IMG/VR virus record: IMGVR_UViG_2778261165_000015
Length of the DNA: 4,766 nt
Direction: 5' to 3' (one strand)
From: a virus
Taxonomy: Duplodnaviria > Heunggongvirae > Uroviricota > Caudoviricetes
In this document: positions 1 to 4,766 of the stretch, piece by piece
Numbering within the stretch: position 1 is the stretch's first letter
How the letters are laid out: the number at the start of each line of letters is the position of its first letter
Notes under the pieces: generated by a model
Database searches by the model: none
Told to the model about the DNA's origin: nothing
The model's input: the letters and a program-made list of their open reading frames with translations, nothing else
Made by a program: the position numbers and the translations under genes

Positions 1-110
1 TGGAGATCACTGAATAACAAAATGAGTCAAAAGTGATCTCCATCGATGTTATTCAGCGATCTGTTCAAATGTTATTACCCGATCTCGATGGAAGTTATTG
101 AGTGATCTCC
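1..110. repeat. Array of GATC-containing 15-bp repeats (consensus GTTATTnnnYGATCT): direct copies at 48-62, 71-85 and 94-108 phased at exactly 23 bp, one inverted copy at 4-18, and a 9-bp inverted repeat GGAGATCAC / GTGATCTCC at 2-10 / 33-41
   Basis: Read directly: gttattcagcgatct (48-62), gttattacccgatct (71-85), gttattgagtgatct (94-108); agatcactgaataac (4-18) is the reverse complement of the consensus. GATC at 5, 36, 58, 81 and 104. The 23-bp period is not a multiple of 3, so this is a DNA-level signal, not a protein repeat. Confidence 0.8.
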
Positions 111-1851
111 TTTCATGAAAATACGCATCTTTAGCTAACTCTGGTAATTTAGCTTGTGCTTCCATTCGTTCAGGTGTAGAAGCTAATCTCTCATAACCTG
201 CATAGATAGCACTACCAGCTAATAACATATTCATAGGGTTTAGTCTTGATGGTTTCCCATTCTTTCTATTCACGTTATCCGCTGTAGTATCAGCGACCTG
301 ACCTAATCTTGTGATAGCAGTCATAAGCCCGTAAATACTTCTGGTTACACCAACAACTTTATTCACAGCAATAACACCAGCCAAGACTTTTAAACTATTA
401 ATCAAGCCAGAACCTAAAGCATCAACAACTTTCTTTTGTTCATCGGTTAAACCACGGTAAGCCAATGTCACCTCATCAAAGAAACCTCTCACCTTGTAAG
501 AAATATCAGTCAATGAATCGACACCATGTGACATATCAGTCATCAAGCTACCAAGAGATTCACCAAGACTTTTACCACTTCCACCTAAACTGTTTAAAAG
601 CGTTGTTAGGCTTCTTGTGAAATCTTGAAGACCATTTTCAGAACCTCTGAAGATACTATCAAGCGTGGTATTCCAAGAGTTTTTCAGGTTCCCTAGTTGT
701 GCCTGAGTACTTTCTGAAATAGTTTTCCAGCCACCTTTAGCGGTGATTTGTTTATTCAGTTCCTGAGTGACCTTCTGAAGAGTATCGGCAGATTTTAAAG
801 CCCCCTTCTTCATGGCATCAAATAGCTCTTGTTCATTCCTTCCGATTGCTTTAGCGAATACCTGAACCATACCAGGAACAGCTTCAGCTAATTGCCCCTT
901 AAGCTCTTCAGCCATAACCTGACCCTTACCAGCCATCTGTGATAATGCTGTCAGTGCTCGCTTAATCTCTTCTTCACTTCTCCCCATCAGACGAGCATAG
1001 CCAATCATATTTTTAAAAAGTTCTTCAGAACCTTGAATGCCCATAGACTCTTTAGCTGAAGCACCAAAACCAGCAAACTGTGATTGCAGTTCAGCGATAT
1101 CTAAACCCGTTGTTTGAGCTAATGACTTTGTGAACTCTTTTACTTGAACTGCATCTTTATCAAATACGAAATCAATTGAACGTTCAGCACTTGCACGCTG
1201 TAAACCAATTTCCATAATCTTCTGATAACTGGCTAATACAGCCTGCATTGAGATAAATGCACCTGCTGTTTTAACTGCCGCTGAAGACAGGTTATCAAGA
1301 CTATTAGCTGCTCTGTCACCATTAATGCTGGTGGATGTATGACCTTTAGCTTTAGCAATTGCTTCTCTGACTGAAGCATTTAACTGAGCTAACTTCTCAT
1401 TGAATTTTGAAGAATCCATTGACCCAGCTTTAGCAGATAGCCCGTAAAACTGAGATTTGATGTATTTCTGCAAAATAGGGTCGAAGCCTTTCAGCTTGCT
1501 CATGTTAGCCTGATAAGCTGCTCTTACAGCTCGGTCACCAGTATTTACTCTTGGCTGTCTTGGCTGTCTAAGTGGCTTTAAAGTATCCTCAATTTCCGTT
1601 TTAATCTTAAACGCTTTAGTGTTTTTAAGACGCTGCTCAATCTTGGAAACAGTTTTATCGACATTCTTTTCCATTAGTTTGAGAGAATCATTTAAAGGCG
1701 TAGGATTCACTTTAAACGCCTTATTCAATCGCTTCTCAATTCGTGATGCTACCTGCATCGTTTGTTTCTCGGCTTTTTCCAGACCTTTTAAAACTTTCTG
1801 AGAGTTAAAACTTAACTCAATCAGAAAATCATCAACTTTAAACTGTGCCAT
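49..1851 (-). CDS. Phage tail tape measure protein, lambda gpH-like (600 aa)
   Basis: 600-aa ORF with TAA stop at 49-51. N-terminus MAQFKVDDFLIELSF resembles the lambda H N-terminus as I recall it (MAEPVGDLVVDLSL). Central segment ALTALSQMAGKGQVMAEELKGQLAEAVPGMVQVFAKAIG matches the tape-measure-domain signature from memory. Helical, Ala/Leu/Lys/Gln-rich composition and a hydrophobic C-terminal stretch fit the family. SD AAGAGGTG lies 11 nt upstream of the ATG; an in-frame TGA two codons upstream fixes the start. Not verified by search. Confidence 0.75.
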   Translation of the reverse strand: MAQFKVDDFLIELSFNSQKVLKGLEKAEKQTMQVASRIEKRLNKAFKVNPTPLNDSLKLMEKNVDKTVSKIEQRLKNTKAFKIKTEIEDTLKPLRQPRQPRVNTGDRAVRAAYQANMSKLKGFDPILQKYIKSQFYGLSAKAGSMDSSKFNEKLAQLNASVREAIAKAKGHTSTSINGDRAANSLDNLSSAAVKTAGAFISMQAVLASYQKIMEIGLQRASAERSIDFVFDKDAVQVKEFTKSLAQTTGLDIAELQSQFAGFGASAKESMGIQGSEELFKNMIGYARLMGRSEEEIKRALTALSQMAGKGQVMAEELKGQLAEAVPGMVQVFAKAIGRNEQELFDAMKKGALKSADTLQKVTQELNKQITAKGGWKTISESTQAQLGNLKNSWNTTLDSIFRGSENGLQDFTRSLTTLLNSLGGSGKSLGESLGSLMTDMSHGVDSLTDISYKVRGFFDEVTLAYRGLTDEQKKVVDALGSGLINSLKVLAGVIAVNKVVGVTRSIYGLMTAITRLGQVADTTADNVNRKNGKPSRLNPMNMLLAGSAIYAGYERLASTPERMEAQAKLPELAKDAYFHERRSLNNFHRDRVITFEQIAE

Positions 1852-1879
1852 TGTTCATATTTCACCTCTTTAAGCGTGA

Positions 1880-1934
1880 GCTACGTAAAAAATAATTTTT
1901 GGTGGGTATATCTGTTCAGAAGATTTCACGTAGC
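1880..1934 (-). promoter_or_regulatory. Imperfect 11-bp inverted repeat (GCTACGTRAAA) enclosing 33 bp, in the 5' untranslated region just upstream of the tape measure RBS
   Basis: gctacgtaaaa at 1880-1890 and tttcacgtagc at 1924-1934 (10/11 complementary). Would form an 11-bp stem with one G-U pair in the minus-strand RNA, or act as a palindromic operator in DNA. Confidence 0.4.
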
Positions 1935-1961
1935 ACATAGGATTCGATAGAAGACTATCTC

Positions 1962-2010
1962 ATATACAAAAAAGGGAGAAACTACCGATATCACTCGATA
2001 ATCTCTCCCG
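1962..2010 (-). terminator. Rho-independent terminator downstream of the 69-aa gene
   Basis: Minus-strand RNA reads GGGAGAG...UUCUCCC (stem from 1974-1979 / 2004-2009, with an inner UAUC/GAUA helix) followed immediately by UUUUUUGUAU (A-run 1968-1973 on plus). Sits ~25 nt after the stop of the 2034..2243 CDS. Confidence 0.6.
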
Positions 2011-2033
2011 TACTTTACCCAACCAATTCTTTT

Positions 2034-2243
2034 TTAATGTCTGACAAGATAATGTAGTTCCGTTTCACCTATGACTTGAGCATCAGAAGGAATACGGTCA
2101 ATACACCACTTTGGAATCTTGCGTGTTTTTGGTTTGCGTGAGGTGATAACTTGACGTTTGTTTTTAATTCTTAAGGCTGGATTGGCTTGTAACTTTAAGT
2201 TTTCACAAACAGACCGAATAGTCTCTAAACGTTCTTCAAACAT
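2034..2243 (-). CDS. Hypothetical small basic protein (69 aa)
   Basis: ORF with a strong SD (AAGAGGTG, 4-nt spacer, ATG). Lys/Arg-rich centre (RIKNKRQVITSRKPKTRKIPKW). Same frame as the upstream gene, separated by TGA and its own SD, so not a frameshift product. No family recognised. Confidence 0.6.
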   Translation of the reverse strand: MFEERLETIRSVCENLKLQANPALRIKNKRQVITSRKPKTRKIPKWCIDRIPSDAQVIGETELHYLVRH

Positions 2244-2267
2244 TAATCACCTCTTCTTAATTCATAA

Positions 2268-2978
2268 TCAAAGTGCTTTGCTGTATTTCTGAGAAATCTT
2301 AGTAAGCTGCTCAATATCAGCCTGCATAGCAATCTTCTTCTGTGATTCATATTCACTAATAATCGCTTTCATGCTATCAAGTTCTTTTTTAAGCTTTTGC
2401 TTTAACTTATCCAGCTTATCGGAGTAATGCTTAGTCAGATTAGCTTCAGCTAGCTGAAGAATCTCTTCATCTGTTTTATCAGTCATCAGAACAAATTGAC
2501 CAGAACCCCTTAATGCTTGTCTGACATCAATTAACCGGAACCCTTCAGGGATACTTTGAAGAACTTTAGGAACGTCTTCAATCGCTGTACCAAAACCATC
2601 ATTAAAGTTCCCTTCATAATAGATAAACGGGTTTGACTTAATCTCGTAAGCAATATCATATTCTGAAGGTTTCGAGGTTTCTTCGAAGTTCTTAACAGCA
2701 TCGTAAGCAATATCAAGTCTAAGACGCTGTGATTTTAAAGCTGGGTAATATTCACGCTCAAGATTAAATAGTGCTTCACTTTTGCAGATATCTGGCATTT
2801 CTTGAGGTTCAGGAGACACAAAGGTAATTTCCTTTGGTGACATCTTTAGCGATTGCTCAAGCTTAATTCTTTCATCGTGTTCTTTACGCTGAATAGCGAT
2901 AGCTGGATGTTCAGTCGTTGGTGACCAGTCACCGAAGCTATCAATCACTTTGCCATTAATGTAAATATCGTTTGTCAT
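2268..2978 (-). CDS. Hypothetical protein (236 aa) with a C-terminal coiled-coil-like region
   Basis: ORF with SD GAGG 9 nt upstream of the ATG. C-terminal ~60 residues are heptad-like and K/E/L/Q-rich (KLDKLKQKLKKELDSMKAIISEYESQKKIAMQADIEQL). No recognisable catalytic motif. Confidence 0.7.
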   Translation of the reverse strand: MTNDIYINGKVIDSFGDWSPTTEHPAIAIQRKEHDERIKLEQSLKMSPKEITFVSPEPQEMPDICKSEALFNLEREYYPALKSQRLRLDIAYDAVKNFEETSKPSEYDIAYEIKSNPFIYYEGNFNDGFGTAIEDVPKVLQSIPEGFRLIDVRQALRGSGQFVLMTDKTDEEILQLAEANLTKHYSDKLDKLKQKLKKELDSMKAIISEYESQKKIAMQADIEQLTKISQKYSKAL

Positions 2979-3003
2979 TATTTTTTTCCTCTAAGTGTGG
3001 TTA

Positions 3004-3081
3004 TTTCTTAATAGAGCACCTTCAACGCCAATACACTTAGAAGATGACTTAACGATTTATTAAAGATGCTCTATTAAGAAA
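3004..3081. repeat. Perfect 15-bp inverted repeat (TTTCTTAATAGAGCA) with arms at 3004-3018 and 3067-3081, 48-bp spacer
   Basis: Read directly; the reverse complement of 3067-3081 equals 3004-3018 exactly. Lies between hairpin H1 and the RBS of the 236-aa gene. Confidence 0.75.
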
Positions 3082-3110
3082 AGCCCTAAACATAATCTGT
3101 GAAGGGCTTT
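3071..3110 (-). terminator. Terminator-like hairpin H1 (AAAGCCCT / AGGGCTTT stem, 15-nt loop) followed by UUUUCUU on the minus strand
   Basis: Stem 3080-3087 / 3103-3110. The U-tract overlaps one arm of the 15-bp inverted repeat. Short stem, so termination is likely partial. Confidence 0.4.
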
Positions 3111-3170
3111 GAAGGTTTGCTTTATAACGTTAACGAAGTTTCAGGAAAAACTTTCTTTAAAAGCTCTGTT

Positions 3171-3209
3171 TAAAAACTCTTAAAGAAAGCCCTAATCATG
3201 AGTTAGGGC
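3171..3209 (-). terminator. Rho-independent terminator H2 (GCCCTAA / TTAGGGC stem, 7-nt loop) followed by UUUCUUUAAGAGUUUUU
   Basis: Perfect 7-bp stem at 3189-3195 / 3203-3209 with a U-rich tract on the minus strand. Shares the AAGAAA(A)GCCCTAA module with H1. Confidence 0.55.
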
Positions 3210-3255
3210 AAAGCTGTAAAGGATTCAAACGAATGAACAAAGACTTTTTGAGATA

Positions 3256-3280
3256 GCCTCTCAAGTTATATAAGAGAGGC
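3256..3280 (-). other. Stem-loop H3 (GCCTCTC / GAGAGGC, 11-nt loop) within the leader; no adjacent U-tract
   Basis: Perfect 7-bp inverted repeat read directly; flanks are not U-rich on either strand, so probably not a terminator. Confidence 0.4.
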
Positions 3281-3377
3281 CATGACGAAAAGCATTGCAC
3301 CTTTCCAACTCAGAATATCCATCCATCGGATTATTGAAAATATGATTTTAGGAAAAATTGCTCTTCCTATATATACA

Positions 3378-3406
3378 ATTATGTCATGCTCAAGGTTATT
3401 TGTCAA
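3378..3406 (-). promoter_or_regulatory. Near-consensus sigma70-type promoter: -35 TTGACA, 17-bp spacer, extended -10 TGaCATAAT
   Basis: Minus strand reads gctgTTGACAaataaccttgagcaTGaCATAATtgtatat. -35 is 6/6, spacer 17, -10 is 5/6 with a TG at -15/-14. Predicted start site near 3371, transcribing toward the terminators and the 236-aa gene. Confidence 0.55.
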
Positions 3407-3431
3407 CAGCTTTTAACAGATTGATAACAAT

Positions 3432-3497
3432 CTATACTTTAATAGACGCACCTGCAATCATACCAACCAATACAAAACAGATAATCACCAATTCCAT
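3432..3497 (-). CDS. Candidate 21-aa hydrophobic micro-protein (MELVIICFVLVGMIAGASIKV), a single predicted transmembrane helix
   Basis: Not in the supplied ORF track (too short). ATG overlaps the upstream TAA stop (TAATG). SD AAGGTGG sits 7 nt upstream. A 17-residue uninterrupted hydrophobic core is flanked by E and K. TAG stop at 3432-3434. Confidence 0.4.
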   Translation of the reverse strand: MELVIICFVLVGMIAGASIKV

Positions 3498-3820
3498 TAA
3501 TGCACCACCTTCGAATCCGTCACCAAAATATTGTCAGCGTACAAAATTGCTATAGCTGCCTTGAGATATCTTTCAGGGCTAACGCTGTATTTGTTCGTTT
3601 GCTCAATAACCAATCTTTTCATATTACTGTCTGTAATTGGTAACATCATTCGAGGCTCGTTAAACTCCACCGAGTGAATAAAGTCAGAGATGCTTTCCGC
3701 ATTATCAGCCATTAACTCTAACAACTTATCAAAGTCAATGCTAACACCTACATCAGTGAAAGCCTGAATCATCATGGCGGTGTCGGTATCAATAAAAATC
3801 TGTAGTGGGAAATTATTCAT
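3497..3820 (-). CDS. Hypothetical protein (107 aa from ATG 3820; the track's longer 144-aa form starts at 3931)
   Basis: ATG at 3820 has an AGGA SD with 8-nt spacing. The extra 37 codons upstream (3821-3931) are GC-richer with atypical codons (CCG, CTC, AGG), lack a good SD and overlap an inverted repeat, so the shorter start is preferred. No cysteines, no recognised motif. Confidence 0.55.
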   Translation of the reverse strand: MNNFPLQIFIDTDTAMMIQAFTDVGVSIDFDKLLELMADNAESISDFIHSVEFNEPRMMLPITDSNMKRLVIEQTNKYSVSPERYLKAAIAILYADNILVTDSKVVH

Positions 3821-3899
3821 TTTTAAAATCCTATAAAAACACATCTTAAATCTGCCAAAATAACCATTCTGAGGCCAGTAACCATGCGGGTTACAGAGG

Positions 3900-3946
3900 G
3901 AGTGAGACACCTTAGTAATAGGGTAGCTCATCTTTGAGTCTCACTC
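3900..3946. repeat. 9-bp inverted repeat GAGTGAGAC / GTCTCACTC with a 29-bp spacer, between the 128-aa and 107-aa genes
   Basis: 3900-3908 and 3938-3946 are exact reverse complements. No U-tract follows, so it looks like an operator or RNA structure rather than a terminator. Confidence 0.45.
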
Positions 3947-3958
3947 ATTCTCACAGAC

Positions 3959-4345
3959 TTACACAGACGCTTTAATCTTGTAGTATTGACTACGTGATAA
4001 GCCGTATTTCTCAGAAATATAACTTTGTGATTGTCCTTTGGTGATTGCATCAATGATTAAATCTTTATCGTATCTGTTACCGTTGGCTTTGTGCTTGTCA
4101 CTATTTTTAATAGAGTTGAAGTTCTCCATTAATTCAATGGCGTCTTTAAGGTCGCTTTCGTAAGCATAATCAAAACCTCTGATAAACTCGAAATCACCAT
4201 TATCTTTTTGTGCTTCAGCCCAGATATCAAATCTTGAGGCTAATTGCTGGTGGGTAAACTTGGGTTTATTGGTTTGTGTTACGTCTTTCCAGACTTTACC
4301 GTCAAATCTTACCAAATGGTCACGATGTTTATAAAAGTCATACAT
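3959..4345 (-). CDS. Hypothetical DNA-binding protein (128 aa) with a C-terminal resolvase/Hin-type helix-turn-helix
   Basis: Strong SD GGAGG 4 nt before the ATG, which overlaps the upstream stop (TAATG). C-terminus KGQSQSYISEKYGLSRSQYYKIK resembles the Hin/Gin recombinase HTH (GIGVSTLYRYF pattern). The ~95-aa N-terminal part is too short and lacks the serine-recombinase catalytic signature. Confidence 0.7.
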   Translation of the reverse strand: MYDFYKHRDHLVRFDGKVWKDVTQTNKPKFTHQQLASRFDIWAEAQKDNGDFEFIRGFDYAYESDLKDAIELMENFNSIKNSDKHKANGNRYDKDLIIDAITKGQSQSYISEKYGLSRSQYYKIKASV

Positions 4346-4581
4346 TAAACCTCCATCGCTAATTTGTGAATTTTGATACTTAGTAACCTTGCTAAATCCA
4401 GTCCAAAAGCATTTAAAGATTTCAGACTATCAAGGTCATCTTTCTTAATCCTGACATGGTGTCTTGCTGCCTCTAAACGACTATTAAGCAAATCCTGCTC
4501 GTTAATATCACGGTTAATTGCAAGCTTCATCACTGCTGAGTGCTGAGAGATCCCCTCATAATTTCCCCAAAGCGTAACCAT
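4345..4581 (-). CDS. Hypothetical protein (78 aa as drawn; start uncertain)
   Basis: ORF whose stop overlaps the start of the 128-aa gene. No convincing SD before ATG 4581 or the internal GTG/ATG at codons 17/18. The first 26 nt overlap the upstream partial ORF. Confidence 0.45.
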   Translation of the reverse strand: MVTLWGNYEGISQHSAVMKLAINRDINEQDLLNSRLEAARHHVRIKKDDLDSLKSLNAFGLDLARLLSIKIHKLAMEV

Positions 4582-4766
4582 GTGTGAATAAATTTTGAGC
4601 TAGTAGGGTTGCAGCCACGAGTAAGTCTTCCCTTGTTATTGTGTAGCCAGAATGCCGCAAAACTTCCATGCCTAAGCGAACTGTTGAGAGTACGTTTCGA
4701 TTTCTGACTGTGTTAGCCTGGAAGTGCTTGTCCCAACCTTGTTTCTGAGCATGAACGCCCGCAAGC
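4556..4766 (-). CDS. 3' end of a gene whose 5' part lies beyond the window (69 codons visible, C-terminus ...LFTHGYALGKL)
   Basis: Stop-free minus-strand frame from the window edge to TGA at 4556-4558, not in the supplied track because no start is in the window. GC content here is visibly higher (~47%) than the rest. Confidence 0.45.
   Translation of the reverse strand, partial: LAGVHAQKQGWDKHFQANTVRNRNVLSTVRLGMEVLRHSGYTITREDLLVAATLLAQNLFTHGYALGKL

What the first reader, a model, noticed from the sequence alone, without database searches (positions are those of the whole stretch)
1..110. Phased array of GATC-containing 15-bp repeats at the 3' end of the tape measure gene
Three direct copies of GTTATTnnnYGATCT are spaced at exactly 23 bp (about two helical turns, so all on one DNA face), with an inverted copy 29 bp away and a 9-bp hairpin-forming inverted repeat. 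That geometry is typical of a cooperative protein-binding array. Comparable arrangements are lambda ori iterons inside gene O, P1 pac with its GATC hexamers, transposase or integrase arm sites, and SeqA-bound GATC clusters. Which of these applies cannot be decided from sequence. The array is cut by the window edge and may continue.
Basis: partly seen in the sequence, partly recalled or inferred. Interest (0 to 1): 0.75.

Follow-up and report, generated by a model that had tools for sequence, protein, structure and literature searches.

The report
End of insertion sequence ISEc12
The phased GATC repeats are the transposase-binding sites at the left end of a common, already catalogued E. coli insertion sequence (ISEc12, IS21 family) that has jumped into and truncated a phage-type tape measure gene, so the feature is real but ordinary.

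Summary
Three GTTATTnnnnGATCT copies sit exactly 23 bp apart, with a fourth half-copy in the same register, an inverted copy, and an 11-bp perfect inverted repeat. This is well above chance (4 matches against 0.38 expected).

The repeats do not belong to the tape measure gene. Window 1-127 is the left terminus of the IS21-family element ISEc12. It is 100% identical to thousands of copies in E. coli genomes, in unrelated contexts, always next to istA/istB. The IS ends at window 127 (...ACGCA|TCTTT).

The intact tape measure gene (694 aa) continues for 120 more codons of different sequence and has no such motif. The last 26 codons of the window's ORF are read-through into the IS.

Multiple direct repeats spaced 23 bp apart, each with two boxes about one helical turn apart, ending in CA and giving 5-bp target duplications, are the published hallmark of IS21-family ends bound by the IstA transposase. 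The 23-bp period recurs in 8 of 9 relatives examined.

GATC is part of the inherited recognition core. It also occurs in relatives from hosts that, to my knowledge, lack Dam, so it is not evidence for Dam or SeqA control.

Verdict: already known, low interest.

Side note: the surrounding 11-kb island has no GATC at all and shares a tail-gene pair with Felixounavirus phages.

The parts
1..127 (-). Left end of ISEc12 (IS21 family), IS positions 127 to 1. The rest of the IS (istA, istB, right end) lies beyond the window's left edge.
   Evidence: 100% identical to 5096 places in 1703 E. coli genomes in unrelated contexts. It lies next to genes RefSeq annotates as ISEc12 istA/istB and next to the IS copy in phage PhiR12_1. 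A three-context alignment breaks exactly at 127|128, and megablast matches split there too.
111..127 (-). Terminal segment of the IS, 5'-TGCGTATTTTCATGAAA on the IS strand. The terminal CA (window 126-127) is the 3' end that is transferred.
   Evidence: Shared with the right end, TGCGTATTACCGTGAA. The terminal CA dinucleotide is the cleaved and transferred end in IS21-family elements (PMC10122671).
94..110 (-). Repeat L1 (GGAGATCACTCAATAAC on the IS strand, IS 18-34). Predicted site for the catalytic IstA subunit.
   Evidence: Role assigned by analogy with R1 in the IS5376 IstA-DNA structure.
71..87 (-). Repeat L2 (CGAGATCGGGTAATAAC, IS 41-57), 23 bp from L1. Predicted site for the structural IstA subunit.
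   Evidence: IstA needs two complete direct repeats for integration.
48..64 (-). Repeat L3 (ACAGATCGCTGAATAAC, IS 64-80), 23 bp from L2. Accessory site; role inferred only.
   Evidence: About four direct repeats also occur in seven of the eight relatives' left ends read, and five in the ISSso4-like one.
32..41 (-). Half-repeat L4 (GGAGATCACT, IS 87-96), in the 23-bp register but lacking the AATAAC box.
   Evidence: GATC at 35, 23 bp from 58. The same 'GATCACTTTTT' half-site ends the direct array in the Klebsiella relative, whose IstA is 56% identical.
2..18 (+). Inverted full copy (GGAGATCACTGAATAAC read on the window's + strand, IS 110-126), facing the direct array.
   Evidence: Inverted inner copies are also present in the relatives L006, L007, L013 and L016.
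1..42 (.). Palindrome made by the inverted copy and L4. Arms are 1-11 and 32-42 (11 of 11 matching) with a 20-nt spacer, cut by the window edge.
   Evidence: In full copies the arms are IS 74-96 / 116-138, 21 of 23 matching.
128..132 (.). Insertion junction. TCTTT is the expected 5-bp target duplication if this was a simple insertion.
   Evidence: The intact gene reads ...CCAGAC|TCTTTAGC. Two full copies have 5-bp duplications, CAAGG and GGCGG. The other junction is not in the window, so this is untested here.
49..1851 (-). Truncated, chimeric tape measure ORF (600 aa). Residues 1-574 are native (window 128-1851). Codon 575 spans the junction. Residues 576-600 and the stop codon (49-51) are IS sequence.
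   Evidence: Pfam TMP_3 E=1e-19 and PHROG tape measure families. 99% identical to residues 1-574 of the intact 694-aa protein of strain ACN001, with no similarity after that.
4543..4766 (-). End of a second insertion sequence (IS10 / ISVsa5, the end that carries a GATC). It bounds the native DNA on the other side.
   Evidence: Matches to homologous islands stop at 4542.

Best explanation
**What it is.** Window 1-127 is the left terminal inverted repeat region of the insertion sequence ISEc12 (IS21 family, 2581 bp, genes istA and istB). The IS has inserted into a tape measure gene of a phage-like island.

**What the repeats do.** The GATC-containing repeats are the binding sites of the element's own transposase, IstA. 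Each unit has two boxes, GGAGATC(A/G) and AATAAC, about one helical turn apart. That layout fits recognition by the two N-terminal helix-turn-helix domains of one IstA subunit.

**How transposition proceeds.** By analogy with the solved IS5376 complex:
- An IstA tetramer pairs the two IS ends.
- The catalytic subunits sit on the outermost repeat (L1/R1), next to the terminal CA.
- The structural subunits sit on the second repeat (L2/R2).
- The 23-bp spacing lets the two ends cross in a right-handed, supercoil-like path.
- The IstB ATPase then delivers a bent target, and insertion gives a 5-bp duplication.

**Shown versus inferred.**
- Shown here: identity with ISEc12, the exact IS boundary, the repeat architecture at both ends, 5-bp duplications in two full copies, the 23-bp period in relatives, and the truncation of the tape measure gene.
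- Inferred from published work on a distant homologue: which subunit binds which repeat.
- Inferred only: L3, the L4 half-site and the inverted inner copy are left-end-specific accessory or regulatory IstA sites, for example setting left/right asymmetry or damping istA expression.
For: **Identity and mobility**
- 1-127 is 100% identical to 5096 places in 1703 E. coli genomes. These sit inside unrelated genes (lom, ypfH, an autotransporter gene, other IS elements).
- RefSeq names the adjacent genes 'IS21-like element ISEc12 family transposase / helper ATPase IstB'.
- The adjacent proteins hit Pfam rve + Mu-transpos_C_2 and IstB_IS21. The transposase matches the solved IS5376 IstA at E=3e-13.

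**Boundary**
- Alignment of three contexts, and the megablast split, both fall at 127|128.
- The IS strand begins TG and ends CA. Both full copies are 2581 bp with 5-bp duplications.

**Architecture**
- Left-end GATC lies at IS positions 21, 44, 67 and 90, plus an inverted copy at 120.
- The right end has two direct repeats, also 23 bp apart, plus an inverted core.

**Literature**
- IS21-family ends consist of multiple direct repeats (L1/L2, R1/R2) separated by 23 bp.
- Each repeat has two conserved boxes about 10 bp apart, read by HTH-1 and HTH-2.
- Two repeats are required for integration, and the duplication is 5 bp (PMC10122671; PMC11208146).

**Relatives**
- 23 bp is the top autocorrelation lag in 8 of 9 left ends, across elements whose IstA is only 37-56% identical to that of ISEc12.

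**The gene itself**
- The intact tape measure gene lacks the motif and encodes a different C-terminus.
Against: - Nothing contradicts the identification.
- IstA binding to these particular sequences was not tested. The structural model comes from a distant homologue (IS5376), and the phmmer alignment covers only the catalytic and beta-barrel part, not the DNA-binding N-terminus.
- The IS5376 boxes are described as GC-rich, whereas one ISEc12 box (AATAAC) is AT-rich.
- The published model uses only two repeats per end. It does not explain L3, L4 or the inverted copy.
- The other IS junction is outside the window and no complete genome holds this exact insertion. A simple insertion with a TCTTT duplication could not be confirmed.
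Confidence: 0.96

Rival explanations
1. The array is a cis-acting site of the phage-like element itself: replication-origin iterons (lambda ori type) or a packaging site (P1 pac type) embedded in the end of the tape measure gene.
For: Only the geometry favours this: phased direct repeats with GATC inside an ORF.
Against: - The 127 bp are foreign to the gene. Intact tape measure genes that are 99% identical up to the junction continue with unrelated sequence and have no motif copies.
- The same 127 bp occur thousands of times elsewhere, next to istA/istB.
- The native island DNA contains no GATC at all.
Confidence: 0.01
2. The GATC sites are there for Dam methylation. The array would be a SeqA-bound or Dam-regulated cluster that couples the IS (or the locus) to replication, as in IS10 and IS50. 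On this view methylation control, not transposase recognition, is the reason for the GATCs.
For: - Every repeat holds a GATC: five in the left end and three in the right end of ISEc12.
- The host is E. coli, which has Dam (own knowledge).
- Spacing of 23 bp is within the range in which SeqA can bridge hemimethylated sites (own knowledge).
Against: - Relatives from Burkholderia, Cupriavidus and Bradyrhizobium carry GATC in each repeat as well (GTGATCA, GGATCGTGAGC). These hosts are outside the dam/seqA/mutH group of gamma-proteobacteria (own knowledge).
- Other relatives have GTGACC, GTGAAC, TTGGAC or GTGCCA at the same place.
- GATC is therefore one variant of an inherited recognition core.
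- No paper in the searched library links IS21-family elements with Dam.
- Methylation may still modulate binding as a side effect. That was not tested.
Confidence: 0.05
3. The palindrome (inverted copy plus L4) acts as an RNA hairpin in the istA leader, for example blocking transcripts that read in from outside, rather than as protein-binding DNA.
For: The sense RNA of the left end folds well below its shuffles (-60 kcal/mol, z = -4.2). It forms a long stem from these arms and a second stem over the istA ribosome-binding site.
Against: - The arms are made of the same two boxes as L1-L3.
- In relatives the boxes are conserved while the spacers between them differ in sequence and length. This fits protein sites better than a conserved stem.
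- No U-run follows the stem, and the terminator scan found nothing at this palindrome; its only hit was a short 5-pair stem at the IS/ypfH junction.
- Copies of ISEc12 are almost invariant, so covariation cannot be assessed.
Confidence: 0.1
4. The repeats are a coincidence of coding sequence at the C-terminus of the tape measure protein.
For: The ORF 49..1851 (-) does run through 49-127.
Against: - A 23-bp period is not a multiple of three.
- The motif count is far above chance.
- The last 26 codons have no counterpart in the intact protein.
Confidence: 0.005

Closest known systems
ISEc12 (IS21 family; name as used in RefSeq annotation)
   Same: Window 1-127 is 100% identical to the left end of annotated ISEc12 copies. 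Those copies are 2581 bp with istA and istB, TG...CA termini and 5-bp duplications.
   Different: Nothing differs in sequence. Only this insertion site is particular: it lies in a tape measure gene, 361 nt (120 codons including the stop) before the gene's end, and is not found in any of 5426 complete E. coli genomes.
IS21 / IS5376 terminal inverted repeats bound by IstA (PDB 8B4H, 8Q4D; PMC10122671, PMC11208146)
   Same: - Multiple direct repeats at each end, 23 bp apart.
- Two boxes per repeat, about one helical turn apart.
- Terminal CA and a 5-bp duplication.
- A homologous DDE transposase and an IstB helper.
   Different: - The published model has two repeats per end with GC-rich boxes.
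- The ISEc12 left end has three full repeats, one half-repeat and an inverted inner copy, and one of its boxes is AT-rich.
- The transposases are only distantly related (E=3e-13, core domains only).
Phage Mu ends (L1-L3, R1-R3) and Tn7 ends (several TnsB sites)
   Same: Several transposase sites per end, differing in number and spacing between left and right. The transposases are related DDE enzymes with tandem DNA-binding domains and an ATPase helper (compared in PMC10122671).
   Different: Different families and different site sequences. Mu and Tn7 sites are not strictly phased at 23 bp (own knowledge).
Dam-regulated ends of IS10 and IS50
   Same: GATC lies inside the sequence that the transposase contacts. 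An IS10 end with its GATC lies in this same window at 4543-4766.
   Different: For IS10 and IS50 the effect of methylation is experimentally established (own knowledge; Yin et al. 1988 appears in the reference list shown). For ISEc12 nothing is known, and relatives in hosts that to my knowledge lack Dam keep the GATC.

Membership tests
IS21-family terminal inverted repeat (IstA binding array) | Element termini 5'-TG...CA-3' | tested here: met
   The IS strand starts TGCGTATT (window 127 down to 120). The right end in full copies ends ...AATACGCA.
IS21-family terminal inverted repeat (IstA binding array) | At least two direct repeats at each end, about 23 bp apart | tested here: met
   The left end has GATC cores at IS positions 21, 44, 67 and 90. 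The two right-end repeats are 23 bp apart (one search lists their GATC at 18 and 41 in a string that began 2 nt inside the terminus, so about 20 and 43 from the true end, corrected by hand). The published spacing is 23 bp, and 23 bp is the top lag in 8 of 9 relatives.
IS21-family terminal inverted repeat (IstA binding array) | Each repeat has two conserved boxes about one helical turn apart | tested here: met
   The boxes GGAGATC and AATAAC have centres about 9-10 bp apart in L1-L3, R1 and the inverted copy. Unlike IS5376, one box is AT-rich.
IS21-family terminal inverted repeat (IstA binding array) | Adjacent istA (DDE transposase) and istB (AAA+ helper) genes | tested here: met
   The genes are not in the window. 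They are present next to the identical 127 bp in L001 and L002. Pfam hits rve, Mu-transpos_C_2 and IstB_IS21, and the PDB match is to IS5376 IstA.
IS21-family terminal inverted repeat (IstA binding array) | 5-bp target site duplication | tested here: met
   CAAGG in ypfH::ISEc12 and GGCGG in PhiR12_1. For the window's own insertion the second junction is missing, so the expected TCTTT duplication is untested.
IS21-family terminal inverted repeat (IstA binding array) | IstA protein binds the repeats | not testable with these tools
   Needs EMSA or footprinting. Inferred from the IS5376 structure.
Lambda-type origin iterons | Iterons lie inside or beside the element's replication initiator gene and are conserved with it | tested here: not met
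   The array is IS DNA. Intact homologues of the host gene lack it, and the gene is a tape measure gene, not an initiator.
P1-type pac site | GATC-hexamer clusters flanking a cleavage site, belonging to the phage and lying by its terminase gene | tested here: not met
   The array travels with istA/istB into thousands of unrelated sites. The native island has no GATC at all, and no terminase gene is annotated in it.
SeqA / Dam-controlled GATC cluster | Closely spaced GATC sites | tested here: met
   GATC at 5, 35, 58, 81 and 104.
SeqA / Dam-controlled GATC cluster | GATC maintained because of methylation, that is, specific to Dam-containing hosts | tested here: not met
   Relatives from Burkholderia, Cupriavidus and Bradyrhizobium carry GATC in every repeat. 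That these hosts lack Dam rests on my own knowledge.
SeqA / Dam-controlled GATC cluster | Methylation state changes binding or activity | not testable with these tools
   Needs methylation-sensitive binding and transposition assays.

The most novel reading that the evidence does not exclude
All five left-end and all three right-end IstA boxes of ISEc12 contain GATC. In E. coli, Dam methylation (fully methylated or hemimethylated) may therefore modulate IstA binding and tie ISEc12 transposition to passage of the replication fork, as in IS10 and IS50. This would be the first such control reported for the IS21 family. A related open point is whether the conserved inverted inner copies act as an IstA operator that damps istA expression.
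Probability: 0.2. Interest if true: 0.4.

Novelty: already known. Interest (0 to 1): 0.08.

Why it matters
For genome annotation, this 'tape measure gene' is a pseudogene truncated by an IS, and its apparent C-terminus is an artefact. The window is a piece of an island bounded by two insertion sequences. No new regulatory element needs to be invoked.

The case also shows that phased arrays at window or contig edges should first be checked against mobile-element ends.

The only open biology in the array itself is the role of the extra left-end sites (L3, L4 and the inverted copy), which the published two-repeat model does not cover, and whether Dam methylation of the GATC boxes affects transposition.

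Tried and rejected
- **Exact junction in complete genomes.** I searched 5426 complete E. coli genomes for the IS/tape-measure junction, to read the second junction and the target duplication. None holds it; matches split at 127|128.
- **Nearest strain.** The closest strain (100% identical over 128-4766) has a different ISEc12 copy 334 bp further along, in the opposite orientation, plus an IS3-family insertion. I could not decide between independent insertions and an IS-mediated rearrangement.
- **Promoter scan.** A sigma-70 scan of the IS left end found nothing. A promoter assembled across abutted IS ends (TTCACG-N16/17-TATTTT) can be read by eye, by analogy with what I recall for IS21. It matches only 8 of 12 positions and was not pursued.
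- **Literature.** Searches linking the IS21 family to Dam methylation, or describing inverted inner repeats, found nothing usable.
- **Small ORFs.** Pfam and PHROG searches of the five small ORFs in the window gave no family, apart from a weak helix-turn-helix hit.
- **Scripting errors.** Searches failed for coding reasons. One search used an IS start 2 nt too far in; this was corrected (2581 bp).
- **Relative left out.** The left end of the Burkholderia copy (L009) is cut by an IS110-family element, so it was excluded from the periodicity table.

Full report
**1.

The window begins with three copies of GTTATTnnnnGATCT at 48-62, 71-85 and 94-108, spaced 23 and 23 bp apart. An inverted copy lies at 2-18. 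The pattern GTTATTN4GATC, allowing one mismatch, occurs 4 times in the window against 0.38 expected, and none of 200 shuffles reached 4.

A fourth, partial copy (AGTGATCTCC, 32-41) keeps the same register, so GATC falls at 35, 58, 81 and 104. Together with the inverted copy it forms an 11-bp perfect inverted repeat (1-11 / 32-42) with a 20-nt spacer. Five of the six GATC in the whole window lie in 1-110.

**2. The array is not part of the tape measure gene.**

- A megablast of the window against phage records matched 1-127 at 100% to Escherichia phages PhiR12_1, _2, _2_star and _4. There it lies beside genes noted as 'Transposase / Integrase' and 'ATP-binding transposition helper protein'.
- Against 5426 complete E. 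coli genomes, 1-127 matches 5096 places in 1703 genomes, nearly all at 99% identity or more. The hits lie inside unrelated genes such as lom, ypfH, an autotransporter gene and other IS elements.
- In one such copy RefSeq annotates the adjacent genes as 'IS21-like element ISEc12 family transposase' (istA) and 'helper ATPase IstB'.
- Their products hit Pfam rve + Mu-transpos_C_2 and IstB_IS21. The transposase matches the solved IS5376 IstA (8B4H, 8Q4D) at E=3e-13.

**3. The boundary is exact.**

I aligned the window with the ypfH::ISEc12 copy, the PhiR12_1 copy and an intact tape measure gene. The three IS-bearing sequences are identical up to ...GAAAATACGCA (window 127) and unrelated after it. 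The window and the intact gene are identical from 128 (TCTTTAGC...) and unrelated before it. Megablast of 40-300 likewise splits at 127|128, and no complete genome holds this junction.

In the two full copies the element is 2581 bp. It starts TG and ends CA, and is flanked by 5-bp duplications, CAAGG and GGCGG.

**4. Consequence for the gene.**

The ORF 49..1851 (-) is a tape measure protein by Pfam TMP_3 (E=1e-19) and by PHROG tape measure families. It is 99% identical to residues 1-574 of the intact 694-aa protein of strain ACN001 and has no similarity after that.

The IS therefore removes the last 120 codons. The final 26 codons and the stop (49-51) of the window's ORF are read-through into the IS. 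The intact locus has no copy of the motif.

**5. Anatomy of the IS ends (IS position = 128 minus window position).**

Left end:

| Site | Sequence on the IS strand | IS position |
|---|---|---|
| Terminus | TGCGTATTTTCATGAAA | 1-17 |
| L1 | GGAGATCACTCAATAAC | 18-34 |
| L2 | CGAGATCGGGTAATAAC | 41-57 |
| L3 | ACAGATCGCTGAATAAC | 64-80 |
| L4 (half-site) | GGAGATCACT, followed by TTTGAC | 87-96 |
| Inverted full copy | GTTATTCAGTGATCTCC | 110-126 |

Beyond the window edge there is one more GTTATT half-site. The istA start codon is at IS position 194.

Right end: TGCGTATTACCGTGAA, then R1 (GGAGATCGGTGAGTAAC) and R2 (GGAGATCGGTTCGTGTC) 23 bp apart, then an inverted core further in.

Each unit thus has two boxes, GGAGATC and AATAAC, with centres about one helical turn apart.

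**6. Match to published knowledge.**

Spinola-Amilibia et al. 2023 (PMC10122671) report the following for IS21-family elements:
- The terminal inverted repeats are composed of multiple direct repeats (L1-L2, R1-R2).
- IstA needs two complete repeats for integration.
- Each repeat holds two conserved regions about 10 bp apart, contacted by HTH-2 and HTH-1.
- Catalytic subunits bind R1 and structural subunits bind R2.
- The repeats are 'separated by 23 bp', which favours a supercoil-like crossing of the two ends.
- Insertions carry 5-bp duplications.

The 2024 Nature paper (PMC11208146) repeats this organisation. It adds that the multiple repeats may hold the transposase in an autoinhibited state until IstB arrives. 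The array in the window fits every sequence-level criterion.

**7. Relatives.**

A tblastn with ISEc12 IstA against plasmids gave elements with 30-56% identical transposases. I read the ends of twelve of these loci. L005 is an ISEc12 variant, the Vibrio locus (L010) gave no usable terminal repeat, the left end of the Burkholderia copy (L009) is cut by an IS110-family element, and L012 nearly duplicates L011. That leaves eight relatives for the left-end comparison.

A 23-bp lag is the strongest autocorrelation in 8 of the 9 left ends compared (these eight plus ISEc12); the Bacillus element gives 22. Seven of the eight relatives have about four direct repeats and the ISSso4-like one has five; inverted copies towards istA follow in four of them (L006, L007, L013, L016). 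The Klebsiella element even ends its direct array with the same 'GATCACTTTTT' half-site as ISEc12.

The core box varies:

| Core box | Host of the relative |
|---|---|
| CCGATCAC | Klebsiella |
| TCGATCA | ISSso4-type elements, E. coli and E. albertii |
| GTGATCA | Burkholderia, Cupriavidus |
| GGATCGTGAGC | Bradyrhizobium |
| GTGAACA | Shewanella |
| TTGGACA | Pseudomonas |
| GTGACCG | P. aeruginosa |
| GTGCCAC | Bacillus |

GATC is therefore one form of an inherited recognition core, and it occurs in hosts that, to my knowledge, have no Dam methylase. It is not evidence that the array exists for Dam or SeqA. Whether methylation modulates IstA binding in E. coli remains untested. I found no paper on this.

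**8. What remains unexplained within the array.**

The published two-repeat model does not cover L3, L4 or the inverted copy. Because relatives conserve the boxes while their spacers differ in sequence and length, I read these as extra IstA sites specific to the left end, with an accessory or autoregulatory role.

An RNA-level role for the palindrome is a minor rival. The left-end sense RNA folds with z = -4.2. It includes a stem formed by the palindrome arms and a second 12-bp stem covering the istA ribosome-binding site.

**9. Why the GATC cluster looked so striking.**

The native DNA between the two insertion sequences (128-4542) contains no GATC at all, against 15-18 expected. The sixth GATC of the window belongs to the end of an IS10/ISVsa5 copy that starts at 4543.

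**10. Verdict.**

The feature is real, well above chance and functional, but it is the already catalogued end of ISEc12, a common E. coli insertion sequence. The placement in the tape measure gene and the ori, pac and SeqA alternatives are not supported. Novelty: already known. Interest: low.

Noticed in passing
window 128-4542; L017 24642-35917: The native DNA of the window has no GATC (15-18 expected). In strain ACN001 the whole 11.3-kb island between yciI and tonB has 0 GATC against 46.6 expected, while the flanking chromosome has about 3-4 per kb.
   Followed up: partly
L017 24642-35917 (island); L018/L019 (phage garuso): The island looks linked to Felixounavirus (Felix O1-like) phages.
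- Its intact tape measure protein is 28% identical over its full length to theirs.
- The gene just downstream is 80% identical in protein, and 92.5% identical in DNA over 518 bp, to the gene just downstream of the phage's tape measure gene.
- GC content is the same (0.39).
- The whole 85.8-kb phage genome also has 0 GATC.
- The island has two recombinase-family genes and no annotated capsid or terminase genes.

It may be a satellite or a remnant that recombines with these virulent phages. The one search made (Felixounavirus with satellite) returned nothing on such an element.
   Followed up: partly
window 4543-4766: An end of IS10/ISVsa5 (CTGAGAGATCCCCTCATAATTTCCCC...) carrying the window's sixth GATC. 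The 9 bp before it (TGCTGAGTG) resemble the IS10 hotspot NGCTNAGCN (own knowledge). The 78-aa ORF 4345-4581 (-) has its start codon inside the IS, so it is probably a truncated gene.
   Followed up: partly
window 1-127 and 4543-4766: The window is bounded by repeated IS sequence at both ends, and the left piece is exactly 127 nt, a common maximum k-mer size in short-read assemblers. The window is probably a whole draft contig that broke at repeats. This is inference only.
   Followed up: no
L003 1-6400: In the closest strain (100% identical over 128-4766) a different ISEc12 copy sits 334 bp further along the same gene in the opposite orientation, itself split by an IS3-family element. A second copy of that IS3-family element splits the tape measure gene. 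Other strains carry IS100 in this gene. The gene has been hit by IS elements repeatedly. I could not tell independent insertions from an IS-mediated rearrangement.
   Followed up: partly
L002 3437-3465 (IS positions 163-191, outside the window): A 12-bp stem (GUAUCUUUUGCC / GGUAAAGGAUAC) covers the istA ribosome-binding site just before the start codon. It may limit translation from transcripts that read in from outside.
   Followed up: no
L009 1-1500: The Burkholderia ISBmu3 copy has its left-end repeats cut by an IS110-family element. This fits the cited report that IS110-type elements target IS21 terminal repeats (Partridge and Hall 2003, cited in PMC3971601).
   Followed up: no
window 2034-4581: Five ORFs on the minus strand (69, 236, 144, 128 and 78 aa) have no Pfam or PHROG family, apart from a weak helix-turn-helix hit in the 128-aa protein.
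   Followed up: partly

What the first reader, a model, noticed from the sequence alone, without database searches (positions are those of the whole stretch)
1..4766. GATC is nearly absent from the window except for the clustered sites
Manual scan finds 6 GATC in 4766 bp: positions 5, 36, 58, 81, 104 and one at 4548. Roughly 17-20 would be expected from base composition, while AATC, TATC and CATC are abundant. This suggests selection against GATC, for example a GATC-targeting restriction system or Dam-linked pressure in the host, with the cluster retained for function.
Basis: seen in the sequence. Interest (0 to 1): 0.7.

Follow-up and report, generated by a model that had tools for sequence, protein, structure and literature searches.

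The report
GATC-free Felix-O1-like island, IS-flanked

Summary
GATC occurs 6 times (5, 35, 58, 81, 104, 4549) against 14-20 expected. The window is a mosaic of three mobile DNAs.

- **1-127:** the istA-proximal end of ISEc12 (IS21 family). Its five GATC are the core of a repeated terminal motif, GGAGATC-N(4-5)-A(A/G)TAAC.
- **4543-4766:** the transposase-distal end of IS10, with its own GATC.
- **128-4542:** zero GATC (P about 1e-6 to 1e-8). This is part of an 11.3-11.8 kb site-specific integrative element found in about 9% of complete E. coli genomes.

All 13 other copies examined are entirely GATC-free, although they are only 73-89% identical to each other and use at least three integration sites. 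Flanking chromosome has 4-5 GATC/kb. Synonymous codon choice avoids GATC absolutely, so selection is ongoing.

The element carries tape-measure and tube-initiator genes homologous to Felixounavirus (tube initiator 71% aa). It shares that phage's 39% GC and its total lack of GATC (0 of about 300 expected in 85.8 kb).

Best reading: an undescribed Felix-O1-linked satellite or parasitic island under the same GATC counter-selection as its phage relatives. The cluster is not "retained" by the depleted element. The selective agent is unresolved.

The parts
1..127 (-). Outermost 127 bp of the left (istA-proximal) end of ISEc12, IS21 family. The IS body lies off-window to the left, and the terminus ...AATACGCA ends at 127.
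   Evidence: 100% identical to more than 2,000 E. coli records, 1-14 copies per genome, on chromosomes and plasmids. In L002 and L003 it lies directly upstream of the annotated ISEc12 istA/istB genes. TG...CA termini and a matching right end were read directly from the sequence.
94..110 (-). Terminal repeat L1 (GTTATTGAGTGATCTCC on +), containing GATC 104-107.
   Evidence: Repeat families D1 and I1-I4. The motif GGAGATC-N(4-5)-A(A/G)TAAC is found at both IS ends. IS21-family ends are built of multiple direct repeats that IstA requires (PMC10122671).
71..87 (-). Terminal repeat L2 (GTTATTACCCGATCTCG), containing GATC 81-84; 23 bp from L1.
48..64 (-). Terminal repeat L3 (GTTATTCAGCGATCTGT), containing GATC 58-61; 23 bp from L2.
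26..41 (-). Degenerate terminal repeat L4 (GTCAAAAGTGATCTCC), containing GATC 35-38.
2..18 (+). Inverted copy of the repeat (GGAGATCACTGAATAAC), containing GATC 5-8.
   Evidence: Inverted repeats I1-I4.
128..4542 (.). GATC-free core: a fragment of an 11.3-11.8 kb integrative element related to Felixounavirus, 38% GC.
   Evidence: 0 GATC against 14-18 expected. Homologous over 128-4542 to elements at tonB/yciI, yecE and wrbA/ymdF in other E. coli.
128..1851 (-). Tail tape measure protein gene. Its 3' end is cut off by the ISEc12 insertion, and the open frame runs on into the IS to position 49.
   Evidence: PF20155 TMP_3 and phrog_4036. 28% aa identity over full length to the Felixounavirus garuso TMP. 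The closest phage homologs are Felixounavirus.
1974..2009 (-). Strong terminator-like hairpin (15 bp stem plus a T run) just upstream of the tape measure gene.
2034..2243 (-). Small conserved gene of unknown function (69 aa).
   Evidence: ORF list; annotated in all copies; no family match.
2268..2978 (-). Conserved element-specific gene p236. PGAP labels it 'transposase', but no supporting domain was found.
   Evidence: 3,028 homologs in E. coli, Salmonella, Shigella and E. fergusonii. No Pfam, PHROG, NCBIfam, PADLOC or PDB match. The AF2 model has pLDDT 48.
2979..3406 (-). Near-consensus sigma-70 promoter (3406->3378: TTGACA-17-CATAAT with TG) and a conserved, hairpin-rich leader of about 400 nt.
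   Evidence: no Rfam match.
3497..3820 (-). Conserved gene of unknown function (107 aa).
3959..4345 (-). Conserved gene (128 aa) with a weak C-terminal helix-turn-helix match.
   Evidence: HTH_28, E 0.003, below Pfam's cut-off.
4345..4542 (-). Small gene whose 5' part is replaced by the IS10 insertion. The open frame continues into IS10 to 4581.
4543..4766 (-). Transposase-distal ('inside') end of IS10/ISVsa5 (IS4 family), starting CTGAGAGATCCCC. It contains GATC 4549-4552.
   Evidence: 99.5% identity to an annotated IS10 transposase region. ISVsa5-family transposase with its C-terminus at this end in L001. Homology of relatives to the element stops at 4542. IS10 is Dam-regulated (Roberts 1985, cited in PMC5006887 and PMC4265352).

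Best explanation
The window is a junction of three mobile DNAs, and the GATC pattern simply marks their borders.

(a) Shown: positions 128-4542 belong to an 11.3-11.8 kb site-specific integrative element. It comprises a large serine integrase, tube initiator, tape measure protein, conserved unknown genes and variable cargo. The family is completely free of GATC and is under continuing, very strong selection to stay so.

(b) Shown: the element is evolutionarily tied to Felix O1-like virulent myoviruses (Felixounavirus). These phages have the same GC content and likewise have no GATC.

(c) Inferred: the element is a satellite, or a parasitic or defensive island, of these phages. On this view it excises, replicates and is transmitted (or acts) in Felixounavirus-infected cells, so it faces the same GATC-directed agent as the phage. 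Any GATC then costs it its transmission. That agent could be cleavage of under-methylated GATC by the Dam/MutH system, a GATC-directed restriction or degradation activity, or both. It is not identified.

(d) Shown: the five clustered GATC are the conserved core of the repeated terminal motif of ISEc12 (IS21 family), which by family precedent is the IstA transposase binding array. The sixth GATC is in the IS10 end. Both ISs inserted into the element secondarily and are not GATC-depleted.
For: Mosaic structure: window 1-127 is 100% identical to the ISEc12 end next to istA. Window 4543-4766 is IS10. Homology to element copies covers 128-4542 only.

Discrete element: there is a 13-bp core TCAAGGGTCATTG at both junctions relative to the empty MG1655 tonB/yciI site, and the length is 11.3-11.8 kb. 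The same unit is found inside yecE and at wrbA/ymdF. It occurs in 475 of 5,426 complete genomes, up to 5 places per genome, never on plasmids.

GATC-free family: the GATC-free gap is 11.6-13.2 kb in L004-L008 and coincides with the element, while flanks have 4-5 GATC/kb. L012 and L018 are whole copies with 0 GATC. L019-L024 (p236 only 58-91% identical to the window's) have 0 GATC over 7.7-12.2 kb, up to the boundary. Only GATC is at zero among the 16 palindromic 4-mers in every copy.

Ongoing selection: copies are 73-89% identical. All 23 other permutations of G, A, T, C show 14-132 variable occurrences; GATC shows 0 fixed and 0 variable, the lowest of all 256 4-mers. Asp before a C-initial codon is GAC in 55/55 cases, against 75% GAT elsewhere (p=1e-30). 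Ile after a G-ending codon is ATC in 0/126 cases, against 37% elsewhere (p=3e-22). Ser after xGA is TCN in 0/14 cases (p=9e-7).

Felixounavirus link: the tube initiator is 71% aa and 79% nt identical to garuso_119, the gene directly after the phage TMP. The TMP is 28% identical over full length, with both gene edges conserved at the DNA level. The HNH-AP2 protein is 44% identical to a phage HNH. It matches PDB 9NDY tube initiator at E 4e-113, and homologs occur only in Ounavirinae. Garuso has 38.9% GC and 0 GATC in 85,798 bp against about 300 expected. Absence of GATC is reported as a genus trait (PMC4690856, PMC5477317).

Replicative capacity: one variant has an O-like replication initiator with 23-bp iterons inside the gene.

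IS21 ends: the multiple repeats are required by IstA (PMC10122671).
Against: No experiment or sequencing dataset examined here shows excision, replication or packaging of the element during Felixounavirus infection. No circular form was found: the stand-alone 11.5-kb contigs carry chromosomal flanks. No phage record contains the element. No hallmark gene of a known satellite family was detected, nor any packaging gene or known defence gene. The replication initiator was found in only one variant, not in the type present in the window. The agent that selects against GATC is unknown, for Felix O1-like phages as well. No MutH-like gene was found in phage or element. In phiX174, engineered GATC sites had no obvious fitness cost, and those authors call the evolutionary forces unclear (PMC5014478). 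Gene flow from the phage could account for GATC absence in the TMP-tube initiator cassette without selection on the element itself, though not for the integrase and the other genes.
Confidence: 0.62

Rival explanations
1. Defence island rather than satellite. The element does not spread with the phage. It expresses variant tape-measure and tube-initiator proteins that poison Felixounavirus tail assembly. Its GATC-free state reflects repeated recombination with, or recent descent from, GATC-free phage DNA.
For: The two phage-derived genes encode proteins that sit together in the baseplate hub (PMC12609058). Their gene edges keep DNA identity with the phage, which would allow recombination. Tail-assembly interference encoded by mobile elements is an established strategy (PMC11364771). 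No packaging function was found.
Against: Genes with no phage homolog (integrase, p236, other unknowns, cargo) are equally GATC-free and show the same absolute codon-level avoidance. The element's tube initiator is equidistant (70-72.5%) from all Felixounaviruses, so it is an old separate lineage and not a recent import. A purely chromosomal, Dam-methylated defence locus has no evident reason to lose every GATC. No PADLOC hit to Tai, Tab or other systems.
Confidence: 0.2
2. Historical accident. The island was acquired from a low-GC donor that lacks Dam and restricts GATC (MboI/DpnII/Sau3AI type), and it simply has not yet re-acquired GATC in E. coli.
For: Low GC (38-40%) against 47-52% in the flanks. 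Large serine integrases and Dit-like proteins are common in phages of low-GC bacteria (own knowledge). A Staphylococcus and a Listeria phage record appear among the TMP hits.
Against: Copies have diverged to 73-89% identity within Escherichia and Salmonella, with heavy turnover of every other tetranucleotide yet not one GATC gained. Synonymous choices avoid GATC 55/55 and 126/126 times. The nearest relatives of the tail genes are enterobacterial Ounavirinae.
Confidence: 0.04
3. The host carries a GATC-targeting restriction system or exerts a general Dam-linked pressure on this DNA, and the GATC cluster at 5-107 is retained by the same element for a function such as an origin or a pac site.
For: Depletion is real. 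Regularly spaced GATC clusters do serve such roles elsewhere, for example in oriC and the P1 pac site (own knowledge).
Against: The cluster is the end of ISEc12, present in thousands of unrelated contexts. ISEc12 has 23 GATC in 2.6 kb. The host chromosome and a neighbouring lambdoid prophage have normal GATC density. Intact copies of the element have no GATC cluster at all.
Confidence: 0.03
4. Chance or base composition. An AT-rich 4.4-kb stretch happens to lack GATC.
For: GC-containing tetramers are rarer in 38% GC DNA. CGCG and GCGC are also absent from the window.
Against: Order-1 and order-2 Markov models expect 14.2 and 17.9 sites, giving P(0) of 7e-7 and 2e-8. CGCG and GCGC have expectations of only 2-4 in the window and are present in full-length copies. 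About 138 kb of sampled family DNA plus an 85.8-kb phage have zero GATC.
Confidence: 0

Closest known systems
GATC avoidance in enterobacteriophages (McClelland 1984; Deschavanne & Radman 1991; phiX174, 0 GATC) and specifically in Felix O1-like phages (VpaE1, Alf5)
   Same: Complete or near-complete absence of GATC in unmodified DNA that replicates in a Dam+ host. The GC content (39%) and the zero count match those of Felixounavirus.
   Different: Here the carrier is not a virulent phage genome. It is a small element that sits integrated in, and is replicated and Dam-exposed with, the E. coli chromosome. I found no report of such avoidance in an integrative element. The selective agent is unresolved even for the phages.
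[quoted passage not shown]
   Same: A small chromosomal island with a large serine recombinase integrase, linked to a virulent myovirus and not to a temperate phage (PMC6002521, listed). PLE escapes helper-driven degradation of the host chromosome (bioRxiv 671271, abstract), which is a precedent for a satellite having to look unlike host DNA.
   Different: No sequence homology to PLE genes was tested or seen. This element carries helper-type tape-measure and tube-initiator genes, which PLE is not known to carry (own knowledge). Helper dependence is untested.
IS21-family terminal inverted repeats (L1/L2, R1/R2 multiple repeats bound by IstA)
   Same: TG...CA termini, several direct repeats at each end spaced about two helical turns apart (23 bp), located upstream of istA.
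   Different: In ISEc12 every repeat copy (five left, three right) has GATC in its conserved core. I know of no report on whether Dam methylation modulates IstA binding.
IS10 / Tn10 Dam-regulated end
   Same: The terminal sequence CTGAGAGATCCCC with a GATC a few bases from the tip, at the transposase-distal end. IS10 transposition is regulated by Dam (Roberts et al. 1985, cited). The detail that this inner-end site controls end activity is from my own knowledge.
   Different: Nothing unusual. It is an ordinary IS10/ISVsa5 copy inserted at a near-consensus target (TGCTGAGTG).
Tail-assembly interference systems of mobile elements (Tai, Tab)
   Same: A mobile-element-borne function directed at phage tail assembly would be the defensive reading of the TMP and tube-initiator genes.
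   Different: Tai and Tab are small unrelated proteins that bind phage tail components. Here the genes are full-length homologs of the phage's own structural proteins. No PADLOC match.

Membership tests
ISEc12 (IS21 family), window 1-127 | Sequence identity to annotated ISEc12 copies adjacent to istA/istB | tested here: met
   100% over 127 bp in more than 2,000 records. In L002 and L003 it lies directly upstream of istA.
ISEc12 (IS21 family), window 1-127 | TG...CA termini and imperfect terminal inverted repeats | tested here: met
   IRL is TGCGTATTTTCATGAAAGGAGATC... and IRR is TGCGTATTACCGTGAAGGAGATC....
ISEc12 (IS21 family), window 1-127 | Multiple direct repeats within each end (IstA binding array) | tested here: met
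   Four direct copies and one inverted copy at the left end, three at the right. Family property per PMC10122671. Binding by ISEc12 IstA itself was not tested.
ISEc12 (IS21 family), window 1-127 | Short target-site duplication flanking the IS | not testable with these tools
   Only one end is in the window. In L002 a 5-bp ACTGC duplication is readable.
IS10 / ISVsa5 (IS4 family), window 4543-4766 | Identity to IS10 and an IS4-family transposase reading toward this end | tested here: met
   99.5% identity to an IS10 transposase region. PGAP annotates an ISVsa5-family transposase with its C-terminus at this end.
Enterobacteriophage-type GATC avoidance | Observed/expected GATC far below 1 under Markov models, not shared by other palindromes | tested here: met
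   O/E is 0 in the core and in every full copy. The other 15 palindromic 4-mers range from 0.16 to 1.28.
Enterobacteriophage-type GATC avoidance | Avoidance maintained by selection (synonymous sites, no gains among diverged relatives) | tested here: met
Enterobacteriophage-type GATC avoidance | Dependence on host Dam/MutH | not testable with these tools
   Needs dam and mutH host mutants. E. coli being Dam+ is established knowledge.
Phage satellite (generic) | Integrase plus defined att sites; small size; lacks most virion and lysis genes | tested here: met
   Large serine integrase, 13-bp att core, 11.3-11.8 kb. Only the TMP and tube initiator are structural genes.
Phage satellite (generic) | Own replication module | tested here: inconclusive
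   An O-like initiator with iterons in the L005-type variant. None was recognised in the L004 or window type.
Phage satellite (generic) | Helper-dependent induction, packaging and transfer | not testable with these tools
   No circular or packaged form was found in the data examined.
Known satellite families (P4-like, PICI, cfPICI, PLE) | Family hallmark genes (psu/sid/delta; alpA and pri-rep with terS/ppi; capsid set; PLE core genes) | tested here: not met
   Pfam, PHROG, NCBIfam and PADLOC scans of all core genes found none of these. PLE-specific genes were not compared directly.
Ounavirinae virus genome | Full virion, replication and lysis gene set of about 85 kb | tested here: not met
   Only 3 of 19 element proteins tested hit the garuso genome. 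The element is about 12 kb.

The most novel reading that the evidence does not exclude
Enterobacteria harbour a previously unrecognised family of satellites of virulent Felix O1-like myoviruses, analogous to Vibrio PLE. These elements carry their own tape-measure and tube-initiator genes. They survive in the infected cell because they mimic the helper's GATC-free sequence. On this reading, Felixounaviruses (or the infected cell) use GATC, and so Dam methylation, as a self/non-self mark to destroy host DNA, and the satellite escapes by having no such mark.
Probability: 0.2. Interest if true: 0.85.

Novelty: new variant of a known kind. Interest (0 to 1): 0.6.

Why it matters
GATC avoidance in coliphages has been known since 1984, but its cause remains unsettled. 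This study adds a chromosomally integrated, 12-kb, genetically tractable element that obeys the same absolute rule as an 86-kb virulent phage. That gives a much easier system for the test: add synonymous GATC sites to the island, then measure excision, replication, transfer and phage interference in wild-type, dam and mutH hosts. The element may also be the first satellite or parasitic island linked to Felix O1-like phages. These phages are widely used for Salmonella typing and are proposed for biocontrol and therapy. About 9% of complete E. coli genomes carry the element, which could affect phage efficacy. On the practical side, the finding shows that a local oligonucleotide anomaly can simply mark the borders between nested mobile elements.

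Tried and rejected
- **Window as one unit.** I first treated the whole window as a single entity with a functional GATC cluster (origin or pac-like). This was rejected once 1-127 proved to be the ISEc12 terminus.
- **Circular forms.** I looked for excised or circular forms among stand-alone 11.5-kb metagenome contigs. They have no terminal overlap and carry chromosomal flanks, so they are assembly breaks at att sites.
- **p236 function.** Pfam, PHROGs, NCBIfam, PADLOC and PDB sequence searches gave nothing. The AlphaFold2 model had pLDDT 48, too poor for fold search, so none was run. I could not reproduce PGAP's 'transposase' label with any domain.
- **RNA families.** An Rfam scan of the window returned only a chance miRNA-like hit.
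- **Shared regulatory motifs.** A search for promoter-like motifs shared between the element's intergenic regions and the Felixounavirus genome found none.
- **MutH-like nuclease.** A tblastn of E. coli MutH against the phage and eight element copies gave no hit. This is a weak negative. Other GATC nucleases (DpnII, DpnI, Sau3AI families) were not screened.
- **Prior description.** Five literature searches found no paper describing this element or a Felix O1 satellite. The library lacks most subscription journals.
- **General restriction avoidance.** Rejected, because only GATC is at zero. CTAG and CGCG are merely low.

Full report
**Observation.** GATC occurs six times in the window, at 5, 35, 58, 81, 104 and 4549. 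Expected numbers are 16.3 from base composition, 15.6-15.9 from dinucleotide-preserving shuffles or an order-1 Markov model, and 20.5 from an order-2 model. AATC, TATC and CATC occur 47, 35 and 31 times. For the whole window, P(<=6) is 0.006 to 0.0003. The sharper fact is that 128-4542 (4,415 bp) has no GATC at all against 14.2-17.9 expected. That gives P(0) of 7e-7 to 2e-8, and none of 3,000 simulations per model reached zero.

**The window is a mosaic.** Similarity searches split it into three parts.
- Positions 1-127 are 100% identical to a sequence present 1-14 times per genome in more than 2,000 E. coli chromosomes and plasmids. In annotated contexts it lies directly upstream of istA/istB of ISEc12, an IS21-family element.
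- Positions 4543-4766 are the end of IS10/ISVsa5.
- Only 128-4542 is homologous to a low-GC phage-like region found in other E. coli chromosomes.

So all six GATC sites lie in insertion sequences, and none lies in the DNA they interrupt.

**The cluster.** I read the complete ISEc12 copy in L002. The element ends TGCGTATT...AATACGCA, with its left tip at window position 127. Each end carries several copies of the motif GGAGATC-N(4-5)-A(A/G)TAAC. The left end has four direct copies 23 bp apart plus one inverted copy, which account for the five window sites. The right end has three copies. IS21-family ends are known to consist of multiple direct repeats (L1/L2, R1/R2) that the IstA transposase needs (PMC10122671). 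The cluster is therefore one motif repeated five times, most likely the IstA binding array; that assignment is inferred by family analogy and was not tested for ISEc12. ISEc12 as a whole is GATC-rich, with 23 sites in 2,587 bp. Since every copy of the motif has GATC in its core, Dam methylation could modulate end recognition, as it does for IS10 and IS50. This is a hypothesis only.

**The lone site.** IS10 starts at 4543 (CTGAGAGATCCCC...), next to a near-consensus target, TGCTGAGTG. The transposase C-terminus points to this end, so it is the transposase-distal 'inside' end. IS10 is regulated by Dam methylation (Roberts et al. 1985, as cited in PMC5006887 and PMC4265352). That this particular GATC governs activity of the inner end is from my own knowledge of that work.

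**The GATC-free DNA.** In E. coli 67-1 the homologous region is an 11.8-kb insert between tonB and yciI. Comparison with the empty MG1655 site shows a 13-bp core, TCAAGGGTCATTG, at both junctions; it overlaps the tonB start codon. Units with the same conserved gene set lie at three sites, each bounded by a different large serine integrase: the tonB/yciI site again in another strain, inside yecE in two strains, and between wrbA and ymdF in another. The conserved order is:
- a large serine integrase;
- a Dit-like protein;
- the tape measure protein;
- two small or unknown genes, with a strong terminator-like hairpin between them and the tape measure gene;
- a conserved promoter and leader;
- three to five further unknown genes;
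- a variable cargo region holding an HNH-AP2 homing endonuclease, a Dam-family orphan methyltransferase, a small resolvase, or an O-like replication initiator with iterons inside its gene.

The family occurs in 475 of 5,426 complete E. coli genomes, up to five places per genome, never on plasmids. It also occurs in Salmonella, Shigella and E. fergusonii.

**Every copy lacks GATC.** The largest GATC-free gap in five loci is 11.6-13.2 kb and coincides with the element. The flanks have 4-5 GATC/kb. A lambdoid prophage 3.6 kb away in the same genome has 42 GATC in 13 kb. Two whole copies from metagenome contigs and six further copies from IMG/VR, five of them with p236 only 58-64% identical, are also GATC-free up to their boundaries. 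In total, about 138 kb of family DNA was sampled. Of the 16 palindromic tetramers, only GATC is at zero in every copy. CTAG (O/E 0.2-0.5) and CGCG are merely low.

**This is selection, not ancestry.** Copies are 73-89% identical over the conserved module. Each of the 23 other permutations of G, A, T, C shows 14-132 positions where the word is present in some copies and not others. GATC shows none, the lowest value of all 256 tetramers. At the codon level:
- Asp before a C-initial codon is GAC in 55 of 55 cases, although GAT is used 75% of the time elsewhere (p=1e-30).
- Ile after a G-ending codon is never ATC, 0 of 126 against 37% elsewhere (p=3e-22).
- Ser after xGA is never TCN, 0 of 14 (p=9e-7).

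**Link to Felix O1-like phages.** The closest phage homologs of the tape measure protein are in Felixounavirus, virulent myoviruses of about 86 kb. Against phage garuso, the results are as follows:
- The Dit-like protein is 71% identical in protein and 79% in DNA to the gene immediately after the phage's tape measure gene.
- The tape measure proteins align end to end at 28%, with both gene edges conserved at the DNA level.
- The cargo HNH-AP2 is 44% identical to a phage HNH.

The Dit-like protein matches the solved 'tube initiator' of Felixounavirus Bas63 (PDB 9NDY, E 4e-113). In that baseplate hub it sits with the tape measure protein (PMC12609058). Homologs are confined to Ounavirinae, and the element's version is equidistant (70-72.5%) from all Felixounaviruses. 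Garuso has 38.9% GC and no GATC in 85,798 bp, where about 300 are expected. [quoted passage not shown]

**Mechanism.**
- *Shown:* the element family is under strong, continuing, GATC-specific purifying selection. That selection does not act on the surrounding chromosome or on a neighbouring temperate prophage. The element shares composition, GATC absence and two interacting tail-hub genes with a lineage of virulent phages.
- *Inferred:* the fitness-determining phase of the element's life takes place in the same setting as the phage's, namely rapid, under-methylated replication or exposure to a GATC-directed activity in a Felixounavirus-infected cell. On this view it is a satellite or a parasitic or defensive island of these phages.

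The closest functional analogue is Vibrio PLE. It has a large serine integrase and is excised on infection by the virulent myovirus ICP1 (PMC6002521), and it must escape helper-driven degradation of the host chromosome (bioRxiv 671271). Both are known to me here from the abstracts listed.

The agent that punishes GATC is not identified. Candidates are:
- MutH cleavage of unmethylated GATC (Deschavanne & Radman 1991), although GATC sites engineered into phiX174 had no clear cost and the forces are described as unclear (PMC5014478);
- GATC- or GmATC-specific restriction in recipient cells;
- a phage-encoded GATC-directed nuclease.

No MutH-like gene was found in phage or element.

**What is missing.** No evidence of excision, circular forms, packaging or helper dependence could be obtained with these tools. 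No packaging or known defence genes were recognised. The main conserved unknown protein could not be modelled.

**Comparison and novelty.** GATC avoidance in enterobacteriophages and in Felix O1-like phages is known. IS21-type terminal repeats and the IS10 Dam site are textbook. What appears undescribed in the searchable literature is this integrative element family. It carries Felixounavirus-type tape-measure and tube-initiator genes and avoids GATC absolutely while resident in a Dam+ chromosome. It fails the hallmark-gene tests for P4-like, PICI and cfPICI satellites, and it shows no PLE-like content beyond the class of its integrase. I therefore rate it a new variant of a known kind (a phage-associated integrative island with phage-type oligonucleotide avoidance). 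Confidence is moderate for the satellite reading and high for the structural dissection.

Noticed in passing
window 2979-3406 (minus strand): A near-consensus sigma-70 promoter (TTGACA-17-CATAAT with TG) is followed by a leader of about 400 nt with four or five strong hairpins. The leader includes an invariant block ATTCTGAGTTG...GAAAGGTGCAATGCTTTTCG, is conserved in 8 copies and has no Rfam match. It could be a regulatory RNA or an antitermination leader controlling the p236-TMP operon.
   Followed up: partly
window 1974-2009 (minus strand): A 15-bp-stem terminator-like hairpin with a T run lies between the small gene and the tape measure gene. It suggests the two tail genes are expressed only by read-through, antitermination or a separate (phage-dependent?) promoter. 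An inverted motif GCTACGTGAAAT / ATTTACGTAGC lies just downstream of it.
   Followed up: partly
L005:18473-19135, L012:1588-2250, L018:1697-2365: Some copies of this GATC-free element carry a Dam-family (PF05869) orphan adenine methyltransferase. If it is GATC-specific, as I recall for some characterised members of that family, neither the element nor a Felixounavirus would have any target site. It could then act only on host or other foreign DNA.
   Followed up: no
L005:17117-18109, iterons at 17673-17739: One variant encodes an O-like replication initiator with 2.9 copies of a 23-bp repeat inside the gene. This resembles the ori-within-O arrangement of phage lambda (own knowledge). Other variants have a different, unannotated 3-kb region at this position.
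   Followed up: partly
window 1-127 and L002:1040-1140: All eight terminal repeat copies of ISEc12 (both ends) contain GATC in the conserved core GGAGATC, spaced 23 bp apart at the left end. This raises the untested possibility that Dam methylation state couples IstA binding, and so transposition, to replication, as for IS10 and IS50.
   Followed up: partly
L004:16579-16591 and 28394-28406: The att core TCAAGGGTCATTG overlaps the tonB start codon. Integration regenerates the tonB 5' end but replaces its upstream promoter region with element DNA, which might alter tonB regulation.
   Followed up: no
L001 (E. coli Z1323CEC0004, 2990185-3008136): The copy closest to the window is heavily colonised by other mobile DNA: an IS3-family element inside the tape measure gene, ISEc12 itself interrupted by another IS3-family copy, IS10, and an adjacent Tn5 (IS50R, aph(3')-II, ble, aph(6)-Ic). 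The window differs from it by lacking the IS3 insertion in the tape measure gene and by a different ISEc12 junction.
   Followed up: partly
L004 island, garuso 76981-77042 and 79201-80027: DNA identity between element and phage is confined to the tube-initiator gene and the two edges of the tape measure gene, while the middle of the tape measure gene has diverged. This pattern suggests cassette exchange by homologous recombination with infecting phages. Tape measure length varies from 679 to 725 aa among copies, against 735 aa in the phage.
   Followed up: partly
all element copies (L004-L008): CTAG (O/E 0.20-0.49) and CGCG (0.16-0.45) are also under-represented, though never absent. In the phage, CCGG (0.41) and GGCC (0.57) are the next lowest after GATC.
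   Followed up: no
window 2268-2978: PGAP names the conserved 236-aa protein 'transposase', but no Pfam, NCBIfam, PHROG, PADLOC or PDB match supports this. The label looks like propagated misannotation.
   Followed up: yes

What the first reader, a model, noticed from the sequence alone, without database searches (positions are those of the whole stretch)
49..1851. Tape measure protein is short and its last ~20 codons are encoded by the repeat array
At 600 aa it is shorter than lambda gpH (~850 aa). The conserved N-terminus and central domain are present, but the reading frame then runs into the phased repeats and stops. Either this is a genuinely short tail, or the 3' end of the gene has been overwritten by, or doubles as, a cis-acting site or element junction. 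A further minus-strand frame opens at ATG 43 and runs off the left edge, which could be the next tail gene.
Basis: inference. Interest (0 to 1): 0.5.

Follow-up and report, generated by a model that had tools for sequence, protein, structure and literature searches.

The report
IS-truncated phage tape measure gene
The "short" tape measure gene is a normal, longer gene cut by a common E. coli jumping gene (ISEc12), and the "phased repeats" it runs into are that element's transposase-binding end; this is ordinary, although the gene sits on a small island that shares tail genes with virulent Felix-O1-like phages.

Summary
ORF 49..1851 (-) encodes 600 aa with a TMP_3 domain, and its last 25 codons plus stop lie in a repeat array. 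The cause is ordinary.

- **What the repeats are.** Window 1-127 is the left terminal inverted repeat of the IS21-family element ISEc12. It is 100% identical to about 5,100 copies in E. coli. Its repeats are phased at 23 bp, as described for IstA-binding repeats, and it ends in the family's CA.
- **Where homology stops.** Intact homologues are 679-725 aa. Their match to the window ends exactly at residue 574/575, which is window 128.
- **Proof of insertion.** A sister assembly encoding the identical 600-aa fusion shows the whole 2,581-bp IS flanked by a 5-bp target duplication (AAAGA). Beyond it lie the missing 119 TMP codons and then the next tail gene.
- **The ATG-43 frame.** It closes after 24 codons inside the IS. 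The next real gene is istA.
- **Right edge.** Window 4543-4766 is an IS10-like end. The window is a whole draft contig broken at repeats.

Context worth recording: the gene belongs to an island of about 11 kb with a large serine integrase. Its TMP and Dit-like genes are related to those of virulent Felixounavirus. This resembles the tail modules of Vibrio PLE satellites, but that reading is untested.

The parts
128..1851 (-). Native 5' part of the tape measure gene: codons 1-574 plus the first two bases of codon 575.
   Evidence: It matches Pfam TMP_3 and TIGR02675. It is 99% identical to residues 1-575 of the intact 694-aa TMP of E. coli ACN001, and the homology stops there. All E. coli hits begin at window 128.
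49..127 (-). IS-encoded tail of the fusion ORF: the third base of codon 575, 25 codons and the TAA stop.
   Evidence: The translation is ...ELAK|D|AYFHERRSLNNFHRDRVITFEQIAE*. The sequence belongs to ISEc12.
1..127 (-). Left (istA-proximal) terminal inverted repeat of ISEc12 (IS21 family). The element tip is at window 127, reading TGCGTATTTTCATGAAAGGAGATC... on the minus strand.
   Evidence: It is 100% identical at about 5,096 places in 1,703 E. coli genomes, inside many unrelated genes. The full element with istA and istB is seen in L003 and L016. It is 2,581 bp long.
48..108 (+). Three full 23-bp-phased direct repeats (48-62, 71-85, 94-108), a partial fourth at 32-42, and one inverted full copy at 4-18. 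These are the presumed IstA-binding repeats, of the L1/L2 type.
   Evidence: Searches show GATC at 21, 44, 67 and 90 nt from the tip. In IS21 TIRs the direct repeats are 23 bp apart and are bound by the IstA HTH domains (PMC10122671).
128..132 (-). One copy of the 5-bp target-site duplication (AAAGA on the coding strand).
   Evidence: L016 reads ...GCTAAAGA|TGCGTA...IS...TACGCA|AAAGAGTCTGG. The uninterrupted ACN001 sequence reads GCTAAAGAGTCTGG.
1870..1936 (-). Conserved island element just upstream of the TMP ribosome-binding site: GTGCTACGTGAAATCT, a spacer of about 30 nt, then TTACGTAGCTCACGCTTAA.
   Evidence: A second copy lies upstream of the Dit-like gene in intact islands. It is kept in divergent island variants. 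It is absent from the phage LinBro genome and from the phage collection.
1974..2009 (-). Intrinsic-terminator-like hairpin between the 69-aa ORF and the TMP gene.
   Evidence: One search reports a 15-pair stem with 6 GC pairs followed by a T run.
2034..2978 (-). Two island ORFs immediately upstream of the TMP gene: 236 aa (2268-2978) and 69 aa (2034-2243). Function unknown.
   Evidence: ORFs are listed. There are no Pfam, PHROG, NCBIfam, PADLOC or PDB matches. They are syntenic in all island variants.
4543..4766 (.). IS10-like (ISVsa5) terminal sequence forming the other contig edge.
   Evidence: It is 99.5% identical to IS10 of phage CL707 and to ISVsa5 copies. Island homology ends at 4542.

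Best explanation
The ORF is a chimera made by transposition. An IS21-family element, ISEc12 (2,581 bp, carrying istA and istB), inserted into codon 575 of a roughly 694-aa tape measure gene and duplicated 5 bp of target (AAAGA). Translation from the native start now runs across the junction. It reads 25 codons of the IS left terminal inverted repeat and meets a TAA, giving 600 aa. The 'phased repeats' are the 23-bp-spaced repeats of that end. In IS21 elements these are bound by the IstA transposase to build the synaptic complex. They have nothing to do with the phage tail. The last 119-120 residues of the protein are displaced to the far side of the IS. These include the terminal ...LLSSSYPEEE motif shared with Felixounavirus TMPs. 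I infer that the truncated product cannot work as a tape measure. The window is a complete short-read contig that stops in repeats at both ends: a 127-bp stub of ISEc12 on the left and IS10 on the right. The gene itself belongs to an integrative island of about 11 kb, not to a full prophage.
For: Shown directly: window 1-127 is 100% identical to annotated ISEc12 ends at about 5,100 places. The IS tip reads TG...CA and its repeats are phased at 23 bp, as published for IS21 TIRs (PMC10122671). Protein homology to intact TMPs stops at residue 574/575. Every E. coli TMP hit starts at window 128. L016, an independent assembly encoding the identical 600-aa protein, shows the complete IS. It has istA (rve) and istB (IstB_IS21), an AAAGA duplication on both sides, then 361 nt matching the 3' end of the ACN001 TMP, then the Dit-like gene. 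The window equals the whole contig NTPJ01000128.1 of GCA_002463735.1. Inferred: loss of function of the truncated protein.
Against: The far side of the insertion was seen in a sister assembly (GCA_029594295.1), not in the window's own assembly, whose contig stops inside the IS. No complete E. coli genome or GTDB representative carries this exact junction, so it is a lineage-specific event seen in only three contigs. Nothing here tests whether the fusion protein is made or is inactive.
Confidence: 0.95

Rival explanations
1. The protein is a genuinely short tape measure with a native C-terminus, specifying a shorter tail.
For: The ORF is intact from ATG to stop, and its TMP_3 domain and hydrophobic segment are present.
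Against: All syntenic homologues are 679-725 aa and diverge from the window exactly at the IS tip. The C-terminal 25 residues are encoded by a sequence found in thousands of unrelated loci. The missing codons lie beyond the IS.
Confidence: 0.01
2. The repeat array is a phage or island cis-acting site (att, cos/pac, or origin iterons) that overlaps the end of the gene.
For: Regularly phased repeats containing GATC superficially resemble origin iterons or recombinase binding sites.
Against: The array is absent from every intact copy of the island at this position. It is identical to the ISEc12 end next to istA. Its 23-bp phasing and CA tip match IS21 TIRs.
Confidence: 0.01
3. The junction is an assembly chimera: a repeat k-mer wrongly joined to the TMP contig.
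For: The IS stub is exactly 127 bp, a common maximum assembler k-mer. The contig is bounded by repeats at both ends.
Against: A second, independent assembly has the same junction inside a contig, with the complete IS and a perfect 5-bp duplication. A chimera would not produce a target-site duplication.
Confidence: 0.03

Closest known systems
ISEc12 (IS21 family) insertional gene disruption in E. coli
   Same: The terminal sequence is identical. The element has the istA-istB organisation, TG...CA tips, multiple 23-bp-spaced terminal repeats and a 5-bp target duplication. ISEc12 is already reported as a frequent gene disrupter in E. coli (PMC10711316, listed).
   Different: Nothing mechanistic differs. 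Only the target (a tape measure gene at codon 575) is particular to this lineage.
Tape measure protein of Felixounavirus (e.g. Escherichia phage LinBro, 735 aa)
   Same: This is the best phage match. Intact island TMPs align end to end with it. The N-terminus is conserved (MAQFKVDDFLIEL vs MAQYTVDSFIVEL), as are the central TMP_3 core and the extreme C-terminus (LLSSSYPEEE).
   Different: Overall identity is only 28-34%, and the island proteins are 10-47 aa shorter. The gene is carried on a small integrative island with no sheath, tube, capsid or terminase genes. The window copy lacks the C-terminal 120 residues.
Tail module (TAC-TMP-BhuB) of Vibrio cholerae PLE satellites (Mathur, Boyd et al., Nature 2026, PMC12987554)
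   Same: The logic is the same: a small island carries its own TMP and a hub-type tail protein, both homologous to those of a virulent myovirus. PLE integrases are also large serine recombinases (my own knowledge, not checked here). PLEs also carry a highly conserved sRNA. This island has a very conserved structured non-coding region.
   Different: Host and putative helper differ (E. coli and Felixounavirus, against Vibrio and ICP1). No sequence relationship to PLE genes was tested. No tail assembly chaperone was identified (one search gave an unusable model). Induction, replication and packaging are all untested. The Dit-like protein is far closer to the phage's (80% overall) than the 41% reported for BhuB.
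Lambda gpH
   Same: Both are tail length tape measure proteins.
   Different: No specific relationship was found. TMP length varies widely among phages, so being shorter than gpH carries no information.

Membership tests
IS21 family insertion sequence (ISEc12) | Termini with 5'-TG...CA-3'. | tested here: met
   The window ends ...ATACGCA at 121-127. The left end of the full copy reads TGCGTATT and its right end reads ...AATACGCA.
IS21 family insertion sequence (ISEc12) | Terminal inverted repeats built of multiple direct repeats about 23 bp apart (transposase binding sites). | tested here: met
   Spacing is 23 and 23 nt. GATC lies at 21, 44, 67 and 90 nt from the tip. The motif occurs 4 times against 0.2 expected. 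The published description is in PMC10122671.
IS21 family insertion sequence (ISEc12) | Tandem istA (DDE/rve transposase) and istB (AAA+ helper) genes. | tested here: met
   These lie outside the window. L016 has a 513-aa protein with rve plus Mu-transpos_C_2 and a 248-aa IstB_IS21 protein directly after the 127-bp end. L003 is annotated as ISEc12 istA/istB.
IS21 family insertion sequence (ISEc12) | Short (about 5 bp) target-site duplication. | tested here: met
   AAAGA flanks the IS in L016. GCAGT flanks the copy in ATCC 11775.
Phage tail tape measure protein | Tape-measure signature domain. | tested here: met
   PF20155 TMP_3 at E=1.2e-19, above the cut-off. TIGR02675 at 47 bits. phrog_4036 at E=1.8e-74.
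Phage tail tape measure protein | Full-length collinearity with the TMP of a recognised tailed phage, including both termini. | tested here: not met
   Intact island homologues meet this. The window copy stops at residue 574 and lacks the C-terminal 120 aa with the conserved terminal motif.
Phage tail tape measure protein | Location in a tail operon between chaperone genes and baseplate/hub genes. | tested here: inconclusive
   A Dit-like gene follows the TMP gene in intact islands. The two upstream ORFs have no detectable chaperone similarity. No tube or sheath genes are present.
PLE-like phage satellite with its own tail module | Small integrative island with a large serine recombinase and no capsid, terminase, tube or sheath genes. 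| tested here: met
   Seen in relatives L002, L005 and L020 at 10.4-11.5 kb. The two integrase types are only 34% identical yet carry the same cargo. The integrase is not inside this window.
PLE-like phage satellite with its own tail module | TMP and hub-type protein homologous to those of a virulent helper phage. | tested here: met
   The TMP is 28-34% identical to the Felixounavirus TMP. The Dit-like protein is 66-80% identical, and about 520 nt of its gene is 93-95% identical to 216 phage records.
PLE-like phage satellite with its own tail module | Tail assembly chaperone encoded next to the TMP gene. | tested here: inconclusive
   The AlphaFold model of the 236-aa ORF has pLDDT 48.8 and is unusable. 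There are no family or PDB hits.
PLE-like phage satellite with its own tail module | Induction, excision, replication and packaging triggered by the helper phage, and satellite proteins in chimeric tails. | not testable with these tools
   This needs infection experiments. The only hints are a weak replication-initiator-like protein and no clear iterons.

The most novel reading that the evidence does not exclude
The disrupted gene belongs to a family of chromosomal islands of about 10-11.5 kb that I could not find described. The family is present in 405 of 5,426 complete E. coli genomes. These islands may be PLE-like satellites, or tail-interference elements, of virulent Felix-O1-like myoviruses. 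They carry a large serine integrase and a replication-initiator-like protein. They also carry their own divergent TMP, and a Dit-like tail protein whose N-terminal domain is kept about 97% identical to the phage's. On this reading they would build or poison chimeric tails, as shown in 2026 for Vibrio PLEs and phage ICP1. The window's copy would then be a natural knock-out, inactivated by ISEc12 and IS10.
Probability: 0.35. Interest if true: 0.65.

Novelty: already known. Interest (0 to 1): 0.2.

Why it matters
The finding itself matters little. It is a textbook case of an insertion sequence creating a truncated fusion ORF, and of short-read contigs ending in repeats. It is a useful caution against reading biology into gene ends at contig edges.

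The context could matter more. If the island is a satellite or a tail-interference element aimed at Felixounavirus, it would offer an E. coli model for satellite-encoded tape measures. It would also be a resistance determinant relevant to Felix-O1-like phages, a group I understand is used in therapy and biocontrol (not checked here).

Tried and rejected
1. A search for the exact IS/TMP junction in complete E. coli genomes and in GTDB representatives found nothing. The exact-protein look-up then found the source contig and a longer sister contig.
2. I tested whether the roughly 67-nt element upstream of the TMP gene is a copied Felixounavirus promoter. It has no match in LinBro and only chance hits in 50,697 phage records. 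Rejected.
3. I tested whether the 236-aa or 69-aa ORFs are tail assembly chaperones.
   - BLASTP against the LinBro chaperones was negative.
   - PDB sequence searches were negative.
   - The AlphaFold2 model had pLDDT 48.8, so no fold search was run.
   - The family has only 18 clusters at 50% identity, and none is annotated.
   - The test remains unresolved.
4. PADLOC found no known defence system in the island.
5. Rfam found no real hit in the window.
6. Contigs of 10-12 kb carrying the island looked like possible excised circles. The 11,474-bp Logan contig ends in short GC-rich, chromosome-like flanks rather than overlapping itself. This is uninformative about excision.
7. An iteron search near the replication-initiator-like gene found nothing convincing.
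8. A viral-contig scan with the replication-initiator-like protein found nothing.
9. Literature searches found no paper describing this island.
10. Most fetched loci were not available to Python, so a whole-genome tblastn of island proteins against LinBro could not be run.

Full report
**1. Observation.**
It carries a tape-measure signature, Pfam TMP_3, at residues 232-398 with E=1.2e-19. The left 110 bases of the window hold a repeat array. Direct units at 35-62, 58-85 and 81-108 are spaced 23 nt apart, with inverted copies at 2-18 and 94-110. The core GTTATTNNNNGATCT occurs four times, all within 4-108, against 0.2 expected; 0 of 200 shuffles reached four. The reading frame crosses three of these units before its stop at 51-49.

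**2. What the repeats are.**
Window 1-127 is 100% identical to a sequence found at about 5,096 places in 1,703 of 5,426 complete E. coli genomes. These copies lie on chromosomes and plasmids, inside many unrelated genes. In E. coli ATCC 11775 the 127 bases sit immediately outside the start of an annotated 'IS21-like element ISEc12 family' istA gene, which is followed by istB.

Read from the tip, the end is TGCGTATTTTCATGAAAGGAGATC... The other end of the element is its imperfect inverted repeat and finishes ...AATACGCA. GATC recurs at 21, 44, 67 and 90 nt from the tip. IS21-family ends are described in the literature as follows (PMC10122671):
- The terminal inverted repeats are made of several direct repeats (L1/L2, R1/R2).
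- Those repeats are 23 bp apart.
- Each repeat is contacted by the HTH domains of an IstA subunit.
- The element ends in a CA dinucleotide.
- Insertions carry 5-bp target duplications.

The 'phased repeats' are therefore the left end of ISEc12.

**3. Where the tape measure gene really ends.**
Every E. coli match to the rest of the window begins at window 128. The intact orthologue in E. coli ACN001 is 694 aa. It is 99% identical to the window protein over residues 1-575, after which similarity vanishes. The 679-aa orthologue of strain PS3Tanimalfeces2 behaves the same way. A further variant is 725 aa.

Codon 575 straddles the junction. Residues 576-600 and the stop are IS sequence.

**4. Proof of insertion.**
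An exact-sequence look-up of the 600-aa protein returned the window's own source and a longer contig from another assembly. The source is the complete 4,766-bp contig NTPJ01000128.1 of GCA_002463735.1. The longer contig is L016, from GCA_029594295.1.

In L016 the gene order is:
- the TMP fusion ORF;
- istA (513 aa, rve);
- istB (248 aa, IstB_IS21);
- a 114-aa ORF;
- the start of a Dit-like gene.

The sequence reads ...GCTAAAGA|TGCGTA[2,581-bp IS]TACGCA|AAAGAGTCTGGACTT... The uninterrupted ACN001 gene reads GCTAAAGAGTCTGGACTT. This is a simple insertion with a 5-bp duplication. The 361 nt beyond the IS match the ACN001 TMP 3' end as read, up to its stop.

Downstream of the break lie a transposase gene and its helper gene, then the rest of the gene.

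**5. The ATG-43 frame.**
In a full IS copy this frame reads MEITFDSFCYSVISINVIGTSQVC and stops. The annotated istA begins about 110 nt further in, in another frame. It is not a tail gene.

**6. The other contig edge.**
Window 4543-4766 is the end of an IS10-like element, ISVsa5. Island homology stops at 4542. The start codon of ORF 4345..4581 lies inside that IS, so it is a second IS-created fusion.

The left IS stub is exactly 127 bp. This is what a short-read assembler with a maximum k-mer of 127 leaves at a repeat (inference). A near-identical complete genome, Z1323CEC0004, shares the IS10 junction. There the TMP gene carries an IS3-family element, and an ISEc12 copy sits about 25 nt from its 3' end instead.

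**7. What the gene belongs to.**
The TMP gene is not in a prophage. In intact relatives it lies on an island of 10.4-11.5 kb integrated in yecE or between tonB and yciI. The island carries:
- a large serine recombinase at one end;
- a Dit-like 'baseplate' gene (PF21821);
- the TMP gene;
- the 69/71-aa and 234/236-aa ORFs;
- several small unknown ORFs, one of them with a C-terminal HTH;
- a weakly replication-initiator-like HTH_36 protein;
- a small resolvase/invertase at the other end.

Only the integrase, the Dit-like protein, the TMP and the initiator-like protein match PHROG families. PADLOC finds nothing. The two integrase types are 34% identical yet carry the same cargo. More divergent variants, with TMPs 47% identical, keep the gene order.

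The TMP family is present in 405 of 5,426 complete E. coli genomes, always on the chromosome. It also occurs in a Citrobacter genome. Window versus PS3T gives dN/dS of 0.23 with a mosaic pattern: codons 1-100 and 401-573 are 93-99% identical at nucleotide level, and codons 101-400 only 66-75%. This looks like a maintained mobile-element family rather than one decaying prophage remnant. This particular lineage, however, is riddled with IS insertions.

**8. Link to virulent phages.**
The closest phage TMPs are those of Felixounavirus, virulent myoviruses of about 86 kb. Identity is 27-28% over 100% of the query. The N-terminus and the extreme C-terminus (LLSSSYPEEE) are conserved. Some variants show about 75-80% identity in the N-terminal 45 residues and in the TMP_3 core.

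The island's Dit-like protein is 80% identical overall, and about 97% over residues 6-185, to the ORF immediately after the TMP gene of phage LinBro. About 520 nt of its gene is 93-95% identical to 216 Felix-O1-like phage records. No other part of the island matches any phage at that level. Base composition is also phage-like: 37.7% GC for window 128-4542, against 39.4% for the LinBro segment L006.

**9. Comparison with what is known.**
The event itself, ISEc12 disrupting a gene, is known and common.

For the island, the closest published logic is the PLE satellites of Vibrio cholerae. These encode their own TAC, TMP and baseplate hub, with 20%, 20% and 41% identity to the counterparts in virulent phage ICP1. 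They assemble chimeric tails. [quoted passage not shown]

The E. coli island shares the architecture but fails or cannot take several membership tests. No chaperone was identified, the evidence for replication functions is weak, and nothing is known about induction or packaging. I found no paper describing it. I therefore record the satellite or tail-interference reading as a hypothesis with a probability of about 0.35, not as the finding.

**10. Verdict.**
The 'short tail', 'dual-use cis site' and 'next tail gene' ideas are wrong.
- The feature is an ordinary IS-generated truncation at a contig edge, so interest is low.
- The surrounding island is the part worth a follow-up.

Noticed in passing
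window 4543-4766 and ORF 4345..4581 (-): The right edge of the window is an IS10-like (ISVsa5) end. The preceding 9 bp, TGCTGAGTG, resemble the IS10 target consensus (from my own knowledge). The ATG of the 78-aa ORF lies inside the IS, so this ORF is also an IS-created fusion of a 5'-truncated island gene.
   Followed up: partly
window 2979-3406 (- strand): A strong sigma-70-like promoter (TTGACA-17-CATAAT with TG, 3406..3378) is followed by about 400 nt of non-coding, strongly structured sequence (z = -3.8 and -5.5). It contains terminator-like hairpins at 3209-3189 and 3110-3080 and a hairpin with 22-nt arms at 3004-3081. It is much better conserved among island variants than the neighbouring proteins. 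Several stem pairs show compensatory changes, and insertions fall only in loops. There is no Rfam match. It could be an island sRNA or leader, or an origin or packaging site.
   Followed up: partly
window 1870-1936 (- strand); second copy at L005 8557-8623: A roughly 67-nt element (GTGCTACGTGAAATCT ... TTACGTAGCTCACGCTTAA) sits just upstream of the TMP gene. A second copy sits upstream of the Dit-like gene. It is conserved even in islands whose TMP is 47% identical, and it is absent from Felixounavirus LinBro and from the phage collection. It is likely an island-specific promoter or operator for the two tail genes. A terminator-like hairpin at 1974-2009 lies just upstream of it.
   Followed up: partly
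L005 about 7935-8452 (Dit-like gene, outside the window): About 520 nt of the island's Dit-like gene is 93-95% identical to 216 virulent Felix-O1-like phage genomes. The adjacent TMP is only about 28% identical to the phage's. This points to recent exchange with a virulent phage, or to strong constraint, on one domain only.
   Followed up: yes
TMP gene: window 128-1851 vs L002 7682-9721: The island TMPs are mosaic. The N-terminal 100 codons and the codons from 401 onward are 93-99% identical in nucleotides between variants. Codons 101-400, which include the TMP_3 core, are 66-75% identical with saturated dS. Overall dN/dS is 0.23.
   Followed up: partly
L001, L004, L007, L016 and hits H143, H155-H165: The island's TMP gene is interrupted by different insertion sequences in different lineages. 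These are ISEc12 (the window and L016), an IS3-family element plus ISEc12 (L001), IS100 (L004), an IS21-like element in Citrobacter (L007), and IS2 in the records H143 and H155-H165. Whether this exceeds chance for an AT-rich dispensable gene was not tested.
   Followed up: no
window 2268-2978 (-), 236-aa ORF: NCBI records name this protein 'transposase', but no Pfam, NCBIfam, PHROG or PDB evidence supports that. The family is narrow, with 18 clusters at 50% identity among 1.84 billion proteins. Its function remains unknown.
   Followed up: yes
L016 6648-6702: In the sister assembly the Dit-like gene departs from the ACN001/LinBro sequence after about 50 codons. The new sequence begins TGCGTATTCCGCTC..., which looks like the tip of another IS21-type element, and runs to the contig end. 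The island in this lineage seems to carry at least three IS insertions.
   Followed up: no
L020 1-25 and 11450-11474: An 11,474-bp metagenome-derived contig, seen in 10 samples, contains one whole island with only about 20-25 bp of GC-rich, chromosome-like flank at each end. This fixes the island size and suggests that occupied and empty sites coexist in those samples.
   Followed up: partly

What the first reader, a model, noticed from the sequence alone, without database searches (positions are those of the whole stretch)
1852..2033. Tape measure gene is set apart from upstream genes by a terminator and a structured 5' UTR
In lambda-like tail operons the tape measure gene directly follows the chaperone genes in one transcript. 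Here a clear intrinsic terminator follows the 69-aa gene, and an 11-bp imperfect inverted repeat sits just before the tape measure RBS, with no sigma70-like promoter evident. This implies a separately regulated unit, possibly with a phage-specific promoter or activator-dependent control. A 6-codon upstream ORF (MNNGTV) with optimal SD spacing overlaps the tape measure start and could couple its translation.
Basis: partly seen in the sequence, partly recalled or inferred. Interest (0 to 1): 0.45.

Follow-up and report, generated by a model that had tools for sequence, protein, structure and literature searches.

The report
Conserved terminator before tape measure gene
A real, evolutionarily conserved transcription terminator sits just upstream of a phage-type tape measure gene in a small E. 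coli chromosomal island; it most likely lowers expression of the downstream tail genes within one operon rather than marking a separate gene unit, which is an ordinary arrangement, although the island and a repeated 75-bp element around the gene are undescribed.

Summary
These are a 15-pair hairpin plus U-run (2009-1968), an 11-14 bp inverted repeat (1937-1924 / 1890-1877), no sigma70 promoter, and an out-of-frame upstream ATG (1858). In 60 distinct relatives the terminator is always present, in 22 sequence versions that all fold, with matched inner-stem arms. So it is functional.

In 18 relatives 35 nt or fewer (as few as 18) separate the U-run from the start codon, and no variant has a sigma70-like promoter there. 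A near-consensus promoter about 1.5 kb upstream is conserved. The general mechanism is therefore read-through of an internal terminator, not a private promoter.

The inverted repeat is not a structured UTR under RNA selection. It belongs to a ~75-bp module that is optional before the tape measure gene but constant after it. Its arms are invariant, its spacing is fixed, and it has an invariant TAnnnT hexamer with no -35. An activator-dependent promoter or a recombination linker remains possible.

The setting is not a lambda-like tail operon. It is a ~12-kb serine-recombinase island carrying Felix O1-like tape measure and Dit-like genes. The upstream 236-aa and 69-aa genes are not recognisable chaperones.

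The parts
2034..2243 (-). 69-aa gene directly upstream of the terminator. It encodes a small basic protein of unknown function, not a recognisable tail chaperone.
   Evidence: ORF list. There are 103 homologue clusters, all in Enterobacteriaceae and none named. AF2 gives pLDDT 79: helix 2-18, a disordered basic linker, and a small beta domain. No fold match with E<=0.001. No similarity to the phage 79-aa chaperone.
1966..2009 (-). Intrinsic terminator: a 15-pair hairpin (2009-1974) followed by TTTTTTGT.
   Evidence: dG -23.6, z -5.5. Present in 60/60 relatives as 22 distinct sequences that all fold. Cognate arms average -21.1 kcal/mol against -15.7 for swapped arms.
1946..1959 (-). Small optional hairpin cassette (GATAG-TCTT-CTATC). 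In other islands it lies before the terminator, after it, or on both sides.
1866..1940 (-). Conserved ~75-bp module. It contains the inverted repeat (arms 1937-1924 and 1890-1877), an A-tract, and a -10-like hexamer TATTTT (1894-1889). It is optional before the tape measure gene and constant after it.
1863..1868 (-). Shine-Dalgarno GAGGTG, shared by the upstream ATG and the tape measure ATG.
1838..1858 (-). Out-of-frame 6-codon upstream ORF (MNNGTV) overlapping the tape measure start.
   Evidence: kept in 54/60 variants, absent in 6, and a start-stop ATGTAATG in 2.
128..1851 (-). Tape measure gene, truncated at about codon 574 by an IS21-family element (window 1-127).
   Evidence: Pfam TMP_3 7e-20, phrog_4036 2e-76, TIGR02675. 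26-37% identical to Felixounavirus tape measure proteins. IS junction.
2268..2978 (-). 236-aa gene, first gene of the unit. Function unknown; often labelled 'transposase' with no domain support.
   Evidence: Only 18 cluster representatives among 1.84 billion proteins.
3378..3406 (-). Near-consensus sigma70 promoter TTGACA-17-CATAAT with an upstream TG. It is the likely source of the transcripts that reach the terminator.
   Evidence: 11/12, the best in the window. Conserved in 50/56 distinct relatives at a fixed position.
2996..3090 (-). Very stable leader hairpin (about 28 pairs) just upstream of the SD of the 236-aa gene.
   Evidence: dG -37.3, z -7.65. Conserved as a structure, with at least three unrelated arm sequences and many G.U pairs, in 48 variants.
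3189..3209 (-). Weaker terminator-like hairpin in the leader (GCCCTAACTCATGATTAGGGC + TTTCTTT).
   Evidence: dG -10.4. Present in most of the 56 relatives, in either orientation of the palindrome.

Best explanation
The hairpin plus U-run at 2009-1966 is a working intrinsic terminator placed inside a single transcription unit. Transcripts start at the conserved near-consensus promoter at 3406-3378 and cross a structured leader, the 236-aa gene and the 69-aa gene. Most then stop at this terminator. The fraction that reads through carries the tape measure gene and the Dit-like gene behind it. Those genes are translated from their own SD (GAGGTG), where an out-of-frame ATG at the better spacing competes with, or hands ribosomes on to, the tape measure ATG. 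The result is a step-down: high expression of the two upstream proteins and low expression of the low-copy tail proteins.

Shown: the terminator exists, is universal in the family and is kept by matched changes in both arms. In many relatives there is no room for a promoter between it and the start codon. The upstream promoter is conserved.

Inferred: that termination is partial, that the upstream promoter feeds it, and what the upstream ATG does. The inverted repeat is an accessory module, not part of this core mechanism.
For: - The terminator is strong and non-random.
- It is present in 60/60 distinct relatives spanning 42-93% tape measure identity, as 22 hairpin sequences with dG -15 to -22.
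- Arm-swap calculation: cognate arms -21.1 kcal/mol against -15.7 for non-cognate arms, and about -12 between classes.
- RNAalifold found 10 consensus pairs. None is broken apart from single-sequence mismatches at two pairs, and one pair has two-sided changes in 6 sequences.
- The U-run-to-ATG distance is 18-125 nt, and 18 variants have 35 nt or fewer.
- No sigma70-like promoter above shuffle expectation lies between the U-run and the ATG in any variant. None of 9/12 or better has a start site beyond the stem, even when the hairpin and 60 nt upstream are included.
- The promoter TTGACA-17-CATAAT is conserved in 50/56 relatives.
- All genes share one orientation with short gaps.
- Terminator strength is the same with or without the repeat module (-21.4 against -20.7, p=0.47), so the module does not replace read-through.
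- Phage garuso has a similar terminator (GGGGAGAC..GTCTTCCCC TTTTTTGT) after its tube gene, ahead of the chaperone and tape measure block. This shows the same step-down design in the relatives of these genes.
Against: - No transcript data exist. The efficiency of termination and the existence of read-through transcripts are inferred.
- A 15-pair hairpin with six U is expected to terminate efficiently, so passive read-through could be very low. That would favour an active antitermination step or a separate promoter.
- The leader upstream contains further terminator-like hairpins. This fits regulated antitermination as well as passive attenuation.
- In this window and in half of the relatives, a conserved module with an invariant -10-like hexamer lies between the terminator and the SD. 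It could supply transcripts independently.
Confidence: 0.5

Rival explanations
1. Terminator plus private promoter. The terminator insulates the tape measure gene. In islands that carry the ~75-bp module, including this one, the module is a promoter without a -35 that needs an activator. The invariant TAnnnT hexamer (TATTTT, 1894-1889) would be its -10, the start site would fall in the right arm, and the left arm (centre near -47) would be the activator site. The same module drives the gene after the tape measure gene.
For: - In 57 distinct copies, positions 1, 2 and 6 of the hexamer never vary while positions 3-5 do. This is the sigma70 -10 signature. An invariant A-tract precedes it, and no -35 lies 16-18 bp upstream.
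- The arms are conserved as sequence, not by compensation, and their spacing is 39 nt in 56/57 copies. That suits a protein-DNA site.
- The module always lies in gene orientation, upstream of a gene start: 8-9 nt before the tape measure SD and, after the tape measure gene, from about 10 to about 70 nt before the SD of the next gene.
- The island encodes a 128-aa protein with a C-terminal helix-turn-helix.
Against: - The module is missing before the tape measure gene in 30 of 60 variants, and those genes still need expression.
- The module and its half-sites are absent from Felixounavirus garuso and from the phage collection, so a helper-phage activator has no known sites of its own.
- A TAnnnT in AT-rich DNA is weak evidence by itself, and the best whole-promoter score equals shuffles.
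Confidence: 0.22
2. Regulated processive antitermination. The strong promoter at 3406-3378 is constitutive, and its transcripts normally end at the leader hairpins and at the terminator before the tape measure gene. A factor made on induction or phage infection lets RNA polymerase read through all of them, as lambda Q does at tR'.
For: - The layout is a near-consensus promoter followed about 170-200 nt later by a hairpin plus a T-rich run in most of the 56 relatives, then a second such motif, then the strong terminator before the tape measure gene.
- Many relatives have a hairpin at the predicted transcript 5' end.
- A strong internal terminator is easier to reconcile with a need for tail proteins if read-through is switched on.
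Against: - No antiterminator candidate was found. The 107-aa protein encoded just upstream of the promoter is acidic and has no Pfam, PHROG, NCBIfam or PDB match.
- The 69-aa basic protein has no informative fold match.
- No Rfam family (put, nut-like or other) matches the window.
- The leader hairpins are weak (dG -10.4 and -8.5; z -2.5 and -1.5).
Confidence: 0.15
3. RNA-level role of the inverted repeat. The stem, closing a 33-nt A/U-rich loop just before the SD, acts in the mRNA as a processing site, a 5' stabiliser, or a ribosome standby or enhancer element for the tape measure cistron.
For: - The stem is predicted in every module variant (dG -12 to -21) with z about -4.
- One pair alternates G.U and G.C, which only works on the coding strand.
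- The module ends 8-9 nt before the tape measure SD and about 10 nt before the SD of one class of downstream gene.
- A genuine RNA hairpin does precede the first gene of the unit.
Against: - There are zero compensatory substitutions in 57 copies, and every change outside the 7-8 invariant core pairs breaks a pair.
- The stem is too short (9-11 pairs) for a classical RNase III site.
- Before the tape measure gene it is dispensable in half of the family, and two variants have a 27-nt insertion splitting the left arm.
- The whole 5' region 1966-1845 does not fold better than shuffles (z -1.28).
Confidence: 0.08

Closest known systems
Internal (attenuating) intrinsic terminators in phage structural-gene operons, for example T7 T-phi after the major capsid gene (own knowledge) and the terminator after the tail tube gene of Felixounavirus garuso
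   Same: A strong hairpin plus U-run sits inside a co-oriented block of structural genes, directly ahead of low-copy tail genes, with no promoter after it. The garuso terminator even shares the GGGGAGA...TCCCC-TTTTTTGT outline.
   Different: Here it sits immediately before the tape measure gene. In the phage it precedes the chaperone genes. Here it follows two genes of unknown function rather than an abundant structural gene. The host element is a 12-kb chromosomal island, not a phage.
Lambda-type tail operon: G / G-T frameshift chaperones followed directly by the tape measure gene
   Same: A tape measure gene is preceded by two small or medium genes in the same orientation.
   Different: The upstream proteins show no similarity to chaperones. 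A 182-nt gap with a terminator separates them from the tape measure gene. In garuso the chaperone stop and the tape measure start overlap.
PeSL / PmSL mobile regulatory cassettes of T4-type phages (PMC2839356, PMC4122927)
   Same: Short conserved intergenic cassettes combine a stem-loop with promoter-like elements. They are repeated in direct orientation on both sides of variable genes and are associated with indels and gene swapping. PmSLs likewise have a -10 box without a -35. Here the tape measure gene, the most variable gene (42-93% identity), is bracketed by two module copies whose spacer types are swapped between islands.
   Different: PeSLs carry near-perfect sigma70 promoters or a MotA box, and neither is present here. 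The sequence is unrelated and the element is not a T4-type phage. Recombination at the module is inferred from mosaicism only.
Activator-dependent late promoters lacking a -35, as in phage Mu (Mor/C) and in P2/P4 (Ogr/delta) (own knowledge)
   Same: A -10-like hexamer, no -35, and a dyad-symmetric element upstream.
   Different: No Mor/C- or Ogr-like protein was found. The two arms are 45 bp apart and one overlaps the predicted start site, unlike a compact dyad at -43.5 or -55. No start site is known.
Lambda PR'-tR'-Q late antitermination
   Same: A strong promoter is followed within about 200 nt by a terminator-like hairpin, then a long operon with an internal terminator.
   Different: No Q-like protein or qut-like element was identified, and the leader hairpins are weak.

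Membership tests
Rho-independent (intrinsic) terminator | G+C-rich stem with a short loop, stable beyond chance | tested here: met
   15 pairs, 6 G-C, 6-nt loop, dG -23.6, z -5.5, 0 of 200 shuffles as stable.
Rho-independent (intrinsic) terminator | U-run directly after the stem, on the transcribed strand | tested here: met
   TTTTTTGT follows the stem on the minus (coding) strand. The other strand has no T-run after the hairpin. The run is T5-T8 in 60/60 relatives.
Rho-independent (intrinsic) terminator | Structure maintained in evolution (paired changes) | tested here: met
   22 distinct hairpins all fold. Arm swap gives -21.1 cognate against -15.7 non-cognate. One consensus pair has two-sided changes in 6 of 16 sequences; the only non-pairing cases are single sequences at two pairs.
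Rho-independent (intrinsic) terminator | Transcripts end at the U-run in vivo or in vitro | not testable with these tools
   No transcript data are available.
Sigma70 promoter within 1852-2033 | -35 and -10 hexamers 16-18 bp apart, total match above chance | tested here: not met
   No site of 9/12 or better. The best is 8/12, equal to shuffles. No site in 60 variants has a start beyond the hairpin.
Activator-dependent promoter of the Mu Mor/C type | -10 element present, -35 absent | tested here: met
   An invariant T-A-n-n-n-T in 57 module copies, with no conserved -35 at 16-18 bp.
Activator-dependent promoter of the Mu Mor/C type | Cognate activator of the Mor/C family encoded nearby | tested here: not met
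Activator-dependent promoter of the Mu Mor/C type | Mapped start site downstream of the -10 that depends on the activator | not testable with these tools
   Needs 5' end mapping.
Lambda-type tail assembly chaperone (G/GT) pair upstream of the tape measure gene | Upstream proteins belong to tail-chaperone families and abut the tape measure gene | tested here: not met
   No Pfam, PHROG or NCBIfam hit. No BLASTP similarity to the garuso chaperones. A 182-nt gap with a terminator intervenes.
Conserved RNA stem-loop (structured 5' UTR) | Base pairs kept by compensatory substitutions | tested here: not met
   The inverted repeat has 0 two-sided changes in 57 copies, and its flank changes break pairs. 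Region 1966-1845 has z -1.28. No Rfam match.
PeSL-type mobile regulatory cassette | Conserved cassette repeated in direct orientation on both sides of variable genes | tested here: met
   Copies lie at about -82 and just after the tape measure stop, in the same orientation, and their spacer types are exchanged between L001 and L002.
PeSL-type mobile regulatory cassette | Contains a near-consensus early sigma70 promoter (or a MotA box plus -10) next to a terminator stem-loop | tested here: not met
   Only a -10-like hexamer is present, with no -35 and no TGCTT box. The definition is taken from PMC4122927.
Translational coupling through an overlapping upstream ORF | Upstream ORF with its own SD whose stop lies at or next to the downstream start | tested here: inconclusive
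   The SD and spacing are met. The stop lies 10-12 nt after the tape measure ATG (14-17 nt in the three sequences whose protein starts MSKF) in 52 of the 54 variants that have the ATG, and only 2 have ATGTAATG. The ATG is kept in 54/60. In 5 variants it is absent and the tape measure ATG takes its place 4 nt after the SD.

The most novel reading that the evidence does not exclude
The interval may be the control region of an undescribed family of small mobile islands of Enterobacteriaceae. These islands are about 12 kb, carry a large serine recombinase, and here lie between tonB and yciI. They carry only two tail genes taken from virulent Felix O1-like phages: a fast-evolving tape measure protein and a Dit-like protein 71% identical to the phage's. 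In this reading the tail genes are kept silent behind a strong terminator, and the conserved 75-bp module with a -35-less promoter switches them on during infection. The island would then either poison or hijack the tail assembly of the infecting phage, as a defence element or as a satellite. The module copies bracketing the tape measure gene would also serve as exchange points for swapping tape measure alleles.
Probability: 0.15. Interest if true: 0.75.

Novelty: new variant of a known kind. Interest (0 to 1): 0.38.

Why it matters
The terminator by itself is a textbook device for lowering expression of downstream genes in an operon. Showing that it is conserved and that no promoter follows it corrects the idea of a separately regulated tape measure unit.

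What could matter more is the setting. A widespread chromosomal island carries just the tape measure and Dit-like genes of virulent Felix O1-like phages, with its own promoter, a structured leader, an internal terminator and a repeated regulatory or recombination module. The repeat module was found in 428 of 5426 complete E. coli genomes. Relatives of the island occur in Shigella, Citrobacter and E. albertii loci, and its small proteins also have homologues named from Salmonella, Kluyvera and E. fergusonii. If expression of these genes responds to infection, the island would be a new kind of phage parasite or defence element acting on tail assembly. The interval studied here would be the place to test that.

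Tried and rejected
- **Private sigma70 promoter.** I scanned the window, every variant from the U-run to the ATG against shuffles, and again with the hairpin and 60 nt upstream included. Nothing was found.
- **Known RNA family.** An Rfam scan of the whole window at E<=1 gave only a spurious miRNA hit at 2996-3094. That hit turned out to flag the long leader hairpin.
- **Inverted repeat as a multicopy mobile element (MITE).** Rejected. It occurs in 428/5426 E. coli genomes with a median of one place per genome, and the second place is the copy after the tape measure gene.
- **Module as a helper-phage promoter or operator.** There is no copy in the 85.8-kb garuso genome, the half-site occurs 6 times against about 2.6 expected, and blastn finds no match in 50,697 phage records. 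A gapped pattern scan of viral contigs gave mostly chance single hits.
- **236-aa and 69-aa proteins as tail chaperones.** No support from Pfam, PHROGs, NCBIfam, PADLOC, PDB sequences, tblastn against phages, or BLASTP against the garuso chaperones. An exhaustive HMMER search found only 18 cluster representatives for the 236-aa protein.
- **69-aa protein fold.** The model is reasonable (pLDDT 79) but there is no significant PDB match.
- **128-aa protein as a Mor-like activator.** Not supported.
- **107-aa protein as a Q-like antiterminator.** No hits; it is acidic.
- **Compensation between terminator and module.** Terminator strength is the same with and without the module.
- **Correlation of module presence with allele type.** By inspection, module presence did not follow the allele type of the 236-aa or 69-aa genes.
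- **MAFFT/RNAalifold alignment of the terminators.** It misaligned the inner stems, so covariation was assessed by arm swapping instead.
- **Literature.** Searches for a described satellite or island with these genes found nothing.

Full report
**Orientation and source**

All genes in the window lie on the minus strand. The 600-aa ORF runs 1851 to 49, the 69-aa gene is 2243-2034 and the 236-aa gene is 2978-2268. The finding's interval, 1852-2033, is exactly the gap between the 69-aa stop and the tape measure ATG.

An uninterrupted relative (strain 67-1, locus L002) shows the whole element. It is about 12 kb, lies between tonB and yciI, and has this gene order:
- a large serine recombinase;
- a Dit-like gene;
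- the tape measure gene (706 aa);
- a 71-aa gene;
- a 236-aa gene;
- a 530-bp non-coding region;
- genes of 107, 128, 93 and 184 aa;
- an HNH-AP2 endonuclease gene and a 221-aa gene.

**Identity of the genes**

The tape measure call is sound: Pfam TMP_3 7e-20, phrog_4036 2e-76 and TIGR02675. Its closest phage relatives are the tape measure proteins of Felix O1-like myoviruses, at 26-37% identity. The downstream Dit-like protein is 71% identical to the protein that follows the tape measure gene in Felixounavirus garuso.

The 236-aa and 69/71-aa proteins match nothing in Pfam, PHROGs, NCBIfam, PADLOC, PDB sequences or phage genomes. They also do not resemble the two garuso tape measure chaperones. 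An exhaustive HMMER search found only 18 cluster representatives for the 236-aa protein. The premise of a lambda-like operon with chaperone genes is therefore not met. In garuso the 79-aa chaperone gene ends ATGTAA and overlaps the tape measure ATG, with no gap.

**Check of the observation**

- **Terminator.** The hairpin GGGAGAGATTATCGA/GTGATA/TCGGTAGTTTCTCCC (2009-1974) plus TTTTTTGT has 15 pairs, dG -23.6 kcal/mol and z -5.5.
- **Inverted repeat.** The arms are 1937-1924 and 1890-1877, with 11 contiguous pairs, a 33-nt loop and z -3.96.
- **Promoter.** No sigma70-like promoter of 9/12 or better lies in the interval.
- **Upstream ORF.** ATG AAC AAT GGC ACA GTT TAA (1858-1838) starts 4 nt after GAGGTG. 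The tape measure ATG lies 11 nt after it.

**Comparative test**

I collected relatives from three sources: one genome per species, IMG/VR contigs and metagenomes. I used the protein itself and the conserved first 21 nt of the gene as queries. This gave 60 distinct upstream regions from genuine family members, spanning 42-93% tape measure identity.

The terminator is present in all 60. It comes in 22 different hairpin sequences, each folding to 13-17 pairs (dG -15 to -22) and each followed by T5-T8 and GTAT. The inner stem occurs in several mutually incompatible versions: ATCGA/TCGGT, AACC/GGTT, ATCTGGAT/ATCTAGGT and ATCTAGA/TCTGGAC. Joining the 5' arm of one class to the 3' arm of another lowers stability from a mean of -21.1 to -15.7 kcal/mol, and to about -12 between classes. 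RNAalifold, on an imperfect alignment, still found 10 consensus pairs. None is broken apart from single-sequence mismatches at two pairs, and one shows two-sided changes. The terminator is therefore under selection as a structure.

**What lies between the terminator and the start codon**

This stretch is a patchwork of optional cassettes, 18-125 nt long. In 18 variants 35 nt or fewer separate the U-run from the ATG, and the shortest read TTTTTT-GTATGAGGTGAAATATGAATGG. No variant has a sigma70-like promoter above shuffle expectation. None has a 9/12 promoter whose start site would fall beyond the stem, even when the hairpin and 60 nt upstream are included. For much of the family the tape measure gene can therefore only be transcribed through the terminator.

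The only strong promoter in the window is TTGACA-17-CATAAT with an upstream TG (3406-3378, 11/12). It is conserved at a fixed position in 50 of 56 distinct relatives. It is followed by a 5' hairpin in many relatives and by a hairpin plus T-rich run about 170-200 nt downstream in most. Just before the SD of the first gene lies a 25-30-pair hairpin, conserved as structure with at least three unrelated arm sequences and many G.U pairs.

The simplest reading is one unit: promoter, structured leader, 236-aa gene, 69-aa gene, terminator, tape measure gene, Dit-like gene. The terminator produces a step-down in expression. Phage garuso uses the same design, with a similar-looking terminator after its tube gene and ahead of the chaperone and tape measure block.

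**The inverted repeat**

The repeat is present before the tape measure gene in only 30 of 60 variants. It is not a multicopy element. Unexpectedly, the same ~75-bp module occurs a second time, in the same orientation, between the tape measure stop and the next gene. It is there in essentially every island with an intact tape measure gene, whichever of two unrelated gene types follows. The tape measure gene is thus bracketed by two direct copies. In L001 and L002 the two spacer types are exchanged between the two positions.

An alignment of 57 distinct copies shows these invariant features:
- CTACGTGA (left arm);
- an A-tract;
- ACGTA (right arm);
- GCTTAA;
- a hexamer TAnnnT (TATTTT, TAGAAT, TAGATT, TAATTT or TAGTTT) in which only positions 1, 2 and 6 are fixed.

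The stem shows no compensatory substitution. Seven core pairs never vary, one pair alternates G.T and G.C, and all other changes break pairs. The arm spacing is 39 nt in 56 of 57 copies. Two variants carry a 27-nt insertion in the left arm. This pattern points to a DNA site read by sequence, with fixed geometry, rather than to an RNA helix. It leaves open an activator-dependent promoter with a -10 but no -35.

The bracketing of the most variable gene by conserved cassettes recalls the PeSL and PmSL cassettes of T4-type phages (PMC4122927). The defining promoter part of those cassettes is missing here.

**The upstream ATG**

Across 12 different SD-to-start spacers, an out-of-frame ATG 3-7 nt after GAGGTG is kept in 54 of 60 variants, giving MNNGTV, MNGTV or M-stop. 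In five variants it is absent, and the tape measure ATG then sits 4 nt after the SD. One variant has ATA instead. The SD-proximal position is therefore always occupied by an ATG. Whether the short ORF lowers tape measure initiation by competition or passes ribosomes on cannot be decided from sequence. The start-stop form ATGTAATGG, seen in two variants, is identical to the chaperone/tape measure junction of garuso.

**Verdict**

The terminator is real, conserved and unusual in its position directly before a tape measure gene. However, it most likely acts as an internal attenuator of one promoter-driven unit (confidence about 0.5), not as the boundary of a unit with its own promoter. A module-borne activator-dependent promoter (0.22), regulated antitermination (0.15) and an RNA role for the repeat (0.08) remain as rivals, and they are not mutually exclusive.

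As a regulatory device this is a variant of a known kind. The undescribed island, with its Felix O1-like tail genes and bracketing module, is the more interesting lead. No paper describing it was found.

Noticed in passing
L002 11680-23600 (whole island); window 128-4552 is its middle part: The window comes from a ~12-kb, low-GC (38%) island between tonB and yciI with a large serine recombinase. Of its proteins, only the tape measure (about 30%), the Dit-like protein (71%) and the HNH-AP2 domain match virulent Felix O1-like phages. No PADLOC defence model matches and no paper describing it was found. It could be a satellite, a defence element or a remnant.
   Followed up: partly
L002 14078-14150 (+ strand coordinates); L001 7660-7730; not in the window, where the IS cuts it off: A second copy of the ~75-bp inverted-repeat module lies between the tape measure stop and the next gene in essentially all islands. 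The tape measure gene is therefore bracketed by direct repeats, and the spacer types are swapped between L001 and L002.
   Followed up: yes
window 2996-3090 (-): A very stable hairpin of about 28 pairs (dG -37.3, z -7.7) ends about 10 nt before the SD of the 236-aa gene. It is conserved as structure in 48 variants, with at least three unrelated arm sequences and many G.U pairs. It is a candidate RNase III site or translational control element.
   Followed up: partly
window 3378-3406 (-) and 3189-3209 (-): A near-consensus sigma70 promoter is conserved in 50/56 relatives. A hairpin plus T-rich run follows about 170-200 nt downstream, and the hairpin occurs in both orientations of its palindrome. 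The layout resembles lambda PR'-tR' and could yield a short leader RNA.
   Followed up: partly
window 1-127: This is the outer 127 nt of an IS21-family element (ISEc12), with its terminus TGCGTATT... at position 127, joined to tape measure codon ~574. The 600-aa ORF therefore ends in 26 IS-derived codons. In the closest genome (L001) the same IS sits at the tape measure stop, in the other orientation, and an IS3-family element is inserted at window position 1218/1219.
   Followed up: yes
window 4553-4766: An IS10/ISVsa5 end truncates the 93-aa gene of the island. The 78-aa ORF at 4345-4581 runs into it.
   Followed up: partly
window 2268-2978 (-): The 236-aa protein is labelled 'transposase' in many NCBI records. 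It has no transposase domain and no Pfam or NCBIfam hit, so the label looks like a propagated misannotation. The family is narrow: 18 cluster representatives among 1.84 billion proteins.
   Followed up: partly
window 3432-3497 (-): A 21-codon hydrophobic ORF (MELVIICFVLVGMIAGASIKV) starts at a TAATG overlap with the stop of the 107-aa gene. It may encode a small membrane peptide.
   Followed up: no
L002 19681-19745: Back-to-back strong promoter-like sites (TTGACA-17-TAGTAT on the minus strand, TTAACA-18-TATAAT on the plus strand) lie between the 184-aa gene and a divergent 62-aa gene. This looks like the island's regulatory switch region.
   Followed up: no
window 1946-1959 (-); L013, L088 and others: A small hairpin cassette (GAGATAG..CTATCGAATC) is found before the terminator in 17 variants and after it in 13. 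In two variants it lies on both sides. This suggests that small hairpin cassettes are shuffled in this intergenic region.
   Followed up: partly

What the first reader, a model, noticed from the sequence alone, without database searches (positions are those of the whole stretch)
2979..3406. Strong promoter followed by a ~390-nt leader with tandem terminators: an antitermination-type switch or a small RNA
The promoter at 3378-3406 is near consensus with an extended -10. The first translatable gene downstream starts at 2978, and the transcript must first pass hairpin H3, terminator H2 (~180 nt from the predicted start) and terminator-like H1. This resembles the lambdoid late promoter with its short terminated 6S transcript that needs a Q-type antiterminator for read-through. 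Alternatively it encodes a ~180-300-nt small RNA. Candidate small ORFs in the leader lack ribosome binding sites.
Basis: partly seen in the sequence, partly recalled or inferred. Interest (0 to 1): 0.65.

Follow-up and report, generated by a model that had tools for sequence, protein, structure and literature searches.

The report
Conserved terminated leader RNA gating tail-genes
A very strong promoter in a small mobile island of E. coli makes a highly folded, non-coding RNA that should mostly stop at built-in terminators; any read-through folds a long hairpin that hides the ribosome-binding site of the next gene, so this looks like a conserved, previously undescribed double lock (and possibly a small regulatory RNA) in front of a phage-tail gene module.

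Summary
On the minus strand there is a near-consensus promoter (3406-3378), a 393-nt untranslated leader, hairpin H3, and terminator-like hairpins H2 and H1 before the 236-aa gene. Its loop is complementary to the Shine-Dalgarno region of that gene.

The unit lies in a ~12-kb low-GC island carrying a serine integrase and a Felixounavirus-like tape-measure and Dit module. About 9% of complete E. coli genomes have it, as do Citrobacter, Salmonella, Shigella and E. albertii.

Across 58 diverged copies, the promoter, a 20-nt core, H3, H1, P1 and the anti-SD/SD complementarity persist. This holds even where flanking proteins share only 25% identity. H3 shows compensatory changes, and P1 occurs as four unrelated sequences. 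G·U pairs and fold z-scores (-8.2 versus -3.4) place the structure in minus-strand RNA.

There is no Rfam match, no conserved ORF, and no similar sequence in the phage or plasmid collections.

Most likely it is a stable terminated RNA that also locks the downstream tail operon by termination plus SD sequestration. The releasing signal is unknown. A lambdoid Q-type mechanism is not supported. A trans-acting sRNA role remains open.

The parts
3432..3497 (-). Unannotated 21-aa hydrophobic peptide gene (MELVIICFVLVGMIAGASIKV). Its ATG overlaps the TAA stop of the 107-aa gene. It ends 26 nt upstream of the -35 and marks the upstream boundary of the unit.
   Evidence: translation. A 20-28 aa hydrophobic ORF is present in all homologues.
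3407..3416 (-). A/T-rich UP-element-like tract (TTAAAAGCTG) directly upstream of the -35.
   Evidence: Read from the sequence. It is A/T-rich in all variants, including the divergent L016, L140, L141 and L144. The UP-element assignment rests on general knowledge, not a test.
3378..3406 (-). Sigma-70 promoter: TTGACA, 17 nt, (TG)n CATAAT.
   Evidence: 11/12 with TG. The -35 is invariant and the -10 is 95% conserved in 57 copies. Variant -10 hexamers GATGAT, GAAGAT, TAAGAT and TAATAT keep A2 and T6.
3349..3369 (-). 5'-proximal hairpin starting at about +3 of the transcript.
   Evidence: All 29 distinct variants fold into a 5-10 bp hairpin. Examples: GGAAGAG/UUUUUCC, GGGAGAG/CUCUCUU, AGAGAGA/UCUCUCU, GGGGU/AUCCC.
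3306..3348 (-). Variable module. In the window it is A/U-rich with a (GATG)2 repeat. In homologues it carries alternative hairpins or 27-28-nt mini-hairpin inserts.
3286..3305 (-). Nearly invariant core GAAAGGUGCAAUGCUUUUCG. The 3' half pairs with CAAAAAG after H3. The 5' half (AAAGGUGCAAUG) is SD/AUG-like and predicted to be mostly unpaired.
   Evidence: 96% identity across 57 copies. It is the most widely detectable segment in distant copies. Pairing of the 3' half: (I2). No conserved ORF.
3253..3283 (-). Hairpin H3 (10-13 bp).
   Evidence: 21 distinct variants, 99.2% of cells paired, 4 of 12 pairs with compensatory changes, 0/500 shuffles reach the observed values, slid controls 32-51% paired. 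It has many G·U pairs.
3179..3209 (-). H2 intrinsic-terminator-like hairpin plus U-tract. Predicted 3' end about 190 nt from the start.
   Evidence: Compensatory GCCCUC/GAGGGC versions occur in L140 and L141. The H2-hp4 segment is missing from 20-21 of 55 copies.
3151..3188 (-). Hairpin hp4 (15-16 bp, A/U-rich). Its 5' strand is the U-tract of H2. H2 plus hp4 is a paralogous duplicate of H1 plus the base of P1.
   Evidence: I4 and direct repeat D1, 3071-3093 / 3177-3199. A compensatory UUCAAG/CUUUGAAG version occurs in L016 and L140.
3073..3110 (-). H1 intrinsic-terminator-like hairpin (outer AAAGCCCU/AGGGCUUU, inner 3-5 bp helix) plus U-tract. Predicted 3' end about 295 nt from the start. Present in every copy.
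   Evidence: 27 variants, -12 to -21 kcal/mol; I7. L144 carries the hairpin in inverted form but still followed by U6.
3004..3081 (-). P1: 22-bp hairpin enclosing a 34-nt apical region. Its 5' strand is the U-tract of H1.
   Evidence: I1; -35.6 kcal/mol, z = -6.0. It occurs as four unrelated sequence types of 20-31 bp at the same position.
3033..3044 (-). Anti-SD UCUUCUAAGUGU in the apical region of P1.
   Evidence: I5: 12 nt, 92% at DNA level, which is 12/12 counting one G·U in minus-strand RNA. Searches show that complementarity is kept in all 48 or more distinct modules and tracks the SD type.
2976..2998 (-). SD region ACACUUAGAGGA (2998-2987), spacer, and ATG (2978-2976) of the 236-aa gene.

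Best explanation
A strong, probably constitutive sigma-70 promoter transcribes a stable, highly structured non-coding RNA. Its elements are a 5' hairpin, an invariant core, H3 and small hairpins. The RNA should mostly end at the intrinsic terminator H1. In the window and about two thirds of copies it may end earlier, at the duplicated terminator H2. This predicts RNAs of about 190 and 295 nt.

The same unit acts in cis as a double lock on the downstream tail-module operon (236-aa coiled-coil protein, 69-aa protein, tape-measure protein, Dit-like protein).
- Lock 1: transcription must read through H2 and H1.
- Lock 2: read-through RNA folds the 22-bp hairpin P1. Its apical loop pairs with the Shine-Dalgarno region of the first gene, forming a pseudoknot-type sequestration that keeps translation low.

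Release presumably needs a trans-acting signal. The island looks like a phage satellite or defence element, so the most likely source is an infecting helper phage. RNase III cleavage of the long P1 duplex, which would detach the anti-SD, is another possibility.

Status of each step:
- Shown here: the anatomy, its conservation, covariation of H3, P1 and anti-SD/SD, and the strand.
- Inferred: promoter activity, termination efficiency, translational repression, and the nature of the releasing signal.
For: Promoter:
- Quality and invariance of the promoter.

Structure and strand:
- The leader folds far better than shuffles on the minus strand (z = -8.2) than on the plus strand (z = -3.4).
- H3 shows covariation with G·U intermediates.
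- The 5' hairpin is kept in 29 variants.

Terminators:
- H1 plus U-tract is present in all 58 copies, in 27 or more sequence versions, including one inverted version that keeps the U-tract.
- H2 and hp4 show compensatory variants.

P1 and the anti-SD:
- P1 is present as four unrelated sequences of 20-31 bp, at -25 to -44 kcal/mol.
- The loop:SD duplex is -13 to -22 kcal/mol in all 48 distinct modules, with z = -2.6 to -6.2 against shuffled loops.
- Cognate loop/SD pairs are more stable than swapped ones: A-A -17.1, B-B -16.9 and C-C -13.6, against -8.4 to -14.5 for A/B/C mismatches.
- The SD itself changes from CUUAGAGGA to GAGGUGAA, and the loop changes with it.

Depth of conservation and coding status:
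- The architecture persists where the flanking proteins are only 25% identical.
- No conserved ORF exists on either strand.
- No other promoter-like site lies between H1 and the ATG.
Against: - There are no expression data. The start site, termination and repression are all predictions.
- No conserved alternative (antiterminator) pairing was found, so nothing in the RNA itself explains how the locks would open.
- The near-invariance of the core (96%) is not explained by a pure terminator/SD-lock function. It points to an additional sequence-specific role.
- The H2-hp4 segment is missing from 20-21 of 55 copies, so 'tandem' termination is not essential.
- Loop and SD lie about 45 nt apart. Part of their co-variation could therefore reflect inheritance as one recombination block.
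- The pseudoknot geometry, with a 6-8-nt linker beside a 22-bp stem, is untested.
Confidence: 0.55

Rival explanations
1. The main product is a trans-acting small RNA of about 190-295 nt. Its invariant, partly single-stranded core base-pairs with mRNAs of the island, the host or a helper phage, as the satellite-encoded SviR of Vibrio PLE does. The terminators simply define its 3' end. This is not exclusive of the best explanation.
For: - It has its own strong promoter, a 5' stabilising hairpin and Rho-independent terminators.
- The 20-nt core is 96% identical across copies that are otherwise mosaic. It is the segment that survives in the most distant copies.
- Precedent: SviR is a roughly 210-nt intergenic sRNA of a serine-integrase satellite. 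[quoted passage not shown]
Against: - No target was found. The only strong complement in the island is the trivial antisense strand.
- No similar sequence exists in the phage or plasmid collections.
- This model does not explain P1 or the anti-SD.
Confidence: 0.3
2. This is a lambdoid-type late switch. A Q-like protein loads onto RNA polymerase at the promoter and makes it read through H2 and H1, and the short RNA is the equivalent of 6S RNA.
For: - A strong promoter followed by intrinsic terminators at about +190 and +295, before a morphogenetic operon.
- The promoter spacer is unusually conserved (92%). It could be a binding site.
Against: - No Q-family or other antiterminator domain is found in any island protein.
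- -10-like hexamers in +1..+30 differ in position and sequence between copies, as expected by chance in A/T-rich sequence.
- L144 has an unrelated spacer.
- The operon is of Felixounavirus type, not lambdoid.
Confidence: 0.07
3. This is leader-peptide attenuation. The SD-like AAAGGUG plus AUG in the core starts a short ORF (MLFVMASLI in the window). Its translation melts H3 and modulates termination.
For: The SD-like motif, the AUG and the first three codons (Met-Leu-Phe) are invariant.
Against: - ORF length ranges from 5 to 49 codons.
- The frame and the stop position relative to H3, H2 and H1 are not conserved.
- One covarying H3 base pair alone switches the ORF from 5 to 8 or more codons.
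Confidence: 0.05
4. The inverted repeats act at the DNA level, for example as an origin, a packaging site or operators, rather than as RNA.
For: The region is dense in inverted repeats in an element that must replicate and be packaged if it is a satellite.
Against: - The helices contain many G·U pairs that would be A·C mismatches on the other strand: 36 of 243 cells in H3, 2 in P1 and 1 in the anti-SD/SD pair.
- The fold z-score is -8.2 on one strand against -3.4 on the other.
- The elements sit in promoter, terminator, SD order.
Confidence: 0.03

Closest known systems
Phage P1/P7 c4 and satellite P4 CI immunity RNAs (Rfam C4 antisense RNA family)
   Same: In both, an RNA made from the leader of an operon carries exposed sequences complementary to sites further down the same transcript, including a ribosome-binding site. 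This keeps downstream genes off through translational block or premature termination. P4 is also a satellite. This comparison rests on my own knowledge of the published systems.
   Different: - There is no sequence or structure match to the Rfam family.
- Here the anti-SD sits in the loop of a 22-bp hairpin only about 45 nt from its target, so it can act purely in cis.
- No evidence for RNase P processing or for two-site (a/b) recognition.
SviR, the sRNA of the Vibrio cholerae PLE satellite
   Same: Both are an intergenic, roughly 200-300-nt RNA in a small serine-integrase island. Promoter, core or seed, and intrinsic terminator are the most conserved parts. Both lie upstream of an operon they may regulate.
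   Different: - No homology.
- The SviR promoter is induced by phage infection, whereas this promoter looks constitutive.
- SviR targets are known, and none is known here.
- SviR has no described SD-sequestering hairpin.
Lambdoid PR'-qut-tR' late switch with 6S RNA
   Same: A strong promoter, a short terminated transcript, and read-through needed for late genes.
   Different: No Q gene, no conserved pause element, and a different kind of operon.
SD-sequestering leader hairpins and pseudoknots, and RNase III-processed leaders (lambda N leader, T7 early processing sites, rpsO and gene 32 leaders)
   Same: A long stable hairpin just upstream of a ribosome-binding site. Occlusion of the SD by a complementary segment. 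A duplex of 20 bp or more is a plausible RNase III substrate. This comparison rests on my own knowledge.
   Different: - The anti-SD is presented from the apical loop rather than forming the stem.
- No autoregulatory protein is known.
- Cleavage is untested.
Type III toxin-antitoxin loci (ToxIN-like)
   Same: The order is promoter, structured RNA, terminator, then protein gene.
   Different: - There is no tandem array of RNA repeats. The only tandem repeat is a weak 13-nt, 2.7-copy A/T repeat inside hp4.
- The downstream protein has no ToxN, AbiE or other defence-family match.

Membership tests
Lambdoid Q-dependent late promoter (PR'/6S/tR') | Strong sigma-70 promoter followed by an intrinsic terminator within about 200 nt | tested here: met
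   (sequence level only).
Lambdoid Q-dependent late promoter (PR'/6S/tR') | Q antiterminator gene in the element, normally directly upstream | tested here: not met
   No Q or antiterminator family in any island protein against Pfam, PHROGs or NCBIfam. The 107-aa neighbour's model resembles a tandem RHH protein.
Lambdoid Q-dependent late promoter (PR'/6S/tR') | Conserved -10-like sigma-dependent pause element in the initial transcribed region | tested here: inconclusive
   -10-like hexamers occur in 50 of 56 copies, but at varying positions and with varying sequences, in A/T-rich sequence.
C4 antisense RNA family (P1 c4 / P4 CI) | Match to the Rfam covariance model | tested here: not met
   No hit, even at E <= 5.
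C4 antisense RNA family (P1 c4 / P4 CI) | Leader-derived RNA with exposed sequence complementary to the RBS of a downstream gene on the same transcript | tested here: met
   This shows the same principle, not homology.
C4 antisense RNA family (P1 c4 / P4 CI) | Processing of the RNA out of the leader (RNase P) and action in trans | not testable with these tools
   Needs RNA end mapping.
Trans-acting sRNA (SviR-like, satellite-encoded) | Own promoter and Rho-independent terminator, non-coding | tested here: met
Trans-acting sRNA (SviR-like, satellite-encoded) | Conserved seed with complementary target(s) | tested here: inconclusive
   The invariant core is present. No target was found in the island. 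Helper phage and host were not searchable.
Type III toxin-antitoxin | Tandem direct repeats of the antitoxin RNA unit | tested here: not met
Type III toxin-antitoxin | ToxN/AbiE-type toxin downstream of the terminator | tested here: not met
   No family match. The model is a coiled-coil hairpin with no significant fold match.
Intrinsic (Rho-independent) terminators | G+C-rich stem followed directly by a U-tract, conserved in relatives | tested here: met
   H2. H1.
SD-sequestering cis-regulatory leader | Complementarity to the SD that is maintained when the SD changes | tested here: met
   Types A/D, B and C.
RNase III-processed leader hairpin | Near-perfect duplex of about 20 bp or more | tested here: met
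   22 bp in the window, 20-31 bp in relatives.
RNase III-processed leader hairpin | Cleavage by RNase III | not testable with these tools
   Needs an rnc mutant or an in vitro assay.

The most novel reading that the evidence does not exclude
The RNA is the regulatory hub of an undescribed family of enterobacterial phage satellites or defence islands. These islands carry a serine integrase plus a Felixounavirus-like tape-measure, chaperone and Dit module. In this reading, the abundant RNA, through its invariant core, senses or targets a virulent helper phage. The terminators and the c4-like loop anti-SD keep the tail-interference module silent until infection.
Probability: 0.2. Interest if true: 0.8.

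Novelty: new variant of a known kind. Interest (0 to 1): 0.6.

Why it matters
- It would add a well-supported RNA family that Rfam release 15 does not match. The family occurs in about 9% of complete E. coli genomes and in several other Enterobacteriaceae.
- It combines two classical locks, terminators and a loop-presented anti-SD, in one leader. Natural sequence swaps (four P1 types, three SD types) already amount to a compensatory-mutation experiment.
- It flags the surrounding 12-kb island as a candidate new phage satellite or anti-phage element. The island carries only the tape-measure part of a Felix-O1-like tail.
- The unit is small and modular, so its logic is directly testable with reporter fusions and phage infection.

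Tried and rejected
RNA and DNA similarity:
- Rfam at a permissive threshold gave only chance miRNA or snoRNA-like hits on the long hairpin.
- No similarity was found in 50,697 phage records or 72,556 plasmids.

Coding potential:
- ORFs were checked on both strands. Neither the sense mini-ORF nor the 44-aa antisense ORF is conserved.

Targets and alternative pairings:
- A search for intra-island targets of the core gave nothing beyond the antisense strand.
- Candidate antiterminator pairings were not conserved across module types and were dropped. These were the H2 3' strand with the H1 5' strand, the module-2 'CUAGGGAUAG' with H1, and I6 (3116-3105 / 3029-3018).
- Complementarity between the peptide gene and the leader (I8) does not covary.

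Alignment problems:
- RNAalifold on a plain MAFFT alignment failed for H3 because of 2-nt register shifts. I re-ran on trimmed hairpins.

Flanking proteins:
- 236-aa protein: no family match. The AlphaFold model (pLDDT 75) is a coiled-coil hairpin with no significant fold match. PGAP's name 'transposase' has no support.
- 107-aa protein: only a weak tandem-RHH resemblance.

Literature and strain checks:
- Searches for the island at tonB/yciI or yecE, or for a matching satellite, found nothing relevant.
- One search listed only eight O157-type genomes with the O157 copy at 99% identity or more. Sakai and EDL933 were not among the rows shown. I therefore did not pursue published EHEC sRNA catalogues. 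The identification with SpLE2 was left unresolved.

Full report
**Context**

All genes in the window lie on the minus strand. The right end (4553-4766) is an IS10/ISVsa5 end, and the left end (1-127) matches an unrelated repeated sequence.

The rest of the window belongs to a low-GC island of about 12 kb in the E. coli chromosome. It is inserted between tonB and yciI or, in some O157:H7 strains, inside yecE. The island encodes:
- a large serine recombinase;
- a Dit-like tail protein;
- a tape-measure protein;
- a 69-71-aa protein;
- the 236-aa protein;
- a 101-109-aa protein, followed by an unannotated hydrophobic peptide;
- a few small variable genes (a 128-aa weak-HTH protein, or an HNH endonuclease plus a 71-aa protein);
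- an HNH-AP2 endonuclease.

The closest phage relatives of the tape-measure protein are Felixounaviruses, at 30-36% identity. In those phages the gene order is chaperone, chaperone, tape-measure, then a 266-aa protein. This parallels the island's 236-aa, 69-aa, tape-measure, Dit-like order.

The exact copy in the window occurs in two chicken isolates, where the island is riddled with IS elements. Relatives of the 561-nt intergenic query occur in 475 of 5426 complete E. coli genomes, at 69-100% identity. They also occur in E. albertii, Escherichia sp., Citrobacter, Salmonella and Shigella.

**Observation**

The promoter is TTGACA, 17 nt, CATAAT with TG. It lies at 3406-3378 and is the best site in the window at 11/12. 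A start near 3371 and the ATG at 2978 give a 393-nt leader.

The leader RNA folds at -123.4 kcal/mol, z = -8.2 against dinucleotide shuffles. The opposite strand reaches only -91.8 kcal/mol, z = -3.4.

The elements, in order:
- a 5' hairpin at 3369-3349;
- an A/U-rich variable module;
- the core GAAAGGUGCAAUGCUUUUCG at 3305-3286;
- H3 at 3283-3253;
- a small hairpin;
- H2 at 3209-3189 with its U-tract;
- hp4 at 3188-3151;
- H1 at 3110-3080 with its U-tract;
- P1, a 22-bp hairpin, at 3081-3004;
- the SD region at 2998-2987.

The repeat finder reports them independently as I1, I4 and I5.

**Comparative evidence**

I collected 57 distinct copies from E. coli genomes, GTDB genomes, IMG/VR and metagenomes. 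I added three more divergent copies through the flanking protein. The region is a mosaic of modules that reassort freely, which makes it a natural swap experiment.

Conservation relative to the window:

| Element | Identity |
|---|---|
| -35 | 100% |
| spacer | 92% |
| -10 | 95% |
| core | 96% |
| post-H3 segment | 92% |
| peptide gene | 60% |

L144 keeps TTGACA and TGgCATAAT with an unrelated spacer and upstream region.

Helix by helix:
- H3 has 21 distinct versions. Of all cells, 99.2% are paired, 4 of 12 pairs show changes on both sides, and no shuffle out of 500 reaches the observed pairing or covariation. Slid registers pair at only 32-51%. The 36 G·U cells would be mismatches on the other strand.
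- The 5' hairpin is kept in 29 versions.
- H1 exists in every copy in 27 or more versions. Inner-helix variants include ACA/UGU, AUAA/UUAU and AUAGC/GUUAU. One copy carries the inverted hairpin and still has a U6 tract.
- H2 and hp4 are a duplicate of H1 and the P1 base (direct repeat D1). They are absent from 20-21 of 55 copies. Where divergent, they change in a compensatory way: GCCCUC/GAGGGC and UUCAAG/CUUUGAAG.

**The second lock**

P1 occurs as four unrelated sequences (types A-D) of 20-31 bp, at -25 to -44 kcal/mol. In every one of the 48 distinct 3' modules, the apical region can pair with the 22-24 nt upstream of the start codon. The duplex energy is -13 to -22 kcal/mol, z = -2.6 to -6.2 against shuffled loops.

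The partners change together:

| Type | Loop (anti-SD) | SD region |
|---|---|---|
| A | UCUUCUAAGUGU | ACACUUAGAGGA |
| B | CCUCUUCUAAG | CUUAGAAGAGG |
| C | (A)UUCACCUC | GAGGUGAA(U) |
| D | UCCUCUAAG | UUUAGAGGA |

Swapping loops and SD windows between types A, B and C costs 2.6 to 8.5 kcal/mol on average.

The copy in L016 has flanking proteins only 25% identical to those of the window. It still keeps the whole architecture.

**What it is not**

- Nothing matches in Rfam, or in the phage or plasmid collections.
- No ORF is conserved. The SD-like AAAGGUG plus AUG in the core heads ORFs of 5 to 49 codons with no conserved frame. The 44-aa antisense ORF is interrupted in most copies.
- There is no tandem RNA repeat array.
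- No Q-like or other antiterminator protein is present.
- No positionally conserved pause element is present.
- The 236-aa protein has no family match. Its model is a coiled-coil hairpin with no significant fold match.
- The model of the 107-aa protein has a β-α-α, β-α-α pattern with weak resemblance to TraY, Arc and VirC2 ribbon-helix-helix proteins (E about 0.02, TM 0.43-0.51). This would fit a DNA-binding regulator.

**Mechanism**

Shown: a conserved promoter, a conserved and covarying minus-strand RNA structure, conserved terminator-like hairpins with U-tracts, and a conserved SD-complementary loop.

Inferred:
- The promoter is strong and constitutive.
- Most transcripts end at H2 or H1, giving stable RNAs of about 190 and 295 nt protected by the 5' hairpin.
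- Read-through RNA forms P1, and its loop sequesters the SD.
- The tail-module operon therefore stays silent until a trans-acting signal arrives.

Candidate signals are a helper-phage factor, the RHH-like neighbour acting at the promoter, or RNase III cleavage of the 22-bp duplex. I found no conserved alternative pairing that could make the RNA a self-contained switch.

The near-invariant core is not explained by the lock function. It suggests a sequence-specific role, either as a binding site or as a seed for trans-acting regulation. SviR of the Vibrio PLE satellite is a precedent for the latter.

**Verdict**

The Q-type analogy is not supported, and the small-RNA alternative stays open. The closest mechanistic relatives are P1 c4 / P4 CI-type leader RNAs and SD-sequestering leaders. 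However, it is not a member of any described RNA family that I could test.

Noticed in passing
window 3432-3497 (-): An unannotated 21-aa hydrophobic peptide gene (MELVIICFVLVGMIAGASIKV). It is translationally coupled (TAATG) to the 107-aa gene. It is conserved as a 20-28-aa hydrophobic ORF in all island copies, although its sequence diverges.
   Followed up: partly
homologous leaders (e.g. L005:8150-8182, L008, L009, L016); window 1940-1962 (-): Mini-hairpin modules of 27-30 nt with conserved flanks (GAGG-stem-loop-stem-CCGAA) but different stems. In different copies they are inserted at four alternative sites of the leader: after the start, before the core, inside the H1 loop and inside the H2 loop. 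The window's leader has none. A related copy (TGAGATAGTCTTCTATCGAATCC) lies just after the terminator upstream of the tape-measure gene. They could be protein-binding RNA hairpins or tiny mobile modules.
   Followed up: partly
window 1974-2009 (-): A strong terminator-like hairpin (15 pairs plus U6) lies between the 69-aa gene and the tape-measure gene. It is followed by a 7-bp hairpin with a 43-nt loop before the tape-measure SD. The operon therefore seems to be punctuated again.
   Followed up: no
whole window and L001:16680-28276, L005:2146-15348: The island combines a large serine recombinase, a Dit-like protein, a tape-measure protein 30-36% identical to those of Felixounaviruses, putative chaperone-position genes and HNH endonucleases. 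It has no capsid, terminase or recognisable replication genes. It occurs in about 9% of complete E. coli genomes at two or more integration sites, and it is highly mosaic. It looks like an undescribed satellite or anti-phage element.
   Followed up: partly
window 3320-3331 (-) and homologues: A (GATG)n tetranucleotide repeat in the variable module ranges from 2 to 5 copies between island copies.
   Followed up: no
L144:2700-2760 (+): In this divergent copy the H1 hairpin is present as the reverse complement of the usual sequence (AGCCCUAAACAG...CUGUGAAGGGCU). It is still followed by a U6 tract, which suggests hairpin inversion with terminator function retained.
   Followed up: no
window 2268-2978 (-): RefSeq/PGAP names many copies of the 236-aa protein 'transposase'. 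No family, structure or fold search supports that name.
   Followed up: yes
window 1-127 and 4553-4766: Both window ends are foreign to the island. The right end is IS10/ISVsa5 and truncates the 93-aa gene to 78 aa. The left 127 nt match a repeated sequence also found in some coliphage records, and the tape-measure ORF is shortened to 600 aa, against about 700 aa in intact copies.
   Followed up: partly

What the first reader, a model, noticed from the sequence alone, without database searches (positions are those of the whole stretch)
3004..3209. Duplicated terminator module and a perfect 15-bp inverted repeat bracketing 48 bp before the 236-aa gene
H1 and H2 share the module AAGAAA(A)GCCCTAA about 107 bp apart, suggesting duplication of a terminator unit. 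The U-tract of H1 is one arm of a perfect 15-bp inverted repeat whose partner lies 48 nt downstream. In RNA this would form a long stem that could be a processing site or a structure competing with termination; in DNA it could be a binding site for a dimeric protein with widely spaced half-sites.
Basis: seen in the sequence. Interest (0 to 1): 0.45.

Follow-up and report, generated by a model that had tools for sequence, protein, structure and literature searches.

The report
Structured leader RNA that masks a ribosome-binding site
The repeat is real and is the stem of a conserved RNA hairpin in the untranslated leader of a prophage-like E. coli element; the hairpin's loop can pair with the ribosome-binding site of the next gene, so it most likely gates translation rather than termination.

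Summary
All genes lie on the minus strand. The finding is the 3' half of a ~390-nt untranslated, highly structured leader. The leader runs from a near-consensus sigma-70 promoter (3406-3378) to the ATG of the 236-aa gene (2978).

It holds two intrinsic terminators, H2 (3209-3189) and H1 (3110-3080), which share a 23-nt repeat. Each U-tract is also the 5' strand of a following helix.

The 15-bp perfect repeat extends with two G·U pairs to a 22-bp stem (3081-3060 / 3025-3004) with a 34-nt loop. In ~100 homologous leaders the stem occurs in four sequence versions linked by compensatory changes. Its mismatches are mostly G·U on the sense strand.

It is complementary to the ribosome-binding site (2998-2987). 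This complementarity is kept in all four versions, with a shifted register in one.

The best reading is a cis-acting translational gate on read-through transcripts. RNase III processing of the stem is plausible but untested. Competition with termination and a DNA operator are both poorly supported. It matches no Rfam family. I rate it a new variant of a known kind, of moderate interest.

The parts
3378..3406 (-). Sigma-70 promoter: TTGACA, 17-nt spacer, TG-n-CATAAT (11 of 12 matches, extended -10). It is the only strong promoter upstream of the 236-aa gene.
   Evidence: Conserved in all 21 aligned homologous leaders.
3288..3305 (-). Conserved leader block GAAAGGUGCAAUGCUUUU, predicted to form a small hairpin. 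It was used as the anchor to collect homologs.
3244..3292 (-). Leader hairpin (GGCCUCUC...GAGAGGCU). Homologs carry different sequences that keep the pairing.
   Evidence: (I2), alignment and alifold.
3189..3209 (-). H2: intrinsic terminator hairpin GCCCUAA-loop-UUAGGGC. The U-tract UUUCUUU follows at 3188-3182.
   Evidence: terminator scan. dG -10.4 kcal/mol. The loop occurs in both orientations among homologs.
3151..3189 (-). 13-bp helix whose 5' strand is the U-tract of H2 (arms 3189-3177 and 3163-3151, 13-nt loop).
   Evidence: I3, 92% complementary, the mismatch being G·U. Folds (-24.6 kcal/mol together with H2).
3177..3199 (.). Copy 2 of the direct repeat (terminator 3' arm plus U-tract).
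   Evidence: D1.
3071..3093 (.). Copy 1 of the direct repeat (terminator 3' arm plus U-tract).
   Evidence: D1. L112 shows a deletion between the two copies.
3080..3110 (-). H1: hairpin AAAGCCCU-loop-AGGGCUUU followed by UUUUCUU. The loop is variable (insertions, one inversion).
   Evidence: dG -14.0 kcal/mol..
3060..3081 (-). 5' arm of the long RNA stem, UUUCUUAAUAGAGCAUCUUUAA. It includes the U-tract of H1.
   Evidence: (I1).
3033..3044 (-). Anti-Shine-Dalgarno sequence UCUUCUAAGUGU in the 34-nt apical loop.
   Evidence: I6. Duplex with the ribosome-binding site -16.9 kcal/mol. Conserved and covarying in four classes.
3004..3025 (-). 3' arm of the long RNA stem, UUGAAGGUGCUCUAUUAAGAAA.
   Evidence: (I1).
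2987..2998 (-). Ribosome-binding-site segment ACACUUAGAGGA (SD core GAGG at 2991-2988), complementary to the loop anti-SD. The ATG is at 2978-2976.
   Evidence: (I6).
2268..2978 (-). 236-aa gene controlled by the leader. Function unknown. It is the first gene of the cluster with a 69-aa ORF and the tape-measure gene.

Best explanation
The finding is the 3' half of a long untranslated leader RNA made from the minus strand. Transcripts come from the near-consensus promoter at 3406-3378 and from the upstream operon, which has no terminator of its own before this point.

These transcripts first meet two tandem intrinsic terminators, H2 and H1. No promoter is detectable between H1 and the ATG. The 236-aa gene, and the tape-measure and 'baseplate' genes behind it, can therefore only be expressed from read-through RNA.

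In read-through RNA the U-tract of each terminator is zipped into a helix with an A-rich segment made later. The second helix is a 22-bp stem (27-30 bp in other versions). Its 34-nt loop presents a 12-nt anti-Shine-Dalgarno sequence. That sequence can pair with the ribosome-binding site only 5 nt beyond the stem (-17 kcal/mol). Pairing would give a pseudoknot-like lock, or a partly competing structure, that hides the site from 30S subunits.

The module is thus a translational gate laid on top of transcription termination.

Most likely release mechanism (inferred, not shown): the long uninterrupted duplex is cut by host RNase III. That would detach the anti-SD loop and the upstream leader from the message and leave the ribosome-binding site free.

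Shown:
- the repeat
- its conservation as RNA pairing on the sense strand
- the loop-to-RBS complementarity and its covariation
- the terminator features

Inferred:
- that the loop-RBS helix actually forms and represses
- that RNase III or another factor relieves it
For: 1. Repeat statistics: the 15-bp perfect inverted repeat is unmatched in 200 shuffles. Fold z-scores are -6.3 and -8.1.

2. Comparative evidence: about 120 homologous leaders were collected from E. coli genomes, viral contigs and metagenomes, giving 83 unique H1-to-ATG segments.
- The long stem exists in four sequence classes, A to D, of 22-30 bp.
- On a 25-sequence alignment, 94.3% of cells in 27 pairs are paired.
- 15 pairs show changes on both sides.
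- Over the full 39-pair structure submitted (stem plus anti-SD:RBS helix), 37-53% of cells are paired when partners are slid by 1-3 columns, against 88.4% in register, and 0 of 500 shuffles reach the observed covariation score.
- C-G, U·G and U-A all occur at the same positions.

3. Strand: non-Watson-Crick positions are 212 G·U against 48 A·C on the sense strand. Covariance model R1 scores the sense strand 86-106 bits in classes A, B and D (65 bits for the single class C sequence) and the antisense strand 22-54 bits, with one site per element.

4. Loop-RBS duplex: mean dG is -17.9 (A), -17.6 (B), -18.0 (C) and -12.8 (D) kcal/mol. Shuffled loops give -6 to -9 +/- 2.3. Classes A to C use CUUCUAAG:CUUAGA(A/G)G with class-specific extensions. 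Class D uses a different pair, UUCACCUCU:AGAGGUGAA. The SD core is always included.

5. Loop orientation: the loops of H1, H2 and a 5' hairpin occur in both orientations among homologs. The loop of the long stem is never inverted: the anti-SD motif is in the sense orientation in 82 of 83 unique segments (the 83rd is an unrelated sequence) and inverted in none. This argues for orientation-dependent function.

6. The same module precedes two only ~25%-identical gene families.

7. No promoter-like site lies between H1 and the ATG.
Against: - There is no expression or structure-probing data. Whether H1 and H2 terminate, and how read-through is achieved, is unknown.
- Nested-fold energetics favour the long stem with a free loop (-47.9 kcal/mol) over the nested anti-SD:SD conformer (-38.2). 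Repression therefore needs a pseudoknot or partial opening of the stem.
- A simple reach estimate says the full stem and the full duplex cannot coexist in many class A and B members. It is feasible for the 12-bp core in the window but not for short-linker B forms.
- Variation within each class is low, so the covariation rests on about four lineages, and module swaps are not independent events.
- RNase III cleavage is only inferred from helix length.
- In 29 of 102 unique leaders there is a single GC hairpin. In the 11 unique class B segments that begin (U/C)AUUCAG its U-tract is poor, so termination is not an invariant part of the device.
Confidence: 0.6

Rival explanations
1. Reverse polarity. 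The long stem holds the anti-SD in a constrained loop, so it cannot reach the ribosome-binding site. Intact read-through RNA is then translated. If the 5' arm (the U-tract) is removed by decay or bound by a factor such as Hfq, the anti-SD:SD hairpin forms and silences the message. This would be a built-in functional inactivation timer.
For: The nested minimum-energy fold keeps the long stem and leaves the loop free. The reach estimate suggests the full stem and full duplex are sterically incompatible in many members. The forced anti-SD:SD conformer is a stable alternative at -38.2 kcal/mol once the stem is lost. H1 plus its U-tract resembles an Hfq-binding module (own knowledge).
Against: It does not explain why a 22-30 bp stem is needed rather than a short one. 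The basal AU pairs are cheap to open, so a pseudoknot with a frayed stem remains possible. There are no data on decay intermediates.
Confidence: 0.2
2. The stem-loop is only a processing or stability element: an RNase III site or a 5' protective hairpin that separates the early RNA from the late message. On this view the loop-RBS complementarity has no regulatory role.
For: The duplex is long and uninterrupted, like phage RNase III sites (own knowledge). It sits at an operon boundary behind terminators.
Against: The loop-RBS complementarity is far above shuffled controls in all four classes. It was re-created with a different sequence in class D. The loop orientation is strictly conserved, although neighbouring hairpin loops flip.
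Confidence: 0.1
3. Attenuator. Pairing of the U-tract, or partner-swapping between the duplicated hairpins (H2 3' arm with H1 5' arm), competes with terminator formation and sets the level of read-through.
For: Because of the duplication, the H2 3' arm and the H1 5' arm are perfectly complementary over 8 nt (I23). A swapped-partner fold is only ~3 kcal/mol above the minimum-energy fold.
Against: The partner of the U-tract is transcribed 55-77 nt after the release site and does not touch the H1 stem. With the H2 5' arm blocked, H1 still forms. Twenty-nine of 102 unique leaders have a single hairpin and so cannot swap partners. There is no conserved leader peptide: the ATG in the H1 loop is absent in several variants. 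There is no Rfam riboswitch.
Confidence: 0.05
4. DNA-level element: a binding site for a dimeric protein with widely spaced half-sites, or a cruciform or recombination site.
For: There is a long inverted repeat in AT-rich DNA. Loop inversions in neighbouring hairpins show that DNA-level hairpin events do occur here.
Against: The arms differ in sequence between classes while staying complementary. Mismatches are G·U-type on one strand. The covariance model scores are strand-asymmetric. The second, interleaved complementarity involves the SD.
Confidence: 0.04

Closest known systems
Phage lambda N-leader RNase III site, and T7 early RNase III sites (own knowledge)
   Same: A long duplex in an untranslated phage leader or intercistronic region. 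In lambda N the leader structure limits ribosome access, and RNase III processing relieves it.
   Different: There is no sequence or Rfam similarity. Here the anti-SD sits in the apical loop of a perfect 22-30 bp stem. The 5' arm is the U-tract of a terminator. Cleavage has not been shown.
SD-sequestering pseudoknots such as the rpsO (S15) operator, and the ColIb-P9 repZ loop-RBS pseudoknot (own knowledge)
   Same: A hairpin loop pairs with a downstream segment at or next to the ribosome-binding site.
   Different: Those stems are short and the pseudoknot is compact. Here stem 1 is two to three helical turns long, so simultaneous formation is sterically uncertain. No partner protein or antisense RNA is known.
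Fold-back inhibition of IS10/IS50 transposase mRNA; 5'-processing-dependent activation of tisB (own knowledge)
   Same: Transcripts that carry extra upstream sequence fold so that the ribosome-binding site is hidden. Only the right 5' end is translated.
   Different: Here no internal promoter or mapped processing site is known that would give a shorter, active RNA.
Lambda PR'-tR' (6S RNA) with Q antitermination; HK022 put RNA (own knowledge)
   Same: A strong constitutive-looking promoter is followed by a short structured leader, then terminator(s), then late or structural genes. This implies conditional read-through.
   Different: No Q-like or put-like sequence was detected. No antiterminator was identified: the upstream 107-aa protein has no family or PDB match.
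Classical intrinsic terminators in tandem
   Same: GC-rich hairpin followed by a U-tract, on the coding strand at the end of an operon.
   Different: Each U-tract has a conserved downstream complement that folds it into a second helix in read-through RNA.

Membership tests
Intrinsic (Rho-independent) terminator | GC-rich stem-loop directly followed by a U-rich tract on the transcribed strand | tested here: met
   H2 was found by the scan (7 bp, 4 GC pairs, tail UUUCUUU). H1 has an 8-bp AAAGCCCU/AGGGCUUU stem with tail UUUUCUU, dG -14.0 kcal/mol. The scan did not call H1.
Intrinsic (Rho-independent) terminator | Actual transcript release at the U-tract | not testable with these tools
   Needs term-seq, 3' RACE or in vitro transcription.
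Transcription attenuator (terminator/antiterminator switch) | An alternative pairing that involves the terminator stem and is available before the polymerase leaves the U-tract | tested here: not met
   The partner of the U-tract lies 55-77 nt downstream and does not involve the H1 stem. Both structures coexist in the minimum-energy fold. With the H2 5' arm blocked, H1 still forms.
Transcription attenuator (terminator/antiterminator switch) | A sensor: leader peptide, ligand aptamer or T-box | tested here: not met
   No Rfam family match at E <= 1 except a chance microRNA hit. The small ORF that starts in the H1 loop is absent in several variants.
RNase III processing site | About 20 bp or more of largely uninterrupted double-stranded RNA | tested here: met
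   22 bp in the window and 27-30 bp in classes B and D, kept by compensatory changes.
RNase III processing site | Cleavage by RNase III, and absence of antideterminant base pairs | not tested
   No cleavage data. Antideterminant rules were not applied.
SD-sequestering cis-regulatory RNA (anti-SD element) | A segment in the same RNA that is complementary to the SD and its flanks, beyond chance | tested here: met
   12 of 12 pairs in the window, one of them G·U, at -16.9 kcal/mol. Classes A to D give -12.8 to -18.0 kcal/mol, against -6 to -9 for shuffled loops.
SD-sequestering cis-regulatory RNA (anti-SD element) | Covariation that keeps the anti-SD:SD pairing | tested here: met
   Class D has a different anti-SD and SD-flank pair. 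Classes A, B and C extend the shared core on different sides. In 19 of 19 non-D sequences at least 8 of the 12 scored columns (57-64) pair. This amounts to few independent events.
H-type pseudoknot | Both helices can form at once, given the loop lengths | tested here: inconclusive
   Energy estimates are similar for the two states. The reach estimate is feasible for the 12-bp core in the window and for class D, but not for short-linker class B forms unless the stem frays.
Known Rfam RNA family | Covariance-model match at or near the gathering score | tested here: not met
   The only hit is MIR6445 at 21.8 bits against a gathering score of 100, E = 0.73.
DNA operator with two half-sites | Half-site sequence conserved among homologs and symmetric on both strands | tested here: not met
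   The arms differ between classes while staying complementary. Mismatches are 212 G·U against 48 A·C. The model scores are strand-asymmetric.

The most novel reading that the evidence does not exclude
This may be an undescribed class of cis-regulatory RNA that marks the early/late boundary of a widespread, uncharacterised satellite-like element of Escherichia. In it, a terminator whose U-tract is clamped into a two- to three-turn helix presents an anti-SD loop. The result would be a lock that is opened only by a specific event, such as RNase III cleavage or a helper- or element-encoded factor. The conserved 5' leader hairpins may add RNA-based antitermination.
Probability: 0.25. Interest if true: 0.6.

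Novelty: new variant of a known kind. Interest (0 to 1): 0.45.

Why it matters
The element is present in about 9% of complete E. coli genomes (475 of 5,426), including O157:H7 (L155). Its genes are almost all unannotated. The leader is the only visible control point between its regulatory genes and its tape-measure/'baseplate' cluster.

The anti-SD presented on a terminator-anchored stem is conserved and covarying. It gives a concrete, mutable handle for asking when and how this cryptic element expresses its structural genes. It also adds a distinct architecture to the catalogue of leader RNAs that mask ribosome-binding sites. No long-standing open question depends on it.

Tried and rejected
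- Rfam scan of the whole window at E <= 1: nothing relevant. No tRNA or tmRNA.
- Similarity of the leader to GenBank phages (distant blastn): none.
- Literature search for the leader sequences, for comparable architectures and for the element: nothing specific. The yecE papers concern Stx phages, not this element.
- Leader-peptide model. A 14-codon ORF starts at the ATG in the H1 loop and ends just before the anti-SD. I rejected it because the ATG is missing in variants with other H1 loops (CACAGAAACG..., the inverted loop, the short-leader hairpin), and its frame and stop change with the U-tract length.
- Attenuator by partner swapping of the duplicated hairpins: not favoured energetically and impossible in single-hairpin leaders.
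- A second copy of the module elsewhere in the element: covariance model R1 finds one site per element. The terminator plus weak inverted repeat before the tape-measure gene (2009-1974; 1877-1890/1924-1937) shows no convincing anti-SD.
- Function of the neighbouring proteins. The 236-aa and 107-aa proteins have no Pfam, PHROG or PDB sequence match. The AlphaFold model of the 236-aa protein was too poor (pLDDT 58) for a fold search.
- About a third of the metagenome hits to the 18-mer anchor lack the promoter and the leader. They are chance matches and were discarded.

Full report
**Context.** All ORFs of the window lie on the minus strand. The window is part of a ~15-kb integrated element of E. 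coli. The element carries a serine recombinase, a 'baseplate' protein, a tape-measure protein, a string of small unannotated genes, often an HNH endonuclease, and an AP2/ERF-type regulator. It is inserted in yecE (L002, L155) or between tonB and yciI (L001). Both ends of the window are insertion sequences: 1-127 is a multi-copy IS end and 4553-4766 is IS10/ISVsa5. A blastn search with 2940-3440 finds the region in 475 of 5,426 complete E. coli genomes and in no GenBank phage.

The finding lies in the 518-nt gap between a 107-aa gene (3497-3820) and the 236-aa gene (2268-2978). Gene order around the gap is the same in every homolog inspected.

**Checking the observation.** The perfect 15-bp inverted repeat is at 3004-3018 and 3067-3081, 48 nt apart. 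It is the longest in the window. None of 200 dinucleotide shuffles reached 15; their maximum was 13. Allowing two mismatches, it extends to 22 nt (3004-3025 and 3060-3081) with a 34-nt loop. On the minus strand both mismatches are G·U pairs.

The shared module is a 23-nt direct repeat, 3071-3093 and 3177-3199, 83% identical, 106 nt apart. It covers the 3' arm and the U-tract of both hairpins.
- H2 (3209-3189, tail UUUCUUU) is called a terminator by the scan, with dG -10.4 kcal/mol.
- H1 (AAAGCCCU/AGGGCUUU, 3110-3080, tail UUUUCUU) has dG -14.0 kcal/mol.

The minus-strand RNA of the whole leader folds far better than shuffles, z = -8.1. For 3125-2975 the value is z = -6.3.

**What surrounds it.** The only strong promoter-like site in the window is TTGACA-17-TGcATAAT at 3406-3378 on the minus strand, with 11 of 12 matches. 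It is conserved in all 21 aligned homologs. No promoter-like site lies between H1 and the ATG. No terminator separates the upstream operon from this promoter.

H2 and H1 therefore end both the upstream operon and a ~190-290-nt promoter-proximal RNA. The 236-aa gene and the tape-measure cluster behind it depend on read-through.

- The U-tract of H2 is also the 5' strand of a helix: 3189-3177 pairs with 3163-3151, 13 bp with one G·U (I3). The duplicated unit is thus 'GC hairpin + U-tract + downstream complement of the U-tract'. An alignment of the two units is consistent with H2 carrying a short version of the long stem.
- The loop of the long stem contains UCUUCUAAGUGU (3044-3033). This is complementary over 12 of 12 positions, one of them G·U, to ACACUUAGAGGA (2998-2987). 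That segment is the Shine-Dalgarno region of the 236-aa gene (I6). The duplex is worth -16.9 kcal/mol.

**Comparative evidence.** I collected homologous leaders from three sources:
- annotated E. coli genomes;
- a protein-guided scan of genome and viral contigs;
- scans of viral and metagenome contigs for the conserved leader 18-mer GAAAGGTGCAATGCTTTT.

After discarding chance 18-mer hits, 121 loci gave 102 unique leaders and 83 unique H1-to-ATG segments.

The long stem exists in four sequence classes:
- A: 22-23 bp. The window belongs to this class.
- B: 26-30 bp.
- C: 23 bp, a single sequence (L146).
- D: 25-29 bp.

MAFFT places all four classes in one register. On that alignment 94.3% of cells in 27 pairs are standard pairs, and 15 pairs show changes on both sides. 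For the full 39-pair structure submitted (stem plus the anti-SD:RBS helix), sliding the partners by 1-3 columns drops pairing from 88.4% to 37-53%, and none of 500 column shuffles reaches the observed covariation score. Single positions pass through C-G, U·G and U-A.

Non-Watson-Crick positions are 212 G·U against 48 A·C on the sense strand. A covariance model of the stem scores the sense strand 86-106 bits in classes A, B and D (65 bits for L146, class C) and the antisense strand 22-54 bits. It finds exactly one site per element. Together this identifies an RNA helix on the sense strand, not a DNA site.

The loop-to-RBS complementarity is also conserved. RNAduplex energies between the loop and the segment from the stem to the AUG average -17.9 (A), -17.6 (B), -18.0 (C) and -12.8 (D) kcal/mol. 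Shuffled loops give -6 to -9 +/- 2.3.
- Classes A to C share the core CUUCUAAG:CUUAGA(A/G)G but extend it on different sides.
- Class D uses an unrelated pair, UUCACCUCU:AGAGGUGAA, shifted onto the SD and its 3' flank.

The SD core is always inside the duplex, and gene-specific flanking bases take part. The target is therefore the gene's own ribosome-binding site.

The module precedes two gene families that are only ~25% identical (MTNDIY... and MSIRDEHEM...).

An independent argument comes from DNA-level 'flip-flop'. The H2 loop occurs in both orientations (20 against 41 unique leaders). The H1 loop is inverted in one leader, and a 5' hairpin loop also flips. The loop of the long stem, flanked by a much longer inverted repeat, carries the anti-SD in the sense orientation in 82 of the 83 unique segments (the 83rd is an unrelated sequence) and is inverted in none. 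L112 carries the H2 hairpin fused to the H1 tail. This is a deletion between the two repeat copies, and it confirms that they are recombining duplicates.

**Mechanism.** The U-tract's partner lies 55-77 nt beyond the release point and does not touch the H1 stem. H1 and the long stem coexist in the minimum-energy fold. The repeat therefore cannot act as an antiterminator.

Partner swapping between the duplicated hairpins is possible on paper, about 3 kcal/mol above the minimum-energy fold. However, H1 still forms when the H2 5' arm is blocked, and 29 of 102 leaders have a single hairpin. The small ORF that starts in the H1 loop is not conserved.

What is conserved everywhere is this series: GC hairpin, long stem, anti-SD loop, ribosome-binding site. 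I conclude that the module controls ribosome access on read-through RNA.

Nested folding favours the long stem (-47.9 kcal/mol) over the nested anti-SD:SD conformer (-38.2). A stem-plus-duplex pseudoknot would come to about -55 kcal/mol before the pseudoknot penalty, which is comparable to the minimum-energy fold. A crude reach estimate gives a mixed answer. The 12-bp core duplex can coexist with the 22-bp stem in the window and in class D. In short-linker class B forms it cannot, unless several basal A-U pairs open. The exact geometry is therefore open.

My preferred reading is that the loop-RBS helix represses translation. A 22-30 bp uninterrupted duplex of this kind is a typical RNase III substrate (established knowledge of RNase III). 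Its cleavage would remove the anti-SD and the upstream leader and so activate the message. This step is inference.

The main rival is the opposite polarity: the stem insulates the anti-SD, and the message is silenced once the 5' arm is lost or bound.

**Comparison and novelty.** Several known systems work similarly:
- the lambda N leader and the T7 RNase III sites;
- SD-containing pseudoknots (rpsO) and the repZ loop-RBS pseudoknot;
- fold-back inhibition in IS10;
- the PR'-tR' arrangement of lambdoid late operons.

These comparisons rest on my own knowledge. None shares sequence with this leader, and Rfam has no matching family. I found no paper containing the leader sequences.

The specific architecture is a terminator U-tract clamped into a two- to three-turn helix that presents an anti-SD loop. 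I have not seen this described. It is, however, a variation on well-known principles. I rate it a new variant of a known kind, with interest 0.45.

The proteins give no help. The 236-aa and 107-aa products have no Pfam, PHROG or PDB sequence match. NCBI's name 'transposase' for the 236-aa protein is unsupported by these searches. Its AlphaFold model is poor (pLDDT 58) and mostly helical.

Noticed in passing
window 3432-3497 (minus strand): A 21-codon hydrophobic ORF (MELVIICFVLVGMIAGASIKV). Its ATG overlaps the stop of the 107-aa gene (TAATG). Homologs carry either this form or a 25-26-aa form (MGLIIAWTLLGLLVGCWVGNTVNKN). It may be a small membrane peptide and is unannotated.
   Followed up: partly
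window 3189-3209 (H2 loop), 3080-3110 (H1 loop); L081, L100, L006, L025: Hairpin loops occur as exact reverse complements among homologs (H2: 20 against 41 unique leaders; H1: 27 against 1; also a 5' leader hairpin). This is DNA-level loop inversion between the short inverted repeats. L112 has a 106-nt deletion between the two copies of the terminator repeat.
   Followed up: yes
window 3210-3375 (minus strand) and homologous leaders: The 5' half of the leader is a mosaic of small hairpins. Several have alternative sequences that keep the pairing. There are optional inserted hairpin modules (a 27-nt GGATAGTCTTCTATCC unit after the start site and a 29-nt GGTATGTTCTATACC unit). The block GAAAGGUGCAAUGCUUUUCG is invariant in the loci retrieved by homology. 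This could be an sRNA or an antitermination RNA in its own right.
   Followed up: partly
window 1941-1961, 1974-2009, and 1877-1890 / 1924-1937: Before the tape-measure gene there is a strong terminator (15-bp stem followed by UUUUUUG). After it comes a small hairpin related to the optional leader insert, and then a 14-nt inverted repeat with a 33-nt loop. The layout is similar to the finding, but there is no clear anti-SD.
   Followed up: partly
window 1-127 and 4553-4766: Both window ends are insertion sequences. 1-127 is a multi-copy IS end found in 1,703 E. coli genomes; in L001 a copy lies just before an IS21-like ISEc12 istA gene. It truncates the 3' end of the tape-measure gene. 4553-4766 is IS10/ISVsa5 and disrupts the 78-aa ORF region.
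   Followed up: partly
L002 5185-20500; L155 7900-21200; L001: The host element is ~15 kb. It carries a serine recombinase, a 'baseplate' protein, a tape-measure protein, about eight small unknown genes, an AP2/ERF-type regulator and, in many copies, an HNH endonuclease. No capsid, terminase or lysis genes are annotated. It sits in yecE or between tonB and yciI and is present in ~9% of complete E. coli genomes. It looks like a satellite or a decayed prophage of an undescribed kind.
   Followed up: partly
window 2268-2978: NCBI names the 236-aa protein 'transposase' in many records. It has no Pfam, PHROG or PDB sequence match, and its predicted structure is mainly long helices at low confidence. 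The name is probably an annotation artefact.
   Followed up: partly

What the first reader, a model, noticed from the sequence alone, without database searches (positions are those of the whole stretch)
3432..3497. Unannotated 21-codon hydrophobic micro-ORF, translationally coupled to the upstream gene
It has the hallmarks of a real small membrane peptide: TAATG stop-start overlap, a strong SD at optimal spacing and a single 17-residue hydrophobic helix. Its size and composition resemble small membrane-active toxins (Ibs or TisB-like) or accessory lysis and membrane modulators. It sits immediately upstream of the strong promoter.
Basis: partly seen in the sequence, partly recalled or inferred. 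Interest (0 to 1): 0.6.

Follow-up and report, generated by a model that had tools for sequence, protein, structure and literature searches.

The report
Conserved unannotated membrane micro-protein gene
The 21-codon reading frame is almost certainly a real, never-annotated gene for a tiny membrane-spanning peptide, kept intact in about 97% of more than a hundred diverged copies of a phage-related E. coli island, but what the peptide does is still only inferred.

Summary
On the minus strand at 3497-3432 an ATG overlaps the TAA stop of the upstream 107-aa gene (TAATG). It is preceded by AAGGTGGTG, 5 nt upstream, and encodes MELVIICFVLVGMIAGASIKV. The stop lies 25 nt before a near-consensus promoter.

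Comparative data make it a gene. Of 119 related loci found through the promoter or the upstream gene, 116 keep an intact ORF with the same stop/start overlap. There are two peptide types, 21 aa and 25 aa (MGLIIAWTLLGLFVGCWVGNTVNKN). The 25-aa type has 54 nucleotide alleles, all open, with pN/pS = 0.30. Every other sense frame is closed. Both types have a ~17-residue hydrophobic core with GxxxG.

The upstream protein models as a tandem ribbon-helix-helix, TraY-like DNA binder.

The element is a mosaic ~11-kb serine-recombinase island carrying tail genes related to Felix O1-like phages. It also occurs as a circular metagenome contig.

The Ibs/TisB-like toxin reading is not supported. There is no family match, antisense RNA or separate promoter.

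Best reading: a translationally coupled single-pass inner-membrane micro-protein that acts through helix-helix contacts on an envelope function.

Verdict: new member of a known kind, with moderate interest.

The parts
3432..3497 (-). Micro-ORF of 21 codons plus TAG, encoding MELVIICFVLVGMIAGASIKV. Predicted single transmembrane helix with a GxxxG motif (G12-M-I-A-G16).
   Evidence: sequence; intact in 116 of 119 related loci; pN/pS 0.36 for this 21-aa type and 0.30 for the 25-aa type; hydropathy.
3503..3511 (-). Shine-Dalgarno-like AAGGTGGTG inside the 3' end of the upstream gene, 5 nt from the ATG.
   Evidence: -8.6 kcal/mol, top 2% of the window's ATGs. GGTGG, GAGGG, GAGGA or GAGGT in 17 of the 20 upstream sequence variants (112 of 116 loci); the other three carry GGCGG or GGGG.
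3497..3820 (-). Upstream 107-aa gene (h108). Its TAA stop overlaps the micro-ORF ATG. Predicted tandem ribbon-helix-helix DNA-binding protein.
3378..3406 (-). Sigma-70 promoter TTGACA-17-(TG)CATAAT, 25 nt downstream of the micro-ORF stop.
   Evidence: 11 of 12 matches. The core is nearly invariant in more than 100 loci.
3403..3429 (-). Three direct TGTTRN repeats (TGTTAT 3429-3424, TGTTAA 3418-3413, TGTTGA 3408-3403) at a 10-11 bp period. They run from just after the stop codon into the -35 hexamer and are a candidate operator.
   Evidence: The same TGTTAC-N5-TGTTAA-N6-TTGACA arrangement recurs upstream of h184, the first gene of the operon that ends in the micro-ORF: 4 motif hits in the island against 0.37 expected.
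2979..3371 (-). Long untranslated leader between the promoter and the 236-aa gene. It contains a 5' hairpin, a conserved hairpin at 3283-3253 and a terminator-like hairpin at 3209-3189.
   Evidence: terminator-like site; leader of 320-520 nt in nearly all loci; hairpins kept through unrelated stem sequences; no Rfam family.
3959..4345 (-). 128-aa gene of the same operon, with a weak C-terminal helix-turn-helix match.
   Evidence: HTH_28 at E 0.0033, below the Pfam cutoff; synteny.
4543..4766 (.). End of an IS10/ISVsa5 copy. It truncates the next upstream gene (h93 homologue) and cuts this copy of the operon off from its own promoter.
   Evidence: IS10 terminal repeat read.

Best explanation
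The ORF is a genuine protein-coding gene for a 21-25-residue single-pass inner-membrane micro-protein.

Expression (inferred from the sequence features below). It is the last cistron of the island's leftward operon (h184-h93-h128-h108-micro). It is translated by ribosomes that terminate on the upstream tandem-RHH (TraY-like) gene and restart at the overlapping ATG, helped by an SD embedded in that gene. The peptide would therefore be made whenever, and roughly as much as, the DNA-binding protein.

Action (inferred). The peptide inserts with its Lys/Asn-rich C-terminus in the cytoplasm. Through its GxxxG face it packs against itself or against a host or helper-phage membrane protein. It thereby alters an envelope process that matters to a phage-dependent island, such as lysis timing, phage DNA entry or cell division. 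It probably does not act as a free-standing poison.

Shown: the ORF, the overlap, the SD, conservation, purifying selection, hydrophobicity, the operon context and the RHH fold of the neighbour.

Inferred: translation itself, membrane insertion and topology, the target, and the phenotype.

My split of belief: real translated membrane peptide about 0.85. Within that, modulator of an envelope protein or process about 0.5, membrane-damaging toxin or holin-like about 0.25, other about 0.25. The confidence value of 0.7 is for the core claim together with the coupled-expression and membrane-insertion steps, not for the specific target.
For: - Anatomy at the stated coordinates.
- Conservation: 119 island loci were found by anchoring on the promoter 19-mer, not on the ORF. 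Of these, 116 keep an intact ORF of 21 aa (29 loci) or 25 aa (87 loci) starting in a TAATG or TGATG overlap. Loci anchored on h108 with variant promoters keep it too.
- 25-aa type: 54 distinct nucleotide alleles encode 28 peptides, all open. pS is 0.486 and pN 0.147 (ratio 0.30). The stop position is fixed although the stop codon varies. Both other sense frames are closed in 54 of 54 alleles, and no antisense frame is consistently open.
- The two peptide types are barely alignable. Both nevertheless have an uncharged ~17-residue core (Kyte-Doolittle 2.1-2.3), a GxxxG motif and a polar or basic C-terminal end.
- A purine-rich SD 5-9 nt upstream accompanies nearly all upstream variants, and the overlap accompanies all of them. 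This includes an h108 allele only ~25% identical, with a different C-terminus ...NPYSEVM*.
- The neighbour h108 is a tandem RHH.
- The operon promoter and the promoter just after the ORF share a TGTTA-repeat operator.
- Precedent: the V. cholerae satellite PLE carries small transmembrane ORFs (LidI, 66 or 121 aa, two allele groups) that were missed by annotation and that change lysis timing (PMC7182436).
Against: - There is no direct evidence of translation or membrane localisation.
- The peptide matches no family, no phage sequence and no paper.
- Peptide type shows no linkage to the alleles of any island gene other than its immediate neighbour, so no partner inside the island is indicated.
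- Three of 119 loci have lost or altered the ORF (L121 frameshift, L087 replacement by an HNH gene, L002 readthrough to 34 aa), so it is dispensable at least in the short term.
- In this particular window the operon is cut off from its promoter by IS10, so this copy may be silent.
Confidence: 0.7

Rival explanations
1. It is a stand-alone membrane-damaging toxin of the Ibs/TisB/Hok kind, or a minimal holin. It depolarises the membrane to kill or lyse the cell, serving for example as an abortive-infection or addiction module of the island.
For: Its size and almost purely hydrophobic composition resemble the 18-19-aa Ibs peptides (my own knowledge). GxxxG motifs favour oligomerisation. The island is phage-related, and timing of death or lysis would matter to it.
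Against: - No match to the Ibs, TisB or other toxin families in Pfam or NCBIfam.
- No Rfam antitoxin sRNA in the window.
- No promoter-like site on the antisense strand in 2900-4000.
- It has a strong SD and is coupled to a DNA-binding regulator gene. Type I toxin mRNAs are instead kept translationally silent.
- If h108 is made in the resting state to control the adjacent near-consensus promoter, a coupled poison would be costly.
- There are no endolysin or spanin genes in the island.
Confidence: 0.17
2. Only the act of translating the ORF matters, not the peptide. Ribosomes reading up to 25 nt before the promoter would prevent Rho-dependent polarity, or would modulate access to the TGTTA operator and promoter or to the leader.
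For: The stop codon sits directly against the first TGTTA repeat. The distance from the stop to the promoter is nearly fixed (the stop lies 19-21 nt before the promoter 17-mer used as anchor in 114 of 116 loci). There is no terminator between the ORF and the promoter.
Against: A purely cis-acting ORF need not conserve its amino acids. Here pN/pS is 0.30, with invariant W7, T8, G11, G15, C16, N20, N23 and N25 in the 25-aa type. Hydrophobicity and GxxxG are kept in two peptide types that barely align.
Confidence: 0.07
3. It is a chance ORF, or its conservation reflects an overlapping DNA or RNA signal or a gene on the other strand.
For: Fifty-five ORFs of at least 20 aa occur in this window. AT-rich DNA favours Ile/Leu/Phe/Val codons. 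A 65-aa ORF overlaps on the plus strand (3358-3555).
Against: Synonymous sites vary freely (pS 0.49) while the frame stays open in 54 of 54 alleles. The other sense frames are always closed, and the antisense frames are broken in 9-54 of the 54 alleles. The ATG and its overlap are kept across three unrelated upstream C-termini, and the SD across nearly all upstream variants.
Confidence: 0.03
4. It is not a separate protein but a C-terminal membrane anchor joined to the RHH protein by programmed -1 frameshifting near the stop codon.
For: The micro-ORF is in the -1 frame relative to h108, and that frame is open for 11-13 codons upstream of the ATG in most alleles.
Against: The open stretch upstream varies from 3 to 54 codons and is only 3 codons in nine loci. 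No slippery heptamer is visible in any of the three upstream contexts. The ATG and SD are always kept, which a fusion would not need.
Confidence: 0.02

Closest known systems
Bacterial small inner-membrane proteins under 50 aa (E. coli MgtS, AcrZ, KdpF, CydX; Caulobacter SidA). Named from my own knowledge.
   Same: A single hydrophobic helix with almost no soluble part. Missed by gene callers. Recognisable only by a conserved ORF plus RBS. They act by binding larger membrane proteins.
   Different: No sequence similarity. At 21-25 aa it is shorter than most of them. It is encoded on a mobile phage-related island and coupled to a DNA-binding protein gene. Its partner is unknown.
LidI of the Vibrio cholerae phage satellite PLE (PMC7182436)
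   Same: A small transmembrane ORF of a serine-recombinase phage-parasitic island. It was absent from the annotation, was found by synteny, and occurs in two divergent allele groups with no homology to anything else. PLE depends on a virulent myovirus, much as this island is linked to Felix O1-like phages.
   Different: LidI is 66 or 121 aa. Its role in collapsing lysis inhibition was shown experimentally, whereas nothing is shown here. That this island is a satellite is itself an inference.
Type I toxins IbsA-E/SibA-E and TisB/IstR-1
   Same: Very small size (18-29 aa), hydrophobic, predicted to enter the inner membrane.
   Different: No family match, no antisense or divergent sRNA, no own promoter or structured 5' UTR. 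It is translationally coupled inside an operon and has a strong accessible SD.
HK97 gp15-type prophage superinfection-exclusion membrane proteins (from my own knowledge; cited in the reference list of PMC11364771)
   Same: A small inner-membrane protein of a phage-derived element, expressed from the resident element. Its effect runs through the incoming phage's tape measure protein and DNA entry, and this island carries its own tape measure gene.
   Different: There is no sequence relation and no evidence of exclusion. Peptide type does not co-vary with the island's tape measure allele.

Membership tests
Type I toxin-antitoxin (Ibs/Sib, TisB/IstR-1, and similar) | Peptide belongs to a known toxin family by sequence | tested here: not met
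   No Pfam, NCBIfam or PHROG family for any of four peptide variants, even at E up to 10. The only hits are insignificant matches to transmembrane helices (PetG at E 0.2; two PHROGs of unknown function).
Type I toxin-antitoxin (Ibs/Sib, TisB/IstR-1, and similar) | Cognate antisense or divergently transcribed antitoxin sRNA | tested here: not met
   No Rfam family in the window at E up to 1 apart from a chance miRNA hit. No promoter-like site on the plus strand in 2900-4000. A novel sRNA cannot be excluded.
Type I toxin-antitoxin (Ibs/Sib, TisB/IstR-1, and similar) | Own promoter and an mRNA whose translation is held off | tested here: not met
   The ATG overlaps the stop of the upstream gene, the SD is strong (-8.6 kcal/mol), and no promoter lies between the genes.
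Type I toxin-antitoxin (Ibs/Sib, TisB/IstR-1, and similar) | Toxic or depolarising when overexpressed | not testable with these tools
   Needs inducible expression and membrane-potential dyes.
Holin, antiholin or lysis accessory protein | At least one transmembrane domain | tested here: met
   Uncharged 17-residue core with Kyte-Doolittle hydropathy 2.1-2.3 in all types. This is a hydropathy estimate, not a dedicated transmembrane predictor.
Holin, antiholin or lysis accessory protein | Located in a lysis cassette next to endolysin or spanin genes | tested here: not met
   The island's genes are a recombinase, a Dit-like protein, a tape measure protein, DNA-binding proteins, an HNH-AP2 protein and unknowns. 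No lysis enzyme was found.
Small inner-membrane regulatory proteins (a functional kind, not a homology family) | Under 50 aa, one transmembrane helix, and an ORF, start codon and RBS conserved under purifying selection | tested here: met
   116 of 119 loci intact; pN/pS 0.30 and 0.36; ATG and overlap conserved in all, SD in nearly all.
Small inner-membrane regulatory proteins (a functional kind, not a homology family) | Binds and modulates a larger membrane protein | not testable with these tools
   Needs bacterial two-hybrid assays or co-purification. The only hints are the GxxxG motif and the lack of co-variation with island genes.
Translationally coupled gene pair | Stop/start overlap with the SD inside the upstream ORF | tested here: met
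   TAATG (TGATG in one locus) in all 116 intact loci; the SD motif in nearly all of them. Actual coupling needs an upstream nonsense mutant.
PLE LidI | Sequence homology to LidI | not tested
The paper reports no homologues outside PLEs.

The most novel reading that the evidence does not exclude
The peptide is the membrane effector of a so far undescribed E. coli satellite-like island that depends on virulent Felix O1-like myoviruses. On this reading it is made together with the island's TraY-like regulator. It binds a host or helper-phage inner-membrane protein through its GxxxG face and resets lysis timing or blocks phage DNA entry. At 21-25 residues it would be a minimal counterpart of PLE LidI or of superinfection-exclusion proteins.
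Probability: 0.2. Interest if true: 0.7.

Novelty: new member of a known kind. Interest (0 to 1): 0.45.

Why it matters
Micro-proteins of 20-25 residues are invisible to standard annotation. The seven peptide variants looked up are absent from a collection of 15 billion predicted proteins, yet the gene sits in roughly one in eleven complete E. coli genomes (476 of 5,426 carry the region).

If it is translated, it adds a conserved membrane component to a widespread, uncharacterised mobile island that carries tail genes related to Felix O1-like virulent phages. Such phages are in use or under consideration for Salmonella and E. coli control (from my own knowledge).

A peptide this small, with two interchangeable types, would be an unusually tractable system. 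It could show how a mobile element manipulates the cell envelope, and the hypothesis is directly testable with synthetic peptides and point mutants.

Tried and rejected
- Family searches with four peptide variants against Pfam, NCBIfam and PHROGs found nothing significant.
- Exact look-up of seven peptide variants in the 15-billion-protein collection found none.
- tblastn of both peptide types against 50,697 phage records gave no match, though the low-complexity filter may contribute.
- A full-text search for the peptide strings found no papers. Two literature searches for the island found nothing specific.
- Rfam over the whole window gave only a chance miRNA hit.
- Sequence-profile searches for h108 against the PDB, Pfam, NCBIfam, PADLOC and phage genomes found nothing. 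Only the structure model gave a lead.
- The search for homologous proteins for h108 listed only near-identical proteins, so the structure alignment was shallow.
- I looked for co-variation of peptide type with alleles of the tape measure, Dit, h236, h72 and recombinase genes as a sign of a partner. None was found beyond the adjacent gene.
- A frameshift fusion to h108 was rejected, because the upstream open frame is variable and sometimes only 3 codons.
- The 9-codon ORF in the leader (ATGCTTTTCGTC...) was rejected as coding, because its sequence and length change freely among variants.

Full report
**1. The observation**

The ORF lies on the minus strand. Its ATG is at 3497-3495 and its TAG at 3434-3432. 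The product is MELVIICFVLVGMIAGASIKV.

Base 3497 is shared with the TAA stop of the upstream gene, giving TAATG. RefSeq annotates that gene as a 107-aa hypothetical protein at 3820-3497.

AAGGTGGTG (3511-3503) matches the SD consensus AAGGAGGTG at 8 of 9 positions and ends 5 nt before the ATG. Its predicted pairing with the 16S 3' end is -8.6 kcal/mol. That puts it in the top 2% of the 149 ATGs on both strands of the window. It is stronger than the SDs of the tape measure, 69-aa, 236-aa and 107-aa genes.

Residues 3-19 are uncharged and strongly hydrophobic. The stop lies 25 nt upstream of TTGACA-17-(TG)CATAAT at 3406-3378, an 11/12 match. This was the only promoter-like site found on either strand in 2900-4000. 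The window nevertheless holds 55 ORFs of at least 20 aa, so the ORF alone proves nothing.

**2. Where the window comes from**

It lies in an island of about 11-12 kb inserted between tonB and yciI. The gene order is the same in about 50 longer loci:

- a large serine recombinase on the plus strand;
- then, on the minus strand, a Dit-like tail protein, a tape measure protein, a ~70-aa gene and a 236-aa gene;
- a 320-520-nt untranslated gap;
- the micro-ORF, h108, h128 (or an alternative gene), h93 and h184;
- then a small plus-strand gene (h62) and variable cargo.

Each gene occurs in very divergent alleles that reassort freely. Identity ranges are 40-100% for the tape measure protein, 22-100% for h236, 27-100% for the recombinase and about 25-100% for h108.

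The region 3250-3850 is present in 476 of 5,426 complete E. coli genomes at 70-100% identity. It also occurs in E. albertii and another Escherichia species.

In this window the island is damaged. An IS10/ISVsa5 end at about 4543-4766 truncates the h93 homologue and separates the operon from its promoter. Positions 1-127 are foreign DNA that truncates the tape measure gene.

**3. Is the ORF conserved?**

I first compared 19 annotated E. coli loci and 3 loci from other Escherichia. All have an open frame starting in the stop/start overlap, and none annotates it.

To avoid selecting on the ORF, I then collected loci with the exact promoter 19-mer AAGCTGTTGACAAATAACC. This gave 9 IMG/VR contigs and 96 metagenome contigs.

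Of 126 promoter matches, 5 lack enough upstream sequence and 2 are unrelated. The remaining 119 break down as follows:

| State of the ORF | Loci |
|---|---|
| Intact, 25 codons | 87 |
| Intact, 21 codons | 29 |
| Stop mutated to CGA, reads on to 34 codons (L002) | 1 |
| 11-nt deletion between GCTTGG repeats (L121) | 1 |
| h108 and the 5' half of the ORF replaced by an HNH endonuclease gene (L087) | 1 |

Loci found through h108, some with variant promoters, also keep the ORF.

There are two peptide types:

- Type A: MELVIICFVL[VI]GMIAGASIKV (21 aa).
- Type B: M[GTAM]L[IV][IV][AL]WT[LAV]LGL[FL][VC]GC[WIL][VMIA][GNSA]N[TAE][VA]N[KR]N (25 aa).

Type B has 54 distinct nucleotide alleles encoding 28 peptides. 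Variable sites by codon position number 14, 11 and 20. pS is 0.486 and pN 0.147, a ratio of 0.30. The stop codon varies (TGA or TAA) but its position does not. Both other sense frames carry stops in 54 of 54 alleles, and no antisense frame is consistently open. Type A is less diverse (7 alleles) with a ratio of 0.36.

The two types barely align, with about 6 identities. Both have the pattern M-x-L-[VI]-I...L...G-x-x-x-G, an uncharged core of about 17 residues (Kyte-Doolittle 2.1-2.3), and a polar or basic C-terminal end.

The ATG and its overlap persist across three different C-termini of the upstream protein...DSKVVH*...DS[VM]R[VI]H* and ...NPYSEVM*. A purine-rich SD 5-9 nt upstream (GGTGG, GAGGG, GAGGA or GAGGT) accompanies nearly all of the 20 upstream sequence variants. 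The third C-terminus belongs to an h108 allele only ~25% identical.

This is the pattern expected of a translated gene whose peptide sequence is under selection. It is not expected of a chance ORF or of a DNA or RNA signal.

**4. Alternatives at the level of gene structure**

A frameshift fusion to h108 is unlikely. The micro-ORF frame is open upstream of the ATG for anything from 3 to 54 codons, and only 3 in nine loci. No slippery site is evident.

A gene on the opposite strand is excluded by the broken antisense frames.

**5. Context that bears on mechanism**

Directly after the micro-ORF stop come three direct repeats: TGTTAY, TGTTAA and TGTTGA. They have a 10-11-bp period, and the last is part of the -35 hexamer. 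The same arrangement, TGTTAC-N5-TGTTAA-N6-TTGACA, occurs upstream of h184, at the head of the operon that ends in the micro-ORF. The island has 4 motif hits against 0.37 expected. The two promoters thus appear to share one regulator.

Which protein binds is not established. The operator is almost invariant while h108 varies widely. That argues either for a more conserved binder or for conserved DNA-contact residues.

If an operon-encoded repressor must be present in the resting state to hold down the near-consensus promoter, the coupled peptide would be made in healthy cells. That would argue against a poison. This is an inference built on an inference.

Peptide type is associated only with the allele of the adjacent h108 (mutual information 0.29 bits, p < 0.0005). 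That is what physical linkage predicts. It is not associated with h236, h72, the tape measure protein, Dit, the recombinase, h93 or h128, and only marginally with h184 (p = 0.04). No partner inside the island is indicated, so a target in the host or helper phage is more likely.

**6. What the island is (noticed along the way, partly followed up)**

- The tape measure protein's best phage relatives are Felix O1-like myoviruses, at about 30% identity.
- The Dit-like protein is 72% identical to the gene that lies immediately downstream of the tape measure gene in those phages.
- h236 and h108 have no phage homologues.
- One metagenome contig (L072, 11,233 nt) carries the whole element in circularly permuted order, with a 55-nt terminal overlap. 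That corresponds to an 11,178-bp circle.

A small, highly mosaic serine-recombinase element that carries only part of a tail module and can be circular fits a phage satellite or similar parasite of virulent Felix O1-like phages. It is reminiscent of PLE and ICP1 in V. cholerae. I found no paper describing it, but the library searched is incomplete.

**7. Comparison with known systems**

The defining features I could test are not met: family membership, an antitoxin RNA, and a separately controlled toxin mRNA.

Holins share only the transmembrane helix. There is no lysis cassette.

The best-fitting kind is the bacterial small inner-membrane protein that acts by binding larger membrane proteins. 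This is a functional class, not a homology family. Its testable criteria are met: size, one helix, and a conserved ORF and RBS under purifying selection.

The nearest precedent in context is LidI of PLE. Those are unannotated transmembrane ORFs of 66 or 121 aa, in two allele groups, without homologues, and they alter lysis timing (PMC7182436). Homology to LidI was not tested.

**8. Verdict**

That this is a real, unannotated small membrane-peptide gene is strongly supported by comparative evidence (about 0.85).

The toxin label is not supported. The function remains inferred. I favour a modulator of an envelope process relevant to phage infection over a free-standing toxin, at roughly 2:1.

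It is a new member of a known kind and of moderate interest (0.45). The surrounding island, its shared operator-promoter pair and its structured leader may be the more novel objects.

Noticed in passing
whole window; L002:11680-23276; L072: The window is part of a ~11-12-kb island with fixed gene order but extremely mosaic alleles. The island carries a large serine recombinase, a Dit-like protein, a tape measure protein and regulators, and is present in 476 of 5,426 complete E. coli genomes. The Dit-like protein is 72% identical, and the tape measure protein about 30% identical, to the adjacent pair of genes in Felix O1-like virulent myoviruses. One metagenome contig (L072) assembles as an 11,178-bp circle. 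This looks like an undescribed satellite-like parasite of Felix O1-like phages.
   Followed up: partly
window 2979-3371 (-): The near-consensus promoter is followed by a 320-520-nt untranslated leader before the 236-aa gene. The leader contains a 5' hairpin and a 10-13-bp hairpin (window 3283-3253). That hairpin is preserved through at least three unrelated stem sequences in 32 variants. There is also an invariant core, GAAAGGTGCAATGCTTTTCG, and a terminator-like hairpin at 3209-3189. No Rfam family matches. It could be an sRNA, or an attenuated or antiterminated leader resembling lambda PR'-tR'.
   Followed up: partly
window 3403-3429 (-); L002 ~19700-19732 (-): The direct repeats TGTTAC-N5-TGTTAA-N5/6-TTGACA form an operator-like array fused to the -35 hexamer. 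The same array heads the h184-h93-h128-h108-micro operon: 4 motif hits in the island against 0.37 expected. This suggests one regulator for both promoters. The array is almost invariant although all candidate regulators vary.
   Followed up: partly
[not shown]
   Followed up: yes
window 3313-3330 (-), and the same place in other loci: A GATG tetranucleotide run in the leader (CCGATGGATGGATATTC) varies from 2 to 5 copies among loci. It is a possible slipped-strand length polymorphism inside the transcribed leader.
   Followed up: no
window 1-127 and 4543-4766: This copy of the island is degraded. An IS10/ISVsa5 end truncates the h93 homologue and removes the operon's own promoter. The first 127 bases are unrelated DNA, 100% identical to short stretches in a few coliphage records, and they truncate the tape measure gene. 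The closest genome has additional IS3, IS21 and Tn5-like insertions in the island.
   Followed up: partly
window 2268-2978 (-): Many RefSeq records name the 236-aa gene upstream of the tape measure gene a 'transposase'. It has no significant Pfam, NCBIfam, PHROG or PADLOC match and no phage homologue, so the name looks unfounded. By position it could be a tail assembly chaperone.
   Followed up: partly
L087 (metagenome contig ORRA01002752.1); L006, L015, L016, L018, L019: HNH endonuclease genes sit at different places in the operon in different loci. In L087 one has replaced h108 and the 5' half of the micro-ORF. This is consistent with homing endonucleases marking the recombination boundaries of the mosaic.
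   Followed up: no
L002:19957-20145 (+): The island has a second small predicted membrane protein. It is 62 aa, with the hydrophobic stretch GGGIGLIAGLLLRYFIVRVFIVF, is transcribed divergently from the operon, and is conserved at 73-95% identity in other loci.
   Followed up: no

What the first reader, a model, noticed from the sequence alone, without database searches (positions are those of the whole stretch)
3821..3960. Inverted repeat and ambiguous start between the 128-aa and 107-aa genes
The track's 144-aa ORF probably over-extends. The extra 37 codons have atypical composition and contain a 9-bp inverted repeat with a 29-bp loop directly after the stop of the HTH protein gene. A TTGGCA-17-TATAGG promoter-like element also lies just before ATG 3820. 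This could be an operator for the adjacent HTH protein.
Basis: inference. Interest (0 to 1): 0.35.

Follow-up and report, generated by a model that had tools for sequence, protein, structure and literature searches.

The report
Non-coding spacer holding a widespread mobile-element box
The 138 bases between two small genes of an E. coli chromosomal island are non-coding: they hold a conserved hairpin and, next to it, a 22-base box that recurs almost unchanged in unrelated phages and beside plasmid replication origins, so it is probably a DNA assembly site, not a simple repressor operator.

Summary
The inverted repeat is real: arms 3900-3908 and 3938-3946, 29-nt loop. The downstream gene starts at ATG 3820 (107 aa). 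The 37-codon extension is open in only 9 of 59 distinct homologous upstream sequences, while an AGGA Shine-Dalgarno before ATG 3820 is present in all. TTGGCA-17-TATAGG is not conserved, and its TATAGG overlaps that AGGA.

The repeat stays paired in 30 distinct relatives. One allele class replaces three base pairs on both sides, and this class also carries a different allele of the upstream 128-aa gene.

Three bases after the repeat lies a box, CTGTAACCCGCATGGTTACTGG (3875-3896). Near-identical copies occur in at least 31 unrelated phage contig families, 34 GenBank phages and 2149 plasmids. The copies are unannotated and usually flanked by element-specific repeats. In three unrelated plasmid replicons the box lies 0-150 nt from the Rep iterons. 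It matches no Rfam family and no paper by sequence.

Best reading, at moderate to low confidence: a composite cis-acting DNA site made of island-specific protein-binding repeats plus a box shared across mobile elements, most like a replication-origin core. The operator idea is only partly supported, and the box's function is unproven.

The parts
3959..4345 (-). 128-aa gene upstream of the spacer. It has a weak C-terminal three-helix HTH (residues about 94-125) and belongs to a family seen essentially only in Escherichia.
   Evidence: ORF; PGAP CDS. Pfam HTH_28 E=0.003 and HTH_7 E=0.04, both below the curated cut-offs. Only 18 protein clusters in 5.8 billion. AF2 pLDDT 76 with helices 94-102, 107-114 and 118-125. 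Foldseek found nothing significant; the best weak hits are resolvase DNA-binding domains.
3895..3951 (.). The finding's inverted repeat: perfect arms 3900-3908/3938-3946, extended 14-nt arms 3895-3908/3938-3951, 29-nt loop.
   Evidence: It is 100% paired in 30 distinct type A+B relatives, with three pairs changed on both sides (GAGTGAGAC/GTCTCACTC versus GAGTTGCAC/GTGCAACTC). The loop varies at several sites. As single-stranded DNA the 84-nt stretch folds with z = -3.3 (- strand) and -3.7 (+ strand).
3939..3954 (-). Two direct copies of GTGAGA(A/C), 10 nt apart (3954-3949 and 3944-3939). A third, inverted copy lies at 3902-3908. These are candidate half-sites for an island-specific DNA-binding protein.
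   Evidence: Read directly. The type B spacer has the analogous (A/T)TGCAC x2 plus an inverted GTGCA. No statistical test was done; this is inference.
3875..3896 (-). Conserved box CTGTAACCCGCATGGTTACTGG, 3 nt 3' of the repeat. It contains the small hairpin GTAACC-CGCAT-GGTTAC (3878-3894).
   Evidence: The box is nearly invariant across type A and B spacers. The pattern CTGTAACCNGCRTGGTTACTGG hits 21 IMG/VR stretches. The 3' form CCGCRTGGTTACTGGGTTT hits 65 stretches in 31 families with unrelated flanks. It also occurs in 34 GenBank phage records, 2149 plasmids and 484 of 5426 E. coli genomes. No Rfam family matches.
3860..3868 (-). AATGGTTAT, a second copy of the box's ATGGTTA word, 18 nt downstream of the first.
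   Evidence: The same GAATGGTTRT word follows the box, after an inserted hairpin, in T4-like contigs L017, L018, L023 and L036.
3821..3859 (-). AT-rich end of the spacer.
   Evidence: Polymorphism of TTGGCA and TATAGG is shown; conservation of AGGA in all four spacer types.
3821..3931 (-). The 37-codon 'extension' of the 144-aa ORF: not coding.
   Evidence: It is open and in frame in only 9 of 59 distinct homologous upstream sequences, and PGAP starts the gene at 3820. The CNPHGYW 'peptide' is only the translation of the box: in phage PAJU2 the same frame opens with TGA, and in phage LPKP33 it stops right after the box.
3497..3820 (-). 107-aa gene; true start ATG 3820. Probably a tandem ribbon-helix-helix DNA-binding protein.
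   Evidence: The N-terminus M-x5-Q-[IV]-x-[IV]-D-x-DTA is conserved in about 70 loci. AF2 gives pLDDT 68 and a strand-helix-helix unit twice. The best Foldseek hits are chains E-G of the F-plasmid relaxosome (prob 0.92, E 0.011) and archaeal-virus CopG/AvtR-like RHH proteins (prob up to 1.0, E 0.007-0.1). None reaches E 0.001.
3432..3497 (-). Unannotated 21-aa hydrophobic micro-ORF whose ATG overlaps the stop of the 107-aa gene (TAATG).
   Evidence: present in every homologous locus examined, in two main sequence classes.

Best explanation
The stretch 3821-3958 is a non-coding spacer inside a - strand operon of small DNA-binding proteins. The operon order is an RHH-like 78/92-aa gene, the 128-aa HTH-like gene, the spacer, the 107-aa tandem-RHH-like gene starting at ATG 3820, and a 21-aa membrane peptide.

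The spacer is a composite cis-acting DNA site with three parts:
1. Island-specific repeats: the 9-bp inverted repeat, whose arms carry a GTGAGAC word present as two direct copies and one inverted copy.
2. A 22-nt box, 3 nt further on, shared almost letter for letter with unrelated phages, satellites and plasmids.
3. An AT-rich stretch that runs into the ribosome-binding site.

By analogy with the other carriers, the island's own small DNA-binding protein(s) would bind the repeats. The 128-aa protein is the first candidate, because its allele changes with the arm sequence. The box would be read by something the carriers' hosts share: the named hosts are all Proteobacteria, and no protein is co-encoded across the carriers. 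The assembly most resembles a replication-origin core, that is, an initiation or priming site.

Shown: the start codon, the non-coding status of the spacer, conservation and compensated change of the repeat, the distribution of the box, and its flanking repeats and plasmid-origin contexts.

Inferred: that proteins bind here, which ones, and that the site acts in replication.
For: Start and non-coding status.

The repeat:
- It is paired in 30 of 30 distinct sequences.
- Three pairs are compensated in the allele class that also carries a diverged 128-aa gene (55% identity; the putative recognition helix reads RSQYYKIK versus RRQYFYVK).

The box is far beyond chance:
- 21 and 65 exact-pattern stretches in IMG/VR, where I estimate at most about 1 by chance.
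- 31 families whose flanks share no 16-mer.

The box behaves as a primary-sequence element, not a hairpin or a gene:
- Variants break both possible stems without compensation.
- The plasmid versions do not fold.
- Stop codons interrupt the only conserved reading frame.

Flanks: 25 of 31 families carry a repeated 8-mer within 90 nt on either side, against 60 of 155 control windows (Fisher p = 2e-5). Ten of 31 carry three or more copies, against 9 of 155.

Plasmid origins, with three unrelated Rep families:
- pHB2b: the box lies 4 nt from three 21-bp iterons, followed by the rep promoter and a Rep_3 gene.
- IncHI2: the box lies a few nt from the first 21-bp-phased iteron cluster upstream of repHI2.
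- Pseudomonas monteilii plasmid: the box lies between a Replicase/PriCT_1 rep gene (276 nt away) and iterons (about 150 nt away).

Phages and satellites:
- The box lies about 150-170 nt past VapE-type or related primase-helicase genes, and antisense at the 3' end of a Prim-Pol gene.
- Tandem iteron-like repeats abut it in L031, L112 and L019.

Other points:
- No protein is shared among carriers.
- All orientations relative to neighbouring ORFs occur. This argues for DNA-level action and against a sense-mRNA element.
- The neighbouring island genes look like small DNA binders.
Against: - No replication initiator, primase or helicase is recognisable in the island, and there is no DnaA box near the spacer.
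- The island version of the box lacks the GGGTTT tail of the commonest form. Its flanking repeats are an inverted pair on one side, not tandem iterons.
- Spacer types C and D of the same island family lack the box and carry other structured sequences. The box is therefore dispensable for the island family, or is replaced by something else.
- In several phages the box sits upstream of terminase genes or inside early operons. Both positions fit other DNA or RNA roles.
- In the island the box and hairpins lie in the sense strand of an operon, 55 nt before a start codon, so an RNA-level role cannot be excluded there.
- No factor that would read the box has been identified. It does not fit the DnaA, IHF, sigma-54 or Ter consensus as I recall them. 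It shares only TACTG with the phage G4 primase start site.
- The control windows include coding DNA, which inflates the contrast somewhat.
Confidence: 0.4

Rival explanations
1. RNA-level element. The spacer is a structured intercistronic leader of three or four hairpins ahead of the Shine-Dalgarno. It would control processing, stability or translation of the 107-aa gene's message, and the inverted repeat would be the first RNA hairpin.
For: - The spacer lies in the sense strand of an operon, and the upstream genes overlap (ATGTATG at 4345).
- The 151-nt RNA folds at -38.1 kcal/mol, z = -2.45.
- RNAalifold gives four hairpins. Helix 1 has three compensated pairs and shows G-U substitutions in its extension and in the small box hairpin.
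- Type C spacers carry a different long hairpin with variable inner hairpins at the same place.
- In the D3-like Pseudomonas phages the box is also sense and intra-operonic.
Against: - The compensated pairs come from a single event and are equally expected for a symmetric DNA site.
- Across families the box occurs antisense to both neighbours in several cases: L016/L024, L018, L023, L074.
- Its stems are not maintained, and it lies in non-transcribed-looking plasmid origin regions.
- There is no terminator and no Rfam match.
Confidence: 0.25
2. The repeat is an operator at which the adjacent 128-aa HTH protein represses a promoter (TTGGCA-17-TATAGG) for the 107-aa gene.
For: - The repeat arms co-vary with the 128-aa allele.
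- The protein has a weak C-terminal HTH.
- The hexamers are present with a 17-nt spacer.
Against: - The arms are 38 bp apart centre to centre and lie 42-88 bp upstream of the putative -35.
- The promoter is not called by the scanner and is not conserved.
- A transcript from it would be nearly leaderless and would lose the universally conserved AGGA.
- The HTH evidence is below the family thresholds.
Confidence: 0.08
3. Another DNA transaction site: a packaging (cos/pac-like) or transfer-type (oriT-like) site. Small accessory proteins, such as the TraY-like tandem-RHH 107-aa protein, would bind repeats around a conserved core that is cut or recognised by a helper phage's or plasmid's machinery.
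For: - The box lies about 280 nt upstream of terS in Jedunavirus and Acinetobacter phages.
- It lies 0.7-3 kb upstream of terminase-like ORFs in 8 loci.
- In Erwinia phage Fifi44 it is 377 nt from the left end of the linear record.
- The layout 'inverted repeat, then a conserved sequence a few nt 3' of it' is the classic layout of oriT nick regions (textbook knowledge).
- The 107-aa model resembles relaxosome chains that I take to be TraY.
- The island has tail genes but no capsid or terminase, so it would need a helper.
Against: - The plasmid cases are clearly rep/iteron contexts, not transfer or packaging regions.
- Large T4-like contigs carry two or three copies each, which does not fit a unique cos site.
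- No terminase or relaxase family is shared.
- The structural match is below significance and rests on a low-confidence model.
Confidence: 0.12
4. A passive recombination joint. The hairpin and box are a conserved linker at which gene cassettes are swapped, like the promoter/stem-loop cassettes of T4-type phages, with no function of their own in the island.
For: - Upstream genes differ between spacer types (128-aa, 140-aa, HNH, others), while the 107-aa gene is constant.
- Recombinants mix the type A hairpin with type B downstream sequence and the reverse (L209, L194, L178, L215).
- Cassette edges carry inverted GTCTCAGAC/GTCTGAGAC words.
- PeSL elements of T4-like phages show a stem-loop immediately upstream of a conserved block, an SD and a start codon, and they mediate shuffling (PMC4122927).
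Against: - A joint alone does not explain near-identity of a 22-26-nt box across 31 unrelated families and three plasmid replicon types.
- It does not explain the enrichment of flanking repeats.
- It does not explain the maintained pairing of the repeat.
- PeSLs are conserved because they are sigma-70 promoters, which this box is not.
Confidence: 0.1

Closest known systems
Iteron-type replication origins of plasmids and phages (pSC101, P1, F and lambda-like layouts; textbook knowledge)
   Same: - Element-specific repeated binding sites sit beside a shared host-read element and an AT-rich stretch, next to or inside the gene of a small DNA-binding protein.
- In pHB2b, IncHI2 and a Pseudomonas plasmid the box sits 0-150 nt from the Rep iterons.
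   Different: - The shared element is not a DnaA box or an IHF site by consensus (my reading; for DnaA boxes).
- The island has no recognisable Rep.
- Its repeats are an inverted pair plus one direct copy, not a tandem iteron array.
Primase-dependent single-strand initiation signals (phage G4 oric type) and the RSF1010 ssiA/ssiB sites
   Same: - The sequence is strand-asymmetric, near origins, and combines a hairpin with a 5'-CTG-3'.
- In G4 the primer starts at the T of CTACTG just 3' of a hairpin. The box's most invariant word is TTACTGG at the 3' foot of its small hairpin.
- L017 has two inverted copies about 380 bp apart, like the oppositely oriented ssiA/ssiB of RSF1010 (PMC8567376).
   Different: - Only TACTG is shared with G4.
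- The box's hairpins are not conserved across families.
- Priming was not tested.
Lambda nut sites (conserved boxA plus phage-specific boxB hairpin); HK022 put RNA
   Same: - The architecture is bipartite: a variable, element-specific hairpin next to a sequence conserved because a host factor reads it.
- It lies inside early operons in the D3-like Pseudomonas phages.
   Different: - Orientation relative to transcription is not constant.
- The box shows no similarity to boxA.
- HK022 was not among the blastn hits. The put RNA is a two-stem, roughly 70-nt structure (PMC9378689).
PeSL promoter/stem-loop cassettes of T4-like phages (PMC4122927, PMC2839356)
   Same: - The order is stem-loop, then a conserved block, then SD and start codon.
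- Recombination break points fall at the element.
- Several copies occur in T4-like contigs.
   Different: - The PeSL conserved block is a sigma-70 promoter (TTGACA-N17-TATAAT and variants).
- The box has no such hexamers, and its most conserved part would be the 'spacer'.
Palindromic operators of HTH repressors
   Same: A dyad-symmetric sequence lies next to the gene of a putative HTH protein, and arm sequence and protein allele change together.
   Different: - The half-sites are separated by 29 bp.
- There is no conserved promoter.
- The site lies downstream of the regulator's gene, in mid-operon.

Membership tests
Protein-coding N-terminal extension (144-aa form) | The reading frame is kept open and in frame in relatives | tested here: not met
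   Only 9 of 59 distinct upstream sequences keep it; frame-shifting indels and stops are common within the same spacer type.
Protein-coding N-terminal extension (144-aa form) | A ribosome-binding site lies ahead of the upstream ATG, and not of the downstream one | tested here: not met
   AGGA(G) lies ahead of ATG 3820 in all 59 sequences. Nothing comparable precedes ATG 3931, which lies inside the hairpin loop.
Sigma-70 promoter | -35 and -10 hexamers close to consensus, with the invariant -10 positions A2 and T6 | tested here: not met
   TATAGG lacks T6 and is not called by the scanner.
Sigma-70 promoter | The hexamers are conserved in relatives | tested here: not met
   TTGGCA alternates with TTAAGA and TTTATA; TATAGG alternates with TAGAGG and CATAGG.
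Intrinsic terminator | A G+C-rich hairpin with a short loop, followed by a U tract | tested here: not met
   The loop is 29 nt and no T run follows; the scanner finds none here.
HTH-repressor operator | Dyad half-sites spaced to fit one dimer (about one to two helical turns) | tested here: not met
   The arms are 38 bp apart centre to centre.
HTH-repressor operator | The site overlaps or adjoins a promoter | tested here: not met
   There is no conserved promoter in the spacer.
HTH-repressor operator | A cognate DNA-binding protein is encoded nearby, and site and protein co-vary | tested here: inconclusive
   The arms and the 128-aa allele change together, but they are physically adjacent, so linkage is trivial. 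The HTH hits are below the Pfam cut-offs.
HTH-repressor operator | Binding is demonstrated | not testable with these tools
   This needs EMSA or footprinting.
Known RNA families (Rfam 15) | A covariance-model match | tested here: not met
   No match at E<=1 in the window, and none at E<=5 or E<=1 in 15 other loci carrying the box. No tRNA or tmRNA was found.
Structured RNA or ssDNA hairpin (the box itself) | Base pairs are maintained by compensatory change across carriers | tested here: not met
   In 50 distinct copies, the pairs of either possible stem that are free to vary are often unpaired (14/50 and 29/50 paired for the outer pairs of the small hairpin), and the outer pairs of the alternative stem do no better than slid controls (0.48 versus 0.41-0.49).
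Structured hairpin (the finding's inverted repeat) | Base pairs are maintained by compensatory change | tested here: met
   All cells are paired (100%) and three pairs changed on both sides. This is one evolutionary event, and it is equally expected for a symmetric DNA site.
Iteron-type replication origin | An initiator (Rep) gene lies adjacent | tested here: inconclusive
   No Rep, primase or helicase family hit was found for any island protein. The neighbours are small putative DNA binders of unknown role.
Iteron-type replication origin | Repeated initiator-binding sites | tested here: inconclusive
   GTGAGA(A/C) occurs as two direct copies and one inverted copy. There is no tandem array as in pHB2b or IncHI2.
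Iteron-type replication origin | An AT-rich unwinding region and DnaA boxes | tested here: inconclusive
   The stretch 3821-3865 is AT-rich. No DnaA box with at most 1 mismatch lies near it.
Iteron-type replication origin | Supports autonomous replication | not testable with these tools
   This needs a cloning test in a conditional-origin vector.
G4-type primase-dependent priming signal | A hairpin adjoining a 5'-CTG-3' start on the template strand | tested here: met
   GTAACC-CGCAT-GGTTAC is followed by TGG, giving CTG at 3878-3876. This is a weak criterion because the trinucleotide is common.
G4-type primase-dependent priming signal | Sequence relatedness to G4 oric blocks | tested here: not met
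   Only TACTG is shared.
G4-type primase-dependent priming signal | DnaG/SSB-dependent primer synthesis from the site | not testable with these tools
   This needs an in vitro priming assay or an M13 origin-defective plaque assay.

The most novel reading that the evidence does not exclude
The 22-26-nt box (consensus C[TG][GC]NAA[CG]CCGC[AG]TGGTTACTGG, usually followed by GTTT) is an undescribed core element of replication origins. It would be shared by otherwise unrelated proteobacterial plasmids, phages, satellites and this yecE island, and it would be read by a host replication factor such as a primase or loader entry site. On this reading the finding's spacer is the origin of an uncharacterised satellite-like island, whose own small HTH/RHH proteins bind the flanking repeats.
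Probability: 0.3. Interest if true: 0.75.

Novelty: new variant of a known kind. Interest (0 to 1): 0.5.

Why it matters
For annotation, the result fixes the start of a widespread E. coli island gene at 107 aa and shows that the extension is an artefact of a conserved DNA word that happens to be open in frame.

More broadly, one short asymmetric sequence is kept almost unchanged in at least 31 unrelated phage contig families, in about 2000 plasmids and in an E. coli island. It is usually surrounded by each element's own repeated binding sites, and in three different replicon types it lies within 150 nt of the Rep iterons.

If it is a host-read origin or priming element, it would be:
- a simple sequence marker for locating origins in uncharacterised phages, satellites and plasmids;
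- a handle for identifying the factor that reads it;
- a possible common vulnerability of many mobile elements, including IncHI2 resistance plasmids.

If it turns out to be something else (packaging, transfer or RNA), it is still a conserved mobile-element signal that current RNA and protein libraries do not cover.

Tried and rejected
- **tRNA/tmRNA:** none found.
- **Rfam at permissive thresholds,** on the window and 15 other loci: nothing at the site.
- **Intrinsic terminator or sigma-70 promoter at the site:** not found, not conserved.
- **A conserved micro-peptide 'CNPHGYW'** read through the box: rejected. Stops flank it in PAJU2 and LPKP33, loop variants are non-synonymous, and no start codon is present.
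- **tRNA 3'-end or attP remnant:** only L136 has a tRNA abutting the box. A separate group of contigs has a fully symmetric version acting as a tRNA terminator. The island's box is internal, far from the recombinase.
- **Pairing with a core-genome RNA:** long complementarity of about 17 nt or more is unlikely, because only 484 of 5426 E. coli genomes contain any match.
- **HK022 put RNA and lambda nut:** no sequence match.
- **G4 oric homology:** only TACTG is shared, and the G4 relatives in the collection are too similar to define conserved positions.
- **RSF1010 ssiA:** different layout; its start is a GTG triplet 3' of the hairpin.
- **PeSL cassettes:** different conserved block.
- **DnaA boxes:** none near the spacer.
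- **IHF, Fis, sigma-54, sigma-E/ECF, Ter, dif/cer, LexA and invertase hix/gix consensus sequences,** compared by eye from memory: none fits.
- **A protein family shared by carriers of the box:** none by all-against-all blastp.
- **Hairpin covariation in the box:** absent.
- **Literature search by sequence strings:** no relevant paper.
- **Function of the 128-aa protein:** no significant result from NCBIfam, PDB sequence search, PDB fold search or PHROGs.
- **Orientation analysis from mechanical ORFs:** noisy in GC-rich contigs, so it is used only qualitatively.
Full report
**Setting.** The window is part of an E. coli chromosomal island, and all of its genes lie on the - strand.
- Genes, in window order: a tape-measure gene (49-1851), 69-aa and 236-aa ORFs, the 107/144-aa ORF (3497-3820/3931), the 128-aa ORF (3959-4345) and a 78-aa ORF cut by an IS10 end at 4553-4766.
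- The 1-kb stretch around the finding occurs in 414 of 5426 complete E. coli genomes.
- An intact copy (L002) is a roughly 12.3-kb element inserted in yecE. It carries a large serine recombinase, a Dit-like tail protein, a tape-measure protein, a Dam-type methylase and small unknown genes. No capsid, terminase or replication gene is recognisable.

**The observation.** The inverted repeat is present at 3900-3908/3938-3946 with a 29-nt loop, and it extends to 14-nt arms at 86% complementarity.
- A perfect repeat of this size arises in about 2% of shuffles of the 140-nt region.
- TTGGCA-17-TATAGG is present at 3858-3830, but it fails the scanner because the second hexamer lacks its final T.

**Start codon.** PGAP annotates the gene from ATG 3820 in two genomes, and only 2 of the best 120 protein clusters are 144 aa long. 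I collected homologous loci from IMG/VR and metagenomes and compared 59 distinct upstream sequences.
- The N-terminus beginning at ATG 3820 and an AGGA(G) a few bases upstream of it are present in all.
- The 37-codon extension is open in only 9.
- In 17 of 27 sequences of the same spacer type a stop lies within 8 codons upstream, through 1-nt indels or TATAGG to TAGAGG.

**Promoter.** In the alignment of 30 distinct relatives, TTGGCA alternates with TTAAGA and TTTATA, and TATAGG with TAGAGG and CATAGG, independently of the rest. The constant part is the AGGA. A transcript from that promoter would begin about 3 nt before the ATG and would lose this site. I read TATAGG as a ribosome-binding site, not a -10 element.

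**The repeat in relatives.** The upstream region comes in four types.
- Type A is the window's type.
- Type B has a diverged, 139-141-aa version of the upstream gene (55% identity). Its repeat reads GAGTTGCAC...GTGCAACTC, again with a 29-nt loop: three positions are changed on both arms with pairing kept. On the alignment the helix is paired in every sequence, while the loop varies at several sites.
- Types C and D have other upstream genes (an HNH_3 endonuclease among them), lack this repeat, and carry other structured sequences. Type C has an 11-bp stem closing about 90 nt.
- The compensated change is a single event. It is expected equally for an RNA or ssDNA hairpin and for a symmetric protein-binding site whose protein has changed, so it proves selection on the pairing or symmetry, not the mechanism.

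**Repeated words.** Each type also has extra copies of the arm word. Type A has GTGAGA(A/C) twice in direct order 10 nt apart, plus the inverted copy. Type B has (A/T)TGCAC twice plus an inverted GTGCA. This looks like a small set of binding sites.

**The box.** Three nucleotides 3' of the repeat, types A and B share a nearly invariant block that begins CTGTAACCCGCATGGTTACTGG (window 3875-3896). It is the best conserved part of the locus. An exact 19-mer search of IMG/VR returned it in contigs unrelated to the island and of very different G+C. Its distribution:
- A 20-base pattern returned 21 stretches, and a pattern built on the 3' half plus GGGTTT returned 65. I estimate at most about one by chance for either.
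- After removing relatives, 31 families remain whose flanks share no 16-mer.
- blastn found it in 34 GenBank phage records: D3-like Pseudomonas phages, Erwinia and Pantoea Chaseviridae, Klebsiella Jedunavirus and an Acinetobacter phage. No feature is annotated under the match in most of them.
- It also occurs in 2149 plasmids and in 484 E. coli genomes, 326 of the 519 places lying on plasmids.
- Nothing in Rfam matches, and text searches for the sequence found no relevant paper.

**What kind of element the box is.**
- It is not a gene. In PAJU2 the only conserved frame opens with TGA, and in LPKP33 it stops straight after the box.
- It is not a conserved hairpin. Variants such as CTGAAACC, CTGGAAGCC, CTGTAGGCC, GGTTAC to GAATAC and GGTTAC to ATTTAC break the small stem without compensation. 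In 50 distinct copies neither possible stem does better than slid controls. The plasmid versions do not fold better than shuffles.
- It is a strand-asymmetric primary-sequence motif with consensus C[TG][GC]NAA[CG]CCGC[AG]TGGTTACTGGGTTT. The island version has TGGCC in place of TGGGTTT.
- It occurs in every orientation relative to neighbouring genes.
- No protein family is shared among carriers. Whatever reads it is more likely a host component, or the DNA acts on its own.

**Context of the box: flanking repeats.** The flanks are enriched in element-specific repeats. Twenty-five of 31 families have a repeated 8-mer within 90 nt, against 60 of 155 control windows (p = 2e-5). Ten of 31 have three or more copies, against 9 of 155. 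Many arrays are obvious by eye, for example CAAGTTGG x3 with an inverted CCAACTTG x2, AATGGAAC x3, TGTGACAC x2 on each side, and inverted TCTCTACCCT arrays.

**Context of the box: plasmid origins.** Three plasmid replicons with unrelated initiators carry it close to their iterons.
- pHB2b: box, 4 nt, three 21-bp iterons, promoter, Rep_3 gene.
- IncHI2: the box lies a few nt from the first 21-bp-phased iteron cluster upstream of repHI2, with DnaA-box-like words further on.
- A Pseudomonas monteilii plasmid: a Replicase/PriCT_1 rep gene, 276 nt, the box, about 150 nt, then iterons.

**Context of the box: phages, satellites and other sites.**
- It lies about 150-170 nt beyond VapE-type and related primase-helicase ORFs, and antisense at the 3' end of a Prim-Pol gene.
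- It lies next to tandem 19-bp or 9-bp-phased repeats.
- It lies upstream of terS/terL.
- It lies inside early operons of D3-like phages.
- It occurs in two or three copies in T4-like contigs, once as an inverted pair between divergent genes.
- In KPC plasmids it sits in the loop of a long inverted repeat beside what I recognise, from memory, as a Tn1721-type terminal repeat.

**Neighbouring proteins.**
- The 128-aa protein has only sub-threshold HTH hits, a narrow Escherichia-only family, a medium-confidence model ending in three helices and no significant fold match. Resolvase DNA-binding domains rank first, weakly.
- The 107-aa protein gives a low-confidence model (pLDDT 68) with a strand-helix-helix unit twice. 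Its best matches are chains E-G of the F relaxosome, which I take to be TraY, and archaeal-virus CopG/AvtR-type tandem ribbon-helix-helix proteins. Foldseek probabilities are high but E-values are only 0.007-0.1.
- The 78/92-aa gene upstream also reads as ribbon-helix-helix by eye.
- The spacer thus sits among small probable DNA binders.

**Interpretation.** The best-supported account is a composite DNA site: island-specific repeats, a shared box and an AT-rich stretch. It most resembles the core of a replication origin.

**What weakens this account.**
- No replication protein is recognisable in the island.
- Types C and D lack the box.
- The phage positions near terminase genes fit a packaging role.
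- In the island the sense orientation 55 nt before a start codon leaves an RNA role open. The RNA fold has z = -2.45, with four predicted hairpins.
- A priming-signal mechanism is attractive because the most invariant word, TTACTGG, places a 5'-CTG-3' at the foot of a hairpin, as at the G4 primer start CTACTG. The resemblance stops there.

**Confidence.** About 0.4 for the origin-type DNA site, 0.25 for an RNA leader, about 0.1 each for a packaging/transfer site and a passive recombination joint, and under 0.1 for the simple operator-plus-promoter model.

**Verdict.** As written, the finding is a correct call of an over-extended ORF plus a real, conserved inverted repeat. The promoter is not supported, and 'operator' is too narrow. 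The unexpected result is the adjacent box, a mobile-element signal that I could not find in Rfam or in the searchable papers. Its association with iterons is measurable here; its function needs experiments.

Noticed in passing
window 3432-3497 (- strand): An unannotated 21-aa hydrophobic micro-ORF (MELVIICFVLVGMIAGASIKV). Its ATG overlaps the TAA of the 107-aa gene (TAATG). A 19-25-aa counterpart is present in all of the roughly 70 homologous loci, in two main sequence classes, so it is probably a real, translationally coupled membrane peptide.
   Followed up: partly
window 2979-3434: A 455-nt non-coding stretch. It holds a 15-bp perfect inverted repeat (3004-3018/3067-3081), a terminator-like hairpin (3209..3189, - strand) and the best sigma-70-like promoter of the window, TTGACA-17-CATAAT with TG (3406..3378, - strand). 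It probably marks the real transcription boundary between the small-gene operon and the 236-aa/tail genes.
   Followed up: no
window 4553-4766 and 4345-4581: An IS10 end (99.5% identity to the IS10 end in phage record CL707) truncates the ribbon-helix-helix-like gene. That gene is 92-96 aa in intact islands, so the window's 78-aa ORF has an artificial start.
   Followed up: partly
window 1-127: This stretch is 100% identical to a stretch in Escherichia phages PhiR12_1 to PhiR12_4 and carries nested inverted repeats (1-11/32-42 and 10-19/47-56). It looks like the end of an insertion element or MITE that cuts the 3' end of the tape-measure gene.
   Followed up: no
L002 5619-17930 (NZ_CP069528): The intact island is a compact, roughly 12.3-kb element in yecE. 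It has a large serine recombinase, only two recognisable virion genes (Dit-like and tape measure), a Dam-type methylase with a C-terminal resolvase-like HTH, and a 1.6-kb non-coding stretch (15389-17003). It may be a tail-gene-carrying satellite or a decayed prophage.
   Followed up: partly
L005, L007-L011, L013 and many metagenome loci: the 200 nt upstream of the 107-aa gene: The type C spacer replaces the repeat and box with a long hairpin, CTCTCAATCGC...about 90 nt...GCGATTGAGAG. Its inner GGGU...ACCC hairpins vary between loci while keeping their pairing. An HNH_3 endonuclease gene lies upstream. This may be a structured RNA or DNA element in its own right.
   Followed up: partly
Alignment A2 columns 118-137; type C/D spacers: The variable cassette between the upstream gene and the 107-aa gene is bracketed by inverted words. 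GTC[TC][CG]AGAC follows the upstream stop codon, and GGTCTGAGA[CT] precedes the SD. In L014 and L228 the latter forms a perfect hairpin, ATAGGTC-TGA-GACCTAT. Recombinant spacers mix type A and type B halves.
   Followed up: no
L226 (pECAZ159_2) about 3930-4100, and about 800 KPC-associated plasmids: A copy of the box (CTCTGTAACCCGCATGGTTGCTGGG) sits in the roughly 60-nt loop of a roughly 30-bp imperfect inverted repeat. This lies beside a truncated ISKpn6 transposase gene and a sequence I recognise, from memory, as a Tn1721/Tn1722-type 38-bp terminal repeat.
   Followed up: no
L032, L037, L044 and about 25 other contigs of sample 3300045988; L136 493-598: A fully symmetric version (GCCAGTAACCATGCGGGTTACTGGC followed by a T run) serves as the terminator 11 nt after a tRNA gene in one group of phage contigs. 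In L136 the box abuts the 3' CCA of a tRNA on the other strand. The relation to the asymmetric box is unclear.
   Followed up: no
L245, about 10 nt after the box: A perfect DnaA-box word (TGTGGATAA) follows the box within about 10 nt in one GC-rich phage contig, whose flanks carry CTGTCAC/GTGACAG repeats.
   Followed up: no

What the first reader, a model, noticed from the sequence alone, without database searches (positions are those of the whole stretch)
3959..4345. Stand-alone resolvase-type HTH protein as candidate regulator
The C-terminal HTH is resolvase/Hin-like but the N-terminal domain is not a serine recombinase catalytic domain. Such stand-alone HTH proteins in phages can be small terminase subunits or transcriptional regulators. 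Its position upstream of the inverted repeat, the promoter and the leader makes a regulatory role plausible.
Basis: inference. Interest (0 to 1): 0.4.

Follow-up and report, generated by a model that had tools for sequence, protein, structure and literature searches.

The report
Small DNA-binding protein of a satellite-like island
The ORF is a real, conserved 128-residue gene whose C-terminus looks like a resolvase-type DNA-binding helix-turn-helix, and it is a core gene not of a phage but of an apparently undescribed ~11-kb mobile island of E. coli that carries tail genes copied from virulent Felix O1-like phages; its regulatory role is plausible but unproven.

Summary
The ORF at 3959-4345 lies on the minus strand and is a real gene. 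It encodes 128 aa, has a GGAGG ribosome-binding site, and its start overlaps the upstream stop (TAATG). dN/dS is 0.18-0.35, and it occurs in 127 of 5426 complete E. coli genomes.

AlphaFold gives an N-terminal alpha/beta domain with no recognisable relative, a disordered linker carrying a conserved G-N-R-Y motif, and a C-terminal three-helix HTH. Pfam, a PDB profile search and Foldseek all point to the resolvase DNA-binding region. All are below significance. No recombinase catalytic domain is present.

The host element is not a phage. It is an ~11.5-kb integrative island found at five or more chromosomal sites. It carries a large serine recombinase plus tape-measure and Dit-like genes homologous to Felixounavirus. 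The target sits in the island's early operon.

Best reading (about 0.5): a sequence-specific DNA-binding regulator. The best candidate sites are TGTTA repeats abutting the -35 of the island's two paralogous promoters; the same motif fills the Felixounavirus terminal repeat. No result links the protein to any site.

The "GATC array" is an ISEc12 end. IS10 has cut this copy from its native promoter. The 3900-3946 repeat is a covarying hairpin.

The parts
3959..4345 (-). Coding sequence of the 128-aa protein (identical to WP_000272010.1), stop codon included.
4097..4345 (-). N-terminal alpha/beta domain, residues 1-83. Strands at 2-7, 10-14, 19-21 and 53-58; helices at 32-45 and 63-76/83. Invariant residues: H7, L11, V12, R13, W19, D21, P28, H32, F39, W42, F52, D59. 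No recognisable family.
4067..4096 (-). Predicted disordered linker, residues 84-93, with the conserved basic motif K-x-K-x-N-G-N-R-Y. It aligns with the G-R-K-R minor-groove arm of gamma-delta resolvase.
   Evidence: pLDDT below 50 yet nearly invariant. In-register alignment to 1res/1gdt. The minor-groove role is inference.
3965..4066 (-). C-terminal three-helix HTH, residues 94-127. The putative recognition helix is S-R-S-Q-Y-Y-K-I-K.
   Evidence: All sequence and fold matches are below significance thresholds.
4345..4354 (-). Translation signals. GGAGG Shine-Dalgarno at 4354-4350. TAATG stop/start overlap with the upstream gene at 4347-4343.
   Evidence: Read from the sequence. The same shared stop/start coordinate is seen in L005, L007, L010 and L012.
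4345..4542 (-). 3' part of the translationally coupled upstream gene (93 aa when intact, possibly ribbon-helix-helix). It is truncated here by IS10, which starts at 4543.
   Evidence: Intact copy at L002 23792-24073. The ribbon-helix-helix assignment is inference only.
3883..3951 (-). Conserved element directly downstream of the stop codon. It has a 9-bp stem (3938-3946 with 3900-3908), extendable to 14 bp (3895-3951), and a 29-nt loop. An invariant 20-mer, CTCCCTCTGTAACCCGCATG, lies at 3902-3883.
   Evidence: the repeat finder I11. 100% pairing in 5 distinct sequences, with 4 pairs changed on both sides. The 20-mer is present in all 12 E. coli island loci.
3378..3429 (-). Promoter of the structural operon. 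-35 TTGACA at 3406-3401, 17-nt spacer, TG-extended -10 CATAAT at 3383-3378. It is preceded by and overlaps TGTTA repeats at 10-12 bp phasing (3429-3402). This is the best candidate operator, but it is not linked to this protein by any result.
   Evidence: 1 match against 0 in 200 shuffles.
2979..3377 (-). Roughly 390-nt leader between the promoter and the 236-aa gene. It has terminator-like hairpins at 3209-3189 and 3110-3081 and a 22-nt-arm inverted repeat at 3004-3081. This is context, the presumed object of regulation.

Best explanation
The gene encodes a small two-domain, sequence-specific DNA-binding protein. It is a core regulatory component of an ~11.5-kb integrative island, probably a phage satellite, that is associated with virulent Felix O1-like phages.

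Shown:
- It is a real gene under purifying selection.
- It is translationally coupled to the upstream 93-aa gene.
- It sits in the island's early operon: a winged-helix DnaD_N-like protein, the 93-aa protein, this protein, a 107-aa protein and a tiny hydrophobic peptide.
- That operon lies upstream of a separately promoted, terminator-studded operon encoding a 236-aa protein, a 69-aa protein, the tape measure and the Dit-like protein.
- The protein is predicted to fold as an N-terminal alpha/beta domain, a flexible basic linker and a three-helix HTH. The closest sequence and structure matches, none significant, are the arm plus HTH of small serine recombinases.

Inferred:
- The N-terminal domain and long helix mediate dimerisation or partner binding.
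- The G-N-R-Y arm lies in the minor groove and helix 3 in the major groove, as in resolvase and Hin.
- The protein binds repeated sites in the island's control regions. The best candidates are the TGTTA-N6/7-TGTTAA repeats that abut and overlap the -35 of the two paralogous near-consensus sigma-70 promoters (early and structural).
- Because those promoters need no activator, the likeliest action is repression or timing, including autoregulation.
- The same TGTTAR motif is packed into the Felixounavirus terminal repeat, so infection could alter occupancy of the island's sites.
For: Real gene: (127 of 5426 genomes).

HTH:
- Sub-threshold Pfam hits to HTH_28, HTH_7 and HTH_23 in 7-9 of 10 members.
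- In-register PDB profile hits to gamma-delta and Tn3 resolvase DNA-binding domains.
- Foldseek top hits are resolvases.
- Two concordant AlphaFold models.
- The arm motif and helix-3 residues are conserved.

Context:
- Gene order is conserved in islands at five or more chromosomal sites.
- A distant homologue, P0019, holds the same position in a different island with a tyrosine integrase and capsid genes.
- The promoter and leader are conserved.
- Each island has two promoters with identical TGTTA-repeat architecture.
- TGTTAR is enriched about 14-fold in the Felixounavirus noncoding region (30 per kb against about 2 per kb), and that region is the 651-bp terminal repeat.
- The Dit-like gene is 59-79% identical in protein, and up to 92% in DNA, to Bas63. 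The tape measure is homologous end to end.

Precedent: the satellite PLE encodes CapR, a DNA-binding protein that represses a helper-phage operon (PMC8096241).
Against: - Every HTH match is below its curated or significance threshold.
- The alignment behind the models is shallow (10-12 sequences).
- Nothing links this protein, rather than its neighbours, to the TGTTA repeats. The neighbours are the winged-helix 184-322-aa protein and the possibly ribbon-helix-helix 93-aa and 107-aa proteins. Head-to-tail repeats at 11-bp spacing are more typical of winged-helix or RHH binders.
- The TGTTA core is unchanged in islands whose recognition helix differs (L012, L007), so there is no informative covariation.
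- The N-terminal domain has no recognisable fold. Its invariant His, Asp and Arg residues could indicate another activity.
- The satellite status of the island is itself inferred. No excision, replication or transfer data exist.
Confidence: 0.5

Rival explanations
1. Packaging or terminal-repeat factor. The protein binds the TGTTAR arrays of the helper phage's terminal repeat, and the few copies in the island. It either redirects the helper terminase to island DNA, in the manner of a satellite small terminase, or blocks helper packaging.
For: TGTTAR arrays fill the 651-bp terminal repeat of Felixounavirus. Islands carry short patches matching that region, including a 25/25 match near the repeat's right end (8 hits against 0-2 in control regions). 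Weak Foldseek similarity to a 'Terminase small subunit' at E=0.21.
Against: The domain order is the reverse of typical small terminases, which have an N-terminal HTH. There are no PHROG or Pfam terminase hits. Bas63 has no homologue. The island has no TerL. The island's TGTTA copies sit exactly at promoters, which suits transcription control better.
Confidence: 0.12
2. Q-like antitermination factor. The protein engages RNA polymerase at the strong structural promoter and lets it read through the leader terminators and the terminator before the tape-measure gene.
For: An 11/12 consensus promoter with an extended -10 is followed by a ~390-nt leader with two terminator-like hairpins. Another terminator lies at 2009-1974. 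This layout resembles lambda Q/pR'/tR' (own knowledge). The gene lies shortly upstream of that promoter.
Against: No match to any antiterminator family at E<=1. At 128 aa it is smaller than known Q proteins. The 107-aa gene, not this one, is immediately adjacent to the promoter. The early promoter has the same repeat architecture but no comparable leader.
Confidence: 0.1
3. Replication accessory protein. It binds the island's origin together with the upstream winged-helix DnaD_N-like protein.
For: Same operon as a protein with weak DnaD_N, HTH_36 and HTH_Crp_2 matches. The repeated 11-bp-phased motifs resemble iterons.
Against: The repeats coincide with promoters. No origin has been identified. 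The replication role of the neighbour is itself only a weak inference, since all its hits are below cut-off.
Confidence: 0.08
4. Recombination directionality factor or excision accessory for the island's recombinase.
For: A resolvase-like DNA-binding module in an element that moves by a serine recombinase. Many islands also carry a small resolvase.
Against: An identical protein (WP_000272010.1) occurs in islands whose large serine recombinases are only 35% identical and use different sites. A homologue occurs with a tyrosine integrase. No similarity to the islands' small resolvase. The gene is internal, far from the island ends.
Confidence: 0.05
5. Not primarily DNA-binding. The N-terminal domain carries another activity, such as a degenerate nuclease-like fold or the toxin partner of the overlapping 93-aa gene, and the C-terminal helices are only a tether.
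Against: No Pfam, NCBIfam or PADLOC hit for any such family. The structural hits are insignificant. The arm and HTH are the most conserved part within group A.
Confidence: 0.06

Closest known systems
C-terminal DNA-binding region (arm plus HTH_7) of small serine recombinases: gamma-delta and Tn3 resolvase, Sin, Hin
   Same: A three-helix HTH preceded by a flexible basic arm (G-N-R-Y against G-R-K-R) and a long helix. These are the best, in-register, matches among solved structures by both sequence profile and Foldseek.
   Different: No catalytic domain and no Ser nucleophile motif. The N-terminal fold is unrelated. All matches are below significance. No similarity to the small resolvase encoded in sister islands.
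Mu Mor / C middle- and late-gene activators (PF08765)
   Same: About 130 aa, with an N-terminal dimerisation part and a C-terminal HTH. A small phage-type regulator acting just upstream of a promoter (own knowledge).
   Different: No PF08765 match at E<=1. The promoters here have consensus -35 elements and need no activator.
PLE CapR (Vibrio cholerae satellite of the lytic phage ICP1)
   Same: A small DNA-binding protein of novel family, encoded by a satellite of a virulent myophage and acting on specific promoter DNA (PMC8096241). PLE also uses a large serine recombinase.
   Different: No sequence relationship. CapR derives from a homing-endonuclease DNA-binding domain. Its target is helper DNA, which is shown experimentally, whereas no target is known here.
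Lambdoid Q antiterminators
   Same: The gene lies upstream of a strong promoter followed by a terminated leader and a structural operon.
   Different: No homology, much smaller, and not the gene immediately adjacent to the promoter.
Phage small terminase subunits, including SaPI-encoded TerS
   Same: A small HTH protein in a phage-related element.
   Different: The HTH is at the wrong end. No terminase family hit, no TerL neighbour and no helper homologue.

Membership tests
Small serine recombinase (resolvase/invertase) | N-terminal catalytic domain (PF00239) with the active-site serine | tested here: not met
   No PF00239 hit at E<=1. The island's true recombinases hit it at 7e-16. The predicted topology b-b-b-a-b-a is different.
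Small serine recombinase (resolvase/invertase) | C-terminal HTH_7 domain above the Pfam gathering score | tested here: inconclusive
   HTH_7 scores 14.4 bits against a cut-off of 23.8, and 7 of 10 members hit it with best E=0.014. PDB profile hits E 0.14-0.6. Foldseek E 0.29-2.
Helix-turn-helix DNA-binding proteins (Pfam HTH clan) | A three-helix bundle with a turn and a recognition helix | tested here: met
   Two AlphaFold models give helices at 94-102, 107-114 and 118-127 with pLDDT 73-86. Conserved G104 in the loop between helices 1 and 2, and S117 at the start of helix 3. This is prediction, not experiment.
Helix-turn-helix DNA-binding proteins (Pfam HTH clan) | Demonstrated sequence-specific DNA binding | not testable with these tools
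   Needs EMSA, footprinting or ChIP.
Small terminase subunit | Match to a terminase small-subunit family, an N-terminal DNA-binding domain with a central oligomerisation domain, and a gene next to TerL | tested here: not met
   No Pfam or PHROG terminase hit. The HTH is C-terminal. No island has a TerL. No homologue in Felixounavirus Bas63.
Mor/C transcription activators | PF08765 match | tested here: not met
   Absent at E<=1.
Q-type antiterminators | Match to a Q family; action on a terminated leader | tested here: not met
   No antiterminator family among the Pfam hits. The leader context exists, but action on it is not testable here.
Recombination directionality factor | Co-variation with, and specificity for, the cognate integrase | tested here: not met
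   An identical protein occurs with 35%-identical recombinases. A homologue occurs with a tyrosine integrase.
GIY-YIG / I-TevI-like endonuclease with C-terminal HTH | GIY-YIG motif residues and a PF01541 or T5orf172 match | tested here: not met
Phage satellite (the host element, not the protein) | A small integrative element with its own integrase that lacks a full virion gene set and shows a specific relationship to a helper phage | tested here: met
   11.4-11.6 kb, with a large serine recombinase, found at five or more sites, with yecE split by insertion. Only the tape-measure and Dit-like genes are structural, and both are homologous to Felixounavirus, up to 92% in DNA.
Phage satellite (the host element, not the protein) | Helper-dependent induction, packaging and transfer | not testable with these tools
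   Needs infection and transduction experiments.

The most novel reading that the evidence does not exclude
The protein is the repressor, or a co-repressor, of an undescribed class of E. coli satellites that parasitise virulent Felix O1-like phages. It holds the island's two near-consensus promoters shut by binding TGTTA repeats. It is titrated away when an infecting Felixounavirus brings in, and replicates, terminal repeats carrying dozens of the same motif. Induction would then work by operator decoy rather than by a phage antirepressor protein. The island would then express its own tape-measure and Dit proteins to remodel or poison helper tails.
Probability: 0.12. Interest if true: 0.8.

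Novelty: new variant of a known kind. Interest (0 to 1): 0.45.

Why it matters
On its own, the protein is one more small HTH protein.

It matters because it is a conserved core gene of an island family that I could not find described in the searchable literature. These are compact recombinase-borne elements that carry homologues of only the tape-measure and Dit-like genes of virulent Felixounaviruses. In one relative the cargo is only capsid genes distantly related to those of large myophages.

If these are satellites or tail-interference elements of lytic coliphages widely used in phage therapy collections, their regulator is the entry point to how they sense infection. The shared TGTTAR motif between island promoters and the phage terminal repeat gives a concrete, testable link.

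Tried and rejected
- **Sequence families.** Pfam, PHROGs, NCBIfam and PADLOC gave nothing above threshold for the protein.
- **Homologue searches.** Two searches of the 5.8-billion-protein set and one profile search of 1.84 billion representatives found only a tiny family: Escherichia coli and E. albertii proteins plus one protein from a metagenome contig. Hit counts were 18, 33 and 7.
- **tBLASTn against 50,697 phage genomes**, with the protein and with the distant homologue P0019, gave only noise.
- **Foldseek against BFVD** gave one significant full-length hit, A0A6G5Y9G6 (127 aa, E 3.6e-5). It is unnamed and I could not retrieve it. AFDB50 was unavailable.
- **hmmsearch of the family profile against all Bas63 ORFs** found no homologue.
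- **Rfam** found nothing real in the window.
- **RNAalifold** on an automatic alignment missed the hairpin. A hand-registered alignment was needed.

Rejected ideas:
- Derivation from the islands' small resolvase.
- An RDF role.
- The 'transposase' annotation seen in some genomes. It belongs to the 236-aa gene, not to this one.
- The GATC array as a binding site. It is an ISEc12 end.

Full report
**1. The observation**

The window holds an ORF at 3959-4345 on the minus strand, encoding 128 aa. All credible genes of the window are on that strand. The protein is identical to WP_000272010.1, annotated only as 'hypothetical protein' in RefSeq genomes.

It has a GGAGG ribosome-binding site at 4354-4350. 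Its ATG shares a base with the TAA stop of the upstream gene (TAATG). The same shared stop/start coordinate is seen in every related island.

Homologues range from 94% to 39% identity. dN/dS is 0.35 between the window and L005, and 0.18 between L007 and L010. In more distant pairs synonymous sites are saturated while the protein is retained. The gene is present in 127 of 5426 complete E. coli genomes, always chromosomal. It is a real, selected gene.

**2. The protein**

No Pfam, PHROG, NCBIfam or PADLOC family reaches threshold.

The C-terminal 35 residues give sub-threshold Pfam hits: HTH_28 (E=0.0033), HTH_7, the resolvase HTH (E=0.043), and HTH_23. Of 10 members, 9, 7 and 9 match HTH_28, HTH_7 and HTH_23.

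A profile of the family searched against PDB sequences returns the DNA-binding domains of gamma-delta and Tn3 resolvase. The alignment is in register (query 90-124 to resolvase 144-178), at E 0.14-0.6. Foldseek against the PDB ranks gamma-delta, Tn3 and Sin resolvases first, at E 0.29-2. None of these is significant alone, but three independent methods converge.

Two AlphaFold models built from different shallow alignments (pLDDT 76.0 and 78.9) agree on the following layout:
- strands at 2-7, 10-14 and 19-21;
- a helix at 32-45;
- a strand at 53-58;
- a long helix from 63;
- a disordered segment at about 80-91;
- three helices at 94-102, 107-114 and 118-127.

The disordered segment carries a nearly invariant K-x-K-x-N-G-N-R-Y motif. 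This motif aligns with the G-R-K-R arm of gamma-delta resolvase. By analogy, and as inference only, it would lie in the minor groove.

One BFVD viral protein, A0A6G5Y9G6 (127 aa), matches full-length at E 3.6e-5. It is unnamed and could not be retrieved.

**3. The element is not a phage**

Megablast against 50,697 phage genomes matches only the two ends of the window.
- Positions 4543-4766 are the inside end of IS10/ISVsa5. Island homology in other genomes stops at 4542.
- Positions 1-127 are the left end of an IS21-family ISEc12. The same 24-mer lies next to istA in L001.

The interior (128-4542) belongs to an 11.4-11.6-kb island. Its GC content is 39%, against 48-51% in the flanks. The island is found at several sites:
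- between tonB and yciI;
- next to dinB;
- inside yecE, which is split by it;
- at two further sites.

The conserved order is:
1. [small resolvase, or other cargo];
2. a divergent 58-aa gene;
3. a winged-helix protein of 184-322 aa, with weak DnaD_N and HTH_36 hits;
4. a 92-98-aa protein;
5. the target;
6. a 107-aa protein;
7. a 21-34-aa hydrophobic peptide;
8. a promoter plus leader;
9. a 236-249-aa protein;
10. a 62-72-aa protein;
11. the tape measure;
12. a Dit-like protein;
13. a large serine recombinase.

**4. Link to Felix O1-like phages**

The Dit-like protein is 59-79% identical to the protein encoded just after the tape measure in Felixounaviruses. At the DNA level it reaches 92% over 544 bp. 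The tape measure aligns end to end with that of phage Bas63, at 27-32% identity with conserved termini.

Apart from a cargo HNH endonuclease in the tonB island, no other island gene, and not the target, has a Bas63 homologue.

A distant homologue of the target, P0019, sits in the same relative position in a metagenomic island. That island has a tyrosine integrase, and its only structural genes are a Phage_cap_E capsid protein and a small upstream gene. The capsid protein is distantly related to those of phi92/rV5-type myophages.

The target is thus a core gene of a family of small islands, each carrying one or two structural genes of large virulent phages. I found no description of such elements in the searchable literature. 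Their satellite nature is inferred, not shown.

**5. Control regions**

A near-consensus sigma-70 promoter lies 90 nt downstream of the 107-aa gene. It has TTGACA at 3406-3401, a 17-nt spacer and a TG-extended CATAAT. It matches 11 of 12 positions, and the region contains fewer promoter-like sites than shuffles. It is conserved in all islands.

It is followed by a ~390-nt leader with terminator-like hairpins at 3209-3189 and 3110-3081 and the 22-nt-arm repeat at 3004-3081. A further terminator at 2009-1974 precedes the tape-measure gene.

Each island has exactly two promoters of the form TGTTA-N6/7-TGTTAA-N-TTGACA-N17-(-10). One is this structural promoter. The other drives the early operon that contains the target. 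The early promoter also has two inverted TGTTAA copies just downstream of its -10. The composite pattern occurs once in the window, against 0 in 200 shuffles.

In Bas63, TGTTA[AG] occurs 30 times in one kilobase of a noncoding region, against about 2 per kb genome-wide. Many copies have 11-bp spacing. That region is the 651-bp exact terminal repeat seen at both ends of the NBEco005 record. Felixounaviruses are reported to have direct terminal repeats (PMC11737134). Islands also share short patches with this region, including a 25/25 match near its right end.

**6. The repeat next to the gene**

Its stem differs between island groups by fully compensatory changes:
- GAGTGAGAC / GTCTCACTC;
- GAGTTGCAC / GTGCAACTC;
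- GAGTGTCAG / CTGACACTC.

All 9 pairs are formed in 5 distinct sequences, and 4 pairs are changed on both sides. The covariation score exceeds all 500 shuffles and all slid controls.

The stem is followed by a 20-mer that is invariant in all 12 E. coli loci and recognisable in L003. With 9-bp arms 29 nt apart, this looks like a transcript hairpin or another base-paired element rather than a dimer operator. A co-evolving palindromic site cannot be excluded, because the repeat is physically linked to the HTH-coding end of the gene.

**7. What it most likely does**

The best-supported reading is a sequence-specific DNA-binding regulator of the island's own programme (confidence about 0.5).
- Because both promoters are near-consensus, repression or timing is more likely than activation.
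- The TGTTA repeats that abut and overlap the -35 are the most attractive sites.
- The presence of the same motif in the phage terminal repeat suggests a route by which infection could be sensed.

These last steps are inference. The operon encodes three other possible DNA binders, and nothing assigns the repeats to this one.

Rivals:
- a terminal-repeat or packaging factor (0.12);
- a Q-like antiterminator for the terminated leader (0.10);
- a replication accessory protein (0.08);
- a non-DNA-binding role of the N-domain (0.06);
- a recombination directionality factor (0.05).

The RDF reading is disfavoured because an identical protein accompanies recombinases only 35% identical to each other and a tyrosine integrase in L003. 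The small-terminase idea fails its membership tests.

**8. State of this particular copy**

In the window the IS10 insertion removes the 5' part of the upstream gene and the early promoter. In the 100%-identical relative L001, the early promoter lies about 8 kb away, beyond IS10 and a Tn5-like insertion. The tape-measure gene is truncated by ISEc12. This island copy is decayed. The target ORF itself is intact, but its normal expression is doubtful.

**9. Verdict**

- The protein is a new variant of a known kind: an HTH DNA-binding protein with an unrecognised N-terminal domain.
- Its interest is moderate, and comes mainly from the apparently undescribed Felixounavirus-related island family in which it is a core gene.

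Noticed in passing
window 1-127: Left terminal region of an IS21-family ISEc12, with multiple GATC-containing repeats. It truncates the tape-measure gene, and ORF 49-1851 reads into it.
   Followed up: yes
window 4543-4766 (target site 4534-4542): Inside end of IS10/ISVsa5, inserted at TGCTGAGTG, which resembles the IS10 hotspot. It creates a chimeric 78-aa ORF (4345-4581) and separates the target gene from its early promoter. In relative L001 a Tn5-like kanamycin/bleomycin/streptomycin resistance unit lies within this IS10/ISVsa5 copy, splitting its transposase gene.
   Followed up: partly
window 128-4542; L002 16680-28276; L006 5522-16875; L005, L007, L012: A family of ~11.5-kb islands with a large serine recombinase (GC 39%) at five or more E. 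coli chromosomal sites. Their only phage-like structural genes are a tape measure and a Dit-like protein homologous to Felixounavirus, up to 92% in DNA. Likely a satellite or tail-interference element of virulent phages, and not found in the literature searched.
   Followed up: partly
MZ501086 (L016+L017) 70977-71566; MN994499 ends (L018, L019): The Felixounavirus 651-bp direct terminal repeat is packed with TGTTA[AG] motifs at 11-bp spacing: 30 in 1 kb against about 2 per kb elsewhere. The same motif flanks both island promoters. L007 7486-7510 is 25/25 identical to Bas63 71516-71540.
   Followed up: partly
window 3883-3951 (minus strand): A hairpin with three compensatory stem variants across islands, followed by an invariant 20-mer, CTCCCTCTGTAACCCGCATG. 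The pyrimidine-rich CUCCCUCU could pair with the AGAGG ribosome-binding sites of downstream genes. Function unknown.
   Followed up: partly
window ~3434-3499 (minus strand): A tiny hydrophobic ORF (MELVIICFVLVGMIAGASIKV, 21 aa; 34 aa in L002). Its start overlaps the stop of the 107-aa gene (TAATG). It is conserved in position across islands, with variation that fits a coding region.
   Followed up: no
window 2979-3377 and 1974-2009 (minus strand): A long leader with two similar terminator-like hairpins 106 nt apart (3189-3209, 3081-3110), a 22-nt-arm repeat at 3004-3081 abutting the ribosome-binding site of the 236-aa gene, and a strong terminator between the 69-aa gene and the tape measure. 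The loop of the first hairpin is inverted between the window and L002. This suggests control by termination or antitermination.
   Followed up: partly
L003 (ENA ERZ27235571 contig) 5690-15189: A related island with a tyrosine integrase, a small resolvase and the target homologue P0019. Instead of tail genes it has a Phage_cap_E capsid gene and a small upstream gene, distantly related to those of phi92/rV5-type myophages. The regulatory module is the same but the structural cargo differs.
   Followed up: partly
window 2268-2978: The 236-aa protein upstream of the tape measure is annotated 'transposase' in several RefSeq genomes. It has no transposase-family hit and no Felixounavirus homologue, so the label is probably a mis-annotation. 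It may be a tail-assembly chaperone analogue.
   Followed up: partly

What the first reader, a model, noticed from the sequence alone, without database searches (positions are those of the whole stretch)
4556..4766. Compositional shift and an untracked partial gene at the right edge
GC rises from ~39% to ~47% right of ~4580, and a 69-codon stop-free frame runs off the window, overlapping the putative start of the 78-aa gene. This may mark a module or insertion boundary, and it casts doubt on the start of the 78-aa ORF.
Basis: seen in the sequence. Interest (0 to 1): 0.35.

Follow-up and report, generated by a model that had tools for sequence, protein, structure and literature searches.

The report
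IS10 insertion cutting a prophage gene
The GC-richer right edge of the window is one end of the well-known jumping gene IS10, which landed in a small prophage gene of an E. coli chromosome and cut off its start; this is an ordinary, fully explained event.

Summary
Window 4543-4766 is the inside end of insertion sequence IS10 (annotated by NCBI as ISVsa5). It is 224/224 bases identical to the IS10 of Tn10 on plasmid R100. The 69-codon open frame (minus strand, stop at 4556-4558) is residues 334-402 of the IS10 transposase, 69/69 identical. IS10 begins at 4543, not ~4580. The 9 bp just left of it (4534-4542, TGCTGAGTG) recur at the other IS10 end in a sister complete genome, which is the classic 9-bp target duplication at a near-consensus IS10 target. 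The "78-aa ORF" is a chimera of 13 IS10-derived codons (no ribosome-binding site) and the last 65 codons of a native 93-aa gene. Removing IS10 in silico restores that gene. GC is 46.9% in the IS10 part against 37.7% in the host DNA. The window is a complete short-read contig that ends in multi-copy insertion sequences on both sides (ISEc12 at 1-127), which is why the frame runs off the edge. The host DNA is a ~12-kb phage-derived island between yciI and tonB. Novelty: already known. Interest: low.

The parts
4543..4766 (-). Inside-end 224 bp of insertion sequence IS10 (IS4 family; NCBI label ISVsa5). The rest of the 1329-bp element lies beyond the contig end.
   Evidence: 224/224 identical to IS10 next to tetD in Tn10 of plasmid R100, and >=99% identical in 898 plasmids. 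The terminus CTGAGAGATCCCCTCATAATTTCCCC starts at 4543.
4556..4765 (-). 3' end of the IS10 transposase gene: codons 334-402 plus the stop codon (TGA at 4558-4556).
   Evidence: 69/69 identical to residues 334-402 of the 402-aa R100 IS10 transposase. NCBIfam IS4-family transposase model, E=5.8e-12, matching the C-terminal end of the model.
4549..4552 (.). Single GATC (Dam) site 7-10 bp inside the IS10 inside terminus
   Evidence: Seen directly in the sequence. That Dam methylation of this site regulates the inside end is established knowledge about IS10 and was not tested here.
4534..4542 (.). 9-bp target site TGCTGAGTG, the left copy of the target-site duplication
   Evidence: In the sister genome NZ_CP148483.1 the same 9 bp directly flank both IS10 ends. 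It matches NGCTNAGCN at 5 of 6 specified positions and fits the relaxed NRCNNNGYN fully. Consensus sequences are from PMC4574204.
4345..4542 (-). Surviving 3' part (65 codons plus stop) of a native 93-aa gene of unknown function. The first 28 codons and the ribosome-binding site are displaced to the far side of IS10.
   Evidence: Removing IS10 and one duplication copy in silico restores a 93-aa ORF collinear with the intact 93-aa homologues in strains 67-1 and MB20.
4543..4581 (-). IS10-derived 13 codons (MVTLWGNYEGISQ) that give the 78-aa ORF its spurious ATG
   Evidence: There is no Shine-Dalgarno motif upstream (AAAATTTATTCACAC|ATG), whereas the native start has GAGGAATTTTAAA|ATG.
128..4533 (-). 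Host DNA: part of a ~12-kb phage-derived island (tape-measure gene 128-1851 and small ORFs of 69, 236, 107 and 128 aa), all on the minus strand and co-oriented with the transposase gene
   Evidence: Pfam TMP_3 E=1.2e-19 and PHROG tape-measure E=9.5e-78. Homologous islands lie between yciI and tonB in 481 of 5426 E. coli genomes.
1..127 (-). Terminus of a second insertion sequence, ISEc12 (IS21 family), which truncates the tape-measure gene at the other contig end. It is not part of the finding but explains the contig.
   Evidence: 100% identical to a multi-copy sequence in 1463+ E. coli genomes, adjacent to istA/istB of ISEc12. The tape-measure protein diverges from the intact 694-aa version at residue 575.

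Best explanation
A single copy of the IS4-family insertion sequence IS10 transposed into a 93-aa gene of a phage-derived island in an E. coli chromosome. It used both of its own ends (inside and outside), so this is not a composite Tn10. As is known for IS10, the transposase made staggered cuts 9 bp apart at a near-consensus target (TGCTGAGTG), and repair duplicated those 9 bp. The window holds the left duplication copy (4534-4542), the IS10 inside end (from 4543) and the last 69 codons of the transposase gene. The transposase gene reads leftwards, in the same direction as the phage genes. The insertion separates the native gene's first 28 codons and ribosome-binding site from the remaining 65 codons. 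By chance an ATG inside IS10 is in frame, which creates the 78-aa ORF that gene callers report. Shown here: the identity of the element, the exact junction, the duplication, restoration of the gene on in-silico excision, and the rarity of the junction. Inferred: the gene is inactivated, the chimeric ORF is poorly translated or not at all, downstream tail genes suffer polarity, and the contig stops because the assembler could not resolve a multi-copy repeat.
For: 224/224 identity to IS10 of R100/Tn10, and matches in 1175 plasmids annotated as ISVsa5-family transposase. Peptide 69/69 identical to transposase residues 334-402. The canonical inside terminus starts at 4543. In the 100%-identical sister genome the same 9 bp flank both ends of one 1329-bp IS10. 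The target fits the published IS10 consensus sequences. Excision in silico restores a 93-aa ORF collinear with intact homologues. Relatives without IS10 have continuous DNA across the site. The junction occurs in only 2 of 5426 complete E. coli genomes plus two draft assemblies, so it is recent and clonal. The window equals the whole contig NTPJ01000128.1. GC is 46.9% against 37.7%.
Against: Nothing contradicts it. Limits: the window's own genome cannot be followed past 4766, so the far IS10 end and the second duplication copy were seen only in sister genomes. In those genomes the IS10 additionally carries a nested Tn5. Whether that holds for the window's strain is unknown. Expression of the chimeric ORF was not tested.
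Confidence: 0.97

Rival explanations
1. The right edge is the end of a composite Tn10 (tetracycline-resistance transposon) rather than a lone IS10.
For: The 224 bp are identical to the IS10 copy that forms part of Tn10 on R100. The window alone cannot tell the two apart.
Against: In Tn10 the inside ends face the tet genes, and only outside ends abut target DNA. Here an inside end abuts the target. In the sister genome the 9-bp duplication brackets one IS10 (inside end plus outside end), with no tet genes.
Confidence: 0.01
2. The boundary is a native mosaic or module junction of the phage-derived island, and the open frame is a phage gene.
For: Phage genomes are mosaic, and composition jumps are common at module borders. 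The tape-measure gene itself has a 46.4% GC stretch.
Against: The sequence is 100% identical to IS10 from its exact terminus. Relatives of the island are continuous across the site and encode an intact 93-aa gene.
Confidence: 0.005
3. The junction is an assembly artefact: a chimeric contig joined through a short shared sequence.
For: The window is a short-read contig whose ends lie in repeats.
Against: The identical junction is present in two complete chromosomes and in an independent 62-kb draft contig, and it carries a proper target-site duplication.
Confidence: 0.01

Closest known systems
IS10 (IS10-Right of Tn10; ISfinder/NCBI synonym family ISVsa5), IS4 family
   Same: The sequence is identical over all 224 bases present, including the inside terminal repeat, the Dam GATC site and the transposase C-terminus. 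The insertion has a 9-bp target duplication at a GCTNAGC-like site.
   Different: Nothing in the element itself differs. Only the insertion site (a 93-aa gene in a yciI-tonB island) is particular to this lineage.
IS-mediated decay of cryptic prophages in E. coli
   Same: A defective phage-derived island accumulates IS hits: IS10 here, ISEc12 in the tape-measure gene, and IS3-family copies and Tn5 in sister genomes.
   Different: No functional consequence has been demonstrated for this island, and its own function is unknown.

Membership tests
IS10 / IS4-family insertion sequence | Terminal inverted repeat with the IS10 inside-end sequence CTGAGAGATCCCCTCATAATTTCCCC | tested here: met
   Exact match starting at 4543. 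The identical string ends the 1329-bp element in R100.
IS10 / IS4-family insertion sequence | Encodes the 402-aa DDE transposase reading from the outside end to the inside end | tested here: met
   The 69 codons present equal residues 334-402 at 100% identity and stop 13 nt from the terminus. NCBIfam IS4 transposase model E=5.8e-12. The N-terminal 333 residues lie outside the window.
IS10 / IS4-family insertion sequence | 9-bp direct target-site duplication | tested here: met
   TGCTGAGTG flanks both ends in sister genome NZ_CP148483.1. Only the left copy is inside the window.
IS10 / IS4-family insertion sequence | Target resembles NGCTNAGCN, or the relaxed NRCNNNGYN | tested here: met
   5 of 6 specified positions for the strict consensus, and a full match to the relaxed one. 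Consensus sequences as quoted in PMC4574204.
IS10 / IS4-family insertion sequence | Full element of 1329 bp with an outside end (CTGATGAATCCCC...) present in this strain | not testable with these tools
   The contig ends at 4766. In sister genomes both halves are present, 1-765 and 756-1329, split by Tn5.
Composite transposon Tn10 | Outside ends of two IS10 copies abut the target, with tet genes between the inside ends | tested here: not met
   An inside end abuts the target, and the sister genome has no tet genes in the locus.

The most novel reading that the evidence does not exclude
The ~12-kb yciI-tonB island may not be a dead prophage remnant. It carries a serine recombinase, a Dit-like baseplate protein, a tape-measure protein, an HNH+AP2 protein and six small ORFs with no family, and no capsid, portal or terminase gene is annotated. 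It could instead be a conserved, uncharacterised tail-gene-bearing satellite or defence-type island. In that case the 93-aa gene hit by IS10 could be its small DNA-binding regulator, so these strains would be natural knock-outs. Nothing here tests this. The 93-aa protein has only sub-threshold hits (DndE-like, E~0.01).
Probability: 0.04. Interest if true: 0.4.

Novelty: already known. Interest (0 to 1): 0.07.

Why it matters
The main value is for annotation. It shows that a RefSeq "hypothetical protein" (WP_277887766.1, the 78-aa ORF) is an IS10/host junction chimera. It explains why this contig ends where it does. It also documents a clonal marker, the IS10 junction at TGCTGAGTG, shared by a small group of E. 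coli isolates. Two of those are complete genomes from chicken isolates that are heavily loaded with IS10. No new biology is implied.

Tried and rejected
1. Composition alone as evidence was rejected as insufficient: a native stretch of the tape-measure gene reaches 46.4% GC.
2. Pfam, PHROGs, NCBIfam and PDB sequence searches for the restored 93-aa protein and its small neighbours gave only sub-threshold hits: DndE E~0.01, HTH_28 E=0.003 for the 128-aa protein, gp41 E~0.3. No function is claimed.
3. An Rfam scan of the whole window at E<=0.1 found nothing.
4. The promoter/terminator scan found no consensus promoter reading out of the IS10 inside end.
5. The phage collection held no relative of the host DNA, only the IS ends. 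The plasmid collection held none either.
6. I ran no further search on the 93-aa gene, because the result would not change the verdict.

Full report
OBSERVATION. The window is AT-rich, and all its long ORFs are on the minus strand. GC is 37.7% for 128-4542 and 46.9% for 4543-4766 (46.8% for 4581-4766). No 224-nt window of the host part reaches the right-edge value (mean 37.6%, sd 2.8%, maximum 46.4% near 762). The minus-strand frame 4765->4559 is open for 69 codons and ends with TGA at 4558-4556. It overlaps the ATG (4581-4579) of the 78-aa ORF 4345-4581 by 26 nt. Both parts of the observation are therefore confirmed. The composition jump is only marginally beyond native variation and would not be decisive on its own.

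IDENTITY. Bases 4543-4766 are 100% identical to a sequence present in 1175 plasmid records, where the underlying gene is annotated "IS4-like element ISVsa5 family transposase". In R100 the match is the IS10 copy lying next to tet(B)-tetC and an HTH gene of Tn10. By the known Tn10 gene order, which I take from my own knowledge, that copy is IS10-Right. Using the canonical end sequences, the R100 element is 1329 bp. The window matches its first 224 bases from the inside end without a mismatch, and the inside terminus CTGAGAGATCCCC... begins at window 4543. The 69-residue peptide equals residues 334-402, the C-terminus, of the 402-aa transposase, 69/69. It also hits the NCBIfam IS4 transposase model at E=5.8e-12. 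One GATC lies at 4549-4552. This is the Dam site known to regulate the IS10 inside end; that role is established knowledge and was not tested here.

JUNCTION AND TARGET DUPLICATION. The host DNA (128-4542) matches E. coli chromosomes only. It has no plasmid match and no phage-collection match apart from the IS ends. It is found in 481 of 5426 complete E. coli genomes, mostly at 80-95% identity, and two chicken isolates from Korea (Z1323CEC0004 and Z1323CEC0002) are 100% identical. In Z1323CEC0004 the same junction is present. The other IS10 end lies 7.2 kb to the right, and the 9 bp TGCTGAGTG directly flank both ends. The extra length is a complete Tn5 nested in IS10 at nt 756-765. The 9-bp target matches NGCTNAGCN at 5 of 6 specified positions and fits the relaxed NRCNNNGYN consensus fully. 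Both consensus sequences and the 9-bp duplication are as quoted in PMC4574204. An inside end abutting target DNA, together with a duplication that brackets one IS10, shows transposition of IS10 alone and not of Tn10.

CONSEQUENCE FOR THE 78-aa ORF. Relatives lacking the IS (strains 67-1 and MB20) have a 282-nt, 93-aa gene at this position. Joining window ...4542 to the sequence that follows the second duplication copy restores a 93-aa ORF collinear with those homologues (MKNKHTLTRITKTAFDELNRIKNITGLP|HSAVMKL...). The 78-aa ORF therefore consists of 13 codons supplied by IS10 (MVTLWGNYEGISQ) and the last 65 native codons. Its ATG has no Shine-Dalgarno motif, whereas the native start has GAGGA. 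RefSeq nevertheless annotates the chimera as hypothetical protein WP_277887766.1. I infer that the gene is inactivated. The insertion probably also exerts polarity on the co-oriented downstream genes. The function of the 93-aa protein remains unknown. Pfam, NCBIfam, PHROGs and PDB sequence searches gave only sub-threshold hits.

WHY THE FRAME RUNS OFF THE WINDOW. An exact-protein look-up shows that the window is the entire contig NTPJ01000128.1 of assembly GCA_002463735.1. Its left 127 bases are the istA-proximal terminus of ISEc12 (IS21 family), a sequence present in multiple copies in more than 1400 E. coli genomes. That element cuts the tape-measure gene at codon 575 of 694. The contig is thus a unique segment bounded by two multi-copy insertion sequences, the usual place for short-read assemblies to break. 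This last point is an inference. It is supported by a second draft contig (L007) that ends exactly 127 nt into the same IS10.

DISTRIBUTION AND HISTORY. A 240-nt probe centred on the junction is fully covered in only 2 of 5426 complete genomes. The chimeric protein is recorded in four contigs in all. L007 has the IS10 junction with an intact tape-measure gene. The window adds ISEc12 inside that gene. The two complete genomes instead have ISEc12 downstream of the gene, plus IS3-family insertions and Tn5. The IS10 insertion is therefore the shared, older event in a small clone, and the other IS hits came later and independently.

CONTEXT. The host DNA belongs to a ~12-kb island between yciI and tonB. 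The island encodes a serine recombinase, a Dit-like baseplate protein, the tape-measure protein (Pfam TMP_3 E=1.2e-19; PHROG E=9.5e-78), an HNH_3+AP2 protein and several small ORFs with no family. No capsid, portal or terminase gene is annotated. I treat it as a phage-derived remnant. Whether it is an active element was not tested.

COMPARISON AND VERDICT. Every defining IS10 feature that can be tested was met: the terminus, the transposase C-terminus, the 9-bp duplication and the target consensus. Membership of composite Tn10 was tested and not met. Native mosaicism and assembly artefact are excluded by the exact IS10 identity, the restored ORF and the independent assemblies. The finding is a correct catch of an insertion boundary and of a spurious start codon. 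The feature itself is a textbook IS10 insertion, so it is already known and of low interest.

Noticed in passing
window 1-127: Terminus of a second insertion sequence, ISEc12 (IS21 family). It contains internal repeated sites (GGAGATCACTnAATAAC, in inverted and direct copies). It truncates the tape-measure gene at codon 575 of 694 and adds 26 foreign codons to the 600-aa ORF. Its length of exactly 127 nt suggests a k=127 assembly-graph overlap.
   Followed up: yes
L005 (NZ_CP148483.1) 914-8071; also L001, L006: In the two 100%-identical complete genomes the same IS10 is split at nt 756-765 by a complete Tn5 (IS50, aph(3')-II, ble, aph(6)-Ic, IS50R). These chromosomes have at least 40 IS10 matches each, and further ISEc12 and IS3-family insertions in and around the tape-measure gene.
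   Followed up: partly
window 128-4542; L011 about 5300-17150: The host DNA is a ~12-kb island between yciI and tonB, present in 481 of 5426 E. coli genomes. It has a serine recombinase, a Dit-like baseplate protein, a tape-measure protein, an HNH_3+AP2 protein and six small ORFs with no family hit, but no annotated capsid, portal or terminase. It may be a remnant or an uncharacterised element.
   Followed up: partly
window 2979-3496: A ~500-bp non-coding stretch with a 22-nt inverted repeat (3004-3025 / 3060-3081), two copies of an AAAGCCCTAA-containing motif, a terminator-like hairpin (3209-3189, minus strand) and a near-consensus sigma-70 site with an extended -10 (3406->3378, minus strand, 11/12). 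It has no Rfam match.
   Followed up: partly
window 4345-4581 (minus strand): RefSeq carries this chimeric IS10/host ORF as hypothetical protein WP_277887766.1, which is an annotation artefact of the insertion.
   Followed up: yes
window 3497-3931 (minus strand): The mechanical ORF is 144 aa, but RefSeq and the other gene calls use an internal start that gives 107 aa (324 nt). The upstream 37 codons are probably not coding.
   Followed up: no
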